Shown here: piece by piece, positions 1 through 64,000 of the stretch | Layout of the letters: each line of letters opens with the position of its first letter | Numbering within the stretch: the stretch's first letter is position 1 | From: Paraphysomonas bandaiensis | Lineage: Eukaryota > Protista > Chrysophyceae | DNA: 64,000 bases | Direction of reading: 5' to 3' | NCBI GenBank assembly: GCA_965644295.1 | Contig: CBFFRP010000285.1 | Coordinates: forward strand, 96,130-160,129 | Program-made: the position numbers and the translations under genes | Notes under the pieces: model-generated | What the model was told of the DNA's origin: nothing | Database searches by the model: none | The model's input: the letters and a program-made list of their open reading frames with translations, nothing else

Positions 1-98
1 GTCGTAAAGAAGGAAGAAATTATTCGCCAAAAATTACAATAAAGCTCATACAGCATACAGTACATAATAAAAACACACTACCTCTACGTTAACGAAAT

Positions 99-1559
99 TT
101 ACTTCTTCCTTCGTTTATCATATGATACTGAATACTCTAAGCCTTCATTCAATTTATTAAGGTCATTCTTGTACCACATCCCATCATAATTTTTGTCAAA
201 CAGATCGAACACAGCATTGACTTCATCATCGCTAATTTCTTTTGTTCCTTTAATAGACGCAAAGAGTTCGGCAAACTCCGACTTGGTAAGTTTTCCGGCA
301 CTACCAGGCTCATTAACTCGTTGATGGGCAAAATTAAGGAGAACGTCAATAGTGTGAGAGTCTGAGAAAACACTCTCCAATACCCTTCTCTCAGCCACTT
401 GCAGTTGCTCCGCGGACTCAGGCGAGTCCCCACGCATATATCGCAGCAGTCGGTAAAACACAATTAACGAAGCACCAACGGAGCCGCCCGTCAGTGCGTA
501 AAATATATGCTCCTGCTCCTCCAGTCCTGACAGAAGGTTCATGCCAAAGGCGCTAAAAACAGCACTGCACACGCTCACACACACAGCGGAGGCAGCAAGG
601 CTGGCGTTCAGCCACAATAACCGATTCCGCCGAATCTTCATGCTCAAGTCCGCGAGATCTTGCTTACTCTTAATCTTATGCTGTAGATGCATTACGTCGT
701 GAAGGGAAGACGATAACCTCAGAGCGTAGTTTTCTAGGAGCAGTTCAGCATCCTCGTGCATGGATATGTCAAACTTCAGATCCTTAGCAGTAGCATTGGA
801 TCTGGCTGTCAGAAGCATTCCGGCCATATCCTCGTCATTATCAAGAATATTCTCAAGACTGGACTGGGCTTCTTTAAGCTCTAACTCGAATTCATATAGC
901 AGATCAGCAAGTGGAGATAGTTTGTAGATAACATCGTCACTACTATTTGACCTGTTGGATCCATTCCACATAAGTTTCTGTAACCATGATAAACGTTTTC
1001 CATTAGACTGAATTCCAAAGTTTTCACTACCATCTAAAGTAGCATTATGTAATAATGTATTATATAATGCTATACGACGATCAAAATTATCACATATTTC
1101 TTTAAAAAGTTCTTCTAGTATTTGTAATTCAAAATCTTGATTTTCAGATCGTTGTGTTTTAACAAGCCGATGTATCCATGCCTGTACAGCAGGTAGATGA
1201 GGATCAAATACAAGTGTTTTATCAGATAATAATATTGCTTTAATATTCCCTAATGATGCTAATACACATGTATGACGTGGTAATAATACAGGTGATATTT
1301 TTCTACGTGTATATTTCATTTGTAATAAATGAGTATCATCAAATGACATTCCTAATGCTATAATATCACGATAATGTAATGAAAACTGGGTTTTAATGCT
1401 CTTTAATGTAGTTTTCTTCTCATAATAATTCCAAAATTTATCAACAATAACTACATTAATTTCATTAGTACGTAATTCAGATGAGAATTTTCGATATCTA
1501 AACAGTTGTTTCCATTGATGGATGATAGTAGAGAACATATGTGATCGATGTAATGTCAT
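99..1559 (-). CDS. MRS2: MRS2/CorA-family Mg2+ transporter with C-terminal EF-hand
   Basis: 486-aa ORF; MRS2-type motifs (FELQILE, LLDNDEDM-like, ELLLENY, RRNRLL), TM1 ending in the GMN signature (AFGMNL), a second TM, then an EF-hand-like loop FDLFDKNYDG. Confidence 0.85.
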   Translation of the reverse strand: MTLHRSHMFSTIIHQWKQLFRYRKFSSELRTNEINVVIVDKFWNYYEKKTTLKSIKTQFSLHYRDIIALGMSFDDTHLLQMKYTRRKISPVLLPRHTCVLASLGNIKAILLSDKTLVFDPHLPAVQAWIHRLVKTQRSENQDFELQILEELFKEICDNFDRRIALYNTLLHNATLDGSENFGIQSNGKRLSWLQKLMWNGSNRSNSSDDVIYKLSPLADLLYEFELELKEAQSSLENILDNDEDMAGMLLTARSNATAKDLKFDISMHEDAELLLENYALRLSSSLHDVMHLQHKIKSKQDLADLSMKIRRNRLLWLNASLAASAVCVSVCSAVFSAFGMNLLSGLEEQEHIFYALTGGSVGASLIVFYRLLRYMRGDSPESAEQLQVAERRVLESVFSDSHTIDVLLNFAHQRVNEPGSAGKLTKSEFAELFASIKGTKEISDDEVNAVFDLFDKNYDGMWYKNDLNKLNEGLEYSVSYDKRRKK

Positions 1560-2150
1560 GTTGATTTAAGATGGTGATATTATGGGATGGAATTAGAGGC
1601 AGTCAGTGTATTGATATGATGATACATGGCATGGTACTGCTGTATATACAGTACAGTACAGTGACATCTTGAAGAGGTACTCTAGTGTCAACTGCTATAG
1701 ATATACAATAACAGAATATGTATGTACTTCTTGTCCTGTATGTACAGTACAACCACTCTAGATTTTCCAGATTTTCTAGATTTTAGACACCGATTTTGTT
1801 TTAAAAGCTGGAAAAGAGTATAATAATTTCATTATTTTCTTGGGTTTTTAGTATACTGTAATTGGTCGTGTTATTTCTGGACTGCTTTTGTACATATACA
1901 CCAGCACCATATGTATGGTCTTGTACTTGTATACGACTGTATGTATGGTGTACACATGTATATGTATGTATGTACAGAGAGTATATAGCAGTTAAGTCTG
2001 TGGTCTCATCTACTTGAAATAAGCCACCATCGACTATACATACATACTGCATAATAACCATAGATAAATGTAGATAACCTCCAGTATAACTTCTATCATC
2101 CTCAGCTATCTATATAGCGGGAGTTATCACACTATAATCACCACTCAAAG

Positions 2151-3347
2151 ATGAGTATTACGATGCATACGAGTCTCAGGTATGCATTCATATATTTCAG
2201 TTATTGTAACTAATAACTAAATCAGTGATTCGATTTGGTACATAATCATTATGTGTACTATATGTACTGGAGTTTGGTGTTTGTTTACTGTATTCATGCC
2301 TCTTATTAAGACGTTTACCAAACCATATCAACACCCTGTCATAATTGACTTGAATGGTGTACATTACCCCGTTTCGTACTGGACAGAGAAAGGAGGGCGA
2401 CCATACCAGGTTACTTCACTATGGAAGTCGCATATTGCTTTGTGTAATTCAATGTTTACAGGAGGATAGACACGATGCGTTGAAAGGGCGTGGTGCAGAC
2501 GATAGTTCATTATACGGTGTGTTTGATGGACACGGTGGACATAGAGCAGCACAATACTGCAAGAAACACATGTTAAATACAATACTTGCTGATGAAATGT
2601 TTGAATCGAACCCAGCTGAGGCTATGATCAAGAGCTTTCACAGGTTGGTAGATTTGTACAAACTTACATTCAAACTGTCAACCAATGGATTCTGGGTAAA
2701 TAGGATTGATAGTGAATTTGTGGGCGTGTCAAAGAAATGGGGGTATACGGACGGCACCACGGCCGTAGTTGCTCTCATTAGCAACAAACATATAGTGGTT
2801 GCGAACGCCGGTGACTCGCGTTGCATGATAGTACAGAGGGAAGGGAGAGCATATGCACTCTCTGTCGATCACAAGCCGTCACGGTATGACAAGCAAACGT
2901 CTTTGCTACTTTCTAAAATACTTATGTAGAGAGGATGAGGAACAACGTATTAAAGACCTAGGAGGAAAAGTAATTTTTTGGGGTCGGTGGAGAGTGGAGG
3001 GTGTGCTCGCTGTCTCAAGAGCAATTGGCGACATCAACCTGAAACCATACGTTACTTGCGACCCCGAAATTCAGACAAAAGAAATTACCGATGAGGATTT
3101 ATACATGGTCATAGCTTCTGATGGCCTATGGGATGTGATGACGAATGATGATGTTGCTTCCTTTGTAATCAGGTGGGTGATTTCTTCATTCATGCTTCTT
3201 TATGTATCCTCATATGTGCACCCGCGGAGTAGAAGTTGTCAGCGACAGGATTTTAAACACATCGCTAGGGATCTTTGCTGCGAAGCATTTCTGTTAGGCT
3301 CCACAGACAACGTAACGGTCCAAGTGATTGATTTAAGGTTAATATGA
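2151..3347 (+). CDS. PP2C/PPM protein phosphatase, multi-exon, with N-terminal hydrophobic segment
   Basis: Spliced motifs GGRPYQ|[49 protein letters not shown]; the first intron 2180-2225 joins ATG 2151 in frame. Confidence 0.9.
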
Positions 3348-3522
3348 CAGAGATTGAATCTGTAGCAGCTCTAACTTGATTACGACATGCAGGAAGAAAT
3401 GCAGTGTTACATGACCACAGGGCCTCTTCATAGTTATGTAAATATATTTGGAGTATCGTCGTTAGAATTTAGAATATCTCTAATTTAAACATAAAATGGT
3501 TATTGTTTTGTATTTAGTTGAC

Positions 3523-4005
3523 TAGTAGTGAATGTCTTATTATTAGCAATAGGCGTTAAGAGTCAGTGCTTAACTCTGATAGCCTACTATGTAACGCTAC
3601 GAAAGCTGCTTGTGCTTCACCGTAAGCACCAAAGTGCGACCACTTTCGCTCTATTACTCAAAGCAAACGCAGTGAGAAAGCAGAATGTTGATATACCTGG
3701 CATCTGCTGACTTTAGGATTTTTGAGTCCTTAAGGTGAACAGCCCGGATGCTTGACATCAGCAGGCAGCCCAATACCCCAGACGCCCTTGAGGTGGTCAC
3801 ATTCCCATTGCCTGTTTATTCGTTAGGGCCCAAAGACGTCTACAAAAGTGACATATCTTAATAGTGTTCCTTATATCACACAAGCATTAGGCTATGTGTG
3901 GACAGAAAATTATCTGCTGACTATACATGTAGAAAATATCTCCGGTATTTATTATTTATCCCCCAGAACACCACGAAAAGGTGTAAGTCCGACTTTGTTA
4001 TGGGC
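3523..4005 (-). mobile_element. Non-autonomous retroelement (SINE/SIDE-like), copy 1
   Basis: Homologous to 45561-46077 and 60611-60949; its 3' end matches the LINE 3' UTR (..CGCCTATTGCTAATAATAAGACATTCACTACTA); 5' end has HDV-like core ACC-TTTTCGT-GGT. Confidence 0.8.
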
Positions 4006-4080
4006 AATAATTGCTAATTGACATTTAATAGAATACAATTAAGTGCTACGTAACCCTGTAGAGTAGGTCACTTTTGAGTG

Positions 4081-4654
4081 CTCAGTGTTAGAATACGTAT
4101 ATTTTTCTAAGATAGTACTGTAGAATACGTTAAATACAATATGAAAAACAGTATTATGTAGTCAAAGATACTATATAGTATATAGCTATAACAGTGAAAC
4201 TGAAGTATCATGACAATTCAAGATACGGAAGTTGAGCAGTGGTTGACATGAACGAAATATATATTATGCTGTTGACGTTGACATGTTTTAGATAACAACA
4301 CACAATAGTGTGTCCAATATAATAAAATAGTCTATCTATAGTTTGATACAACAAGCTTCTCTTAACGATCTTAATTATGTGAAAATGACGTTAAGAAAAG
4401 TTGCGTCGTTGGACTATATAGTATATAGGGTATAATTAAAGGTTAATGGTAATGCCATTATAATTGCCGGGACATTCTTCATTAATGCCGTTATAATTGC
4501 CGTGAACTGGACTACCATTAATGGTTACCAGGCCCTTCAGCTCTGTATCTTTAATCATCACGATACTTCAGTTTCACAGCTCAATAGCTATACAGATTTG
4601 ACAACGTAATACTTTTCTATCTCAGGGAAACATACTTATTCCAACAATCACTGG
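4081..4654. repeat. Degenerate long inverted repeat (old MITE/foldback remnant)
   Basis: Arms ~4081-4236 and ~4535-4654 are imperfect reverse complements; exact core GTGAAACTGAAGTATC (4194-4209) / GATACTTCAGTTTCAC (4562-4577). Confidence 0.6.
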
Positions 4655-4933
4655 TAGCAAAAAGTTCAGTTGAATTGGTGAAATAGTAAATATCAGCGAA
4701 ACAATAGTGAGCAGTACTGACGCACATTGCTTTATAATTACATATCATCCTATTCAAGTTTATATTATTGAGTGAATGAAATGTTACTACGTGCGAAAAA
4801 CTGTCAAATTAATAGTGCCTAAAATACGCACAAATACTTCCAGAATGGGAATAAATATAACAAATTTGAAAATCTGATCGTCGCAATGAATGTTTGCTTA
4901 CCATATATGGCTTCTAAATTTGGACGACAACTA

Positions 4934-6490
4934 CTACATTTTCCAGTTCAAGCTATCCAATGAGGACGGTGCAGTCTGATTCTGCGGAGGGGCAGCGAAG
5001 CCTCTTCCTCTGCCCATGGCAGGGGCGGTCCCAGCAGACCCTAGACTAGAAATCGCAGCGCTATTCGACGAGTACATTCCTCCTCCCATTCCCATATGCT
5101 GCTGCTGTGGCTGAGAAGAAGTGAAGGATGCGAAAGGGTCAGCGGACTGGCTTTGCCGAGGCTGCTGTGGCTGTAAGTTTTGAGGCGATAACACAGGGAA
5201 CCCTCCACCTCCAGAACCACCCATGTGAGTCACGCCAAATGGCACAGATGGCTGCTGACTGGCCGTTGCCTGTGGCGATTTCATTACACTGGGGCCAGTT
5301 CCACCTGAAGTAGTCATCTGGTTTAAAGAGGGTCCACTCTGAGCTGTCGAAGTTTGTGGCCTGGGCCCGTTCCCCTTGAGATCCAGGTCCACCAAGCCCG
5401 ACCACTGGTCTTTCTTTTGTGGAGGGGCTGGTGCAGGGGTAGGATCAGGGTTATTTGCGACAACAGTCGCACCAGTGTCATGGGAAGTAGGGGGAGGGGG
5501 GGGCATATCGAATGTCAATCCTGAGAACTCGTTAAGAATATCATTGGAAGTCTTCTGGGGCTGGTTTTGCGAAGTCGAAGGTGTGGGATCAGAAAAGAAA
5601 TCGAATTCAGCAGCAGTTTGGGCCTTGGGCTGAACTGCCGCTGACTGAGAGGGATGCGAGAAGGGGTCAGAGGACTGCCCGCTGGACAACGTCCCGAAAG
5701 CGTCGAAGCCATCGCTCTGCGATGAAACCTTTTGATCAGTGCCGAATGCACCGCCGCCGAAAGCGTCAGTGGTGGCACCTTGGGTCGGCTCAGAGGAGCC
5801 GAATGGGTCGAAAGATGCTGATCTCTCTGTTCTCTCTGAGGAAGAAAAAGGATCGAATGATCCAGATCGAGTGGCCCTTCCAGTAGGAGAGAAAGGGTCA
5901 AACGTGCCGCCAGTCTCCTGCTTTTCAACTTTCTCTGGTGCTCGAGTCACAGGTTTATTCTTGGTGGTCTCGGTTGCCTGCTGTGCAACGGCAGGCTTGT
6001 TCAAAGTTGTTGGCTTTCTCTGAAAGTCTTCAAACCGGACACTGTCAATAGTGAAGACGTACGTGGGGTCCGTAGCAACACTTGTATCTGCTTCTACACG
6101 AAACAAATGACCGGATGACTCCCATCCATGAGAAAAGTCACTCGAAAATGGGTTGCTCGCAGAAGTGATCTCTCTCCCATCTTCAGATATCACCTATATG
6201 AATTTAAATTGTAAAAAAACAATAGTCACAACGATGGAAGCTATACCCTCTTTCCAGATAACACACTGTGGACGAGCAGAACTTCATGTTCTCTATCGCT
6301 GTCACACCATCCAAATCTCCATGTAACTTTTCTTTTAGTACCTGATAAAACAGTGAATAAATCACACTATAATGTATACTAGATCCATATTACCTGCGAT
6401 GGTTTTACCAGTTTGTTGATTAGAGTGTGTGATCCTATAGGGAGTGGGCTTTGGAACAAATTTAATAGAACCACGACGAGAGGATGACAT
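4934..6490 (-). CDS. FAIM-like N-terminal domain protein with a disordered tail of DPF and clathrin-box motifs (putative clathrin adaptor/accessory protein); 3 exons
   Basis: ATG 6490 plus two GT-AG introns gives ...KVTWRFGW..HEVLLVHSVLSGKR|VISEDGREI; tail has several (F)DPF and DAF motifs and LVDLD. Confidence 0.65.
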
Positions 6491-6730
6491 TACACACAAA
6501 ATAAAATATTAATTTCTTATAAAAATCTGGAGTGATATGAGTGTTAATGTGTGTAATATGTGCATATACACTTGATGCAACAATTGATCGCAACCCCCCT
6601 CCTTACACAGAGAGAGGAATCATATGCAGCAATGGAATGCCGCCAAAAATAGCATCCAACACATGTTTTAGACTTCTAAAAAAATACCTATAGGAGAGTC
6701 CATACAAGTACATCCCTAGCTACATATATC

Positions 6731-7428
6731 TACTACCTACCTACGTACATACATATACATACATACATACATACATACATACATACATACATACATACAT
6801 ACATACATACATACATACATACATACATACATACATACATACATACATACATACATACATACATACATACATACATACATACATACATACATACATACAT
6901 ACATACATACATACATACATACATACATACATACATACATACATACATACATACATACATACATACATACATGCATACATACATACATACATACATACAT
7001 ACATACATACATACATACATACATACATACATACATACATACATACATACATACATACATACATACATACATACATACATACATACATACATACATGCAT
7101 ACATACCTACCTACCTACCTACCTACCTACCTACATACATACATACATACATACATACATACATACATACATGCATACATACATACATACATACATACAT
7201 ACATACATACATACATACATACATACATACATACATACATACATACATACATACATACATACATACATACATACATACATACATACATACATACATACAT
7301 ACATACATACATACATACATACATACATACATACATACATACATACATACATACATACATACATACATACATACATACATACATGCATACATACATACAT
7401 ACCTACCTACATACATACATTCATACAT
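6731..7428. repeat. (TACA)n microsatellite, ~700 bp, with TACC and TGCA variant units
   Basis: Direct reading. Confidence 0.98.
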
Positions 7429-7788
7429 AGAGCCGTTTTTGTGTATGTGTGTTTGTTTTTTTGGTGGATGTTACAATTAAAGAAACGAATATATATACAT
7501 GTACATATAGCATAGAGTCATCACGATACATTCCCCTCATTGTAGTAAGGTTTCTCACTTTAAAGTATTCAAAGGTTGTAGTTGTCTTGATTATTTCATG
7601 GTTAGACTTGTCGTTTGAGTTCACAGTGTTCAGAGTCATACAGCTAATGCAATAAGCCTAGTAACCTTCCATCTCTGATCTACTTGCTCTAATTACATAC
7701 AATACATTGAACACAGACCTCTGTTGTATAAAGGGATACACATATAATTATCAGATAAGCAAGTTGTTGTTTCCTCGTCATTAGCAAG

Positions 7789-9563
7789 ATGAATCCACGA
7801 ACTCTGGAACCTATTGACCCGGCAGTTGTACGTCCATCAAGTGTGGAAAAAAAACGTCACCGTAAATTAAAATTAGAAAAATTGAGACAAGAGAAACACG
7901 CCACTACAATTCAGTCAATATGGCGTGGTGCAAAGACCCGCAAGGAACTAGAGAAAAATACTACAGCTGGAAGCCCTTGTAGTGGGCCAACGAAGTGTGA
8001 TAATGAGAATGTCGATGGGCCTGCGTCTAGTCAGTCGGACGAGGAGAATAAGGAGGCTATAAGCGAAGACATCGTTTTACCAGCGGATGCTCAGAAAGAA
8101 ATCTCTTCTGATCGGAAACCTGAGGACGAGCCTCAAACTTATTCGTGGCCGGAGACAATGCACGATACGTTTGAGTACTGCGAGAGCGATCAGTGGCACA
8201 ATTTAGAGACTGCCAGCCATCACGATATTATGGCATGGGTATTAGACAACAAAAAGGTGTTGTTCCGGGCTGTGACCTGGAATATGATGGCCAAGAAGCC
8301 ACCACCTGCTGAAGATATACAGCGCAAGCTGCTACCTCTTAATAGGTATAAGACACTGTATGTGGATCCTGCTGTTGTAAAGTATACTTCCAATAAGGTT
8401 TCATATTATTGCTTTCGGAACGGAGGAGTGTGAGAGATCCATCGCGAAGTCTGCTGTCAACCCAAGCAAGCGCATCTGGGAGGCGTATTTGCTAGAGGTC
8501 GTGGGCGAAAAATATGTGCCGCTTCGCTCCCACACACTGCAGGTGAGATGTGATTGTATTTAAATTTATTACTTTAGAGGTAAACATTCAGTGCAGGCCA
8601 CTCACATTATGGTGTTTGTTCATGCCGCAATTATGCCGATGGTATCAGAAGTGTCATCTGCTGCGGTTGCATGCGGTGTGGCTAACAAACTCGGAAATAA
8701 AGGCGGTGTCGCAGTGTCAATGAAAATAGCAGATAGTCGATTTGTGATAGTTAACGCTCATCTAGCTGCTCACCAGAATGATGTCGATGAGAGGAATGCT
8801 CAAATAGCGAAGATATTTGCTGAGCTTCCCTCTCTATTGGTGCGTCGGAGCGCAGCAGATAAAGTCATTGCTGTAGATCCAAGTGTGGAGGTCGATGCTG
8901 ATAACAAGAATAATGATGCTAAAGTTCCAGAGAATGGTAGTGTTGAGTATGATGTCAGCATGGAGACGTTTGCAGATCGACTGGTGTTTATGGGAGACCT
9001 TAACTATCGCATAAACGGAAACAGGTTGCAGGGTCAGTATGTTGCAACAGTCATCGTAATTTTTTCTTGGCAGATCTGTAGTGGATAAGCTTCTTCGAAT
9101 GAATATGTACGAAGTCCTTCAATCCAATGATCAACTGCGGTGAGTTCTGTTTCTTAATTTACGCATGCGCCCACGTACATTGTCCAATTTTTGCAGGTTA
9201 AGTAAAGCTGCAAATAAGATTCCGACTTTCCTTCACGGTAACACTTGTTCTTAATAGTTCTCGTAGAAGACTAATATGATTTCAGAGGCACCGGTTCACT
9301 TTTTTCCAACTTATAAACTTGATGCTGGAAAGGACGATTATGACACCGGGCCTAAGCAGCGCATTCCTAGTTGGACTGACAGAATTTTATACAAGCAAGA
9401 TGGAATGGAAGCTATTGCATATGACTCTGTTCGTGATGTAAGAACCTCGGATCACAGGCCAGTTTTTGCATCTTTTATTGTAAATATAGATGCGATGAAA
9501 GATAACTACATGGAATCGTCGCATGCATTTAGCTCTGAGAGTCAAGTATGCCGCATTATGTAG
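7789..9563 (+). CDS. Inositol polyphosphate 5-phosphatase (INPP5E-like) with IQ motif and CaaX end; multi-exon
   Basis: VTWNM, GTEEC, GNKGGV, NAHLAAHQ, FMGDLNYR, PTYK, RIPSWTDRILY, SDHRPV; IQSIWRGAKTR; ends CRIM*. Confidence 0.9.
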
Positions 9564-10149
9564 TTTTTTTATTTACACCATGTTTATCTCGAGTGTAAAG
9601 TGTAGTAAACTGTTATATAGAGAGTACTATTAACTCACAGAAGTTAACGGTATACTAGATATATTATATACATTGGGTTTAAGTGAAGAAACACTTTGGA
9701 GCAGTTTTATTTTTACTATGTATATCGCAGTAAATTACTCTTCCTACAACGAGGCTTCATGTGTGTAGGTTAGACAAAACCATGGTGTGATGGAGTGTGA
9801 TGAATGAGATTATAAAATTATCCGTTATATTTATCATTCTAATTTAATTCCGCTTAGTTGTGATGAACAAGCCGTATAATAAGAAATATAAAGCAGAAAT
9901 GCAGAGTAATTTGAAGTGCAAGTATGCAGCTGGAGCTAGGGAACAATATAGTGTAATATTCGACCGTATATAACCAATATACCCACGTTGTTATTGTTAA
10001 TGCTAGAAAAGTTTATATTAAAAGGCGTCGTGCGTATATGATAAATGATTCAGGTAAGTCGTACAAAAGTATCATATATGAGATATTAGTGTATGTTGTA
10101 TGTGTGATGAAGGTAATGTTGAATGTTGACGACATAGGTATGTATGTAT

Positions 10150-10257
10150 CAGGGCTGTGTAACAATTCAGATTAGATGTGATGAATAAGCTGTATAATAT
10201 AAAAGTTAAAGTAGAGATTAGTGTTTAATAATTGCAATTAATTGTTACGCAGCCCTG
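10150..10257. mobile_element. Short MITE with hAT-like CAGGG termini
   Basis: CAGGGCTGTGTAACAATT ... AATTGTTACGCAGCCCTG; lone matching ends at 18810 and 46600; no clear TSD. Confidence 0.55.
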
Positions 10258-10386
10258 CATAGATTTGACGTATTCAAACTTAAGAAGAAAAGTAAAACAG
10301 AATATTCGATTCTTAATAATAAGATGTTTTAGACGTAAATATATTGCAAAAACTCTTTGTGAAACAAACGAAATTAAATAATTCAT

Positions 10387-11181
10387 CTACACAAGAGGTG
10401 GCAAAGGGGGTGGAAGGGGAATGGATTTTTTATCGACAGGTGAAGAAGATGTACAACTGGAATCTAATCTATCAGCGGGAAGAGAAGAACAAGATTTTTT
10501 CTCTCTCTTCGTGTGCTTGTAATATGTTGCATCGGCATTACATACACTCAGAGCTTCTTCCTCGCTAGCATCACATGGTACTATTGCAGTGCCAATAGGA
10601 ATCGGCCTCGGATGGTAGGATCCCGGAGGCGGATGAATCCAACTCTCATTTATTGGGCAATCTTGTGAAATGCTGGCCTTAGCTTCCGCCGTAACGATGT
10701 GTAGATATAGGCTTAATTCTGCATCATCACCCAGCCACACACACAACGGCGTCCAGTAGGGTCCAACAGGATTCCCAACAGTGACCACACGTGTCCCTAT
10801 AGGAAAAACGTTCAATATATTGTGACCCATGATCTCATATCCAAAATAACTCAGAAACATGTATACAGATATATCAGTGAAGGCGCCTGGATTGAACTCT
10901 TTGCAGAACTGTTCGGCATCACACTGCAACACTGCGACCGATGTATCACTTTTATATTGAACTCTCTTTCGTGCACGTTCAACAAGTAAGGGATCGTTTT
11001 CTACTCCCATACAAGTGCAGTCATAATTTGTGGTAATGTATTCAATGACATGACCTTCCCCGCATCCTATATCAATTACAAGAGAATTGCATGCATTGGG
11101 ATTCAATAGAGTCAATGCTCGGTGTAATAAGACCTTCGATTTAGATTCTTTGAAGCCAGCTAGTACACGACAGTTTTCCAT
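10387..11181 (-). CDS. Class I SAM-dependent methyltransferase (FAM173-like) with Pro-rich tail
   Basis: VIDIGCGEG motif I, GVEND, CDA, YMFL, GTRVVT; likely start MENC at 11181. Confidence 0.7.
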   Translation of the reverse strand: MENCRVLAGFKESKSKVLLHRALTLLNPNACNSLVIDIGCGEGHVIEYITTNYDCTCMGVENDPLLVERARKRVQYKSDTSVAVLQCDAEQFCKEFNPGAFTDISVYMFLSYFGYEIMGHNILNVFPIGTRVVTVGNPVGPYWTPLCVWLGDDAELSLYLHIVTAEAKASISQDCPINESWIHPPPGSYHPRPIPIGTAIVPCDASEEEALSVCNADATYYKHTKREKKSCSSLPADRLDSSCTSSSPVDKKSIPLPPPLPPLV

Positions 11182-11822
11182 TGAGGCTTTGTCATATATT
11201 ATGCAATTAACTATTAAACTATGCACACTAACAGACCATACATGCATGCATTGAGGGCAAGAAGTGTTGTATTCTACGCGGTTTTTACAAGATTTCGGAA
11301 TATATTGCTAAAATTTACAGATTGCAAGCAAAATATGGAAAATATTGAGATAAACTCCAATTTTTACTGAATTTGTTCCAGTACTTTCTGTGTACTGTAC
11401 TCAGAAAAGATATTATGAAAAGCACTGTTTTCGTACTCAGTTTACCAGTGACTCATATGTCCCCTCTCAATATCAGAGTTTTTATAGCAGTATATGCACT
11501 ATATAGCAGTTTGTCCCTATAAAAACTATATATAGGAAATTATATATATAAAAACTAGTATAAATATGCAGTAGAAATCAGTTTCATTTTTTTTATTATA
11601 TCTTTCATATGTATTGTACGTAGACATACATATACACACATATACATATACATAAACACCAGCATGTACAGCAGTATATACATACATACATACATACACA
11701 TAGAGATACACCACACCACACTCTACTATACTCTTAACAGGATCATATCATACACTCAATGAACCCTTAATCTTCTTATATAATCCTCTAATAATCTTTC
11801 ATTATAATAAAACAACGATACG

Positions 11823-14800
11823 ATGGGTAATGAAATATCAGCTGCTAAGATTGATATCATTGAAGACTCTCGTAGTAGTGAACGTAAACGGACTGTGATT
11901 GCAGATGCTACGAAATCATTAGCAAAATCACAAATTAATCATCAATTTGTATGGTATTATCCAAATTGGGAATCTTATTTAGATGAATCTGGAAATACTT
12001 ATTATTATAATGATCTTACCAAAGAAACCAAATGGGATCCTCGTGAATTAGATGATGGATATGAAGGACAATTAGAATCTACTCAAGAAGATATTGAATG
12101 GGAAGGTCCAGCACCTACATTAGGTGAATCAGGGAAAACATTTTCACGAACAAGTAGTCTTGAAGAATATTATGCAAAGAAAACACAACAAATGGAAGAG
12201 AGGAAAGAAGAACTTAAAGCTGATCCATTTGCTCATTGGAAAGAGCTCAGTAGAGTTGGAAAAATTGATTATTTGACTGTTGAGGAGCATGTGATCGAGT
12301 CAACTGACGTTGTTGCCGAGGTATCACAAGGCTCATTTGAACCTGAACTCCTCTACAAGCTACCATGGGCTTATAAAGTTCAGCAACTAGGTGCTGCTGT
12401 GAAGGCATGTTATCTTGAAGTTGGAGATATGTTTGACTCGTCCAAGTATGATAACTGTAATGATGTCCCGCGCTATGATGACGGTGGATTGGTCATGTGG
12501 TGGTCTGATTTAGAGGAAATGCATATGGCAGTGAATATTGTCATCGACAGTGGGGTGGTTGGACAAGAAGCGGAACACTATTCCGAAGAAATGAAGAAAC
12601 TACAAGAAATCGCATCAACAGGGAACGAAGAAGACATGCTTGAGGGATTTCTCGCCAGAAAGATTCAGGTGGATAATGAGCTGACCAGTCTAAGAGCAAG
12701 GTATTTAGTAGAGATGTGGCTAACAAAGTGCGTGTGATTTGCTTTCAGGTGTTTTGCTGCTGTTTGTATGGACAATGGGCCAACCAGGGAGCAGTTGGAC
12801 AATATTTACTCGTACGTCGACTGTGCTATGTATTTCTGCGTCCGTGATTGTTTTTAGGTATCTCAAAGAAAATGTTAACAGTGATACAGTTTTGGATGAC
12901 ATTCAAGACGAGGTGATGACAGTACATGTTTGCTTGCTTGTGTCATATTTCTTGTTCTTAGATGGAGGAAGTTGTTTCCACAGTGGTAGAGCAGAAGCAT
13001 CGATACATGGTGGATGTTGTTTTAATGATGGGCTTGCTGGAAGATGAAGAGGAGCGTCTTGAGAAACGCATAAGGAACTTCAAGGGTGGAAGACGCAGGC
13101 TTGGCGCTCAGAGCGATGACCAGGAAGACAGTCAGGATGAGTTAGATGAAGAGCAGCTTGGAGTAGGTGACAGCGCCGCTTTAAATGAGATGACAGGTCA
13201 AGTCGAAGAAGGTCTTATTGTTGAGTGTGACCCTGAGGGAGGATCGATGCCACAGAGTGTTAATGGAACCATTGACGATAGCGAGCTTCTAGCAGCGGCT
13301 GATAGAGCGACTGTGAAATCCAAAATAGCCGAGCAAGCCAGTGAAGCGTCGAAACTATCCGAAGAGTTGATGCACCAAAAAAGTCAGAAATCAAAGGCTC
13401 TCCAAGAGCGTTTGGCAAAGAAGAGGGCAGAGCGAGAGAAACAGTTGATGGAAGAGGGTCTCAGTTCCGAAGAGGTGGTGGCTAAAGTGGAGCTGGAGAT
13501 TATTGAAGAGAAGGCTGCTGCTGAAGATGAAATGGATAGAATGGTCACTGAGGCATTGAAAACCAAAGATTTGGAAATTAAAGAGAAACTAGATAAAGTT
13601 GCTGATGAAGAAGCTAGTCGTATTAGTAGTGAGATCGAAGAGGAGAGAGTAATGAAAGTAGAAGCTCTGAAGCACGATCTCGATGATCAGCGCAAGCGTA
13701 GGGAGGAAGAAGTCATGAAGGAAATGAACTGCGGAGCAGCTGCAGCTGCCGCAATCGTCGAAGATGAAATAGCTGAAAAAGAAGCTGAAGAGATGAAAAA
13801 AATCGAAGACGAGCTTCGTCTGAAAGCTGAGAAACGGAGAATGGCAGTGGTTGAATCTATTAGAGATGAACACTTGAAAACTGCGGAACAGTTAGAAAGT
13901 GAACTTCAATCCCAGAAGGAACGAAAAATTAAATCTCTCAAAAATCGATTGGAAAAACGTAAAGAAGCCCGAGCCAACGAATTGATGAATTCCGGTGTTT
14001 CCGTAGATGAGGCTGTTGCAGTTGCTGACATAGAGGTGAAGGGAGAAATCGAAGCAGAGATGAAAAAAGTGGAGGAAGAATCTCAAGCGCAACTTGAAGA
14101 AGCGAAGATGGCCACAGTGAATGCACTGAAGGCAGTTCAAGAAAAAGAAGCTGCTCGGTTAGAGCAAGATCTTTTACATCGAGAATCTCGGCAGAAGCGC
14201 TCGCTACATGAGCGGCTGGCGAACAGAGAGAAGAAGAGGGAAAAAGCCCTTCAAGAGGACGGTTTCAGTGAAGATGAAGCAAAGCAAATTGCTGAAGAGG
14301 AACAGAAAACAGCCGAGGCAAAAGCACTAGAGGCGATTGAGATGGAGATGAAGACAATAAAAGATGCCCAAGAGGCCGAATCGAAGCGGCTTGATGAGTA
14401 TCACTCTGTCAAAAGGGAGTCAAACAAGAAAAGTCTTGAGGACAGATTAGCCAAAAGGAAGGCCAAAAAAGAAACTGAGTTGACCCCAGAAGAAAAAATG
14501 GAGCAATTCTTGAAATCTGTACGTGAACGACAAAAACAGAATTTAGACAAATTATCTGCCTTTATTGATGCGGAAAAGTCTAAGGCTATCGCAGCTGCAG
14601 AGTCGAATATGTCCTTAGAATCTGAGAACCATACTGATCCTATCCATACGGCGATGCTTTTTGCAGTTGTTAAGGAAAGCATGCTTACTGGCTACAAGAA
14701 ACAGTGTGTGTACCAAGTGCGAGCTATTAAAGATAATCAACAACCACGTGACCTCTCTCCAGAAGAACATAGAGCTGCAATGGTAACGGCTTCGGAACAA

Positions 14801-16439
14801 CTTATTTCTCGCCATGCCCGCGACCAGAAGGGCATGATGGACACTCAGATTGCAGAGCAACAGCGAACGCGGGTCAAGCTGGAGGAGGACTGTGCACCTA
14901 TAGAAAAGATTATGGATATGGAGGAAAAATATTACAAACGAAATGTGGACTCCGTTCGCAAACAACAGGCGAAACTGTTTCTTGCGCTTGCCGGTGTCCA
15001 CGTTGATGTAAGCTTGCTTGCAAATACAAGTTCTGCTGCCGATCCTGATGCCCTTGATGATGAAGACGATATCTTTGGCGATTCTCATGCAGCAAGTACC
15101 GTTTTCAGTGAAGATGCCTGTGCCTGGTTTTCTGGAGTTATGGGCTTATATTCTGTATATGACAAAGTTCCAGACGCTCTCATTTCTAAACTACAACATG
15201 TGATGATGCAGGTACTGTGAGAGTTCTTATTAGTTGTGTAATTTACGCTACTCCAGATAAAAGTTGAAGTTCAAAAAGGAAATGCCAAAGCCCTCGAGGT
15301 TGCACCTGCTGGGGCGGTGCTCTATCAGCTGAGCTTGGCAGTTCTTAAAGCAATATGTGACGCCTTTGAACAGCAGATTAGTAACGCATTGCTTGTTCCC
15401 TCATACTCTTCTGTAAGTCTTTAATATTCTTTAATAGTTTCTAATATGTTGTTGTAGGCAAGCTCTAGAGATATTAAAGAAGCTATTTCGAAATCTGTTG
15501 ATAAAATGCGGTCAAACTTAACACTTGAGGCTGCCTTCAATGCAGGAGAGGCCAGCGATTTTGTCAAAACGCATTTCAAAACAGCCCTGGATCAGTTTTT
15601 GGAGAATCCAGTGATTCCTACCCACGCCTTCCTTGAAGCATTGAAATCGATGAAGTCCATGCAGTCAGCTAATGCAAAGACGACTGGTTCCGGAGAAAAT
15701 CCAACAGCAGCAGTGGACGAATTACGAGATAGGAAATCTCGAATGATAAAGAGCATAGAGACGAAAGTTGAAAGGAAAAGGCGAGATATCCACGAAAAAT
15801 TTAGGAAGCGCTTGTGCGTAGTTCCGTATCTATCAATCGATTGTGTTATTCATACTTTGTCTTTTCAGGGAGCATAAAACTCATGAATGCAAAGAGGCAA
15901 AGATTGAACTTCCAGAAGATTTTTCCTCGTCAGAAGAATCTGCACAAAGGGAAGAAATCATTAATTTAGATTTGGCTTTTGAAGAGGTCAAGGATATTAT
16001 AAACAGCAGTTCTGCAGATAACTTGAAGCTGGTAGTTCATGGAGCCATTGCTGATAACTTGTTTTATACTGTGCGTTCATATTGTAGGTAAGTGTTGATG
16101 GTTTAATGCTTGCATTGGAAAAGAAATTGAAAGGAGACTCCGTGGAAAGCCTTGATTTCAAGCAATTAGAGGTTTGTATTGCTGTATATATGTAATGCGG
16201 TTTAACGAAGGTGATAGCTTGAAGCTCAAAAAGAAAACGAGAAGTTGGAAGCCAAGCGTCTAATGAAAATGCAAAAGGATGAAGCTGAAAAGTTGGATGT
16301 CATGTTAAAGGTATACAATAATGGTCCTGATACCATACTTCTGATTTACAAGCTGCATTAGGTCCAGCGAGCACGTGAACAGCAAGCTCTTCAGAAGCGC
16401 CTGTTGGCGAGAAAGTCAAAATCAAAAAAGTCTGCGTAA
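11823..16439 (+). CDS. Large WW-domain, long coiled-coil protein; multi-exon
   Basis: WW motif WESYLDESGNTYYYNDLTKETKWDP; E/K-rich helical repeats with LxxRLxxR; ORFs linked by short GT-AG introns to TAA at 16437-16439. Confidence 0.75.
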
Positions 16440-17059
16440 TGTGATATACGATGTAAATTATGACATCGAGTTTTATTCCAATTCGTTCACCTTTGTGTTT
16501 GATCAACTGGTTTTGTTGATTTACTGTCACTCTTTTATTTAAAGTACTATATGTAAAACTGGAGTAGATAAATGGTATGTTTCGTGATATATTTAAGTCA
16601 TGATGTGCTTGTTTGTCGAGTATATGGGCCTATATTGTTGGTACGTCATTGGATTTCGTTGTCTTTGGAGTAGAAGTTTTATTCTATGAATCAACAATCA
16701 AGTTTAATCAATCTTTCGTCATCAATACTGTAAGATAAATACTAGCTATCTGGTTGCAATACATAGGATACGTACAGAGATATAAACTCAGTTATGTAGT
16801 GAGCTATAGCTGTAAAGAAAATTCATTCTGCTTGTACAACTTAATGAATTGAACATTTCACTACTATTCTTTTCATCGTTCCACATTGAACAATGTAAAG
16901 TATTTTTGCAGAATAGAATTGACATTTTGATCTTCCTTTTCTAATATATGCCGAAACCCGGTTTGACAACCTACATCTGACAAGCAGCACATATAACGCT
17001 ATCATTAACATCGATTCTATTAGTTGAGCAAAGATGATTTTATGTTACATCGATTCTAT

Positions 17060-18384
17060 CAGGGATAGGGAACAATATATTGCAATACTATTGTTAGGTA
17101 GCGTTCCATCAATAGTATTGATGGATTTTTTAAACCGGCCCTACAATACTATTGCAATATATTGCAATATATTGTACAATATATTGCAATATATTAGTAT
17201 GACTAATCAGTAAGTAAACACATCCGTAGTTTTCATTTTTAGTACTTGCCATATTTTATAAGGTCTAAGGTCACTTGATAATCAAACCCACTACTCTTAA
17301 CTAATTAAAAGTTTCCTCATACTCATCCTCTGAGCCATCATCGGTGACATCATCATCACCATATTCATTCAATATTGATTGAAATATGCTTGCATCCGGC
17401 CACAACTGTCGGTTAGCTTTCAGAAACAACAGCATATTAAGTGTAGTAGGATGCATACGTTTGCGCAACACTGATATAATCAGTTTTGCTGCGCTGAACA
17501 GGCGTTCACACGTATTGGAAGTACATACTACATGACTCGTGCACCTGTACTTAGATATTTCAACTTTTCGCTTCTTAAGTTTTTGAGCTGATTGAAGAAT
17601 TTTTTCCGCATAGCCAACTTCAGCTTCATCATCCTCTGTATTGTTGCAATAATCACTGTCTGAACGGAGATATATTCTAACAGCATCTTTCTCAGATCTT
17701 GTCAAGTCCAATTCTTCGCCTGCTTGGAGTTTTGCAATTCCATTCTCGAAATTCGGATCATTAAGTCTGAAGGCTGCAGAACAAAAGCATCCATGGGACC
17801 ATTGGTGCAGACAGCCCGTAAATACCTCTTCAATGTCTCCTCCCACACATCATGAGAGAAAGTGTGATCCTTTAGATTGTTGTATCCATTCCGAATATTC
17901 TGTTGTCGTTTACGTCCGCAGATTTTACACTCGTGTTTGTTCGGGACACCTTCGACCGGACTCCAAAAACAGCGGTAAATGTCCCTACTCTTGTATGCAC
18001 TCATCATTCAGTTGTCTCTTCTTGTCACTATAGGATATATATACTATATTAAGAGAAGTACTGTACATACATGTGGAGAGGTGTAGAGTGCTGTTTGAGC
18101 TGGCGATACATAAAAAATAGAAAATAACATCAAAAATAGGCTTTTTTTCTTATTTTCCGGATATTTGTATACAGAGGCGTATATTTTGCACCATACAGTT
18201 GAGGATCTTCTCTTATATGACTATCATAATATTGATTGCAATATATTGCAATAGTATTGTGAGCTCTATTAACAGAAACACTATTGATGGAATATTTGAC
18301 CAGTCCACCAATCAATATATTTTACAATATATTGCAATATATTGTACAATATATTGCAATACAATATATTGTTCCCTATCCCTG
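17060..18384 (-). mobile_element. Internally deleted hAT DNA transposon
   Basis: 23-bp perfect TIR CAGGGATAGGGAACAATATATTG; 8-bp TSD GATTCTAT (17052-17059, 18385-18392); subterminal CAATATATTG repeats; BED finger (CKIC..NLKDH..H, 17702-18007) and hAT dimerisation motif (TSNTCERLFS, 17301-17846) without the catalytic core. Confidence 0.95.
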
Positions 18385-18899
18385 GATTCTATTAGTTGAG
18401 CAAAGATGATTTCTGCCCCATGATGACTGCGTAACTAATCACCGCGTTTAACCATCTAGTGAGTGTTACACATTGCTTAGTTCAGCAGCGCTTACCCACC
18501 CGGGTTCTCACGTTCTCACTGCATATTCAGCGCCAAATACCGTATGATATTGATGTAGCACTGCAACCACACTGACGGAATTAATGTAATAATCAGCTAT
18601 TTAGTTATTTTATATTTTATACTGTGATATCTATATTATATATGCCTATGGACTATGGATGTAGCTAGAGTCCACTTCGTTGATAGAGTTTTGAGGGGAT
18701 CACTAGAGAAATATATTCCTACTATCTCCACAAAGATCAGATAAGAATTGTGGGCAAGACAACTTGATGAGATAGGTCAAGATGTCCTGGCATAGCATTT
18801 ACTACGATGCAGGGCTGCGTAATAATTAATTGCAATTAAATTGAAATTATTAGGTATAGCATTGTAGTACGATGCACTGTTCTGAGTATATTAGTAAGT

Positions 18900-19078
18900 A
18901 CTACGATCTACATTATCATGGTCGACCACAGTCATTGAGTATACGAGTATGCAACATGCAACAGTACGTCAGCACATTAAAAGTTATTCTTGTGACTTGT
19001 GAATATGAATAATCCTTAGAATTATGATGTAGCCGACAAAATATAATTTTAGTCGTAAATTTCAAGCCTGTGTATTTC
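18900..19078 (+). repeat. Left copy of 179-bp direct repeat flanking the LINE (putative TSD)
   Basis: Identical by eye to 22193-22371. Confidence 0.92.
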
Positions 19079-22000
19079 AACGATGTAGTTGACTGGTTTG
19101 GCAACTTAGATGCCGGCGGTCTAACATTTCCCTGGACACCATTCATGGCAAACAACATAGAGCCACGTTCTCTCCTTGACCTCCTGTCCGCAGACGGCCA
19201 CTTCATTGCACTATTCAGTCTGGGTTTCGAAGCCGAAAGGGGTATCACCCAAGGGGGCACAGAATCCACATGCGCCTGGGTGGCACTCTACGACATCCTT
19301 CTCACGTGGCTGGACATTGAACTGTCAACAACGAGTCCAACGTTACCAACTATTCAACTCACGACTCCGACTACCGGCGAAATAAAGATCTCCTTCGCGG
19401 ATGATCTTAACACAATAGCTAAATCCATACACGCTGCCCAACTCATTGCCCAACAAATATCTGCGTTCTGCGTACTTTCGGGAATGGAGCTCTCTATCCC
19501 CAAAGTAGTTTGCACAGTGTTTCCGATCCTACAAGATTCCAACAAGTCCTCCGACCCCATTGGCTACATCATTCTCTACGACTGGTCGTGGCGTCCACAC
19601 CCAGTCCCTATCCAAACATCACTAGAGTCGATACATTACCTCGGAGCAGACCTTCCTCTCACAATCACAGACAAGGCCTCCCATGATTGGTGTCTAAAAT
19701 ACCTGAAAGTCGTGACCACACACCTAGGGATTAAACAGGCCTCAGCCGGCTGTAAAGTCATGGTTATCGAGACCCAAATCATACCGACTTTGCTCTATAG
19801 AGCCACCAAAGCTTCATGGCCGCTACACTGGTACAGAGAAATTGACGCTGCTTGCGCAACCCTCTACAGAAAGGCCCTCAGTCTAGGCCCTGGATACCCC
19901 ACGGAACTGATCTACCTCTCACTCAAGCACAACGGATTAGGTATGAAACGTTTCTCAGACTCGGCGCAGGAGCAAAAATGGGGATCTCTACAGCGCGCAA
20001 TAACCCTCGGGGGAGAAGCAGGTCAAGCAGCACATTTTCTACTCACTCAGACAACAGAGCCACAGCCCCAATACCACCACTATGTTCTCAGCCTCAGGGA
20101 ATGGGGAACGGAATTGGGCCTTACCCTTCAGGAACCTGAGCCCCCCGAACCACAGGATGAACACATGCTGACCAACCTAAAACAAGAACTCGGCCTTAAT
20201 AGTGTCCAACCAGATACTTTCAAGGCTATCTTCACAGATGGATCATACACAGCCAGTGCGCTCTCCACTCGTCGCCTCACTCATGTCAATCCGCGAACCC
20301 GATGGACACACCGAGGAGGTGCAGCGGTCGTCTACTTACCCCCAGAAAATGCCTGGGAAGATGGTACAACCACAATACTACGACTAGATACACCCTTTCG
20401 TGACGTGCCCGGTTTGGACTCATACGCATACGAACTCATAGGCACAGCCATGGGGCTTATACTCTCAACACGTATTCCCGAACACATACGAAGCCACACA
20501 GACTGTCAGGCAGTGTGCACCCGCACTGAGGAAGCACTCTCCACAAGACGCAGAGCTCTCGGTCACCGTGCAAAAGGGGTACTACTCGAAAGCATCGCAG
20601 CCAGCAGAGATTGCAAACGACAGGTGACCTGGGTGAGGTCCCATCCCGAACGACGTACCACAGATGAAACGGAGTGGACGTTTGAGGACAAGGGCATCTA
20701 TATTGCGGACGCAGTTGCGGGTGAAGACTGGCATGAAGTCGATCGCATCCTTGGAAAAAATAACTACACTGTCTGCACAATTGCGATTGACAGTGCCATC
20801 GAACGCTTACTAACTGCTGGATTATGGCACTGGCGTATGCACAGTACAAGACGGCCATACTACTCTAGCCCACTCCTTACTAATTTCCAGGATCTCTGCG
20901 ACCTAAGGACACTTGAGAACTACACTTCAACCAGAGATCAACGCTACGGACACAATCCTGATCGAGCGCCTGGCTACTGGACCAATAGCGGAGTACACCT
21001 CCCGCGCAAACTAGCTCAAGCGGATGGCAGTGCATCCAAAGACAAACTCAGCTCAAATCTACGCCAAAGAATACTCAACACGGCACTGACATGGGACAAA
21101 TCTTTCTGCATAGGGAGGAACCGGGCCAAAACCAAACAGGGACTTGACCTGACCAAAGCCGCATGCTCTGACTGCGGGTTTCGACTAGATTCCCTAAAAC
21201 ATATGTGCCTCGACTGCACACATGAATCCATCACCCAAATAAGGGAAACTGCATTTCAATCGCATAAAAATGTGCTCCACGAAATACAGAGAACTCAGAC
21301 CTTACCCAACTGGATCACATCTGCACTACGGAGACTCTCCAGCAGAGCCTGGAATCCCTCCATCCCACAGGTCGAGAGATACTGGACTGGAACCATCACA
21401 GCAGCCCAACTGGAAACGGTCTTCGAAGATGCCATACACAACCACCTGACGGCACACAGTCTACGGAACCTAGAAACAGCGGTTATTAATCTCCTGCAAC
21501 CGCTTTACACTGCAGCGAAGCTTATGCTACAGGATCGCGGTTGTCGCTATATCACCATGTCCAAAAGGCCGCCCAGACTACTCCCGAGACCCCGTCCGAA
21601 ACGCAGTCAGTCAAGACAACGTCCGAGAGTCCTTCGACTACTAGGGGTCCAACGAAGACCCCCCACAGCGTCCCCGACTCCAGACACACGTGCACACCTC
21701 ACAGGTCCTACCCGACAGAGCACTGGACTGCCCAGACCTCCACAACGCCGACGGCTTCGACAACTCTATCTACACCCGCGGCCCCACAGGAGCACAGTAA
21801 CACAGACTACAAACCCAACTCCTCCTCCCAACAATCCCCACCACTCTCAACCCACACATCTGGAACTAGGTGCACTCAGGACCCTAATCCAGAACGCTGA
21901 GCCCCCTCCAACACCAATGGAGACCCATCCCAAAGGGAGACCCCCAGATCAATAGCGCCGGTGAGTCCACGGACACACGATAAAGGCGAATTTCATATCA

Positions 22001-22197
22001 CACAAAAGAACGGAAGTGGTTGCACCTTGGTGCTTGCGGCGACGCACAAGCAGCTTTCGTAGCGTTAAATAGTAGGATAAAAGAGTTTGTATTGATTAGT
22101 TACGGGTAGTGGTCTAACTAGTATGACTAGCATTCTTCTAGCCACTAATTGATGCAAGGTCTCAACGCCTATTGCTAAATAATCAGACATTCACTAC
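19079..22197 (+). mobile_element. 5'-truncated non-LTR retrotransposon (RT - RNase H - CCHC finger), clade unresolved
   Basis: Uninterrupted ORF to 21955: RGITQG, ISFADD, HYLG, RNase H (FTDGS, YELIG, HTDC, WVRSH, ADAVA), CxxC..HxxxxC; ~240-nt 3' UTR ending GACATTCACTAC. Confidence 0.92.
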
Positions 22198-22371
22198 GAT
22201 CTACATTATCATGGTCGACCACAGTCATTGAGTATACGAGTATGCAACATGCAACAGTACGTCAGCACATTAAAAGTTATTCTTGTGACTTGTGAATATG
22301 AATAATCCTTAGAATTATGATGTAGCCGACAAAATATAATTTTAGTCGTAAATTTCAAGCCTGTGTATTTC
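22193..22371 (+). repeat. Right copy of 179-bp direct repeat flanking the LINE
   Basis: Identical by eye to 18900-19078. Confidence 0.92.
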
Positions 22372-22619
22372 CTAATTCATAAGAATTTAACTGCTACAAA
22401 TCCGCAACGGCCAATGTTAAATTACCATGTAGCTTGTGCCCATAACATACTTTTTCTATTTGAGAATCAAACTCTATCAATAATCTTGACAACTATGCAT
22501 GCAAAGGAAGAATCATTATAATCTTAAGAAATTAGGTAAACGATTCAAACTAAATTGAGCTAAGTAATTTTTCCAATTAAGACAATTATTCTCGCATTTC
22601 TGCCGATGATATCGAAAAA

Positions 22620-23316
22620 TCACTTTTCCGCTTTGACCTCTGATGCTGCCTCGTTTCCCCCCTCTTCTTCATGATCTATTAACTTGCGGAACACGTAGCA
22701 ATGAGGAGGATCAATTCTCTTATAATAATTTTCTATCATTCCAGTTTCTTCAAATCCATGTGCACGATAAAACTCCCGGGCGTCGTTGTTACTAAGAAAA
22801 TAGTAAAACAATAAGAGCATATTGTGGTTATTCAATGCATGCACCTGATTTGGACGTGCAAATAGACCTCAGTTACTGAGGCATTGCGCCTTGCATTCTC
22901 CATCACATGGTGCAGAAGTTTCGAGGCTAATATAATAAATATTACAAATCTTCTACCTCAATTATTATCATTCATAACTTACCTATTCCACGTCTTCTAT
23001 ACGCCGGAATAACTCCAATAGTCATAATATATATTCTGTTCTTCTCACTATCCGGTAGAGGCTCAAGACGTGAACATACAGACCCAATAGCAAAACCATT
23101 CCAAAAAGCTAATAATAAAAATTATTAATATATTCATATTTATATATAAAACCAACCAAATTTGATATATTCTGGTGGTGAATTTGCTAATAATTCACGA
23201 TAGAATTTATCAGAGTAACGTACTGGTAATGCAACCATATTAAGTGTCTTTAATTGTAATAAATTATGATCTGTAACATCACCAAGTTCAATATCAAGTG
23301 GTTTTATTACTGTCAT
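22620..23316 (-). CDS. NAA50: N-alpha-acetyltransferase 50 (NatE catalytic subunit); 4 exons
   Basis: Spliced: IELGDVTDHNLLQLKTLN..LPVRYSDKFY, IYIMTIGV..AYRRRGI, VYLHVQI|SN, NYYKRIDP. Confidence 0.93.
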
Positions 23317-23405
23317 GATGAAATTGTTATAGTTATAGTTATAGAAGTTAGTTAGTTTGAATGTATGTATATATATGTGTGAGGTTTAAACTATTGACTT
23401 ATGTG

Positions 23406-23441
<36 letters not shown>

Positions 23442-24653
23442 CAGCGTACAGCATAGATATATGTACTATGTATATCACTATACACTTGTGTGGTATACCA
23501 CTCATAGATGGACATAGCGGACCATACAGATATACAGTACACCCTAATGGGTATACGGTCCTCTATACAGCAGCAGTCCACCGCCACTAACCACTCACAA
23601 CTAAAAAGCAGGATATTTTGAGTTTCAGGGTCAAATTTCTGGAGTTTATCAACCACCAATGAAATATTACAATTACAAATGCTTCTAATATGATTGGTTT
23701 TCAAACCATGCAGACAGCCTGACAGCCTGATACTGCTGTTGTATCTAACCTCATGCATATCTATCCACATACTGTACCAGAGATTGCAGAAGTAGCAGTA
23801 GCACATACATTGTTGCATATTGCCGCCAAAGAGAGTTAGACTATTGCAGTATAGGGCGGGATAGTACACCATCACAGCTGCAAGAATTATGTATATAGAT
23901 ATATATGAGATAGATTCCACTTCAATAAAGTACTTCAATAAACCATTTTAAGATAATATTAAAGCACATTGAAGAAATAACATCCTAACATGAAACTAAG
24001 TTTCAAGTCACTACACGCGTTGTTATCACAGATTGAGTGAATGTAAACTCTAGAGTCACATAGTGTTTTCTTCTTTTTCCAGTTTATTACAATACGTCGT
24101 GGTACTCTCAAACTCTAGCAGCCATAATAATACTGTAAGTTAGTGAATAGTCCAGGTCTATCGATGGTGCTATTTAGTCTGTTGTTTGGAGTGCGTTCTG
24201 ACCTTAACAAATAGATATAAGTTATAAGTCATTATGAAAAATAATATCTTCCTTTGCCAACAATTCTGGCGCGAAGCATGAGTTTATTAGACTTAATTTT
24301 CGCCAAATATGCATTTTCCTAAATATATTCAAGTTGAAGGCCTGACTTGCTTATCACTATTACTATAGAATCCTAATGGAGTGGTTGGTACGTGACGTAT
24401 AATTTAAAAGACGTGCTCGCCTCAATTTCCTTGGCAACAATAATGACTCCGCCTATTAACAGATAAAAATAAACTCATACGTGCCTACAATGCTGATTAT
24501 TACAGTGCAGTTGATCTGAATAAGTGCTATCAGAATTCATTATTTCTTAAAAAAATTACGCTACTTGAGTACACAGCAATTATATACACAGCTACTAAGG
24601 CGAATCATTCATTCCCTCTCTCAGATGTGAAAAAAGCACCGGAACAGAACGTA

Positions 24654-27600
24654 CTAAGCCGCCTTATCGCATATAGTCTTCACGGTATCCTCATCCACTA
24701 TAAGGTTCAACTGATAACTCATTTTTGCCACTCTGTCAATGACATTAAACATTTTGCAGACTTCAGTTTGAATCAACTTCCACAACCTCGGAACAACATT
24801 CAATCCCTGTATCAATGTCAATGGTACTTGGATAGAAAATACAACACTCATACCGACGCATCCAGAAAGCCGCTAAAATGCTTATCCAGGCGCTTCCTGG
24901 CTACCATAATTGAGGACTCGATCGTTTTCCTGTCCATCTTCGACACGGCGCGGCTAACTTCCTCTCTGAAAAAAAGGTGAGTATAGATCACACTCCAACA
25001 AAGAATACATACCTGCGTATATACAGTCCCATCTCCTCAGTGGTGGCTCTTCGGCCAAGCTCCTTGACCCGGTCCGCTAGGCCAGCGAAAACAGGAAACT
25101 CGTAGGATACCATCCACTCGACGTACCTCCTCTCCGCCTCTGCTTTCTGCTCTGCAGCTTGTTGTGCCACACGCTCCAAGGCCTTCACCTCTCCCCGTAC
25201 AGATAGGCTCTCGACTAAAAACTCAAGGTTGTGAATCATAACTATATTAAAGTACTTTTCATTCTGAGAAGCAACGTCGTGTAACCATGAAAGGAGTTCC
25301 TTTCCTACTTTCGAAAGGATGTCATCGACACACTCAAATCTCTGAAATTACAATCACATGTTACAGATCATTTAAACTTCGACAAAGACGCACCTTATCT
25401 CCTGAAAACTCCTTCATTTGATCAACAAATGCTGGAAATCTTAAGAAAGGCATCAGAACGCTAGTCTTCTTTGGGTCTTCTTTTGACTGCCTGATCCACG
25501 CTATTTGCGCGGTGCAAAACTCCTGTAACCTATCTTGCAGGGTCGCCCTGGCATTGAAAAGAAGAGACTCAATTAAGTCAAAAGATGATTCCTCTGATGA
25601 TGACACAACACTACTATGCTGCTGATGCCTATCCACTAACATCGAAATCGTTACTTGCATGGCCACGACCTCAATACCATCTGCATAGTCATTTCCCGTA
25701 ACCAATTTCATCATCTTGTCCCGAAAATATTCAAATAGTTTAGTAAGGATCATAGATACCTGCCCGTAATCTGAAGCTGCCCTGTCGTTATGAATTGGGA
25801 GTATCACTCTTTGGAGAAATACTTTCTCTTTAGCAACAACATCCTCTGCAATGGTCAACGCTACAGCGAGGACTGTCCAGGGCGAGGCTACTAACACCCC
25901 GCCTGCTCTACACAGCGAGGGGTGCTGGAACCGAAGAGATGGGTTTGTATGCTTCCGCGCTAGAGATCGCGGTGCGGTTCCGAGTGTAAAAACAGGGCCT
26001 TGTCGGTGAGGAATAGAAGCGAAGAGATTTCGAAACATTTCTTTGAATAGGGGGCCGTATAGGTGACTCTCAGTGGATTCCACATAAGTGCTGCGAATGG
26101 TTTCTGCAAGCGAAGGACTCAGCGCTGACAGATGCACCAGGAGCGGAACAAAAGGGGTCACAGAGCTGTGATATGATTGTTGAGCAGCAAGAAGCTGGTT
26201 AGTGGATAGGTCGGAGAAATGTATGTCGTTAGTGTTGACGCCAGCCCCAACCTCGTTTCCCTCACTCGCCACAAGGTAGCGTCCCTGTTGCTCCTTAACG
26301 CTATTTGTCAGAGAGCTGAACGAAAACTTCCTCACTATTACAGTACGGGAACCATGTGCCTGCCCTTTACCCGGAGCTTCAGATAGTGCCCTATGCTGAA
26401 GAATTCCTTTGAAGAGTGTAGAACAAAAATCGAACAGACCATGACAAACGTGTTCTGTGAGCTCTACAAGTTTATGACGCTGATGAGACACCACTGACAT
26501 GCTCTGCAGCTTCTGCCACTGTGCCTTATCAAATGCCGTATTAGTTCCTTTGATTGCCTCAAGCCCATCACGGAGAGACCCAAGGGCAGTCACTAAAGGT
26601 AATAAGATGTCAGCGCTGTCACGGAGGTCTCTACTGTCAGCTAGGGATGCTTGAACCACTGGTCCAGGATCACGTAATAGTTTTTCATGCTCACTCGCCA
26701 GTGCAAGAGGTCCTACTAGAAGGTCAGTAATCATTGTCTTAACTGCAGATAGATTGTGCCAGCTGGTCTCAAGTGCACCGTTCTCAGCCTCGATCTGAAA
26801 GAGTTCTGCTTGCACCCCCGACAGATATCCCACCTGCGCACCCAGCCACTCGTCCACGCACCGTAGCTCCTGGTCCACGCTGTCAAGAACACTAAGCAGC
26901 TCCAAAGTTTCCCTGGCACCTGAAGTTGTACTTCCGTCCTTTGTCACTTCGTCATCCTCCCACTGCAGCAGGAAATCACATATTTCTACGTGCAGGGAGT
27001 CAGCCTCATTCTTTAGTGTGCGCTGCAGGTGCGCAGGATCCGCAGACCCATCTGATCCAACCATGCCCCAATGAAGCTCATCGAAAAGCTTCTCTGCATC
27101 AACTTCCTCCGGAGTGAACGCAAGAACATCATTCTGAGATGTTTGACGATTGATCTCCTCGAGATTATCCTCAAGATACTTCGCCAATGGAGGGTGTTTA
27201 GTTAGCGTATCATTCGTCACAATTGCAGTACCCAAACCCTGAATATCTATAGCTTGAAATTTGGCATCATTGTCACATAAATATTTGCAGACATGAATTA
27301 AAACCCAGACGACCTCATCACGTTCAACACTACTAGCTGCCTTCCATGTATAATCAATCTCAGTTGACCATATGAACGTGTTTAAGTCATTGCCTAACTT
27401 AAGATTTCTAATATCAGACATATTCCATGATTGCTTTATTTCCATATGTTTCCCTCGGTTACTAATAGAGACAATATATGCACTTGCTATCTGAGAGTTG
27501 TAAAATATAAATAAATAGTGATCTGTATGATGTTTCTTTATATGAGTGGATTTCTTACTAACGGGTGTAATTGCCATATAATAAATAATTTCATATGATC

Positions 27601-27781
27601 TCCATATTTTATCTTTTGATAAATCAATCACTTTATCTTGTAATGATTCCATTGTTGTCTTTGTATCATAATCATCATCTGTATAGAGTTTAAGTCGTCG
27701 AGATGTTCCTTTATTAGAGTTCTTAGATAAGATACCAGGATTACGTAGAAATCCATTCTTATCTTTTTTCTTTAATTCCAT
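24654..27781 (-). CDS. SEC3: Exocyst subunit Sec3/EXOC1-like; 3' introns
   Basis: PH-like N-terminus (KQSWNMSDI, YTWKAASSVER), coiled coil IEAENGALETSWHN, C-terminal helical region (VLMPFLRFPAFV, KYFNIVMIHN, LWKLIQ). Confidence 0.7.
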
Positions 27782-28341
27782 AGTAAAATTATAATGATTT
27801 AATTGGTTCGTATTGATATTACTTCATAACTTCGACTTCAATTGATATATAATATGAAATGATATGCATCTTATGAGTACACTTCATTGTTGCTATGACA
27901 GTTAGGTAGACTACATACTTTGATAGGGTATATGTATAGCAAACTAGTTGCTGTGTATTTTCAGTTTTAGGAACATTCCATATTATTCTTGATGTAAGTG
28001 AATTCAGCACCACACATTTTTTCGAAATTTTTTTCGAAACGAAACGAAAATCAGCGAAGTCGAAGTGACTTCTACTTCCCTCCTATAAATCACATACACA
28101 TTCCTACATATACATACATATATATACCATATGGTGGATATAGTACTTTAGTGTTGTACTACACTGTCTTGAGCTTCCATCTGTCTGTCTCTATACACTC
28201 TACCATACTATGGACTAGAAGGAATAGATAAATTGCACAGTAGAATCATATATATACATATTCATTGTACTCATTAGCATATTCTTATCAAATCCTTCAT
28301 ATAATCATATAGATTGAAAGTTCTTTTCTTCTTGAATATTC

Positions 28342-30336
28342 ATGCAAGGAGTTATGGATGACTCTGATATGCTGAATGTATTATCAGGATTATGTAATGA
28401 TGAAGAGAATGGATGTCTATTATCCTCATTACAAGGTAGTTCTATTATCTTATAATCAGTCTATTGTCTTATGTATGTATGTCTGTATGTAGACTATGAT
28501 CAGAGTTATCAAGTTGGTGTATGTTGGCCTGCAGAGCAATTAGGATCATCGTCATTAGATCATACGAATTATAATGACAATATGATACCTTCTGCAGAGA
28601 GCAGTGCACCGGTGGTACAGAGTGTTAGTGGTGGGAGTTGTTCACAAGTATCATTCAATGATACAACGGCAACTGTTGCCACTAAAAAGCGAAAGTGTAC
28701 CGGCACCCCGATGACTGAGTCGCAACTCATTGATGAGGCTACTGACGAAAACTTGCGTCAAATGAATATTGATCCGGATAGCAAGGAGGGGAAGAAACAG
28801 AGACGCAGAATTCGAAACCGCATGTCTGCCCAGATGCATAGAGAACGCAAGAGAGCTTATATCGAGACTCTCGAGGGTGAAGTGCGTCAGAGAGATGCTA
28901 TGATTTCTCAGCTTCATGGACAGCTACAACGAGTCCTCAAGGAAAATGAAATGCTGCGCTATCAAATGGGGCTTACTCTGTCGGCGGCGGAGAATGTACA
29001 GCCTCCTCGTGGAAATGTCGAGGAGCAAACAGGCGGAGTCGCACCAATATCAGCGGATGCCTCCGTCCTTGCAGCACAAGGCCTATGTGCGAACGTATTA
29101 GACCTTCCTTTGCCCGGGGTGAGAAGACTACGTGCTGGCACTGCTGTTACATCCAATGAGGGTAGTGGTAGTGACTCTGAGTGCAGTCTGCCGGACACGA
29201 GTGCCCTCTGGAGAAGTGAGGAATCTGAAAATGATGGGCGTGAGTCTAGTGACTCACCAATGGGCATGACATCACCTTCTCCTACTCTCTCATCTTCCTC
29301 TGCGTCATCAAACCAGTCTAATACCTACTCTCGCAGTCCCACCTTCTCGTTATTCTCCTTGGTGCTGATGCTGGGTATGAGCTTCTTTTCAGGATCATTT
29401 TTCTCGACTCTACCCCCTTCTCCAATCCCCGCGCCCTTGTCCCTTCCTCCCTCGCCACTTTCTGCCACTTTATCCGATGCTCCTGTGGGTGGTCGTGTAC
29501 TTCTCTCTCTCGCGACGGGCCAGGATGACGAAGACAACGATACGGACGCCTGGAGCACTCTTTCAAGTGAAAGTCGTGTTTATTATCCCAGTAAGAACAC
29601 CAAACGGATCCCGGTCACCAACGAGGCGCAGAGTAGTGCTCCTGTAGTGTGGAAACATCAGACGCATATCACCAGCATCTACCCGTCCATTCAGGTAGCA
29701 CCGAAGCTGCGTAATTCTACCACAATGTCTACCGAGTCTGGTAGGAGATATCTGCGTGTTGGAAATGAGACGAGCTTAGAGTCTTCCTCTGTGCCCTCCG
29801 GCCATGACCGGAGCACAAAGGATTTAGCGCTTTACTACGACAATACTTGGCCCGCCCCAGCTGCAGCTACTTCAAAGGTTCTCATCACGCAGGGCAGAGT
29901 TGTACTTGACCCATCTTTAGTGGGACCGAAGGTACTGGAGCCATCGTCTTCTCCTGAATCGTCGCCCAGTGACATCGGTAAAGCAATTATTCCGTCCTCT
30001 TGGGCCCCTCGTTCCCAACAGACTGGATATGATGATTCTTCCCATACATATCGTCGAACAGATTCCAGTCAGCTCCTCACCATGCTGGTACCGGCTACTG
30101 CAGTTCAATGGGGAGGTCTTAGTTGGTCAGAAGACGGGAGTAACAAGGCCGTTATGGAACACCTTCTGAGGAACCTCAACCTAACAGATACGCGCAATGA
30201 AAATGGAGAGTATAGTACTCAAGACATGGAAACAGCTCCGGTAGATATTTCGTCGTTGTGGGTTGAGATCGGATGCAATGTTCTAAAAGCGAGAATTGTT
30301 CAAAACGTTTCTGTGTACGATGGAAGACATTTATAA
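28342..30336 (+). CDS. Membrane-tethered bZIP transcription factor (ATF6/bZIP28-like)
   Basis: RRRIRNRMSAQMHRERKRAY plus leucine zipper; TM FSLFSLVLMLGMSFF; RVLL site; C-terminal WVEIGCNV; one 5' intron. Confidence 0.8.
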
Positions 30337-30847
30337 ATCAAATGGTTGGAATTTGAAAACGAAAATCAAAGAGCCGCCGTTGTCTGCGGATACTGTCACC
30401 TTTATATCCGGGAAGTATTCCTATGACCAATGAATAGCAGTTTAGTTTTCTCAGTGATATTACATCAGGTATTGTATTTTTTTCTATTCTTATTTTAATA
30501 TGCTGGGCGCCTGATTAGATTCGAAAATTTAGTGTATAACTCCTACCGTAAAAATTATAACGATGATACTTGTGATATTTCCATTTTCATGTGCAATTAT
30601 TTTATGAAGAATGAACAAAATAGTGTGAGACTGACATGTATCGACAGTTTTCGAAGACGCTGCCACTATATGAATTAATATCCCCATACCTTGATAGTCA
30701 TAGCATATCGTCCATTCAAGTGTTATTCAGTCCATACGGGTCTCATTGAGATAAGAGATATAATAACGAATAAAATATTTAAAAACATATAATTAATTAA
30801 CAGATTATCAAAGAATGGCAATTAGTTCTATTCGTACGACACGAGTT

Positions 30848-31868
30848 TTAGTCTAGATTGCTATCATTCAATGCAACACAAGTAACAGCTAAACTATGGC
30901 CCAAGTAGTTTCTGATCACTTCACCCGAACGCAGATCCCACAGTTTGGCACTCTGGTCCGAGGAGGCAGAAACCATATACGAAGAGTCTGCTGAAAACAC
31001 AGCGTCCCAAACCCATCGCTGGTGATGTGTTAGACACCGTGTCTGCTCCCCCCAAGGCTCTTCCATGCGCCAGAGCTTGATAGTGTGGTCTGCAGAAGTT
31101 GTTGCAAGGGAGGACATATCGGGTGATATTACACACTTCAATATATAGTTATCATGCGCCACAAATTCACTTTCTAGCTGCCACTCATCCTTCTGCATAT
31201 AAATTAAGAAGTACACAGTGCGCAATATGCTTCACGTACATGGTCTTGTCCTGCGGACTTGTACATGTAAACATTGCCCGTATGGGACCCGACAGCAAGC
31301 ATCTTAGCATCCCTGGACTATATGTAGAGATAAGCACATCCTTAAGAAAAATTGCATATCAACTTACCACTGATAAAGTCCTGATAGGAACCTCTGGAAG
31401 AGGATTGTGCTCATACCGGCAAGAACAAGTACGCAAATCCCACACTTTCATACAGCCGCTGTGGTCACCCGTTAACACTGCCGCCTCAGTAGGATGTAGC
31501 GCCCCCGCATTAATAGCACATCGTGTATCAATGTTTACTTGACATGCTGCAGTACGCAGATCCCATACTTTTATCATACCATCCTCAGAGCATGAATAGA
31601 GCCACTTCCCATCCCTTTGAAACCCAAGTTCAGTAACATTTTGTGAATGACTCTCACAATTTAATAATGGATTATCATGATTTGAATTCACATCATATAT
31701 ATGAATATTAGGATTCCCACCAGCTGCTACAAGTACTTTATCTCGAGATATTTGGAGTTTATTAATCTGAGATTCACCAAATCTCAGTGTCTTTGTACAT
31801 ATCCCACTTGTTGCTTCCCAATATCTTATTTTTTGATCAAAACCACCAGTGACAAGAACTACCGCCAT
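30848..31868 (-). CDS. LST8: TOR complex subunit LST8 (WD40); multi-exon
   Basis: VLVTGGFDQKIRYWEATSGIC, SEDGMIKVWDLR, HQRWVWDAVFSADSSYMVSASSD, VTCVALND. Confidence 0.95.
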
Positions 31869-33788
31869 GGTTGTGATAGATGTCTGGGATTGTTTGTATT
31901 ATAGTCTAATGATGGTTAGATATATGCATAGTATATGATATATATATGAGTATATACGTATGTACGTCTAGGAGGTGGTACAGCAGTACAGTCAGTGTTG
32001 GATGAGGACTGCAAAAGCAAATTTTGTGTGCAATTTATATTAATATACAGAGTATATATATACATAATACCCATATTTTTCTGAATTCCTCATTTTTTAT
32101 ATATGTGTGTTGTGGAATTTCAGGATTTCCGCATTCCGCATGCAAACCATTATCATCAACAAGTGATGCAGCAGTTTTCATATGCTCATATCTATATATG
32201 GATATGGTGCTATGGTGCAATCATATACGCCGATCCATGTCATATCACAATCTAACTGGTGCCATAACTTTTAAAGGAATATGGTTTATTGAGATTATAT
32301 GCTATGAGTAGATAATGCTTTACATATAGTTTACTTATTAGCTCTCTATGGAAGAGATCTGACTATATGCGTATCATGGATGAGCCCTCTCATTAATCAA
32401 CACGTCCACTATTAAAGTGTCAGAGGGAAACTTTCCCTCGAGATCATATGATTTCATAGCAATTAAATTGCAACCTTATTTCGAGAGTAGTTACCACATG
32501 GAGCTGCCTGTGTGGTGCCCTATTGTGCGTTGTTGAGTGGGAAGACACAACTCTAGCACACGGGTATTTTTTGTGAGTGCATCTTTATCGATTCCGACAG
32601 GGCTTTTCTATAGGTTGTCCAATAAGTGGGCTTGTCGGTTGACCTGACGGCTCTTATGTCGAGCTGGCCTAACTGCACAGTGCCTCTAATAACGGCATAA
32701 GTGTAATAGATTGTTTTTCATATGATGGTGGCACTTAAATTTCTTGTGAGTTGACGTTTCTATTATTGGATACCTTTGTATGTTTTGTGCCGACGTAGTG
32801 ACGGTGAATTATGCCTACCGCTTTTAATGTACATAGTGTGGTGGTGTTATTTTGCGTTGTATGTTATGCACTGCCACTTTGTATATGCCATAATGTAGAC
32901 TTTTTAATATGATTCCAACTGTATAAATGTATATATAATAGTTGGGATTATTTTACGAGTTCTGGCTAAAGCCTATTCAGATTTGACTTATGTTGGAGTA
33001 TTTAGTATACACAGTAGATAGCAATTTATAGCTAATTGACTATAAAAAAATATTTAGTCTTTCTGTGGAATCACCCCATCGGCTTTACCAATAATTGTCG
33101 ATATGGTAAATCTTTCTGCTCGATCTACTGCAGTTAGCTACTGCGGCAAGAAAGATCCACTGACGACATATTATATTCCAATAGCATTACCATTCTTCGA
33201 CAAGTGATGCCAAATGAGCCCACATAGTTTGTCTAGAGCGATGAAAAATTATACTTTCTAGAGATAGATCAATGACCGCGCTTGCGTTGGTAAAAACACA
33301 CTTCGTTCTGTTTCACGATCACTAAGAGTTGCATTTCATATTTGCAAGCGATTAATATTCTTGTTTTTTGTAAACAAGCAAGCACTTTACCCATCAGGTA
33401 ATCGGCTAAATATAATACCGGTTTAGTGGGAACTTTGCGTTCGGATATCTAGATGTCCGCACCAATTATTTTTTATTATTTCTGCTATCTATACTGGATA
33501 TGTTATTATAGTGACAGACAGTAATTTGAATTGCATATACCTATGTGGCGACATGTATATAATTTATATGTGATATTTAATCATTTTCGACGTGGTGACA
33601 GTAATTTGAATTTCATATACCTATACGATGACGTGTTTAAGTAGTATCAATGTATTACTTTCAAACTTCAATATACTGACAGAAGTGTAGGGTAAATGCG
33701 TTTTCAAAACATATAATTTCGTAATATGGCAGCGTCCAGTGCTCTCACTCAATTGCACATTTCATACTGCACGATCAAGTACATTAGC

Positions 33789-34484
33789 TTAAAGGTTATA
33801 TGTAATTTCCTTCAAGCTTAGAAATTCTCCGATTATCTTACCACTGGCTTGTCTATAGCCGTAAAACTCTCCTTGATTTTCGAACTCATGTCGCAACTCT
33901 TGCAACTGGAACACCAGATGTTTGGAAATTTCAGACCGCGTCAGAAGCAACTCCTGCTCACTTTTCTGCTTCTTTTTTGAGTGCATATATAGAGAATCCT
34001 CAGGTATATTCATGAGCCTTTTCTTAGTACGAACCTCAATCCCAATCGTCTCAGCAGGCGGGATACCATATTGGTCAGGAATGTAGGCTTCCAATATAAA
34101 CTTCTGATTTCGATGTTTCTGAGATATACTTGTGAAGCGTATTTTAAAGTATGCAGCACCAAATGCATCAATGGTATTTTTGGAAGTCTGGTCTACTTCA
34201 ATTATGTCTAAGTGTTCTCCACTTTCGTCCTTACAGCGGACCTGAACTTCGATCTAGATACTCAGGTCAGAGGTGTATATACCGCTATGATATATTGTGC
34301 TCACCTCAGGCCCAGCTTCATCTAAATGGATCATATTATCGTAATCATCCCTAAGAACGACATAGAACCTCACACCCGTGTCCTTTCCACCTACATCTTT
34401 GTACAACGTGTCTCCTGTATCGTCAATTGCTTGATTTGCAGGTATGGAGTGATGGATGGTAAAACGAGCAATACAAAGTTTCAT
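33789..34484 (-). CDS. Putative CudA/STAT-like DNA-binding protein; 51-nt intron 34254-34304
   Basis: Spliced ..LYKDVGGKD..AYFKIRFTSISQKHRNQKFILE..PAETIGIEVRTKK resembles the CudA-type DNA-binding domain (recall only). Confidence 0.45.
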
Positions 34485-35119
34485 TAATCTCTTTTGGTAT
34501 CTTATAAACCACACTAAGTCAATATAGAGATAGGTACAGTGGTTGTATGATGATAACAAAGAAGCACGCACCACTAGTAGTATTCTTCAATTGGGTGTGG
34601 ATATCCGGAAATGTCCGTAGAATTTCTACGTGATAAGAATTCCAAGAACAGTGTACGAGTATATCAGGTATATGTACTCGTATATAATAGTATGGTACGT
34701 AATATCCAGAAGTACGTATTTCTCTCCACTGTATATATACATGTACATGTACACATCTACAGTATGCTGTGAATACAGAATATCGAGGTATTCAGATATA
34801 TGCTATCAAAATCCCCACTATTCCTTACTCAGATTATCACCTCGAAATTTGAATATTTGTCCCACAACTCCAATATATACATATTGACTCTCTCCATATG
34901 TACCGCACACAGGCACATACTGCTGTATGTACAAGTAGATAAAGTCTCTCTCCCTCACTTCACACTTCACATATATATACATATATCTTCATACTATATA
35001 AGCTGCATATAATATCACTACCAACACCCCATAAACCCCCCCCTATATATATATATATATATCACTGTACAGTACACATACCTCATTCATATCCATACTT
35101 ACATAACTACATCACAACA

Positions 35120-38088
35120 ATGGGTCAAGCAGAGAGTAATCCTATACGTAATATGGATAAACGTACAGCACGTCGTGAATATCGTGATGATTTTACTACT
35201 GCTATACAATCATATCGTAATAGAATACACTCTATAGAAAACAATACACAGATACATGAGAATGATCATGAACTATGGAATGAAAGAACAATACGTGTAT
35301 GTGTACGTCGTCGGCCCATATTTCATACAGAAATATCGAATCATGAGTTTGATGTGGTGACATGTATTGGAAACAATCATATTGTTATACATGATGCACG
35401 TATGCATACTGATATGAGACGAAGATTTATTAATCATCATCAATTTAATTTTGATAGAGTGTTTAATGAGTCTTGTAACAACGATGAAGTATATGCAGAT
35501 ACAGCTGCACCTTTAGTTGATATTGCTATAGAAGGTGGATATGCAACATGTTTGATGTATGGACAAACTGGATCGGGTATGTATATTAAGTTGGCGGTTT
35601 GTGATATATATCTTATGTTACACTCTAGGCAAGACGTATACGATGTCCTCTATTTATGAGAGGGCAGCACGAGATCTGTACTCTCGTCTGTCAGGAGAAT
35701 ACTCTGTGTCCTTGTCATTCTGCGAACTAGCGGGTGATCAGTGTTTTGACCTATTAAACGCATTTCAGCCGGTGCAACTACTCACCGGCCAAGACGGTAG
35801 TGTACATGCATTTCCTATAGTAGAGCCGGAGGTGTCTAGTGCTGAGGAGCTGCTAGCAATGATTCAGTATGGATGCAGTGTGCGTACCACTGCCGCAACT
35901 GGCGTACATGACACTTCCTCCCGCAGCCACGCAATTTTGCGCATATATGTGCAAAGTGTGTCTAACCCGGGGAACGAAGGGGTACTCACACTTGTTGACT
36001 TAGCTGGATCAGAGCACCGCATCGATTCCATGTATCATGGTGCGGAGAGGCGGAAGGAAGGTGCCGCCATAAATTCTTCATTAATGGCGCTCAAGGAGTG
36101 TATTCGTGCCAAGGCTGCTGGACGGGATCTAAATCACTATTACAGAAAGAGTAAGCTTACTATGGCTCTGAAGTGGAGTTTCGCGGACTCCAATTCTCGT
36201 ACGGTAGTTATAGTGACTGTATCACCAGGTGCTGAAATCCTGAATCATCTATTTTTTACTTACTATTATTTTGTATGCAGCCAGTAAAGACACGGAACAT
36301 TCTCTTAACTCTCTACGACATGCTTGTATAATGGACGGACAGGACACTGAAGCTAATGGGGAGACTCGATTTGTGACAGGCGGTAAGACGACTGTGGAAC
36401 AGATTGGTGAAGTGAACGTATCTGCAATATCAAAGAAGGCTATTGCAACGAAAAAAGCTGGAGGTCATGTGGATGGTCCCAAGACCAGCAATGGCAATAC
36501 GTTTGGGAGCAACCTCTCTGTGGAAGAAGACAAGGCCCTTACTGAAAAAGAAAGGTTAAGGGTTCGTCGAGCATCTGTGAAGCGAGCGAATGCAGCCCTT
36601 GCCCCTGCATATAGGGGGCTTCTAAAGCAGGCGCGCACACAGCTTGGGATTAACACGCGCCAGCAGCAACGTTTAAACCGCCGACGACAAGCTCTTGCCC
36701 CGCCGCCTCAAGTGCAGAAACCCCTCCCGCCTCCACCGGAACCCTCCCCACCTGCTGTACCGCAGCAGAGGGGACGTGAATTCACTTGGGAACTGGTTGA
36801 GAAGCCCACCCGACCGGTGCAGCATTCTCCCACTAGAGAGAGTGACACTACTAACCGATCCCCCAATTCACATTCCACGAAAGCTATCAGCGAACCCACT
36901 CCCGTAAAAATGTGTACCCCTTCATCTCTGTCCACACCATCATCAGATGGAGCTGGGAAAACGCTAGAGGGGAAAAAAGGCCGCCGGGCTGTGCATAAGT
37001 TGCGGGCGAGCATTTACACCTCAGCAGAAGATATGGTACCCGGTGAGATTAAGAGGAGACAGTTTGGAGCCCTGCTGCGCCAAAACGGATATTCGCGTGC
37101 AGAAGTGGACGATATACTTGCGCGGGAAGAGGAGCGAGAACGAGCCGAGCAAACATCCAGAGAAAATGAACAGCGGCATGATCAATCGCCTCGGGTTACT
37201 TCTGTGTTGAGGTCTCAATCACAGTCTGCTGGATCCAAGAGAGGAGGGACTGAAAGCAGCTTGGCCCATGCATCGCCTCCTGACCCCCCTCAATTGAGTA
37301 GGCATGAGGCAGCGAAGTTGAGGAGGCAGCAGAAGGAAGCTGAGGCTCTAAATAAGCGTCGATCTATTTTACAGAAGAAGGAAGCACAGAGCGCATCTGC
37401 TTCCGCTGCCACCCAACGAAGAGATGAGAAGGACCACGAGGCGGCCATTGCTTCTCTTGAAGCTGAGCTATTGGATCCTGGTCTGACATCAGCTGCGCGT
37501 CACGGAATCATGAAACGCATTGCTACACATCGTTCGGTGCTTGTGCGTGAGGCCAGGTGGAAAGAGCAAGAGAAAAGAGAGGCGGAACGGCGTGCGGCTG
37601 AAGTCAAGAAGCTTGCGGTGAAGGAAGAGGCGGCCCGACGACTGGCTTTGATGGCTCCAGAAGGAGATAAATTAGTTGAGGAGCAGCAGATAGCTGCCTT
37701 TGGCCCTGGAGCAGCTACGGATAGACATCCGCCTATGAGAAATACTAGCCTCATAGAAAGTCATCTTTCCCCCCGAGAACGGCACGCTGTTCACCCTCCG
37801 CGCCCTAATGTTCAAGAGAGGGGCAACAGTAGTAGCCAATGGAGCCCGGTTCGAGGTCGGTCGAGTGGATATTCCGATTGTGGGACAGTTGGGGGAACCC
37901 GGAGAGGTGCCCCAGGAGTGCAGCGGTCGGATTCACTGGATAGACATATTCAAGAGAGTGCCAATGACGGCCGTGCCTCTCCTGTACACTATAGTAACCC
38001 ATCTACGGAGAGTTATTCTTATCAGCGCCGCCAGAATCCCGGTGCTGCGTCAGCCCCTTTTGCAAACGATATGAACTGGGACAAATAG
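35120..38088 (+). CDS. Kinesin-13-like motor with long low-complexity C-terminal tail; 2 introns
   Basis: IRVCVRRRP, FNFDRVF, YGQTGSG|KT, SSRSHAIL, LVDLAGSE, INSSLMALKECIRA. Confidence 0.88.
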
Positions 38089-38495
38089 TAATAGCATCGT
38101 AGGGCGTAGGCTGTATAATATAAGTTAGGATGTGTATATTTGTATTATCAATCGTTAAGAGGGATCACTAGGTTAAGTAGTGCTAACAGGACATATAGCA
38201 CTGCAGTCCTTTTTAAGTTTATAATAATTATGGGCTGGTATTAACTTGACATGATTATTCTGATAATTTGTTGAATAAGGCATTTTGCCTGCTTCGTACC
38301 TAAGTAGAATGCGATTGATGTTAATTCCTTGAAAGTCTGAGTGTTAACTATAATTTTTGTTTACCTTCTTGTTTTTACACTTCAATTGCTGAACATTCCA
38401 CACAAAATAATTACATATCATAACACTATCCAATAAATATACCCCCTATAGCAACTAAATAGTTTACAAAAATATAGCTATGGTGTACTGTTCTT

Positions 38496-40217
38496 CTATC
38501 CTGTATGATGATAAAATATGAACCCATCTGACTCTTCTATCGGCAATGGATATGACTGATCTTTACCACTTCTATCTGCTACTTGAGAATCATCTGGTGA
38601 TGTATCATTCGAACCAGGCGTGGGCGCAGGGAGTGGTGGATCGCATTGATCGTGAATTATGTGCAGAAGTGGAGGATCGTTATCGTGAGCACGTGTGATA
38701 GCCTCGACTTTCCCCTCATACGCAGGAAGATCCACTTGATCCTGGCTACTTCTTCGCAACGACTTATTCTTTGGCGACCTACTATCATGTGGTGATAAAC
38801 TGGGGTGTCCCTTGCTTCTAGGTGACGAGCAAGTACTACTCTGTCTCTCTCGATTAACCAGTGGTGGTGTATTTTGATTTTTTCCACGAATTGTCGTATC
38901 AATATTCTTTTTCCGTGCTCTCATTGGCGTCGTAGTCTCCTCCGGCTTCCGGCTTCCAACCAGTGCTCTATTCTGGTGTGGTCCTCCTCTTGAAACCGGT
39001 CTTTTTGTGTTTCGTTGTGTATTTAGAGTCCCTCGACGATGACTCTCCTCTGAAACCTTATGGGGCTGTCCTGATTGTGTACGAGCTCCTACTCGAACAC
39101 GAGTCCTGTTGTCGATACGTTGAGTAGTTCGTTGAGTAGACTTGATTGAATTCTTGCTGGAAGTATTTAGAGTGTCTCCTCTAGGTGGGCGTCTCTTCGT
39201 AGTAGTACCGTTTACCCCCCTGTGTGTGGGTGCCCTCGTGACAGGTTGGATTGGTGACGGTGCATTTGAGTACCGTGCCTCTGCACGTCCTCTGGTCCGT
39301 GCTGAGGGTGATTCCTCAGGGGTTCTTACCAATCTAGATGTATTTGCAAACGATGAAGTTCTGGTCTCGTGAGTGGGACACCTCTCACCCGAAAGCAACA
39401 GGCAAGCTGAGCAACGTAACCCTGGGTCCTGGCTACGTCGAGGTGGTGAGAGGGAGGCTGTACTCCAGCGCGGTCGGCTTCTACGTCGTGGTGGAGACTG
39501 TGATGCCATCGTGCGTAACGGGAGACGAAAACCCGGTACATACTCCATCTGTACATCACGAATGTGGTCAGATGGATCCACTTCTAGGAAATGGCGAAGA
39601 GGGCGTGCTAGTGGTACCTCAGGAGACGGCTTAGGAGAAAAGTGCTCTTCAATGGCATCATGAGGCGATATAGGCAATGGGGGAGGAAGAATAGTAATAT
39701 CATCCAATTCACCCTCGCCACACTCAATATGATCGACACTGGGCTCTGGAATGACGGCAGGCTGCGGAACTGGTCTTCTTGGTAGTAAGCATACGCTCAC
39801 TTCACCTTTGATAGATCCGCTCCGAGTATGCACACCTTTAGCATGATTCATAATCGTTTCAAACTTCGCCGTACATAATACTTTCAATGATGTTATAAAG
39901 TTATATGATTCACTGTTATTTTTATCCGGATGTAGTAATACTTTACAGTAACTAACTGCACGTAAGTCCTTTTTATCCAATACATATATATTGAGCTCAT
40001 CTGATATTAAACTATTCGGATCTGATACATTCATATCATCAGGTAACAAACAAAGTGTTCCTCCATATGTATCTAATGGTGTTTTAAACTCATATAAACA
40101 TGTATCTGATTGTTTAAAGTTAAATGCCACTATACCGCTATGTAAACTAGTTTCCAGTTCCAATACACGGAAATCTAGAGCGTATCTGTGGGTTAACATG
40201 AAGGATAAGTCAGTCAT
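38496..40217 (-). CDS. Uncharacterised protein (beta-rich N-terminal domain, Pro/Arg/Ser/Thr-rich tail)
   Basis: 573-aa ORF with the same 5'-AT-rich pattern as neighbouring genes; no family recognised. Confidence 0.6.
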   Translation of the reverse strand: MTDLSFMLTHRYALDFRVLELETSLHSGIVAFNFKQSDTCLYEFKTPLDTYGGTLCLLPDDMNVSDPNSLISDELNIYVLDKKDLRAVSYCKVLLHPDKNNSESYNFITSLKVLCTAKFETIMNHAKGVHTRSGSIKGEVSVCLLPRRPVPQPAVIPEPSVDHIECGEGELDDITILPPPLPISPHDAIEEHFSPKPSPEVPLARPLRHFLEVDPSDHIRDVQMEYVPGFRLPLRTMASQSPPRRRSRPRWSTASLSPPRRSQDPGLRCSACLLLSGERCPTHETRTSSFANTSRLVRTPEESPSARTRGRAEARYSNAPSPIQPVTRAPTHRGVNGTTTKRRPPRGDTLNTSSKNSIKSTQRTTQRIDNRTRVRVGARTQSGQPHKVSEESHRRGTLNTQRNTKRPVSRGGPHQNRALVGSRKPEETTTPMRARKKNIDTTIRGKNQNTPPLVNRERQSSTCSSPRSKGHPSLSPHDSRSPKNKSLRRSSQDQVDLPAYEGKVEAITRAHDNDPPLLHIIHDQCDPPLPAPTPGSNDTSPDDSQVADRSGKDQSYPLPIEESDGFIFYHHTG

Positions 40218-40782
40218 AAGGAGAAGATTGAGTGAAATACATGAATTTTCATAACTAGTTATGTTAAGTATGTGGTATAGACATGAATGAGATGAGTATG
40301 TATATATATATATATGTATGTATGTGTTAATAGGCCTTGTTCACACTATTCATATTTTAAATATATTATACAACAGTATTATGGAAAGTCCAGATATCTA
40401 TACTTTGGTGTCATTGAAACTATGGATTTTCTATCACAGGTTTTAGACTTTGTGTATTGACTTCTCGTCTGATTGTATGTACAGTGGTACATAAATTCCC
40501 CAATTTTCACTGTATATACTTTAATATCCTGATATCCATGTATCCCGAGCCCCTGAAATTCTAGTTTCCTAGCTTTAAATACACTGCTGTAGGTACGTAC
40601 TGCTGTATATATAATATCGCAAGCTTGGTGATAGAGTTGTATATATGCTATGGGCTATAGGATATATATAGTGAACAAGTTCCTGTAGTTATCGTTGTTG
40701 ATTAGAATCTAATATATATTCATCGGCTAAGATATATTGTCTACTTGTTGCTACTACTGATTAAGCCATAGCCTTGAATAAT

Positions 40783-41786
40783 ATGTGTAGATACGCACTG
40801 TCGTTACTCTGTCTGGGTGTCTTGTCTTTCCCTTCTGTTAATTGCTTAAATAAGATGGATATGGATAATGCTATTGTTTCAGAAGGAGAATATTTTTTAC
40901 CTAATGATAGGTGAGAAGCATAATAAACAGCTTGATTTGAAAAATAAGATATTGTATCAGGAAAAGCGACTTTGGAGTGTTGAGAGATATGAGAGACAAT
41001 ACAACTGCGATGGCCAAATTTGAATCCTACCTTCAGTCGCGGCCACGTGACTGGAGAACAGATAGTGAAGCTTATGACCTTATCGAAAACTTTATGTGGG
41101 GACAAGAGAACGGATTGGTAATGGAAATAGGAGGCCTTGATGGAGAATTTCTGAGCCAGTCACTTCCTCTCGTCAAATCCCTTGGATGGCACCGAATATT
41201 AGTAGAGGGATCCCCCAGTTATAAGCGTGACTTACAGGCAAAAGCTAAAGATTCTTTTGCGTGGAGTGCTGCGGTATGCAATCACGCACAGTTTGTTCAC
41301 TACGTTGATAGAGGGCACAAAGGAATCAACGGCATATTGGAGTTCATGGACCCACGATTTATGCAATCTTTCCATAGAAAATTTCTTTATCTAAATAGGA
41401 CAGAATGGGCGAAAAGTTCCTCTGTGACTGTTATGCCATGCTTTCCTCTGCGTATGATGTTTAAGAGGATGAGACTTACCCATGTGCATTATTTCAGCCT
41501 CGATGTGGAGGGCGGTGAATTATCGGTGCTGCATTCTGTGGATTTTGATGCTGTTAGTTTTGATGTCATATCTGTGGAAATTGAAAAGGCGTTCAGACCT
41601 GCATCACATGAAGCAGATATCACTGAATTCTTGGCCTCAAAGAATTACGAGAAAGTTTGGTGCCAAGGTCGGAATGCGTGGTTCAAACGCAAGGGTTTCA
41701 ATATCATTCCTCGCAACCCTGCTTGGAGTGGATCCACGGAAGAGGAGTTGCGCAGTTGCCCAGGTACCCCAATAAAACTTAAGTGA
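40783..41786 (+). CDS. FkbM-family (Methyltransf_21) methyltransferase with signal peptide; 1 intron
   Basis: MEIGGLDG, LGWHRILVEG, HYFSLDVEGGELSVL, VISVE; hydrophobic N-terminal exon splices in frame. Confidence 0.85.
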
Positions 41787-42617
41787 TAACGAAGTGTAAT
41801 AATAATAGGAATATTTTACAGCTACACTTTTGCTATTTGCTATGTTGTGTTTGTGTTTAGATAAGACTCCTATACCAATAGTATTGATTCAATAGCAATG
41901 TAAATTGCGTGGTCTGGGTATATCTGAAAAGCTTTGTAGTTACTATATGAACATTGTAGCCAATCAATAATTTTGAAGGTGCTGCATCAGATAAAGCCTC
42001 ACTAAAAGTGTGAAAATTGGGCCATTGCTGACATCATGTATTTCTCTAATTGGCTGTAACTGCTGAACGGCTCACTAAAAGCTTCATGAAATATGGACAG
42101 GCGTAAGTCAAATCGTATGAAAGTATCGTTCGAAAATTTGAGCTTACTAACAGGATAATATACACATAAAAGTTAATTACACTATAAATCTTAAATGATG
42201 CATGCCGCTCATTACAGTGACGAAATACGAACTATAAGATGTCAGTTGCATGCTAGGTGTACCAAATGTTTCCTTATCTTCCAACAAAGAGAGGACACCT
42301 GTGCTTCGACAGACATAAGTGCATCAGTGCACTGAAGAATCCGGACCCTATAATTCCATAGAGCATTATTCATGATTAATCTATCAATGAGAACGCAAGT
42401 TTGGGCAGTAGAGAAAGGACAGGGTGTCACACGCCCTAGCAAAGCTTAGCGCGACTCTCTTCATATTTGCCGGTATCGGGACCAATGCCTGTTAGTACCA
42501 CTATATCTGTTAGGAAGATGCTCCAGCGCTTTCACCATTTTCGTTTCTTTTCATTTCAGAAAACACAAGCCAATTACTGCGCACTCGCGATTTAAGAACA
42601 TGAAGAGTCAAGAGTCC

Positions 42618-42992
42618 ACATACCTACCTACCTACCTACCTACCTACCTACATACCTACCTACATACATACATACATACATACATACATACATACATACA
42701 TACATACCTACCTACCTACCTACCTACCTACATACATACATACATACATACCTACCTACCTACATACATACATACATACATACATACATACATACATACA
42801 TACATACATACATACATACATACATACATACATACATACATACATACATACATACATACATACATACATACATACATACATACATACATACATACATACA
42901 TACATACATACATACATACATACATACATACATACATACATACATACATACATACATACATACATACATACATACATACATACATACATACA

Positions 42993-43022
<30 letters not shown>
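42618..43022. repeat. (TACC)/(TACA)n microsatellite
   Basis: Direct reading. Confidence 0.98.
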
Positions 43023-43023
<1 letters not shown>

Positions 43024-43120
43024 TTCAAAAGAGGCCATCAAGTCAGTGTGCATATAAGTATATCCTTCAAGGACTATCACAATCACATACTTCCTTACTT
43101 CTCATATCAAACAATCATCT

Positions 43121-45403
43121 ATGAATAATTTTGGTACATTTACTGATTTAAAACAACAGTATGGTGATGATAGTAAACTCATCCGATTTATTAATACATT
43201 ACAGCAAATATTAACACAAAAAACTGATTCATCACAATTTATTAATGGAAATCCACGTATATTTTCTGAAATACCAGTCATTAATAATCGTGTATTAGAT
43301 TTATATGAATTTTATCAACAAACAAAATTACGTGGTGGATATGAGGCTGTTACACAACAAAACAGATGGGGAGAGATAGCTACAGCAATGAAATGTCCTG
43401 GTGATCCACAACAATATAGTCATATATTACAACAATGTTTTTTGAAATTTTTAAAAGATTTTGAAGAAGCTATACTGAAAAAAAGTTCTCAAGTACATGT
43501 TACGGCCCCTATAGGATCACATACTTCTCGTCCATCTGCTACTAGTGGTGTCACGTTTTCTACAAGAAATATATATGATAATACTGGACAAAGTGTTACA
43601 AATTCTACTACAAGTGGAGGAGTAGTATCAGGAATGCCACCCACAAAGCGCTCTCGTCCTGAAGATATGTCGCAGCCTGCTGTTAATCGACCTGCTCCCC
43701 CCCAACCAGTACGATATCCTCAACAGCAGCAGCATGTTGACTCACAAATGAGAAGTGCACCTGGACAACAAGTAGCGCGTGCTCCTCCCACATCTACTAC
43801 AGGAACGGTGGCTGCTAGCTCGCCTTCCCCTTCTCAGGCGCTTCAGCCACTTTCTGCCCAGCATATATCTATTGCAGTGCGGTATATACAGTCGAACGAC
43901 ACGGACCTCGTGAACCAAGGACTTAATGCCCTCATGCAGGCCTCTATGGACGCTGAGTCTGGTCCACTATCTCAGGCTAGAGCAGCCCTACACCTCGAGA
44001 AGTTCCCCTCTCTTTTAACCGCCCTGGGATCTTTACTGGACACTGTTAATCCTTTCACGCGCATCCTGTTTGCCTTTGATCAAACTGCTGCTCGCCTCGA
44101 TGGTGCCAAGTTCACTCTTAGCACTGAGGAAAACAAAAGTCAGCTTTACTGGAACGAGGAGAATCCACTGGATAATGACAATGCATTGCAAGCCATGGCA
44201 CGGGCCTTGGATTCAAACTCTGTATTAATCGCAGCGCTCACTATTCTACGAAATATGAGTTTTGAGGTGAGATGGTTTTGTTATATTGCATCCGTGCTCA
44301 GTCAATGTTTTACAGATGTCGAACATGCAGCAAATTGCAAACTCTGCACCGATAGTTCAACACTTAGTCGCGCTGCTGATGGTGGCGGCTTCGCCCTCTT
44401 CCACCGCACCCCCAGTCCCGAATACACATGTTTCCCGCTTGCGAAACTCATCGCTCACTCAAGCGAGTTCGTATGCTGTGGATACGCTCTATCATATCGC
44501 CCGATATATAGATATCACGGGTCGGAGACGACTAGCAATTACTTCTGAGGACTGCTGGCTGCGAGACACATTCGAGTACACTGGTACAGATAGAGATGCC
44601 CTGAAAGTGCAGTTGTCGGAGCAAATGTCGTCTGTGTCGATCGCGCGATACGTTTCTGCGACCTCACGCATCTACCCTGCACTCCTCCGGTGTATGTCCC
44701 GTACGTTTGAAAGAGATATTGTGCGACGCTGCCTTGGTATCTTCACTAAGCTGTCCTCGGTGCCAGAAAATGCAGTGGTTGTCTGTAAATGTTGTCCCGA
44801 CAAAGATCTCGCCTTTCTCGTTCAGTTACTGTGCGTAAGCACCACCACGTGTGAGGCCATAAGTACTCAACAATCTGGAGATGCGCATAGGTTCAGTAAG
44901 GTCCCAGCGTGTGCCGGCGAGTTTTCTGAATTTTGTGACATGGAAATACGGGATTTGACTCTTGATGCGTTACGGACGCTCTGTATGCACACGGACGCTT
45001 CGCTTGCCCCACAATCAGGCTCCTTACCTGTTGAAGCTGTGAATGAGGTTCCAGAGTCCTTAAAAGAACGTATAGCATCTCAACCTTCGTGTCTTAGATA
45101 TTTGGCCAATATAATTACCTCAACAAAGACTCAGAAGTCAGAGGGATTTCATCGGTCCTTAGCGTTATTGTCGCTTCTAGCCCTAGACTCAAAAAATCAC
45201 CAAAAGTTTATGAGCATTCAAACGGACCTTCACCTAGCCGCGCTTTCCGACGACGCTGTCTCAGGTACCTTACGATTAAATGCAACGTGCAATACCTAAC
45301 TTTTTTCACAGAGCACATAATGCAACCTGCGATGCGTAGTATATTGCAAGAACATATGTATGCTATAGCTGACACAGCTGTGATGGACCCTGAAATTGCG
45401 TAG
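43121..45403 (+). CDS. ARID-domain protein with C-terminal ARM-like region (SWI/SNF ARID1/ARID2-like); 2 introns
   Basis: PVINNRVLDLYEFYQ..RGGYEAV..WGEIA..FLKDFE; TILRNMSFE; last exon ends TAG at 45403. Confidence 0.8.
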
Positions 45404-45560
45404 TGTTTGACAGTGACTAAAATGTGACGAAATAGTAGCAAGATAGTATTTTTTGTTGTGTGACCATGCGATATTTGGTATTAATTGACTATCACACATA
45501 CGAGGTCTTCTTTCACACGCCAGTACAAAAGAAGTAGAATATCAAAACACAGCCCGGAGA

Positions 45561-46077
45561 TATTGAAAGTCTTATTATTAGCAATAGGCGTTAAATACCT
45601 GCACCAACTTAGTAGCTAGATGAATGCTAGACAAACTAGTTAGACCTCTACCTGGAACTAATCAGTACACACATTTTTATCCTACTATTTAACGCTACGG
45701 AAGCTGCTTGTGCGTCGCCGCAAGCACCAAGGTGCGACCACTTCCGCTCTGAGTTCTTAAGGTGAACATCCCGGCTGCTTGACTTCAGCAGGCAGCCCAA
45801 TACCCCGGTTACCCTTCAGGTGGGTCCTGACCCTTATTCCCTTGAGGTGAGCCCATTCTTGGATGCCTGTTTATTTGTCAGGGCCCAAAGACCAAATACG
45901 TCTACACAAGTGACACTAATTGGTGTCCCTTGTACCACACAAGCATTCGGCTATGCGTGGGCAGAAGAATATCTGCTGACTATGTTTGCGGCTCACGGTA
46001 GTTTCCCAGAGAGAATCTCTCCGGTACTTATCCCCCAAAGCAGCACGAAAAGGTGCGAGTCCGACTTTGTTATGGGC
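45561..46077 (-). mobile_element. Non-autonomous retroelement (SINE/SIDE-like), copy 2, most complete
   Basis: 45561-45750 is the reverse complement of LINE 3' end 22007-22197 at high identity; 5' part shared with copies 1 and 3. Confidence 0.85.
45990..46076 (-). ncRNA. Candidate HDV-like self-cleaving ribozyme at the 5' end of the element (decayed copy)
   Basis: Manual fold of the three-copy consensus gives P1, P2, P3/L3, GG, P4 and J4/2 in HDV order; not tested computationally. Confidence 0.55.
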
Positions 46078-46940
46078 TCCAAATTCGTAATGTGTGATGT
46101 GATAACGAGGTTTTAACGCAGCCGATAAATGAGAGCATTGAAGAAAAATTGATGATTCAAATTTAGCAGTAGTAAATAATGTTGACAAATAATTCAAGAA
46201 AATGCTTTTTTTTCTACTAGGTGCATGCAATCTAACAGAAACAGCATTGAATGGCCCTTAATGGCCATCACCCAAAATGGTTATTATAGTGGCTGTTAAA
46301 ATAGTGGGAAGGTTGGCCTCTCATTATAGATTTCTTTTAATTTTGAAAGATACTGTTTGATTGTGTAGAATGGCTTTCAGTAGATCTAAAATGAGTATTC
46401 TGCACAAATTCATGGACCTTATCGGTTGAATAGTTGAATACCATTATGTCTGTAGAAGCCAATACAGTTGAAGATTATATACGTGCTTGTAACGAGTAAC
46501 TAATTTAATTAGAAAATAGATGACAATTGAATTGAAATAATTGCAATTATATTTGCGCGATCTATAGCTAATAATTGCAATGAATTGCTACGCAGCCCTG
46601 ATAGATGGTGATGAGATTCAAGGCATACCCACTTGAGTGTGTGAGTGATGACTTGAAGTAATACATAGTATATAATATATGTTTCTAATAGATTGCGATT
46701 GAACAATACTTAAATAGCGTACAGCTAATTCCCAAGTACAACAAGTAGGACTAGACGCAGAAGAGGAACAAACATGAACAATAAAATTGCTTTTCAGCTT
46801 CTAGATGCTGAGTTTCTTCCTAAGTGAAATAAAAAGTTTTAACACGTGATACATATCCATTAATTAACATCACAAGTGTAGAAACTTTAGCATTGAATGC
46901 ACGTCCTAACACATGATGAGCTGCAAGATGCCTTATTCGT

Positions 46941-48148
46941 CTATCTACTGTCAGCACTGCGACTGCGGCTGGAGGAATCCCTTCTACCTCTTCCTCGACC
47001 CCTTCCCCTGGATCTGGATCGTGAAGAAGACATAGACGACCTAGAGGACGCTGATGATCTGGACGACGTTGAAGAAGAAGATCTCGACGAGCTGCTGTAA
47101 GACCTCGACGACGATGGAGACCTTCTCCGGCGCCCAAGAGATCGAGATCGGGATCGGGATCGGGATCTTTCTCTGGTATTCCTGCTGTCTCTGTCCCGTC
47201 TTACAGGGGGAGAGCCGGATCTGCGTCTTCGTACAGGTGACCTGGATCGTTGTCTAGGCCCCGGACCAGCCCGACGGTATGCAGGCGATGGAGATCGCCG
47301 GCGACGTGGAGGAGAGAGCCTAACTCACTATGTAAGAAGTAGCAGACATAGTAAAATTTTAGGAAAACAGCAACCTGCGATTGCCTCTTCGTGGGGAGAA
47401 GTCTCGTCTTCCATATCCTCTGTCCCTACCATATCCTCTGTCGCCTCTTCCACGGGGAGAACGAGACCTGTCACCTCTTCCCACAGGTCGGCGGTCTCTA
47501 CTACGATCTCTTCCTCCCCGGCGAACACTTTCCCCAGCAGGCTTCTCATCATCGCGATGACGGCCTGCACTACGCTCACCATCTCCGCCACCAGAATCTG
47601 CCCTACGTCTGCGTTGCTGATCAACTAAAACGTAGGACACCCTCAAGACATTTCCATCCAACTGGCCGCCATCCATATGTAGCTGAGCCGTCTCCGCTTC
47701 AGATGCAGAAGAGTATTCCACGTGTGCATATCCTTTCGATAAATTAACTCGATGGTCTACTTGAAGCTCAACCTACCAAAACAAAAATGAATACCATATA
47801 TATACAACTCGAATATATACTAGTTTAAATGCATTATATTCATATTATGTATGTATTGATCCACTGTATTTACCTTCTTTAAAGTTCCATATGTTCCAAA
47901 TATTTCTTTAATATGATCATTAGTAACATTTCTGTATTTCATAATCACATTAATTTGTATTTATTTTTTGTTATAATAAAAATATTTTTTAGTTACCTTG
48001 TAAGATTACTGACGTGTATAGTGCATCCCTCTGTATTGTCCTTCTCATTTGACTCTGTATAGTAAGAAGGGATTAGAATATCTATATATGTATATTGGAG
48101 GGAGTATGGAGTGTTACCTGCAGAGCCACCATCACGTTCTGCACTCAT
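46941..48148 (-). CDS. RNPS1/SR45-like RRM plus RS-domain splicing factor; multi-exon
   Basis: IHVSNLTR|NVTNDHIKEIFGTYG, KGYAHVEY, HMDGGQLDGNVL, long Arg/Ser tail. Confidence 0.85.
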
Positions 48149-48368
48149 TGTATGTTGGGTTGGGATATACCTTATACCAAGAGAACCTTGATATAGTGTG
48201 GTATGTTTGGAATATGCACTCTGTGCTATATGATATACATGCATGCACACCTCAATAGACCATACCACACTACTACATACATACACATCATACACAGCAG
48301 TACAATATAGCAGTGGATGCCGCTGTAGATCTAGAATACATAGACATGCATACATGCATACATACATA

Positions 48369-51273
48369 TGTTACGACCCGTGAGAAAAATGTGCCAGTCG
48401 ATGAACTGGCAGTGCCAGTTCATCGACTGGCAGTTTTTGACTATCACTCAAAAACCCACCAAGAAAGTGAACCCGTCAGTGAAGTGGTTTATCCAGCCGT
48501 GTTTTTTTTCATTCCACCCACATACCATCGTAAGATATCGTAGTTGATGATTATCGCTCAATGCAACAGCATGATAGTAATATAAGTGCTACATATATCA
48601 TTGTATCAAACAAGAAGGAATGACATCGGTGGTTAAAACTGTCTCATCAGGGAGCACTGTACGACCAGAAGTTGCATCGTCAGTAGACGACAACACTAGA
48701 TCTATCACTGATTCCATTAAAATTGAAGAACACAAACAACTGTTCTATCTGAATGCACAAAACGCTTTCGCAAATTCAATTAAAATTTTCTCTCAGTCGA
48801 AATACCTTGAGATCGTAGAGTCGATGAAATCATTTGACTCCAAGCCTCATAGGAACCACTCCTGTCTAGACTACCGATGGCAGAGGTCATATATTCTGCT
48901 GCTGGTTCCTGATGATAAAGGTGAAAAAGCAATTTTGGTCCGAAGGAAAGATCACAGCGATGAAACTCAAGTGAAGGGAATGAGACGACTTGCTTATATT
49001 GACACTATTCGGTATTGCCATGTTGAAGAGGGAGGTCATCCTGGACCTAGGGGAACTCACGAGGCTGTTTGGACAACATTCTAGAAGAGGTTTTAGTAAC
49101 CTACCATTCTCAGAAACGTTTCTAGCCAAAATCCAAACAGAAGAGGATCTAGAAGAGCTTGTAGCTATGAATAATGTTATCGAGGGCCATGAACCAGAGG
49201 AATGTACAGTTGCGGCTTCAGCGAATGAGTCTGTTGCAGTATTGGTAAATGAGCACGGTGATACTCCATCAAGAGGGGCGAAAAGTAAAGCAGTGAGTGC
49301 CGCACTAGCTGAACAAGGCGAAAGGTTGAAAAGATTTTCCACGTCTGGCACTCCAACCGATGAGGCGCAACTCCTACAGGTGGGTAGTGTTGTTTTAGTC
49401 AAACCACATCAGGTGGACCGAGGACAAGTTGATGAAATCAGGTTTCCAGCTGTTGTTGTTGAGGTTACCCCCAATGAATTACTTCGTCTGTACGCTCCCG
49501 GGGAAGTTTTAAACTCGTGTTATAACCGATCAGATCTGATTCAAGAGCCGAGTAAGACCCCTGCTTCTTACCAACGTCATCTTGGAAACTATGAGAACTG
49601 GAGAAATTCGAAGACTATATCAGAGAGAGAAGCTGCAATTATGTTTTCTCCATCCCTTGGACAGGGGTTTAGTAATTGTAGTTGCAAGGGTAAGTGCAAC
49701 AGTAATAAATGTGTGTGCAAGAAGAATGGATTTCTCTGTAACTAGGTGCCACAAAAGCAATTTGCTTGCGTACTGTAACAAGTAGTTGGTGCCATAGTAA
49801 TCTACAGACTACTACTTAACTGAGTAGAAAAACAACCTTAACAAGTAACATGAATCTTATTTGGTACTGGTTGCATGAATCTTATTAGCAACTAGTGATA
49901 TATAAATCGCTATTTATTAACATCATCAGTACATCAGCTCTAAGTATTTTAGTAGCTATTTACCTTAATATTGTGTCCACTGTCTGCAGATGATGATGAT
50001 ATACTGTCTGCAGATGATATATGTAATGAATAGAGTGTAGAAAGCCTATCACATAATAGTCATATTATTGAGTAGATCTTGATTCATATAGAGTCGATAT
50101 TCATAATAATTGTACATATTCAGACATGGAATATGTACAAGCGAAAGCATATACAATAGAGAGCTCATAGTATAAAATAACCCGATAGCTGGTTACTACA
50201 AGTAACATGAATATTATTTGCTACTAGTGATATAAACTAACATCACTAGTACATCAGTTATAACTAATGTAATCAGTTGTTATCGTACAGCCTATAAGGA
50301 GTATCCGCTGTCATCATATATGTAATGAATATAGAGTATCATCTGTACAATAGTACTACATTAATTAAAAACATCAGTATATCAGTTATAAGTAATTTAG
50401 TCACTATTTACCTTGTTATCGTGTCCACTGTATGGGGAAGTGGACCAACTAATGTCTCCAGGGACACAGCACTCTGCAGTTGATGTAACGCACATACTGG
50501 AAGAATTCCTCACCACGGGTTAATGGCACCGTCGAAGATCCGATGCGAACTTACTCTCAGACATTGGTCCAAAGCTAGGAGATATTACAGACCCCAACCA
50601 CCAATGGGACCTACATCAATACATCCTCAGGCGAGACAGCACGTACGCTACACAAACGCAGCGAGACCCGCAGTATTGGACCCGCAGTGGAACGAGGCTC
50701 ACACACAAACTCCATCCAATCCGCACCCATAACTCCCCTAACACTACATCTCTTTCCCAGACCGCATACGCGAAACGGTATACGTCTGGAACAAATCCCA
50801 TGCAATGGGAAGAAATCGAGTCAAAAGCAAAACCGGGAATGACCAGACAACAGTTGCCGCATGCATAGACTGTAGACTCACCAATCAGAGAATATGACAA
50901 ACCAAGTTAGTAAGACTATAGATATATACATAGATTCTAGTCACAACCGTTCCCATGTAAAAATAAGATATTCTTATGTCTTATCCATGCTCTCATGAAG
51001 AAGGAAGTAGCACTGAAGAGGGATAGAGATATCTATCTTGATACTGAAGGCTGGTAGGCTGGAATAGCATCTTGTGGGCTAATAATCAGGAGCTCTTATG
51101 ATTCTAGTTATGAGATGCTGTCTGCTGATATCACACGCTGGGAATCCGAGTGGACCTCCTGTATACTTGACTGTATTTCCCGTATATCGTTTACTTTCAA
51201 CATCATCAAACCAGTCGATGAACTGGCAGGTGCCAGTTCATCGACTGGTTTATTTTTCTCACGGGTCGTAACA
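48369..51273 (+). mobile_element. Ginger-like (KRBA2/SCAND3-related integrase) DNA transposon, internally deleted
   Basis: TIR TGTTACGACCCGTGAGAAAAAT / ATTTTTCTCACGGGTCGTAACA; CATA on both flanks (4-bp TSD); broken ORFs 48620-49785 with an HxxxGH zinc motif, IQTEEDLEE and a QGFSNCSC..C..C..C..CN-RCH tail; no DDE core seen. Confidence 0.85.
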
Positions 51274-51642
51274 CATACATACATACATACATACATACAT
51301 ACATACATACATACATACATACATACCTACATACCTACATACCTACATACCTACATACCTACATACATACATACATACATACATACATACATACATACAT
51401 ACATACATACATACATACATACATACATACATACATACATACATACATACATACATACATACATACATACATACATACATACATACATACATACATACAT
51501 ACATACATACATACATACATACATACATACATACATACATACATACATACATACATACATACATACATACATACATACATACATACATACATACATACAT
51601 ACATACATACATACATACATACATACATACATACATACATAC
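51274..51642. repeat. (TACA)n microsatellite with TACC units
   Basis: Direct reading. Confidence 0.98.
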
Positions 51643-52960
51643 TCCTACACTATGGGTACACTGCTGTTTGTTGACAGTTATCCAGATCAAGGGAGGGTAA
51701 GGTCGATAAGACATTACTGCACTGTTTGATGGCATAACATGTAAGATGCTGTGTTGTTTAGTTGCATCATGAAGTACCCTTATACGTAAAATCGTAGAGG
51801 CAAATGCTGCAGTCCATCGTGCAACTGTCAGGGTTATACGGAATCATCAGTTGATTCCGGGAGTGGACATGCCAGCGCAAATAACACTGTCAATTTGTCA
51901 CAGCTCGATTTATGAGAGCGTCGGTACGTGCACTTCAGAAGTAACTACCACACTTGTACAGGTGGAATTGTCTGAATTGCCGTCACTGAGCTCTGCTGCT
52001 TCTTCCTCAGAGATCTCGTCAGTATAGTCTTCCCGCCCATATCATGGGACAAGTTCGGACATGAACTAAAACATAGTTTTGGAGGTAGAGGATCTTCTAA
52101 AGATTCAGATTCAACGCAGAAGACTCATCATACCTGTCTCGAAAGAAGCAACTCTCTCATTTAAATGTGCTGGGCCACTTAAATTATATGAGGGTATGAA
52201 TTCAGAGCAAATAAATGGTGTTGGACATTGTTATGTGGATTATAGTAATGTTTCTAGCTGTTATATGTATATAGCTTTCCTAGACTAAGAATTTAATATA
52301 TCGGGATAGAGCCCGGTATGTGCACATTCATTGTGTGCAGTAGGTGAAACCAACTCGTAATTGTAACGGGTGGATATATTTACAAAGGAAGCAAATTAAG
52401 TTACTGGTTTACGTCTATGTAAGATATAGGGTTGACTGGTGAACATATGGCCAACAAATGCTAATGAAACATATATTCACCAGATGCAAAATATGTTGTC
52501 AAGTATTTAGATTAATATTTATAATATTTCTTTGTAAGAAGCACAGGCAGTTTAAGGTTAGTTAACTTCACTGTAATTCCCAATTCTAACATTATCACCA
52601 ATATGCTGCAGCATGACCCGGGTTTTGATGGCCAAACTAGAAGAAATTAAAACTCTATTATAAATAATACATATCCCAGGCAACAACCTACTGTAGTAAA
52701 TTATGTGGAGATGATTGAGCTTCGTTTCATTACATAATGTACACGAGCACAGCGTCATAATAATAAGTTATATATTGAGATTGTCAACGGAAAAAATGGT
52801 ATTACTTAAGTGACTATATAAAACACAGTATAATCAATTATAAAAAACAATTATAGTGAATGCGCAAAGATAACGGAAAATACACAAAGTAATAATAGAA
52901 ACTCAAGATATATGCATTAAACAGCATACAACTGATACAACAAACCATTTGTTTCCGAGC

Positions 52961-54139
52961 TCATATAGTCGATATGAGATAGTCATATGTTGCCAAACCT
53001 CGCTCGGTCCTCTGCCACATTACATCGATAGAGGTATCGCACAACTGAAGTGGTGGATTGTTGCACCTGAAAAAAGCCAACTGTGCTTCTGTGAAAGGTG
53101 TAAGAACCGCATCATATACCTCTTGACGCGGCTCTATTTCAATATCATAGGGAGTGGCGCCATACTCGTCTTCACTAATCTCAGCTGGAGCTTCCTTGAT
53201 TAAATGCTGATTAAAATACAGTAGCTGATTGGGAGTCTTATTGTGCTCCGTTCTGAGGCTGTGATTGTTCCACGTGTGGCGAAACCTTTGCAAATCGGCA
53301 TTGATTCGATCCATAAAAAGCGAATGAATAACAAACTTTGTCCTCATGGTATTGAAATTTAGAAAATGGTCATTTACCCAAGAATTGAAGAGAATAAGAT
53401 AAAAGTTAAGAACTTCCTTTCTTACCTCTATCCAAAATCTTACAATTCGTTGATTCAGAGTTGTCTTCTCCGTGATGATGCTTTCACGATTGAGACCACG
53501 ATTTCGAATCATATACTCTGCGACTTTAATATTCTCTGTCCCTTTATCTGTGCTTACTCGAGAAGGCAGTGTGTATTCCTCAACGGCATCAGTAAATAAC
53601 TTTAACACAGTTGAGCTATCGTACTTAGTAAGGGCTTCTATAAATACACATGCCCGTGAGAACACATCTATACCAGCCTCGACCGCTATTCCAAAGTCAA
53701 TCAACGCGTGATTTCCATTGACATGCCATAGACGATGCGGCCCCTTAACGTTGTACACGACACGGTGGGGAGCTGATACTTGACGATATACCAAACTATC
53801 TGGATTCACTCGGTGTATGCTCTGACGAATGCGATCTCTGGAGACGCGAACACCACTCTGAGCCACACATGCGATAACCATAGTTTCCCCTCTATCAGGA
53901 TGATGCCTTTGAATATCTTCTATCAATGAATCTAACTCAGCATCAGTGATGTCTGAAGCTTCAATAGGGTCTTGATAATGATTATTCTTCCTCCAATTGA
54001 GCAACCACGATGTAGAAACTCCTAGATGCTCGGCAATACATCTCCACGAGCTTCCAACCTCCCTCATCTCATTTAACGTTTGGACTAATTCATCATTTTC
54101 TAATTCACTCTGAATTAAAGGATGGCGTCCACGTTTCAT
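52961..54139 (-). mobile_element. HTH plus integrase-core transposase (IS3EU-like), intact ORF with mutated catalytic residues
   Basis: N-terminal HTH; YNVKGPHRLWHVNGNH, GIDVFSR, LPSRVSTDKGTEN, NQRIVRFW, WNNHSLRTE..TPNQL; element ends not found. Confidence 0.75.
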
Positions 54140-55699
54140 GGCTAACTCAAACTATTCATAAACTATGGCAGTATACATGTATAATGCCATCAAAACAGTG
54201 TAATCATATTGACCTTACCCTTCAATTGACCTGGATCACTGTCATGAAACAGAAGTGGTCATATTGATCTGGTATGATTTGGTGTCGTGATAGCGACGTC
54301 TTAAAGTGGATGAATTACTACACAGCAGTACACACACAGTCCACAGTGTACAGAGTACTAATGTGCATATTTCTTTCGTATCGGCAGTCAGCATCATATT
54401 TTTCGGAAATAAATTGAAGCATAAATCTTCCATATTACTGTAATACAACTACGGCTAGAATACATATAATTGCTGTCTCAGTATATGAGGCATATTTGAA
54501 CAAAAATACACAAAGGATGCGATACGTTGTCCATGGTATTTTTTAAAGCAAACTAAAGAAAAATCCCAGAAGCACGAAAACGAAAACCTAAGTGGATATA
54601 TAGAGGGGTATGCAGTACACACAGCCTTAAACTCTAAAAACCCTTCTTTTAAGCATAAAAGTGCACTTTTTAGAAATGCATGATAGTGGACTCGATATTC
54701 GCTCAATGTGCATCATATGATCAACTTGTACGAGTAGCTACATAACGGAACGAGCTCGACTGAGTCTTGTTGTTCAAGGGAAGGCTATAAGAAACGTTGT
54801 CACAGAGACGAAAACTAGTATCTTAAGGTACTCAAGGATAAAGCATTGGTGAGTTATGACGATAGTGAAGCTTTCAAATGCACTGGAGAAGCAGAAGATA
54901 TCTGCGTTATGATACTTCCTATTGACGTAACTGTAGGAAAGCTTCAATTCACCTCCTTCTCAATTGATGAAGACATTCCCCAACGAAGGAATAATAGGAA
55001 CTCAGAGCAATCTGAAGTTGCTGAATCGACTTCAGTATCTAAACATGATGGTCCTTGTAGCACTCTAGTTTGCTTGATTGAGCTGGTCAAGGAGTAGGCA
55101 GAGCTCAGAAGTGCTATATGTTTTCGGAAGCTGGTGACGATGCTTTCATAGGTTGTACGACTTCTCAGTTGAATTTAACAGCTGATGAATTTGATGTTTT
55201 ATGTCGTCATTTTGGCCAATCTACACTCGTGGAGTTGCACATATATGTTGGAATAAACTATTGCCTTCCTATGATTATTACCCCCAATGCTTTCAACGAT
55301 TGTTCAAGTTTTTATTTGTAGTTTTAGTATTTCATCACCACCGAGGTGCGTAAGTAGATTAGTAATTCTGGTAATTATGCTGTAACAGTGTAATCCAGAT
55401 ATACTGGCTGCTGCATTGATTATCATCTTTTCTCAAACTATATTGGAGAGAAATAACTCAAACGAAATATTATCAGGTGGAGTATCTTAGCTAATCATTG
55501 TTCATGCATCAAGGCAAAAGTGACTTTTCGAGCATACAGTCGTAACTATTGTCAGTCCATGCTACAAGCTTCACTACTGAAGTTACCACTAACAGTTACT
55601 AGCCACAAGCCATAAACTACAGCTTAAAGCCAAACCAGCAGATCTAGTGAACTAGTACTCAGCTGAATGGTATCATTGCTATTACTAATTATAATTCAA

Positions 55700-56854
55700 T
55701 TACCAAATTCTTATATATCTACTGCTATCGTCATCAATACCAAGTTTAATAATACTATGCACAAAATCTACCAAATGATCTCTGTATCTTGCTGACATGT
55801 TTTTGTGGGGCTGGGGCATAGCTGGATTATTGTTAACCTCAACTATTTTAGGAACATACTCCTTGTTGATCAAAATATCAACTCCGGCCACGGCAACTTC
55901 TTTTAATACGAAGGAGGGTGGAATGTTGTACTCATTCGCATCCCTAACTTTTTGTTTTTGCAATGTGGGATGGAGAGCTCTGAAGGCCCGCAGCATTAAA
56001 TCAGTGATAGCACTATGGACCATATCTCCAGAGAGCTCATCGACCTCTTGCAATAACATACGGTCCGTCTTTACTTTGCTCCGGCCGTGGTTGTAGGGTC
56101 GTGCCTGCGAACCCTCGCAACTGTGGATATCAGCTTGCAACGAAGCCGACAAGGATGATATGTCGGTTGTTTTGGGGTCGATATGTTCCCAAATGGGTTG
56201 CCGCACCTCATAGTCGCTATAAAGATACAATGCGCCATTGCAGTAAACTACATACGCGCGTATCTGGCATTTGCGGCTATTGGTGAGCAGCATCGATGGA
56301 TATACCTCCTGCAAGCTCCAGGAAGGAACAATTCCGTGTGTCCGCTCTAGTTCATCAATGAACCCTGGAACACTACGCGCCTTCTGAGCATGTTTCCTGC
56401 ACACCGATAACACATCTTGTGGTGAATAAACGAAGTACAGGCTATCGCCACCAGATCCGAGTGCAGCTTTCAAGAGAGCAGGAGTGGAAGGCAACCCATC
56501 AAGACTTTGCTCACAGCAGTCCCAGGACAACAGCTTCGTTTCTGGCATTACATTTTCCGCTCCAGCATCCAAAAGATGACGATACAGTGCATCTTTGGCA
56601 TCTAAATATTCAAATATTGAAGATGTAGCCCAAACACCTCTGTCTGGACGACCAGGCGAGTCACCAACTACTTCAACACGAAACAGGGAGTATATACTCG
56701 GGCCACCCTGACTTGGTAATTCTTTCCTACGTCTTACTCTAGTAGGACTACTATCGGAAATATCTGTTCTTCCAACTGCTTGGTCAACAACCCAGGACCA
56801 GTTTATATGACAGGTATACATAACATTGCTATTCAATTGTTCTATTTGGCTCAT
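55700..56854 (-). CDS. Tubulin-tyrosine ligase-like (ATP-grasp) protein
   Basis: LLKAALGSGG, LQEVYP..RKCQIRAYV, GVDILI..KIVEVNNNP. Confidence 0.8.
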   Translation of the reverse strand: MSQIEQLNSNVMYTCHINWSWVVDQAVGRTDISDSSPTRVRRRKELPSQGGPSIYSLFRVEVVGDSPGRPDRGVWATSSIFEYLDAKDALYRHLLDAGAENVMPETKLLSWDCCEQSLDGLPSTPALLKAALGSGGDSLYFVYSPQDVLSVCRKHAQKARSVPGFIDELERTHGIVPSWSLQEVYPSMLLTNSRKCQIRAYVVYCNGALYLYSDYEVRQPIWEHIDPKTTDISSLSASLQADIHSCEGSQARPYNHGRSKVKTDRMLLQEVDELSGDMVHSAITDLMLRAFRALHPTLQKQKVRDANEYNIPPSFVLKEVAVAGVDILINKEYVPKIVEVNNNPAMPQPHKNMSARYRDHLVDFVHSIIKLGIDDDSSRYIRIW

Positions 56855-57512
56855 ATTTACAAAATGTTGTTAATCAAATATAATTTCTGTAGCTGATCAA
56901 TTGAAACTCCTAGTTTTTACTTAACACACAGCACACAGTAGATCAGATATGACAAACATTCTTCCAGTCGTTAACTCAGCCAAACCTCTGCTTTCATACA
57001 CATAGCTAGTAATTTATAGCCACTGGACACTCTGCCCAATCAGCTCCTCACAAAAAATTAAAATCATAACTGTCCAAAAAAAACAAGTATCTGCTGCTGA
57101 TACTGTCATCAATAATTTGTATTTTCGTCGAACAAGATTTCCATTTTATACAGCAGTATATCGTACGTTAAATACGGAACATGGGCGATATTACATACGA
57201 ACTATTCACTACATCATATGGAGGGTGAAGTGATAACATACGTACTACACAATCAAATATAAGGCAGGTATTGAGGTGTATATGAATAGTAGTATACAAG
57301 AAAATAATGTATAGAAATCTACGTACAATTTGTTCAAGTTAGTTGGTGTATATATTCATAGTAATAATACTCATTAATATAAGTATATATATATAATTAA
57401 TTGATTACTAGTACCGTATATTCTTATACGATCATGTTATTTATGAAGAGATAGTTTATAATTGAAGTACTTAGTATATATAGAAGATCTTTATCTATAT
57501 ATTGAGAGATAT

Positions 57513-59981
57513 ATGAATCACATATCAACTGAAGCAGGTGCATTAGGGTTTGCTATTATTGTGGGATTTTATTCAGTTCATAAACATATTCGGAGATTAG
57601 GAGATGTATTTTCATTGGCATTAGAGCGTCAAATGGATGCTCATACAAATGGAAAAACTTTACAAAATAGAGAAAACAATTCATTAGGTCTCTTAAATGT
57701 GGATGAATTACTACAACTTCATACTGCTACTTGTAATGATCGAGAATTGAGTAGTAAGTTATTTTTGATTAATTTGTTGTGTTGTACTTATAACTTTTAC
57801 TGTATAGCTGTTGTGGATAGGATAATAGAAGTCAGTTACAAGTTGCTGAAAGCAGATCGCATCAGCGTAATGATATTGAGTAGAGACAAGAAGAAACTAG
57901 TCGTTGCTGAAAGCAAGGATGCGGTTGGATTAGAGATCAGTTCGAGTAGTGGCATAGGTGGATATGTGGCGACCTCGGGCTCTCTACTGAATATCCATGA
58001 TGCTTATGGAGACCCACGATTCAACCCTCAGATCGACGCGGAAAGAGGATTCAAAACCAAAAGCATCTTGTGTGCACCGATATCTATCAACCACGAAGTG
58101 GTTGGTGTTCTCTCTGCGATTAATAAGATCAACGAAACTGGGGATATAGTTGCGTTCAACGAAAAGGACGAAATGGTAGTTGAGTATTTGGCTTCCAATG
58201 CTGGAGTGGCTATAAAAAAAGCACAGCTGTATCACCAGGCAGTACGCGCACAGCGGAATAGTGCTGCCATACTTTCTATTGTTCGGGCTCGCACCAGTGA
58301 CGGATCTGTTGAGCAGATCTTAACGACAACTATAGAGGCCGCGTATGACTTGCTGGTGCCAGAACTTGTGTCAGTGTACCTATGCGACCACCTCCTCCAG
58401 GAGGCCTGGGTGTGCGTCTCGAAAGATGGACTAGAGGGTCTGACCATCCCATTCGGACAGGGAGTGGCAGGGACTGTCGCTGCTAGTGGATCAACAGTTC
58501 GCATCGATAATGCATATGAGGATACACGTTTTTGTCAAGAGGTGGACTTTCAGACTGGCTTCAAAACTCGGTCCATGCTCTGCATGGCGGTTCCGGGGTT
58601 TGCATCTAACAGTAAACCAATTGCGGTTATTCAGCTAATCAACAAGCTCAGTGGGCGAGGTTTCGATGAAGATGATGAGGAAGCGCTGAAGATGCTTTGC
58701 GAAGAGGTTTCCGTTGCGCTGCGCCAGAAGGTGCTGGAACTGAGTCTTCTTCGGTACTCGACATATGTGCGAGACCGACCGGATAAAGTGGACGATGTTA
58801 GACTGGAGGAGTCATTGCTGAAGGAGTACGGCTCTGTGACACAGAGGTTTAAGTACTCTTCTAGCATCCGCACTCGGCAGTTAAATCGCTCTTCTTCTAC
58901 TGGAGCGAAGCAATGTCCCCCTTCGACTTCTGCTGACCTTCTTTTAACGTCTCCATCCACCTCCCGGCCTGTACTTGGAAGGTCCTTCAGCATTGAGGAC
59001 TCAGCTAAAAACAAAGCTATGTATCGGTGGGACCTTGACCCCTTTGCTACTCGGGACGCAGACCTTATGCGGTACATCGAGCAAATGTTTAAGGATTTCG
59101 ACCTTCTAACCGAATTCAAGATTGATATTATGAAGCTGCGGAATTTTATCATGGGTGCCCATTCGCTTTATCATTCCGATGTGGCATTTCACAACTTTAA
59201 GCACGGGTTTTCTGTAATGCATATAACATATCACATCCTTCGTAGTGGGGTAGCCGTGTGCCTTACTTCTCTGGACATCTTAGCAGCTCTTATCTCTGCC
59301 CTCTGTCATGACCTCGACCATCCAGGGAATAATAATGCTTTTGAGATTGCAACTGTTAGTGAACTCGCCCTGACTCACTCGAATGACTCAGTATTGGAAC
59401 GCCATCACTCGTCTGTAACTCACCGCTTGCTTCACGCACCGGATAATAATATACTCGAAAACCTTTCTCCTCAGGAACAGGCGGAGGTCCATGCACTTGT
59501 GACTGACACGATCATGGCAACGGATATGGCAGTACACTTTTATCACGTGGAACGTCTAGAGATGGCCGCGAAAAGTTCACCACACTTTGAGGCGTGTGAT
59601 TCGAACAGTCGACGGATCTTGCTGGGTCACGTTGTCCATGCCGCGGACTTGAGTGGACAGGTTCTTGCTCCTGATCTCGCGACGAAGTGGGGGGACAGAT
59701 GCATCACAGAGTTTCGCGATCAGTGTGCGAAGGAGAAGGCTCTTGGTATTCCAGTAACCGCGTTTATGGACGGTTTGGACCAAGATTTGCAGAGAATGAG
59801 GTTGCAACATGGATTTGTCGGGAATATCGTGCTACCATTGTGGACAGCATTATCTAATTGCTTCCCTGCTCTGTCACATACTACAGTACAAGCACAAGCT
59901 AATTATGACTATTATGGGCAGCGCATACTACTTTTGTCACAGACTGCGGAGAGTGAGACTATAACAAGTAACGGTTCTTAG
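57513..59981 (+). CDS. GAF-GAF class I cyclic nucleotide phosphodiesterase
   Basis: Two GAF domains (DAYGDPRFN..D..GFKTKSILCAP; INK..FDEDD) and a PDE domain (FHNFKH, HDLDHPG, LERHH, ATDM, HAADLS, QHGF); probable in-frame intron near 57755-57808. Confidence 0.93.
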   Translation: MNHISTEAGALGFAIIVGFYSVHKHIRRLGDVFSLALERQMDAHTNGKTLQNRENNSLGLLNVDELLQLHTATCNDRELSSKLFLINLLCCTYNFYCIAVVDRIIEVSYKLLKADRISVMILSRDKKKLVVAESKDAVGLEISSSSGIGGYVATSGSLLNIHDAYGDPRFNPQIDAERGFKTKSILCAPISINHEVVGVLSAINKINETGDIVAFNEKDEMVVEYLASNAGVAIKKAQLYHQAVRAQRNSAAILSIVRARTSDGSVEQILTTTIEAAYDLLVPELVSVYLCDHLLQEAWVCVSKDGLEGLTIPFGQGVAGTVAASGSTVRIDNAYEDTRFCQEVDFQTGFKTRSMLCMAVPGFASNSKPIAVIQLINKLSGRGFDEDDEEALKMLCEEVSVALRQKVLELSLLRYSTYVRDRPDKVDDVRLEESLLKEYGSVTQRFKYSSSIRTRQLNRSSSTGAKQCPPSTSADLLLTSPSTSRPVLGRSFSIEDSAKNKAMYRWDLDPFATRDADLMRYIEQMFKDFDLLTEFKIDIMKLRNFIMGAHSLYHSDVAFHNFKHGFSVMHITYHILRSGVAVCLTSLDILAALISALCHDLDHPGNNNAFEIATVSELALTHSNDSVLERHHSSVTHRLLHAPDNNILENLSPQEQAEVHALVTDTIMATDMAVHFYHVERLEMAAKSSPHFEACDSNSRRILLGHVVHAADLSGQVLAPDLATKWGDRCITEFRDQCAKEKALGIPVTAFMDGLDQDLQRMRLQHGFVGNIVLPLWTALSNCFPALSHTTVQAQANYDYYGQRILLLSQTAESETITSNGS

Positions 59982-60610
59982 TACCCGGAATTGATTAATG
60001 TGTAATTACTGGTTGTGCTTGGAGTAGCCTTGGAGGTGGCACCACGTCAAGTACTTTCCGGTATATATCTTGTGTAATTTGCGTCACATTTGTGGAGTAA
60101 TTAATACAGGCTAGGTATGGCCTTGAGTAAATGCAATTCTGCTTTTCCATCAGAACTAGGAAGAGTGAATAAATATATAGTATATATCGCTACTACCCAG
60201 ATTCTCCTTTTAAATCCTGCTAGTATATAGTACATAGAAGTTGAGTTACATTGTGCCTATCAAGATACTATGTGCCTCATATCATACATTAAACTGCAAG
60301 AAGGTTAGAATTAATGACAAAGACTTATAATCCAGCTAGTGACTATTACTATCAATAGGCGTGTAAGAGTTAAGAGTCTGCACGTCAGAACCAATATCTA
60401 GTGATATATGGCTGTAAGGTACTTCAAGAAAATATCAAAATTGATAAATTTGATGTGGCAAAAATGCAAAGCACAACAAGTGTTGAACAAAATACACAAA
60501 TGATGGGGAAATTGGTGATTTAGAGTTCCTTTCTTACTTTTAACGATTTCAATTGTCTTCTACAATCTTAGTAGCAAATATGGAAAAGGTAAATTTATTT
60601 CACTTAAAGG

Positions 60611-60949
60611 TAGTAGTGAATGTCTTCTTATTAGCAATAGGCGTTTAAGAGTCAATTATATTTAACTCTGATATCCTACTATTTAATATTTAACACTACT
60701 AAAGCTGCTTGTGCGTCACCACAAGCACATCACTCAAAGCAAACGCAGTGACAAAGCAGAAGGCATAAACATATACCTGACATCCTGTTTATTCGTCAAT
60801 ACCTAAAGACATCTACTCAAGCGACACTTATTAGTGTCCCTTGTTCCACACAACAATATCTGCTGACTATATATGTGGCTCACGTTAGTTTTTCCGGTAC
60901 TTATCCCCCAGAACGCTACGAAAAGGTGAAAGCCTGGCTTTGTTGAGAG
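60611..60949 (-). mobile_element. Non-autonomous retroelement (SINE/SIDE-like), copy 3, internally deleted
   Basis: Homologous to copies 1 and 2; ends GACATTCACTACTA; retains ACTAAC-GTGAGCC (J4/2-P2'). Confidence 0.8.
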
Positions 60950-61007
60950 ATAATAGTATACATTCTCTCAAAATATGTTAATTCATAACTATCCGTATAT
61001 TGCCAAT

Positions 61008-62040
61008 TTATGACATATGTGACTCATGGTGCTTTCCGATAAGATACTCAAACTCACCCGGTTGACGAGCCTCGGGATCTATAGCCACTTGAGCCTCCTC
61101 CAGCTCTCTATAATAATCCTGAGACCTCTCAGGTACCGATTCATCAAATAATACATGTACAGAGTGTACTACGGTGTCCCCCACTAGCACCTTGTATCCT
61201 TTTCGATCAGCTGGATACCCTATGAAATAACCTGTCATTGCTTTGTCCTCCCAGTCCTTCCTCCTGTCGGCCTTGGGTGTTAGCACATATGCTTTGCACC
61301 CCCATTTCCGTAGCCACGATAGGCTGGGAACGCTCCCCCCTGGGACACACTCATATGGAGACATCCATCCTTGCCACGTCCGAGTTGGCATTCGTCGCAC
61401 AATGTAACATGCAGTTTGATAAGCATCAAACCAGAACGACTTTGGAAGTCCAGATGCCGTCAACATCGTCAGTGTCATCTCCCCAATTGTTCGGAATTTC
61501 CTCTCAGACACCGCGTTGAGCTCTGGCGTGTCTCGTGTTGTATGTGACACCCGAGTCCCATATCGCTGCAACAGATACTCTCTTATCTGCTGACTAATAA
61601 GTTCGGATCCTCCATCGGCATGATACTCCACTATACGGTTCCACCCCTCGTACTTCACTAAGTGGACCTCGCACAAGTGTCGTAGACATTTGAACACCTC
61701 CTCTCCGCTTCGAGTCCTCAATCCATATTCCCATATCATCTTTGTTGCTAAGTCCGTAAATAGGAGCACGTACTTATACCCTTGTCTGGATTCACAATTG
61801 AGATAGACGGAGATGTCCGCTGTTACTCTTTCCAGGAACCTGACTGCGCTTAGCTCTTCGTTGTCCCGTGATTTGAACGAATGCCTGGTTATCTTCGCCT
61901 TGGCACACCATTTACACAGGGGTTTCTTGCAACTCTTCTCCTTTGCCTTCGAAAGGTGATGTCGTTGTAGTCCTGATCCTCTGAATAACATGTGTCGGTG
62001 AGCTTCTATTAACTTCGATTTCGAGACATGTCCAGTACGA
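61008..62040 (-). mobile_element. Ty1/Copia-type integrase fragment (pre-integrase zinc finger, rve core, SH3)
   Basis: RTGH..CKWCAKAK..RHSF, ADI..GYKY..FTD, HADGGSE, TPELNAVSERKFRT, GLPKSFW..TACY, WGCKAYV..GYFIGY..GYKV. Confidence 0.9.
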
Positions 62041-64000
62041 AATACCATAAGCTTCTTGCTCTATCGTAGCCCATTTCTGAGCCTGAGCTGAAAACTTCTT
62101 TGATAGGAAGGCAATGGGTTACCGGCTGCTCTGTTCCATCTGCGAGAATCTTTTTCTGCAGAAGCACCGAGCCGATTCCTAGCTCACTAGCGTCAGTACG
62201 CAGTGTCCACTCCAAATTGTAGTCTGGGTAGTAATTCGCAGGAATCTTGCAGGCCTTTTATGAAGCGACGATATTCAGCCTCATAATCGTGCCGCCACGT
62301 AGTCTTGTCCCAATTGAATTTTCGGTCGGGCAAATCTGTGAGATGAGCAACCAAGTCTGAATATCTAGGGGTAAAACTGGAAAAGAACACGCCCTTGCCA
62401 AGCAGAGACCCTCGCTTGTTTGGTGTTGGTAGGCATTGGGATTTTGCCTAGGGCTTCCTTCTTCTCAGGATTGACTTCATAGGATTTTGTGTCTGCATAC
62501 GTATCCGAAGTCTACTTTTCTAAATCCAAGCCAACTCTTTGGCATTTTCAGTTTGATTCCACTCTCGATGCATCTGTCAATCACTTTCTCAAATTTCTGA
62601 TACACGTCTTGAGGGTCGTTGGCCAATATCAACATGTTGTCAAATATTACAATGGCCCAGTCAGAAAAATCTTCAAATATTTCCCTGACTACCTCTTGCA
62701 GAATTCCAGTAGCCGGCGCAATACCTTCTGGCATGAACTTTGGCGCATATTGGCCCCATAGCGTCTGGATAAAAGCCTCTCTGATGTTTTCTTCCGCTAG
62801 AGGTATCTGATGGAAAGCGTTAGTCAAGTCGATATCCATATACAGTAAGTGATGATCTTGTCCAATTCATGCTTGACATTGGGAATTGTATAATAATTAC
62901 CCACTTGCATGTGCTTGTTGATGTTAACGTAATCCCCGCAGAATCGGATATAAGGTGGAGTAGCCTTGGGAGCAGCCGCCAAGCATGAAGCCCAAGGAGA
63001 TCCCTGCTCTTCTGGTAAAAATAACCACCTTGTTCTCCTGAACGCCTTTTCGGATGCTTCCCAGGCTTAGGGTTGATCGGCCTGGCTCTGGGTTTCATTC
63101 TTTCAGGTAAAAGTTTCTTTCCACTTAAGAGTCAAAGGGTCAACACCTCGGACTCTGTCCACTCATCAGAGCCACGAATACCTTCTCCAGCTTTGGAAGA
63201 TAAGAGATCCATAATGTTGGTCTCTTGTTTCATCTCCCTGACTGACGTGAGTTTCTATTTGTTCATAGTAGTCTTTAAGAGCTTCCTCTCTAGACTTTCC
63301 GAGGAATGTCAAAGCATCTTTGGAATTGAACGGGTAACTCAGTCTCGTTATCTTCTGGAGCGATAGCATCATTCGCTTTACTCCAGGGACGTCATTCCTC
63401 TCTGGATTCATCTCCTCATTTTGTAGGGCACTCAAATTATGGTTCCCTTGAGCCGAATCTTGAGATGATTCTGATGGGCCTGCTCCATGACAGCACACAT
63501 GAAAGGGTATAGCTTCCCAGTGAGGGCTGGTAGTCCCAAAATAATGTCATTAGATGACATGTCGATCACGATGAACTCACCAGTGTACTGGTAAGTGTGG
63601 CTCTTGGGATCGGTAAACACTAAGTTAATCCAGACCCCTTCGTCAAGATCCTTTACGGTTCTACTGTCTGCCAAAACCACACGGTGTTTGACCTTGTAGA
63701 ACCTGCTAGGTTCTAACCCGAGCGCACCAATCTATCCACAAGATCACGTGCTACGTAGTTAGCGGATAGGGCTCCTGTGTCACATAAAACTTTCACTAAT
63801 TCTTCCACTCCAGAACTTCTTGTCTATAATTACTCTACCTACTGTATGTGCTGATGAAAATTTCTTGGCTGAAGTTGAAGCATACAGCTTGCTCATCCTT
63901 GAAATGGACCTTTGAAGAAGTAGTATTCAATGTTTTGTAGCCTCTGGGAGATAATCACATTCATCATTCCCATCACAAACACTGATCACATGTTCTTCTA
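62041..64000 (-). mobile_element. Frameshifted Ty3/Gypsy-type pol fragment (protease - RT - truncated RNase H)
   Basis: VLCDTGA near 63780, DIDLTNAFHQIPL, FMPEGIAPA, IFDNML, LRTDASELGIGSVLLQ, WATIEQEAYG; many frameshifts. Confidence 0.88.

Follow-up and report, generated by a model that had tools for sequence, protein, structure and literature searches.

A candidate HDV-like ribozyme of the L1Tc/Pr77 type at the head of a LINE-dependent SINE family

Does an abundant non-coding retroelement of a marine eukaryote begin with a self-cleaving ribozyme, and is it cleavage or transcription initiation that sets its 5' end? The question is raised by a short repeat found three times on the minus strand of the 64,000-nt stretch of DNA analysed here (the window). 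A sequence-only reading had proposed that these copies start with an HDV-like ribozyme; the three copies and the strings quoted for them are all present in the window and can be aligned. The reading that we consider most likely, and to which we give about an even chance, is that the head of the element (~87 nt) would be an HDV-like ribozyme module of the L1Tc/Pr77 type, in which the P1 helix is shifted in register. The window copies are as follows.

45560-46076, minus strand: SINE copy 2, a complete A-type element of 517 nt, 92% identical to young copies, with its 3' end ...GACTTTCAATAT at 45560
45990-46076, minus strand: head of copy 2, consensus nt 1-87 (window coordinate = 46077 - n), candidate HDV-like fold
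3580-4004, minus strand: SINE copy 1, old and degraded, head starting at 4004 (CCCATAAC), J4/2 and P2' deleted
60684-60949, minus strand: SINE copy 3, old and degraded, head starting at 60949 (CTCTCAAC), P4 deleted, further internal deletions

As had been noticed from the sequence, every copy carries lesions. Copy 1 is without J4/2 and P2' and copy 3 without P4, while copy 2 has A4 in P1, C34 breaking P3' (GCT), an altered P1' and C79 in J4/2 (ACTACC). Consequently, none of the three is a candidate for activity, and the case for a ribozyme rests on the young consensus elsewhere in the genome.

The SINE family and its 5' end

The candidate ribozyme takes up nt 1 to ~87 of a short retroelement that is abundant, with at least 584 copies. 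Searching the 62.5-Mb assembly with a 291-nt query gave 2179 first-look candidates, and the exact 19-mer 5' end CCCTCAACAAAGTCGGACT occurs 584 times genome-wide. Thirty young copies are near-identical across their first ~320 nt and then diverge into an A form (~513 nt) and a B form (~1209 nt), in which the longest ORF spans 48-55 aa. Both forms terminate in ...TTTCAATA(T), without a poly(A) tail, and the A form closes with ~190 nt that come from the 3' UTR of a LINE, of which a 5'-truncated copy lies at 19070-22196 of the window:

19070-21955, plus strand: open frame of the 5'-truncated LINE, comprising the C-terminal part of the RT and the downstream region
22007-22196, plus strand: LINE 3' UTR, source of the A-type SINE tail (87.5% identity over 190 nt)

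Since the 3' tail is LINE-derived and poly(A) is lacking, the family is a LINE-dependent, SINE-like retroelement, a conclusion to which its target site duplications (TSDs), its high copy number and its lack of coding capacity contribute. The proposed link between a non-autonomous element and an RNase H LINE is thus borne out: the element is TSD-flanked and its tail is the 3' UTR of such a LINE.

Further information about the 5' end was obtained from 39 SINE copies for which perfect TSDs of 8-16 bp were identified. The TSD directly adjoins C1 of CCCTCAAC in 35 of them, and one extra base lies between the two in three more; the remaining copy (L003), in an AT-rich repetitive flank, has an ambiguous 3-base offset. 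An extra G is found at the 5' junction in only 2 of the 39 copies. Therefore, the SINE template RNA starts at C1 with high precision. C1 is window position 46076 in copy 2. That homology breaks off at the predicted start of the element is confirmed, with a correction of position, as C1 lies one base inside the start given previously (46077); it is also one base upstream of the P1 strand proposed in that reading. Apparent 5' duplications at two loci (L027, ~1770, and L029, ~1772, both minus strand) were discarded, being merely SINE copies nested in the head of another copy. These two insertions are independent, each with its own TSD, and their insertion point is nearly identical (head nt ~41-44), which may reflect target preference or coincidence.

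The 5' ends of full-length LINE copies, suggested earlier as a place to look for the same ribozyme, do not carry it. Over 20 complete copies of the partner LINE, 99-100% identical, share one start, ATTCTCTGCCCTACG... / ATTCTCTGCC..., which is unrelated to the SINE head. The head is therefore not simply inherited from the partner LINE. One such 5' end, ATTCTCTGCCCTACGATGGC..., is found at ~3706 of the reverse complement of L091 (G000:C440:11000-16999, minus strand), only ~60 nt before an open frame of ~3021 aa. Besides the partner, no fewer than three LINE families are present in the genome, at about 71%, 48% and 45% protein identity, and the short stretches around the predicted ORF starts of the 71% and 45% families contain no head. 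No other element with the head signature was found in the genome, and apparent long matches that might have represented a longer head-carrying element turned out to be clusters of nested SINEs.

Subfamilies differ little in the head, of which nt 1-59 and 70-90 are invariant between them. The only master-level changes concern the P4 apex, CCGGAGAG-AUU-CUCUCUGG versus CCGGAGA-UAUU-UCUCCGG, a replacement that keeps the hairpin while changing G.U to G-C and altering the loop. Over nt 91-321, by comparison, there are ~10 substitution sites and one repeat-unit indel. This pattern agrees weakly with a ribozyme whose core is conserved and whose P4 is free to vary. Regarding the covariation that had been proposed as a check on P1, P2 and P4, a structure-keeping change between subfamilies is present in P4 and none is seen in P1 or P2. 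Copies without J4/2 and P2' (7 copies) or without P4 (13 copies) were considered as a proxy for mutagenesis; neither is a proliferating subfamily, so that the comparison is uninformative, and the rarity of such variants is silent on whether these parts are required.

The body downstream of the head contains, at consensus nt ~205-320 (window ~45757-45872 in copy 2), 3-4 tandem units of ~27 nt (CATCCGGGA..GGGCCCACCT.AAGGG), each with a GGGCCC palindrome inside; one unit (nt 226-251) differs among SINE copies in its presence or absence.

Pairing potential of the head and the register of P1

On its sequence, the head fits the HDV-like helix order P1-P2-P3-L3-P3'-P1'-P1.1-P4-J4/2-P2', a predicted nested double pseudoknot. 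The order of P2, P3, L3, P4 and J4/2 described from the window copies is also that of the family consensus. The elements map onto copy 2 as follows.

46070-46076, minus strand: P1 5' strand, nt 1-7, consensus CCCUCAA (CCCAUAA in copy 2)
46055-46062, minus strand: P2 5' strand, nt 15-22 (GGACUCGC, A17 bulged), paired in 94% of cells across 72 copies
46042-46054, minus strand: P3 (ACC)-L3 (UUUUCGU)-P3' (GGU), nt 23-35; P3' is GCU in copy 2 and broken
46039-46041, minus strand: linker G36U37U38, 3 nt from P3' to P1' in the favoured register
46032-46038, minus strand: P1 3' strand, nt 39-45, consensus CUGGGGG
46025-46031, minus strand: J1/4, nt 46-52 (AUAAGUA), with the AGUA(C) motif common to trypanosomatid ribozymes
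46006-46024, minus strand: P4 hairpin, nt 53-71, its stem kept where subfamilies differ
45997-46005, minus strand: J4/2, nt 72-80 (GAAACUAAC; ...ACUACC in copy 2)
45990-45996, minus strand: P2 3' strand, nt 81-87 (GUGAGCC)

In the proposed fold, P1 would pair C1-A6(A7) with (C39)U40-G45, P2 nt 15-22 with 81-87, and P3 nt 23-25 with 33-35, closing L3. P1.1 would consist of the single pair U28-A46, which A46 of J1/4 is able to form with U28 of L3, and P4 of an 8-bp stem (nt 53-60 with 64-71). Over 72 copies, 94-97% of the cells of P2, P3, P1.1 and P4 are paired. J4/2 and L3 are invariant in the family consensus; L3 begins with U and has G as its penultimate base, as the HDV-like fold requires, and C76 of J4/2 (window 46001) is the candidate catalytic cytosine. 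CPEB3 and the genomic HDV ribozyme have the same helix order, a 3-bp P3, an L3 of 7-8 nt starting with U and with G second to last, and a J4/2 in which the C is followed by purines. They differ from the SINE head in that their P1 is contiguous with P3', and no sequence similarity to it is found outside L3.

The P1 helix needed revision. The strand CCATAAC taken from the window is atypical, because CCCATAAC is found at a 5' end, genome-wide, only in the window copies starting at 4004 and 46076 (minus strand), as opposed to 584 heads with exact CCCTCAAC. These two copies lie 42 kb apart and belong to different subfamily types, yet have this unique start in common; its restriction to them suggests local copying or gene conversion between copies 1 and 2. 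In the contiguous register assumed at first, which pairs nt 1-8 with 36-43, the consensus has two mismatches (U4.U40 and C5.C39) rather than the single one reported; both are central and fixed, and the helix amounts to -4.4 kcal/mol. A shifted register, C1-G45, C2-G44, C3-G43, U4.G42, C5-G41 and A6-U40, provides six standard pairs and -8.7 kcal/mol, with A7.C39 mismatched. For comparison, P1 of two ribozymes proven active reaches -9.7 (LmSIDER2A) and -7.3 kcal/mol (TvSIDER1). Both the MFE fold and an independently built covariance model select the shifted P1, and its first paired base coincides with the TSD-defined C1.

The price of the shifted P1 is the 3-nt linker G36U37U38, which separates P3' from P1', plus the A7.C39 mismatch. 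In canonical HDV-like ribozymes P1 continues directly from P3' without a linker, and we know of no HDV-like ribozyme with 3 nt at this point. Genome-wide pattern counts gave zero copies with the compensated 5' strand CCCAGAAC or 3' strand GTTGAGGG, and single P1 changes occur at background level only. One head (L005:1496-1583; G000:C363:318817) combines C5A, C39T and G41A into a perfect 7-bp P1 (CCCUAAA/UUUAGGG) and has the top covariance-model score, 12.6 bits; no second copy in the genome combines these three changes, so that it is a one-off.

Likeness to trypanosomatid ribozymes

The L1Tc features that the earlier reading had named (ACC-7nt-GGT, C at +1 and CTAA) agree with the 77-nt Pr77 sequence, printed as oligo R77 (PMC1874656), and further trypanosomatid ribozyme sequences are given in the supplement of PMC4035085. 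We aligned the head with L1Tc, NARTco, TvSIDER1 and LmSIDER2A using MAFFT, unguided. The blocks CCCT, CACCT, CGTGGT, GGG, AGTAC and GGAAnCTAA are common to all five, and the head agrees at 28 of the 40 columns that are invariant in the four ribozymes. None of 300 dinucleotide shuffles reached this number (17.4 +/- 3.0, maximum 27). The G36U37U38 linker has no counterpart in the four ribozymes; the 3-nt insertion that MAFFT assigns to the P1' strand lies within the column ambiguity of the linker. In the shifted register, the GGG-NNN-AGUA spacing before P4 is identical to that of all four, and the distance that separates P4 from the candidate catalytic C is the same as in LmSIDER2A. At equivalent structural positions, P1.1 reads U-A in the SINE head and A-U in the trypanosomatid set.

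The resemblance to these validated ribozymes concerns spacing as well as motifs. Like L1TcRz/Pr77 of the trypanosomatid L1Tc/ingi clade (L1Tc, NARTc, L1Tco, SIDER1/2), the SINE head sits at nt 1 of a non-LTR or derived element, and its opening CCCU pairs with a GGG run. Common to the two are also P3 ACC/GGU, a 7-nt L3 ending in CGU and a single-pair P1.1, GGG-NNN-AGUA(C) before P4, GGAA(G/A)C(U/C)AA as J4/2, and CGTG ~25-33 nt from +1. The SINE head differs in the 3-nt insertion between P3' and P1', the A.C atop P1, a longer J1/2 and a U-rich L3; moreover, it is absent from the partner LINE and belongs to a different eukaryotic lineage.

Statistical support for homology of the head to L1TcRz/Pr77 is weak. 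A global pairwise alignment with Pr77 gives 54 identical positions of 77 (z=3.0), and 10 of 2000 shuffles were as good. Trained on nothing but the four trypanosomatid sequences, a covariance model (P1+P3) aligns full length to SINE heads, with model position 1 on C1. Of its 45 matches with E<10 in 0.36 Mb, 43 are SINE heads, scoring from 7.9 bits (consensus, E about 8) to 12.6 bits, with E values of 0.5-8 in 0.72 Mb. Taken at a single pre-defined site, such a match has a probability of ~1e-5; taken as a database search, it lacks significance. A sequence-only nhmmer profile of the trypanosomatid ribozymes retrieved no SINE head at E<100. Scanning the whole genome with the covariance model for other carriers gave three chance-like matches unrelated to Pr77, a pattern with canonical Pr77 spacing matched only SINE copies with 1-nt deletions, and a metagenome scan with the core pattern gave one chance bacterial-like match.

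Known families were also searched. Rfam found no ribozyme family in the whole window at the gathering threshold and, at E<=10, neither HDV, CPEB3, drz nor any other family in the window copy or a young copy. The requirements used by Webb et al. in HDV-like screening are too restrictive for ribozymes of the L1Tc type (PMC4035085), and the Rfam negatives therefore count for little. A lenient HDV descriptor, written to accept the SINE head, has 16 matches in 681 kb of non-SINE sequence (~2e-5 per nt), and a stricter version (P2>=7, P4>=6) has 3. Since the descriptor is so rare in the background, it is unlikely that an HDV-like arrangement at the pre-defined base is accidental, even allowing for post-hoc tuning. 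The descriptor also matches the antisense SINE strand near nt ~230 in some copies (L002, L008, L013 and L029), with a perfect 7-bp P1 and weak P2 (5 bp) and P4 (4 bp); these matches are probably a by-product of the GGGCCC repeats.

Ribozyme, promoter or other 5' module

If the head is a ribozyme, a SINE copy would be transcribed by read-through or from its own internal promoter and its RNA would cleave itself immediately 5' of C1. The cleaved RNA, with its LINE-derived tail, would then be reverse-transcribed by the LINE machinery, giving new copies that start at C1. Cleavage, and not the start of transcription, would thereby set the 5' end. R2/RTE ribozymes and R2-derived SIDEs act likewise, a 5'-terminal ribozyme freeing the element RNA from a co-transcript and setting the 5' junction. 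Non-autonomous derivatives of R2/RTE-type ribozyme elements are known (PMC3414825, PMC3774820). There, however, the non-autonomous elements have the ribozyme in common with their autonomous parent, which is not the case of this SINE. Besides, R2/RTE ribozymes start with G and have the GC pairs of P1 in the opposite orientation (PMC4035085), and no Rfam HDV-type model matches the head.

The main rival holds that the head works solely or chiefly as an internal Pol II promoter, comparable to Pr77 or to those of Drosophila LINEs, the HDV-like fold being a non-catalytic relic or a coincidence. The exact 5' end would then result from focused initiation at C1, directed by downstream elements such as CGTG. 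We regard this as somewhat unlikely. For Pr77 of L1Tc, internal Pol II promoter activity has been demonstrated by experiment, with a downstream promoter element (DPE), CGTG, at +25..+28 (PMC4748587), and the CGTG of the SINE, at +30..+33 within the P3-L3-P3' segment, sits in the same CGTGGT block. Thus CGTG could be the Pr77 DPE, so that part of the likeness could reflect a promoter function at the DNA level. For the same reason the description of the element as promoter-independent, given from the sequence alone, is not supported: its closest known relative, Pr77, is both promoter and ribozyme. Moreover, several trypanosomatid Pr77 copies keep the hallmark without ribozyme activity (PMC4035085), and the invariance of nt 1-59 includes J1/2, whose conservation an HDV ribozyme would not need.

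The available RNA contigs are neutral on self-cleavage or speak slightly against it, and can be read in favour of a promoter. A contig from a polyA metatranscriptome runs, without differences, from 82 nt upstream of one SINE copy (L019) to head nt 58. It represents either an uncut junction or carried-over DNA, and the copy concerned has G81A. If uncut, it would fit, together with the non-canonical P1, an inactive ribozyme. The RNA runs are stored as contigs, in which RNA ends are not readable, and the downstream flank of the copy is covered by no run, a probable DNA run included.

On the other hand, P2, P4 and P1.1 differ in sequence from those of the trypanosomatid ribozymes and still pair, which points to a constraint at the RNA level. 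The invariant nt 70-90 (J4/2 and P2') lie far downstream of a core promoter. The rarity of an extra 5' G, as cap addition can leave, is a further point against initiation at C1, and C is an unusual start base for Pol II. Initiation, cleavage or both could produce the exact 5' end. An HDV-like ribozyme of the L1Tc type, possibly also acting as a promoter, is a plausible description of the head.

Alternatively, the head could be a structured element that serves some other purpose at the 5' end (RNA stability, protein binding or template recognition), its likeness to HDV-like ribozymes being due to chance and post-hoc fitting. It would agree with this that the formal database searches are all negative or marginal, that shuffled sequences can equal the Pr77 alignment, that the MFE stability of nt 1-97 is ordinary (z=-0.3), and that a register shift and a linker had to be allowed. 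Against it, the head agrees with the trypanosomatid ribozymes at several independent structural positions, and the agreement coincides with nt 1 of the element; chance is also at odds with the one-site probability of the covariance model, the failure of all 300 shuffles to reach the observed share of invariant columns, and the low descriptor background. We consider this alternative quite unlikely.

Most SINEs are of the Pol III type, with a head derived from a small RNA, and the head here is unrelated to the 5' end of the partner LINE, as such an origin would have it; a classical Pol III SINE, headed by a tRNA, 5S, 7SL or other small RNA gene with A and B boxes, is nevertheless very improbable and largely refuted, since ARAGORN finds no tRNA-like structure in the head, Rfam finds no small-RNA family at E<=10, B-type copies measure ~1.2 kb, and the head has a conserved TTTT at +26..+29 and the tail a T5 run, which would act as Pol III terminators in most eukaryotes.

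The ribozyme reading therefore remains the preferred one for the head. The L1Tc/Pr77-type class is already known, and the SINE head is a further candidate member. We found no paper linking HDV-like ribozymes to diatoms or stramenopiles, within an incomplete coverage of the literature. It is tempting to propose, tentatively and at somewhat less than even chance, that trypanosomatids are not the only carriers of an active HDV-like ribozyme of the L1Tc/Pr77 type, which may double as a promoter; here it would head a marine eukaryote's SINE with hundreds to thousands of copies, with a variant linker and without being part of the LINE that mobilises the element. If so, the ribozyme/promoter module would be ancient and widespread, or would have spread horizontally, and hundreds of potential self-cleavage sites would be scattered in host transcripts. 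Copies in sense orientation could cut these transcripts and affect mRNA stability, as proposed for Leishmania SIDER2. Activity would also widen the range of the L1Tc/Pr77 module to the high-copy SINE of an unrelated marine protist and provide a case of a SINE with a ribozyme head that its LINE partner lacks. In addition, a naturally occurring variant would be at hand to probe how far the HDV fold depends on a P1 directly adjoining P3.

Two minor observations may be added. Old SINE copies (among them L031, L034, L035, L038, L039, L049, L052 and L054) show many deletions with varied end points, which cluster on P4, J4/2 and P2' (head nt 55-90) in a sampling biased by the query; they could be due to the reverse transcriptase skipping over a structured region, or to ordinary decay. 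Finally, marine polyA metatranscriptome runs contain the unique upstream flank of the L019 copy (1300-2200) without differences, so that these samples contain the source organism or a strain very close to it.
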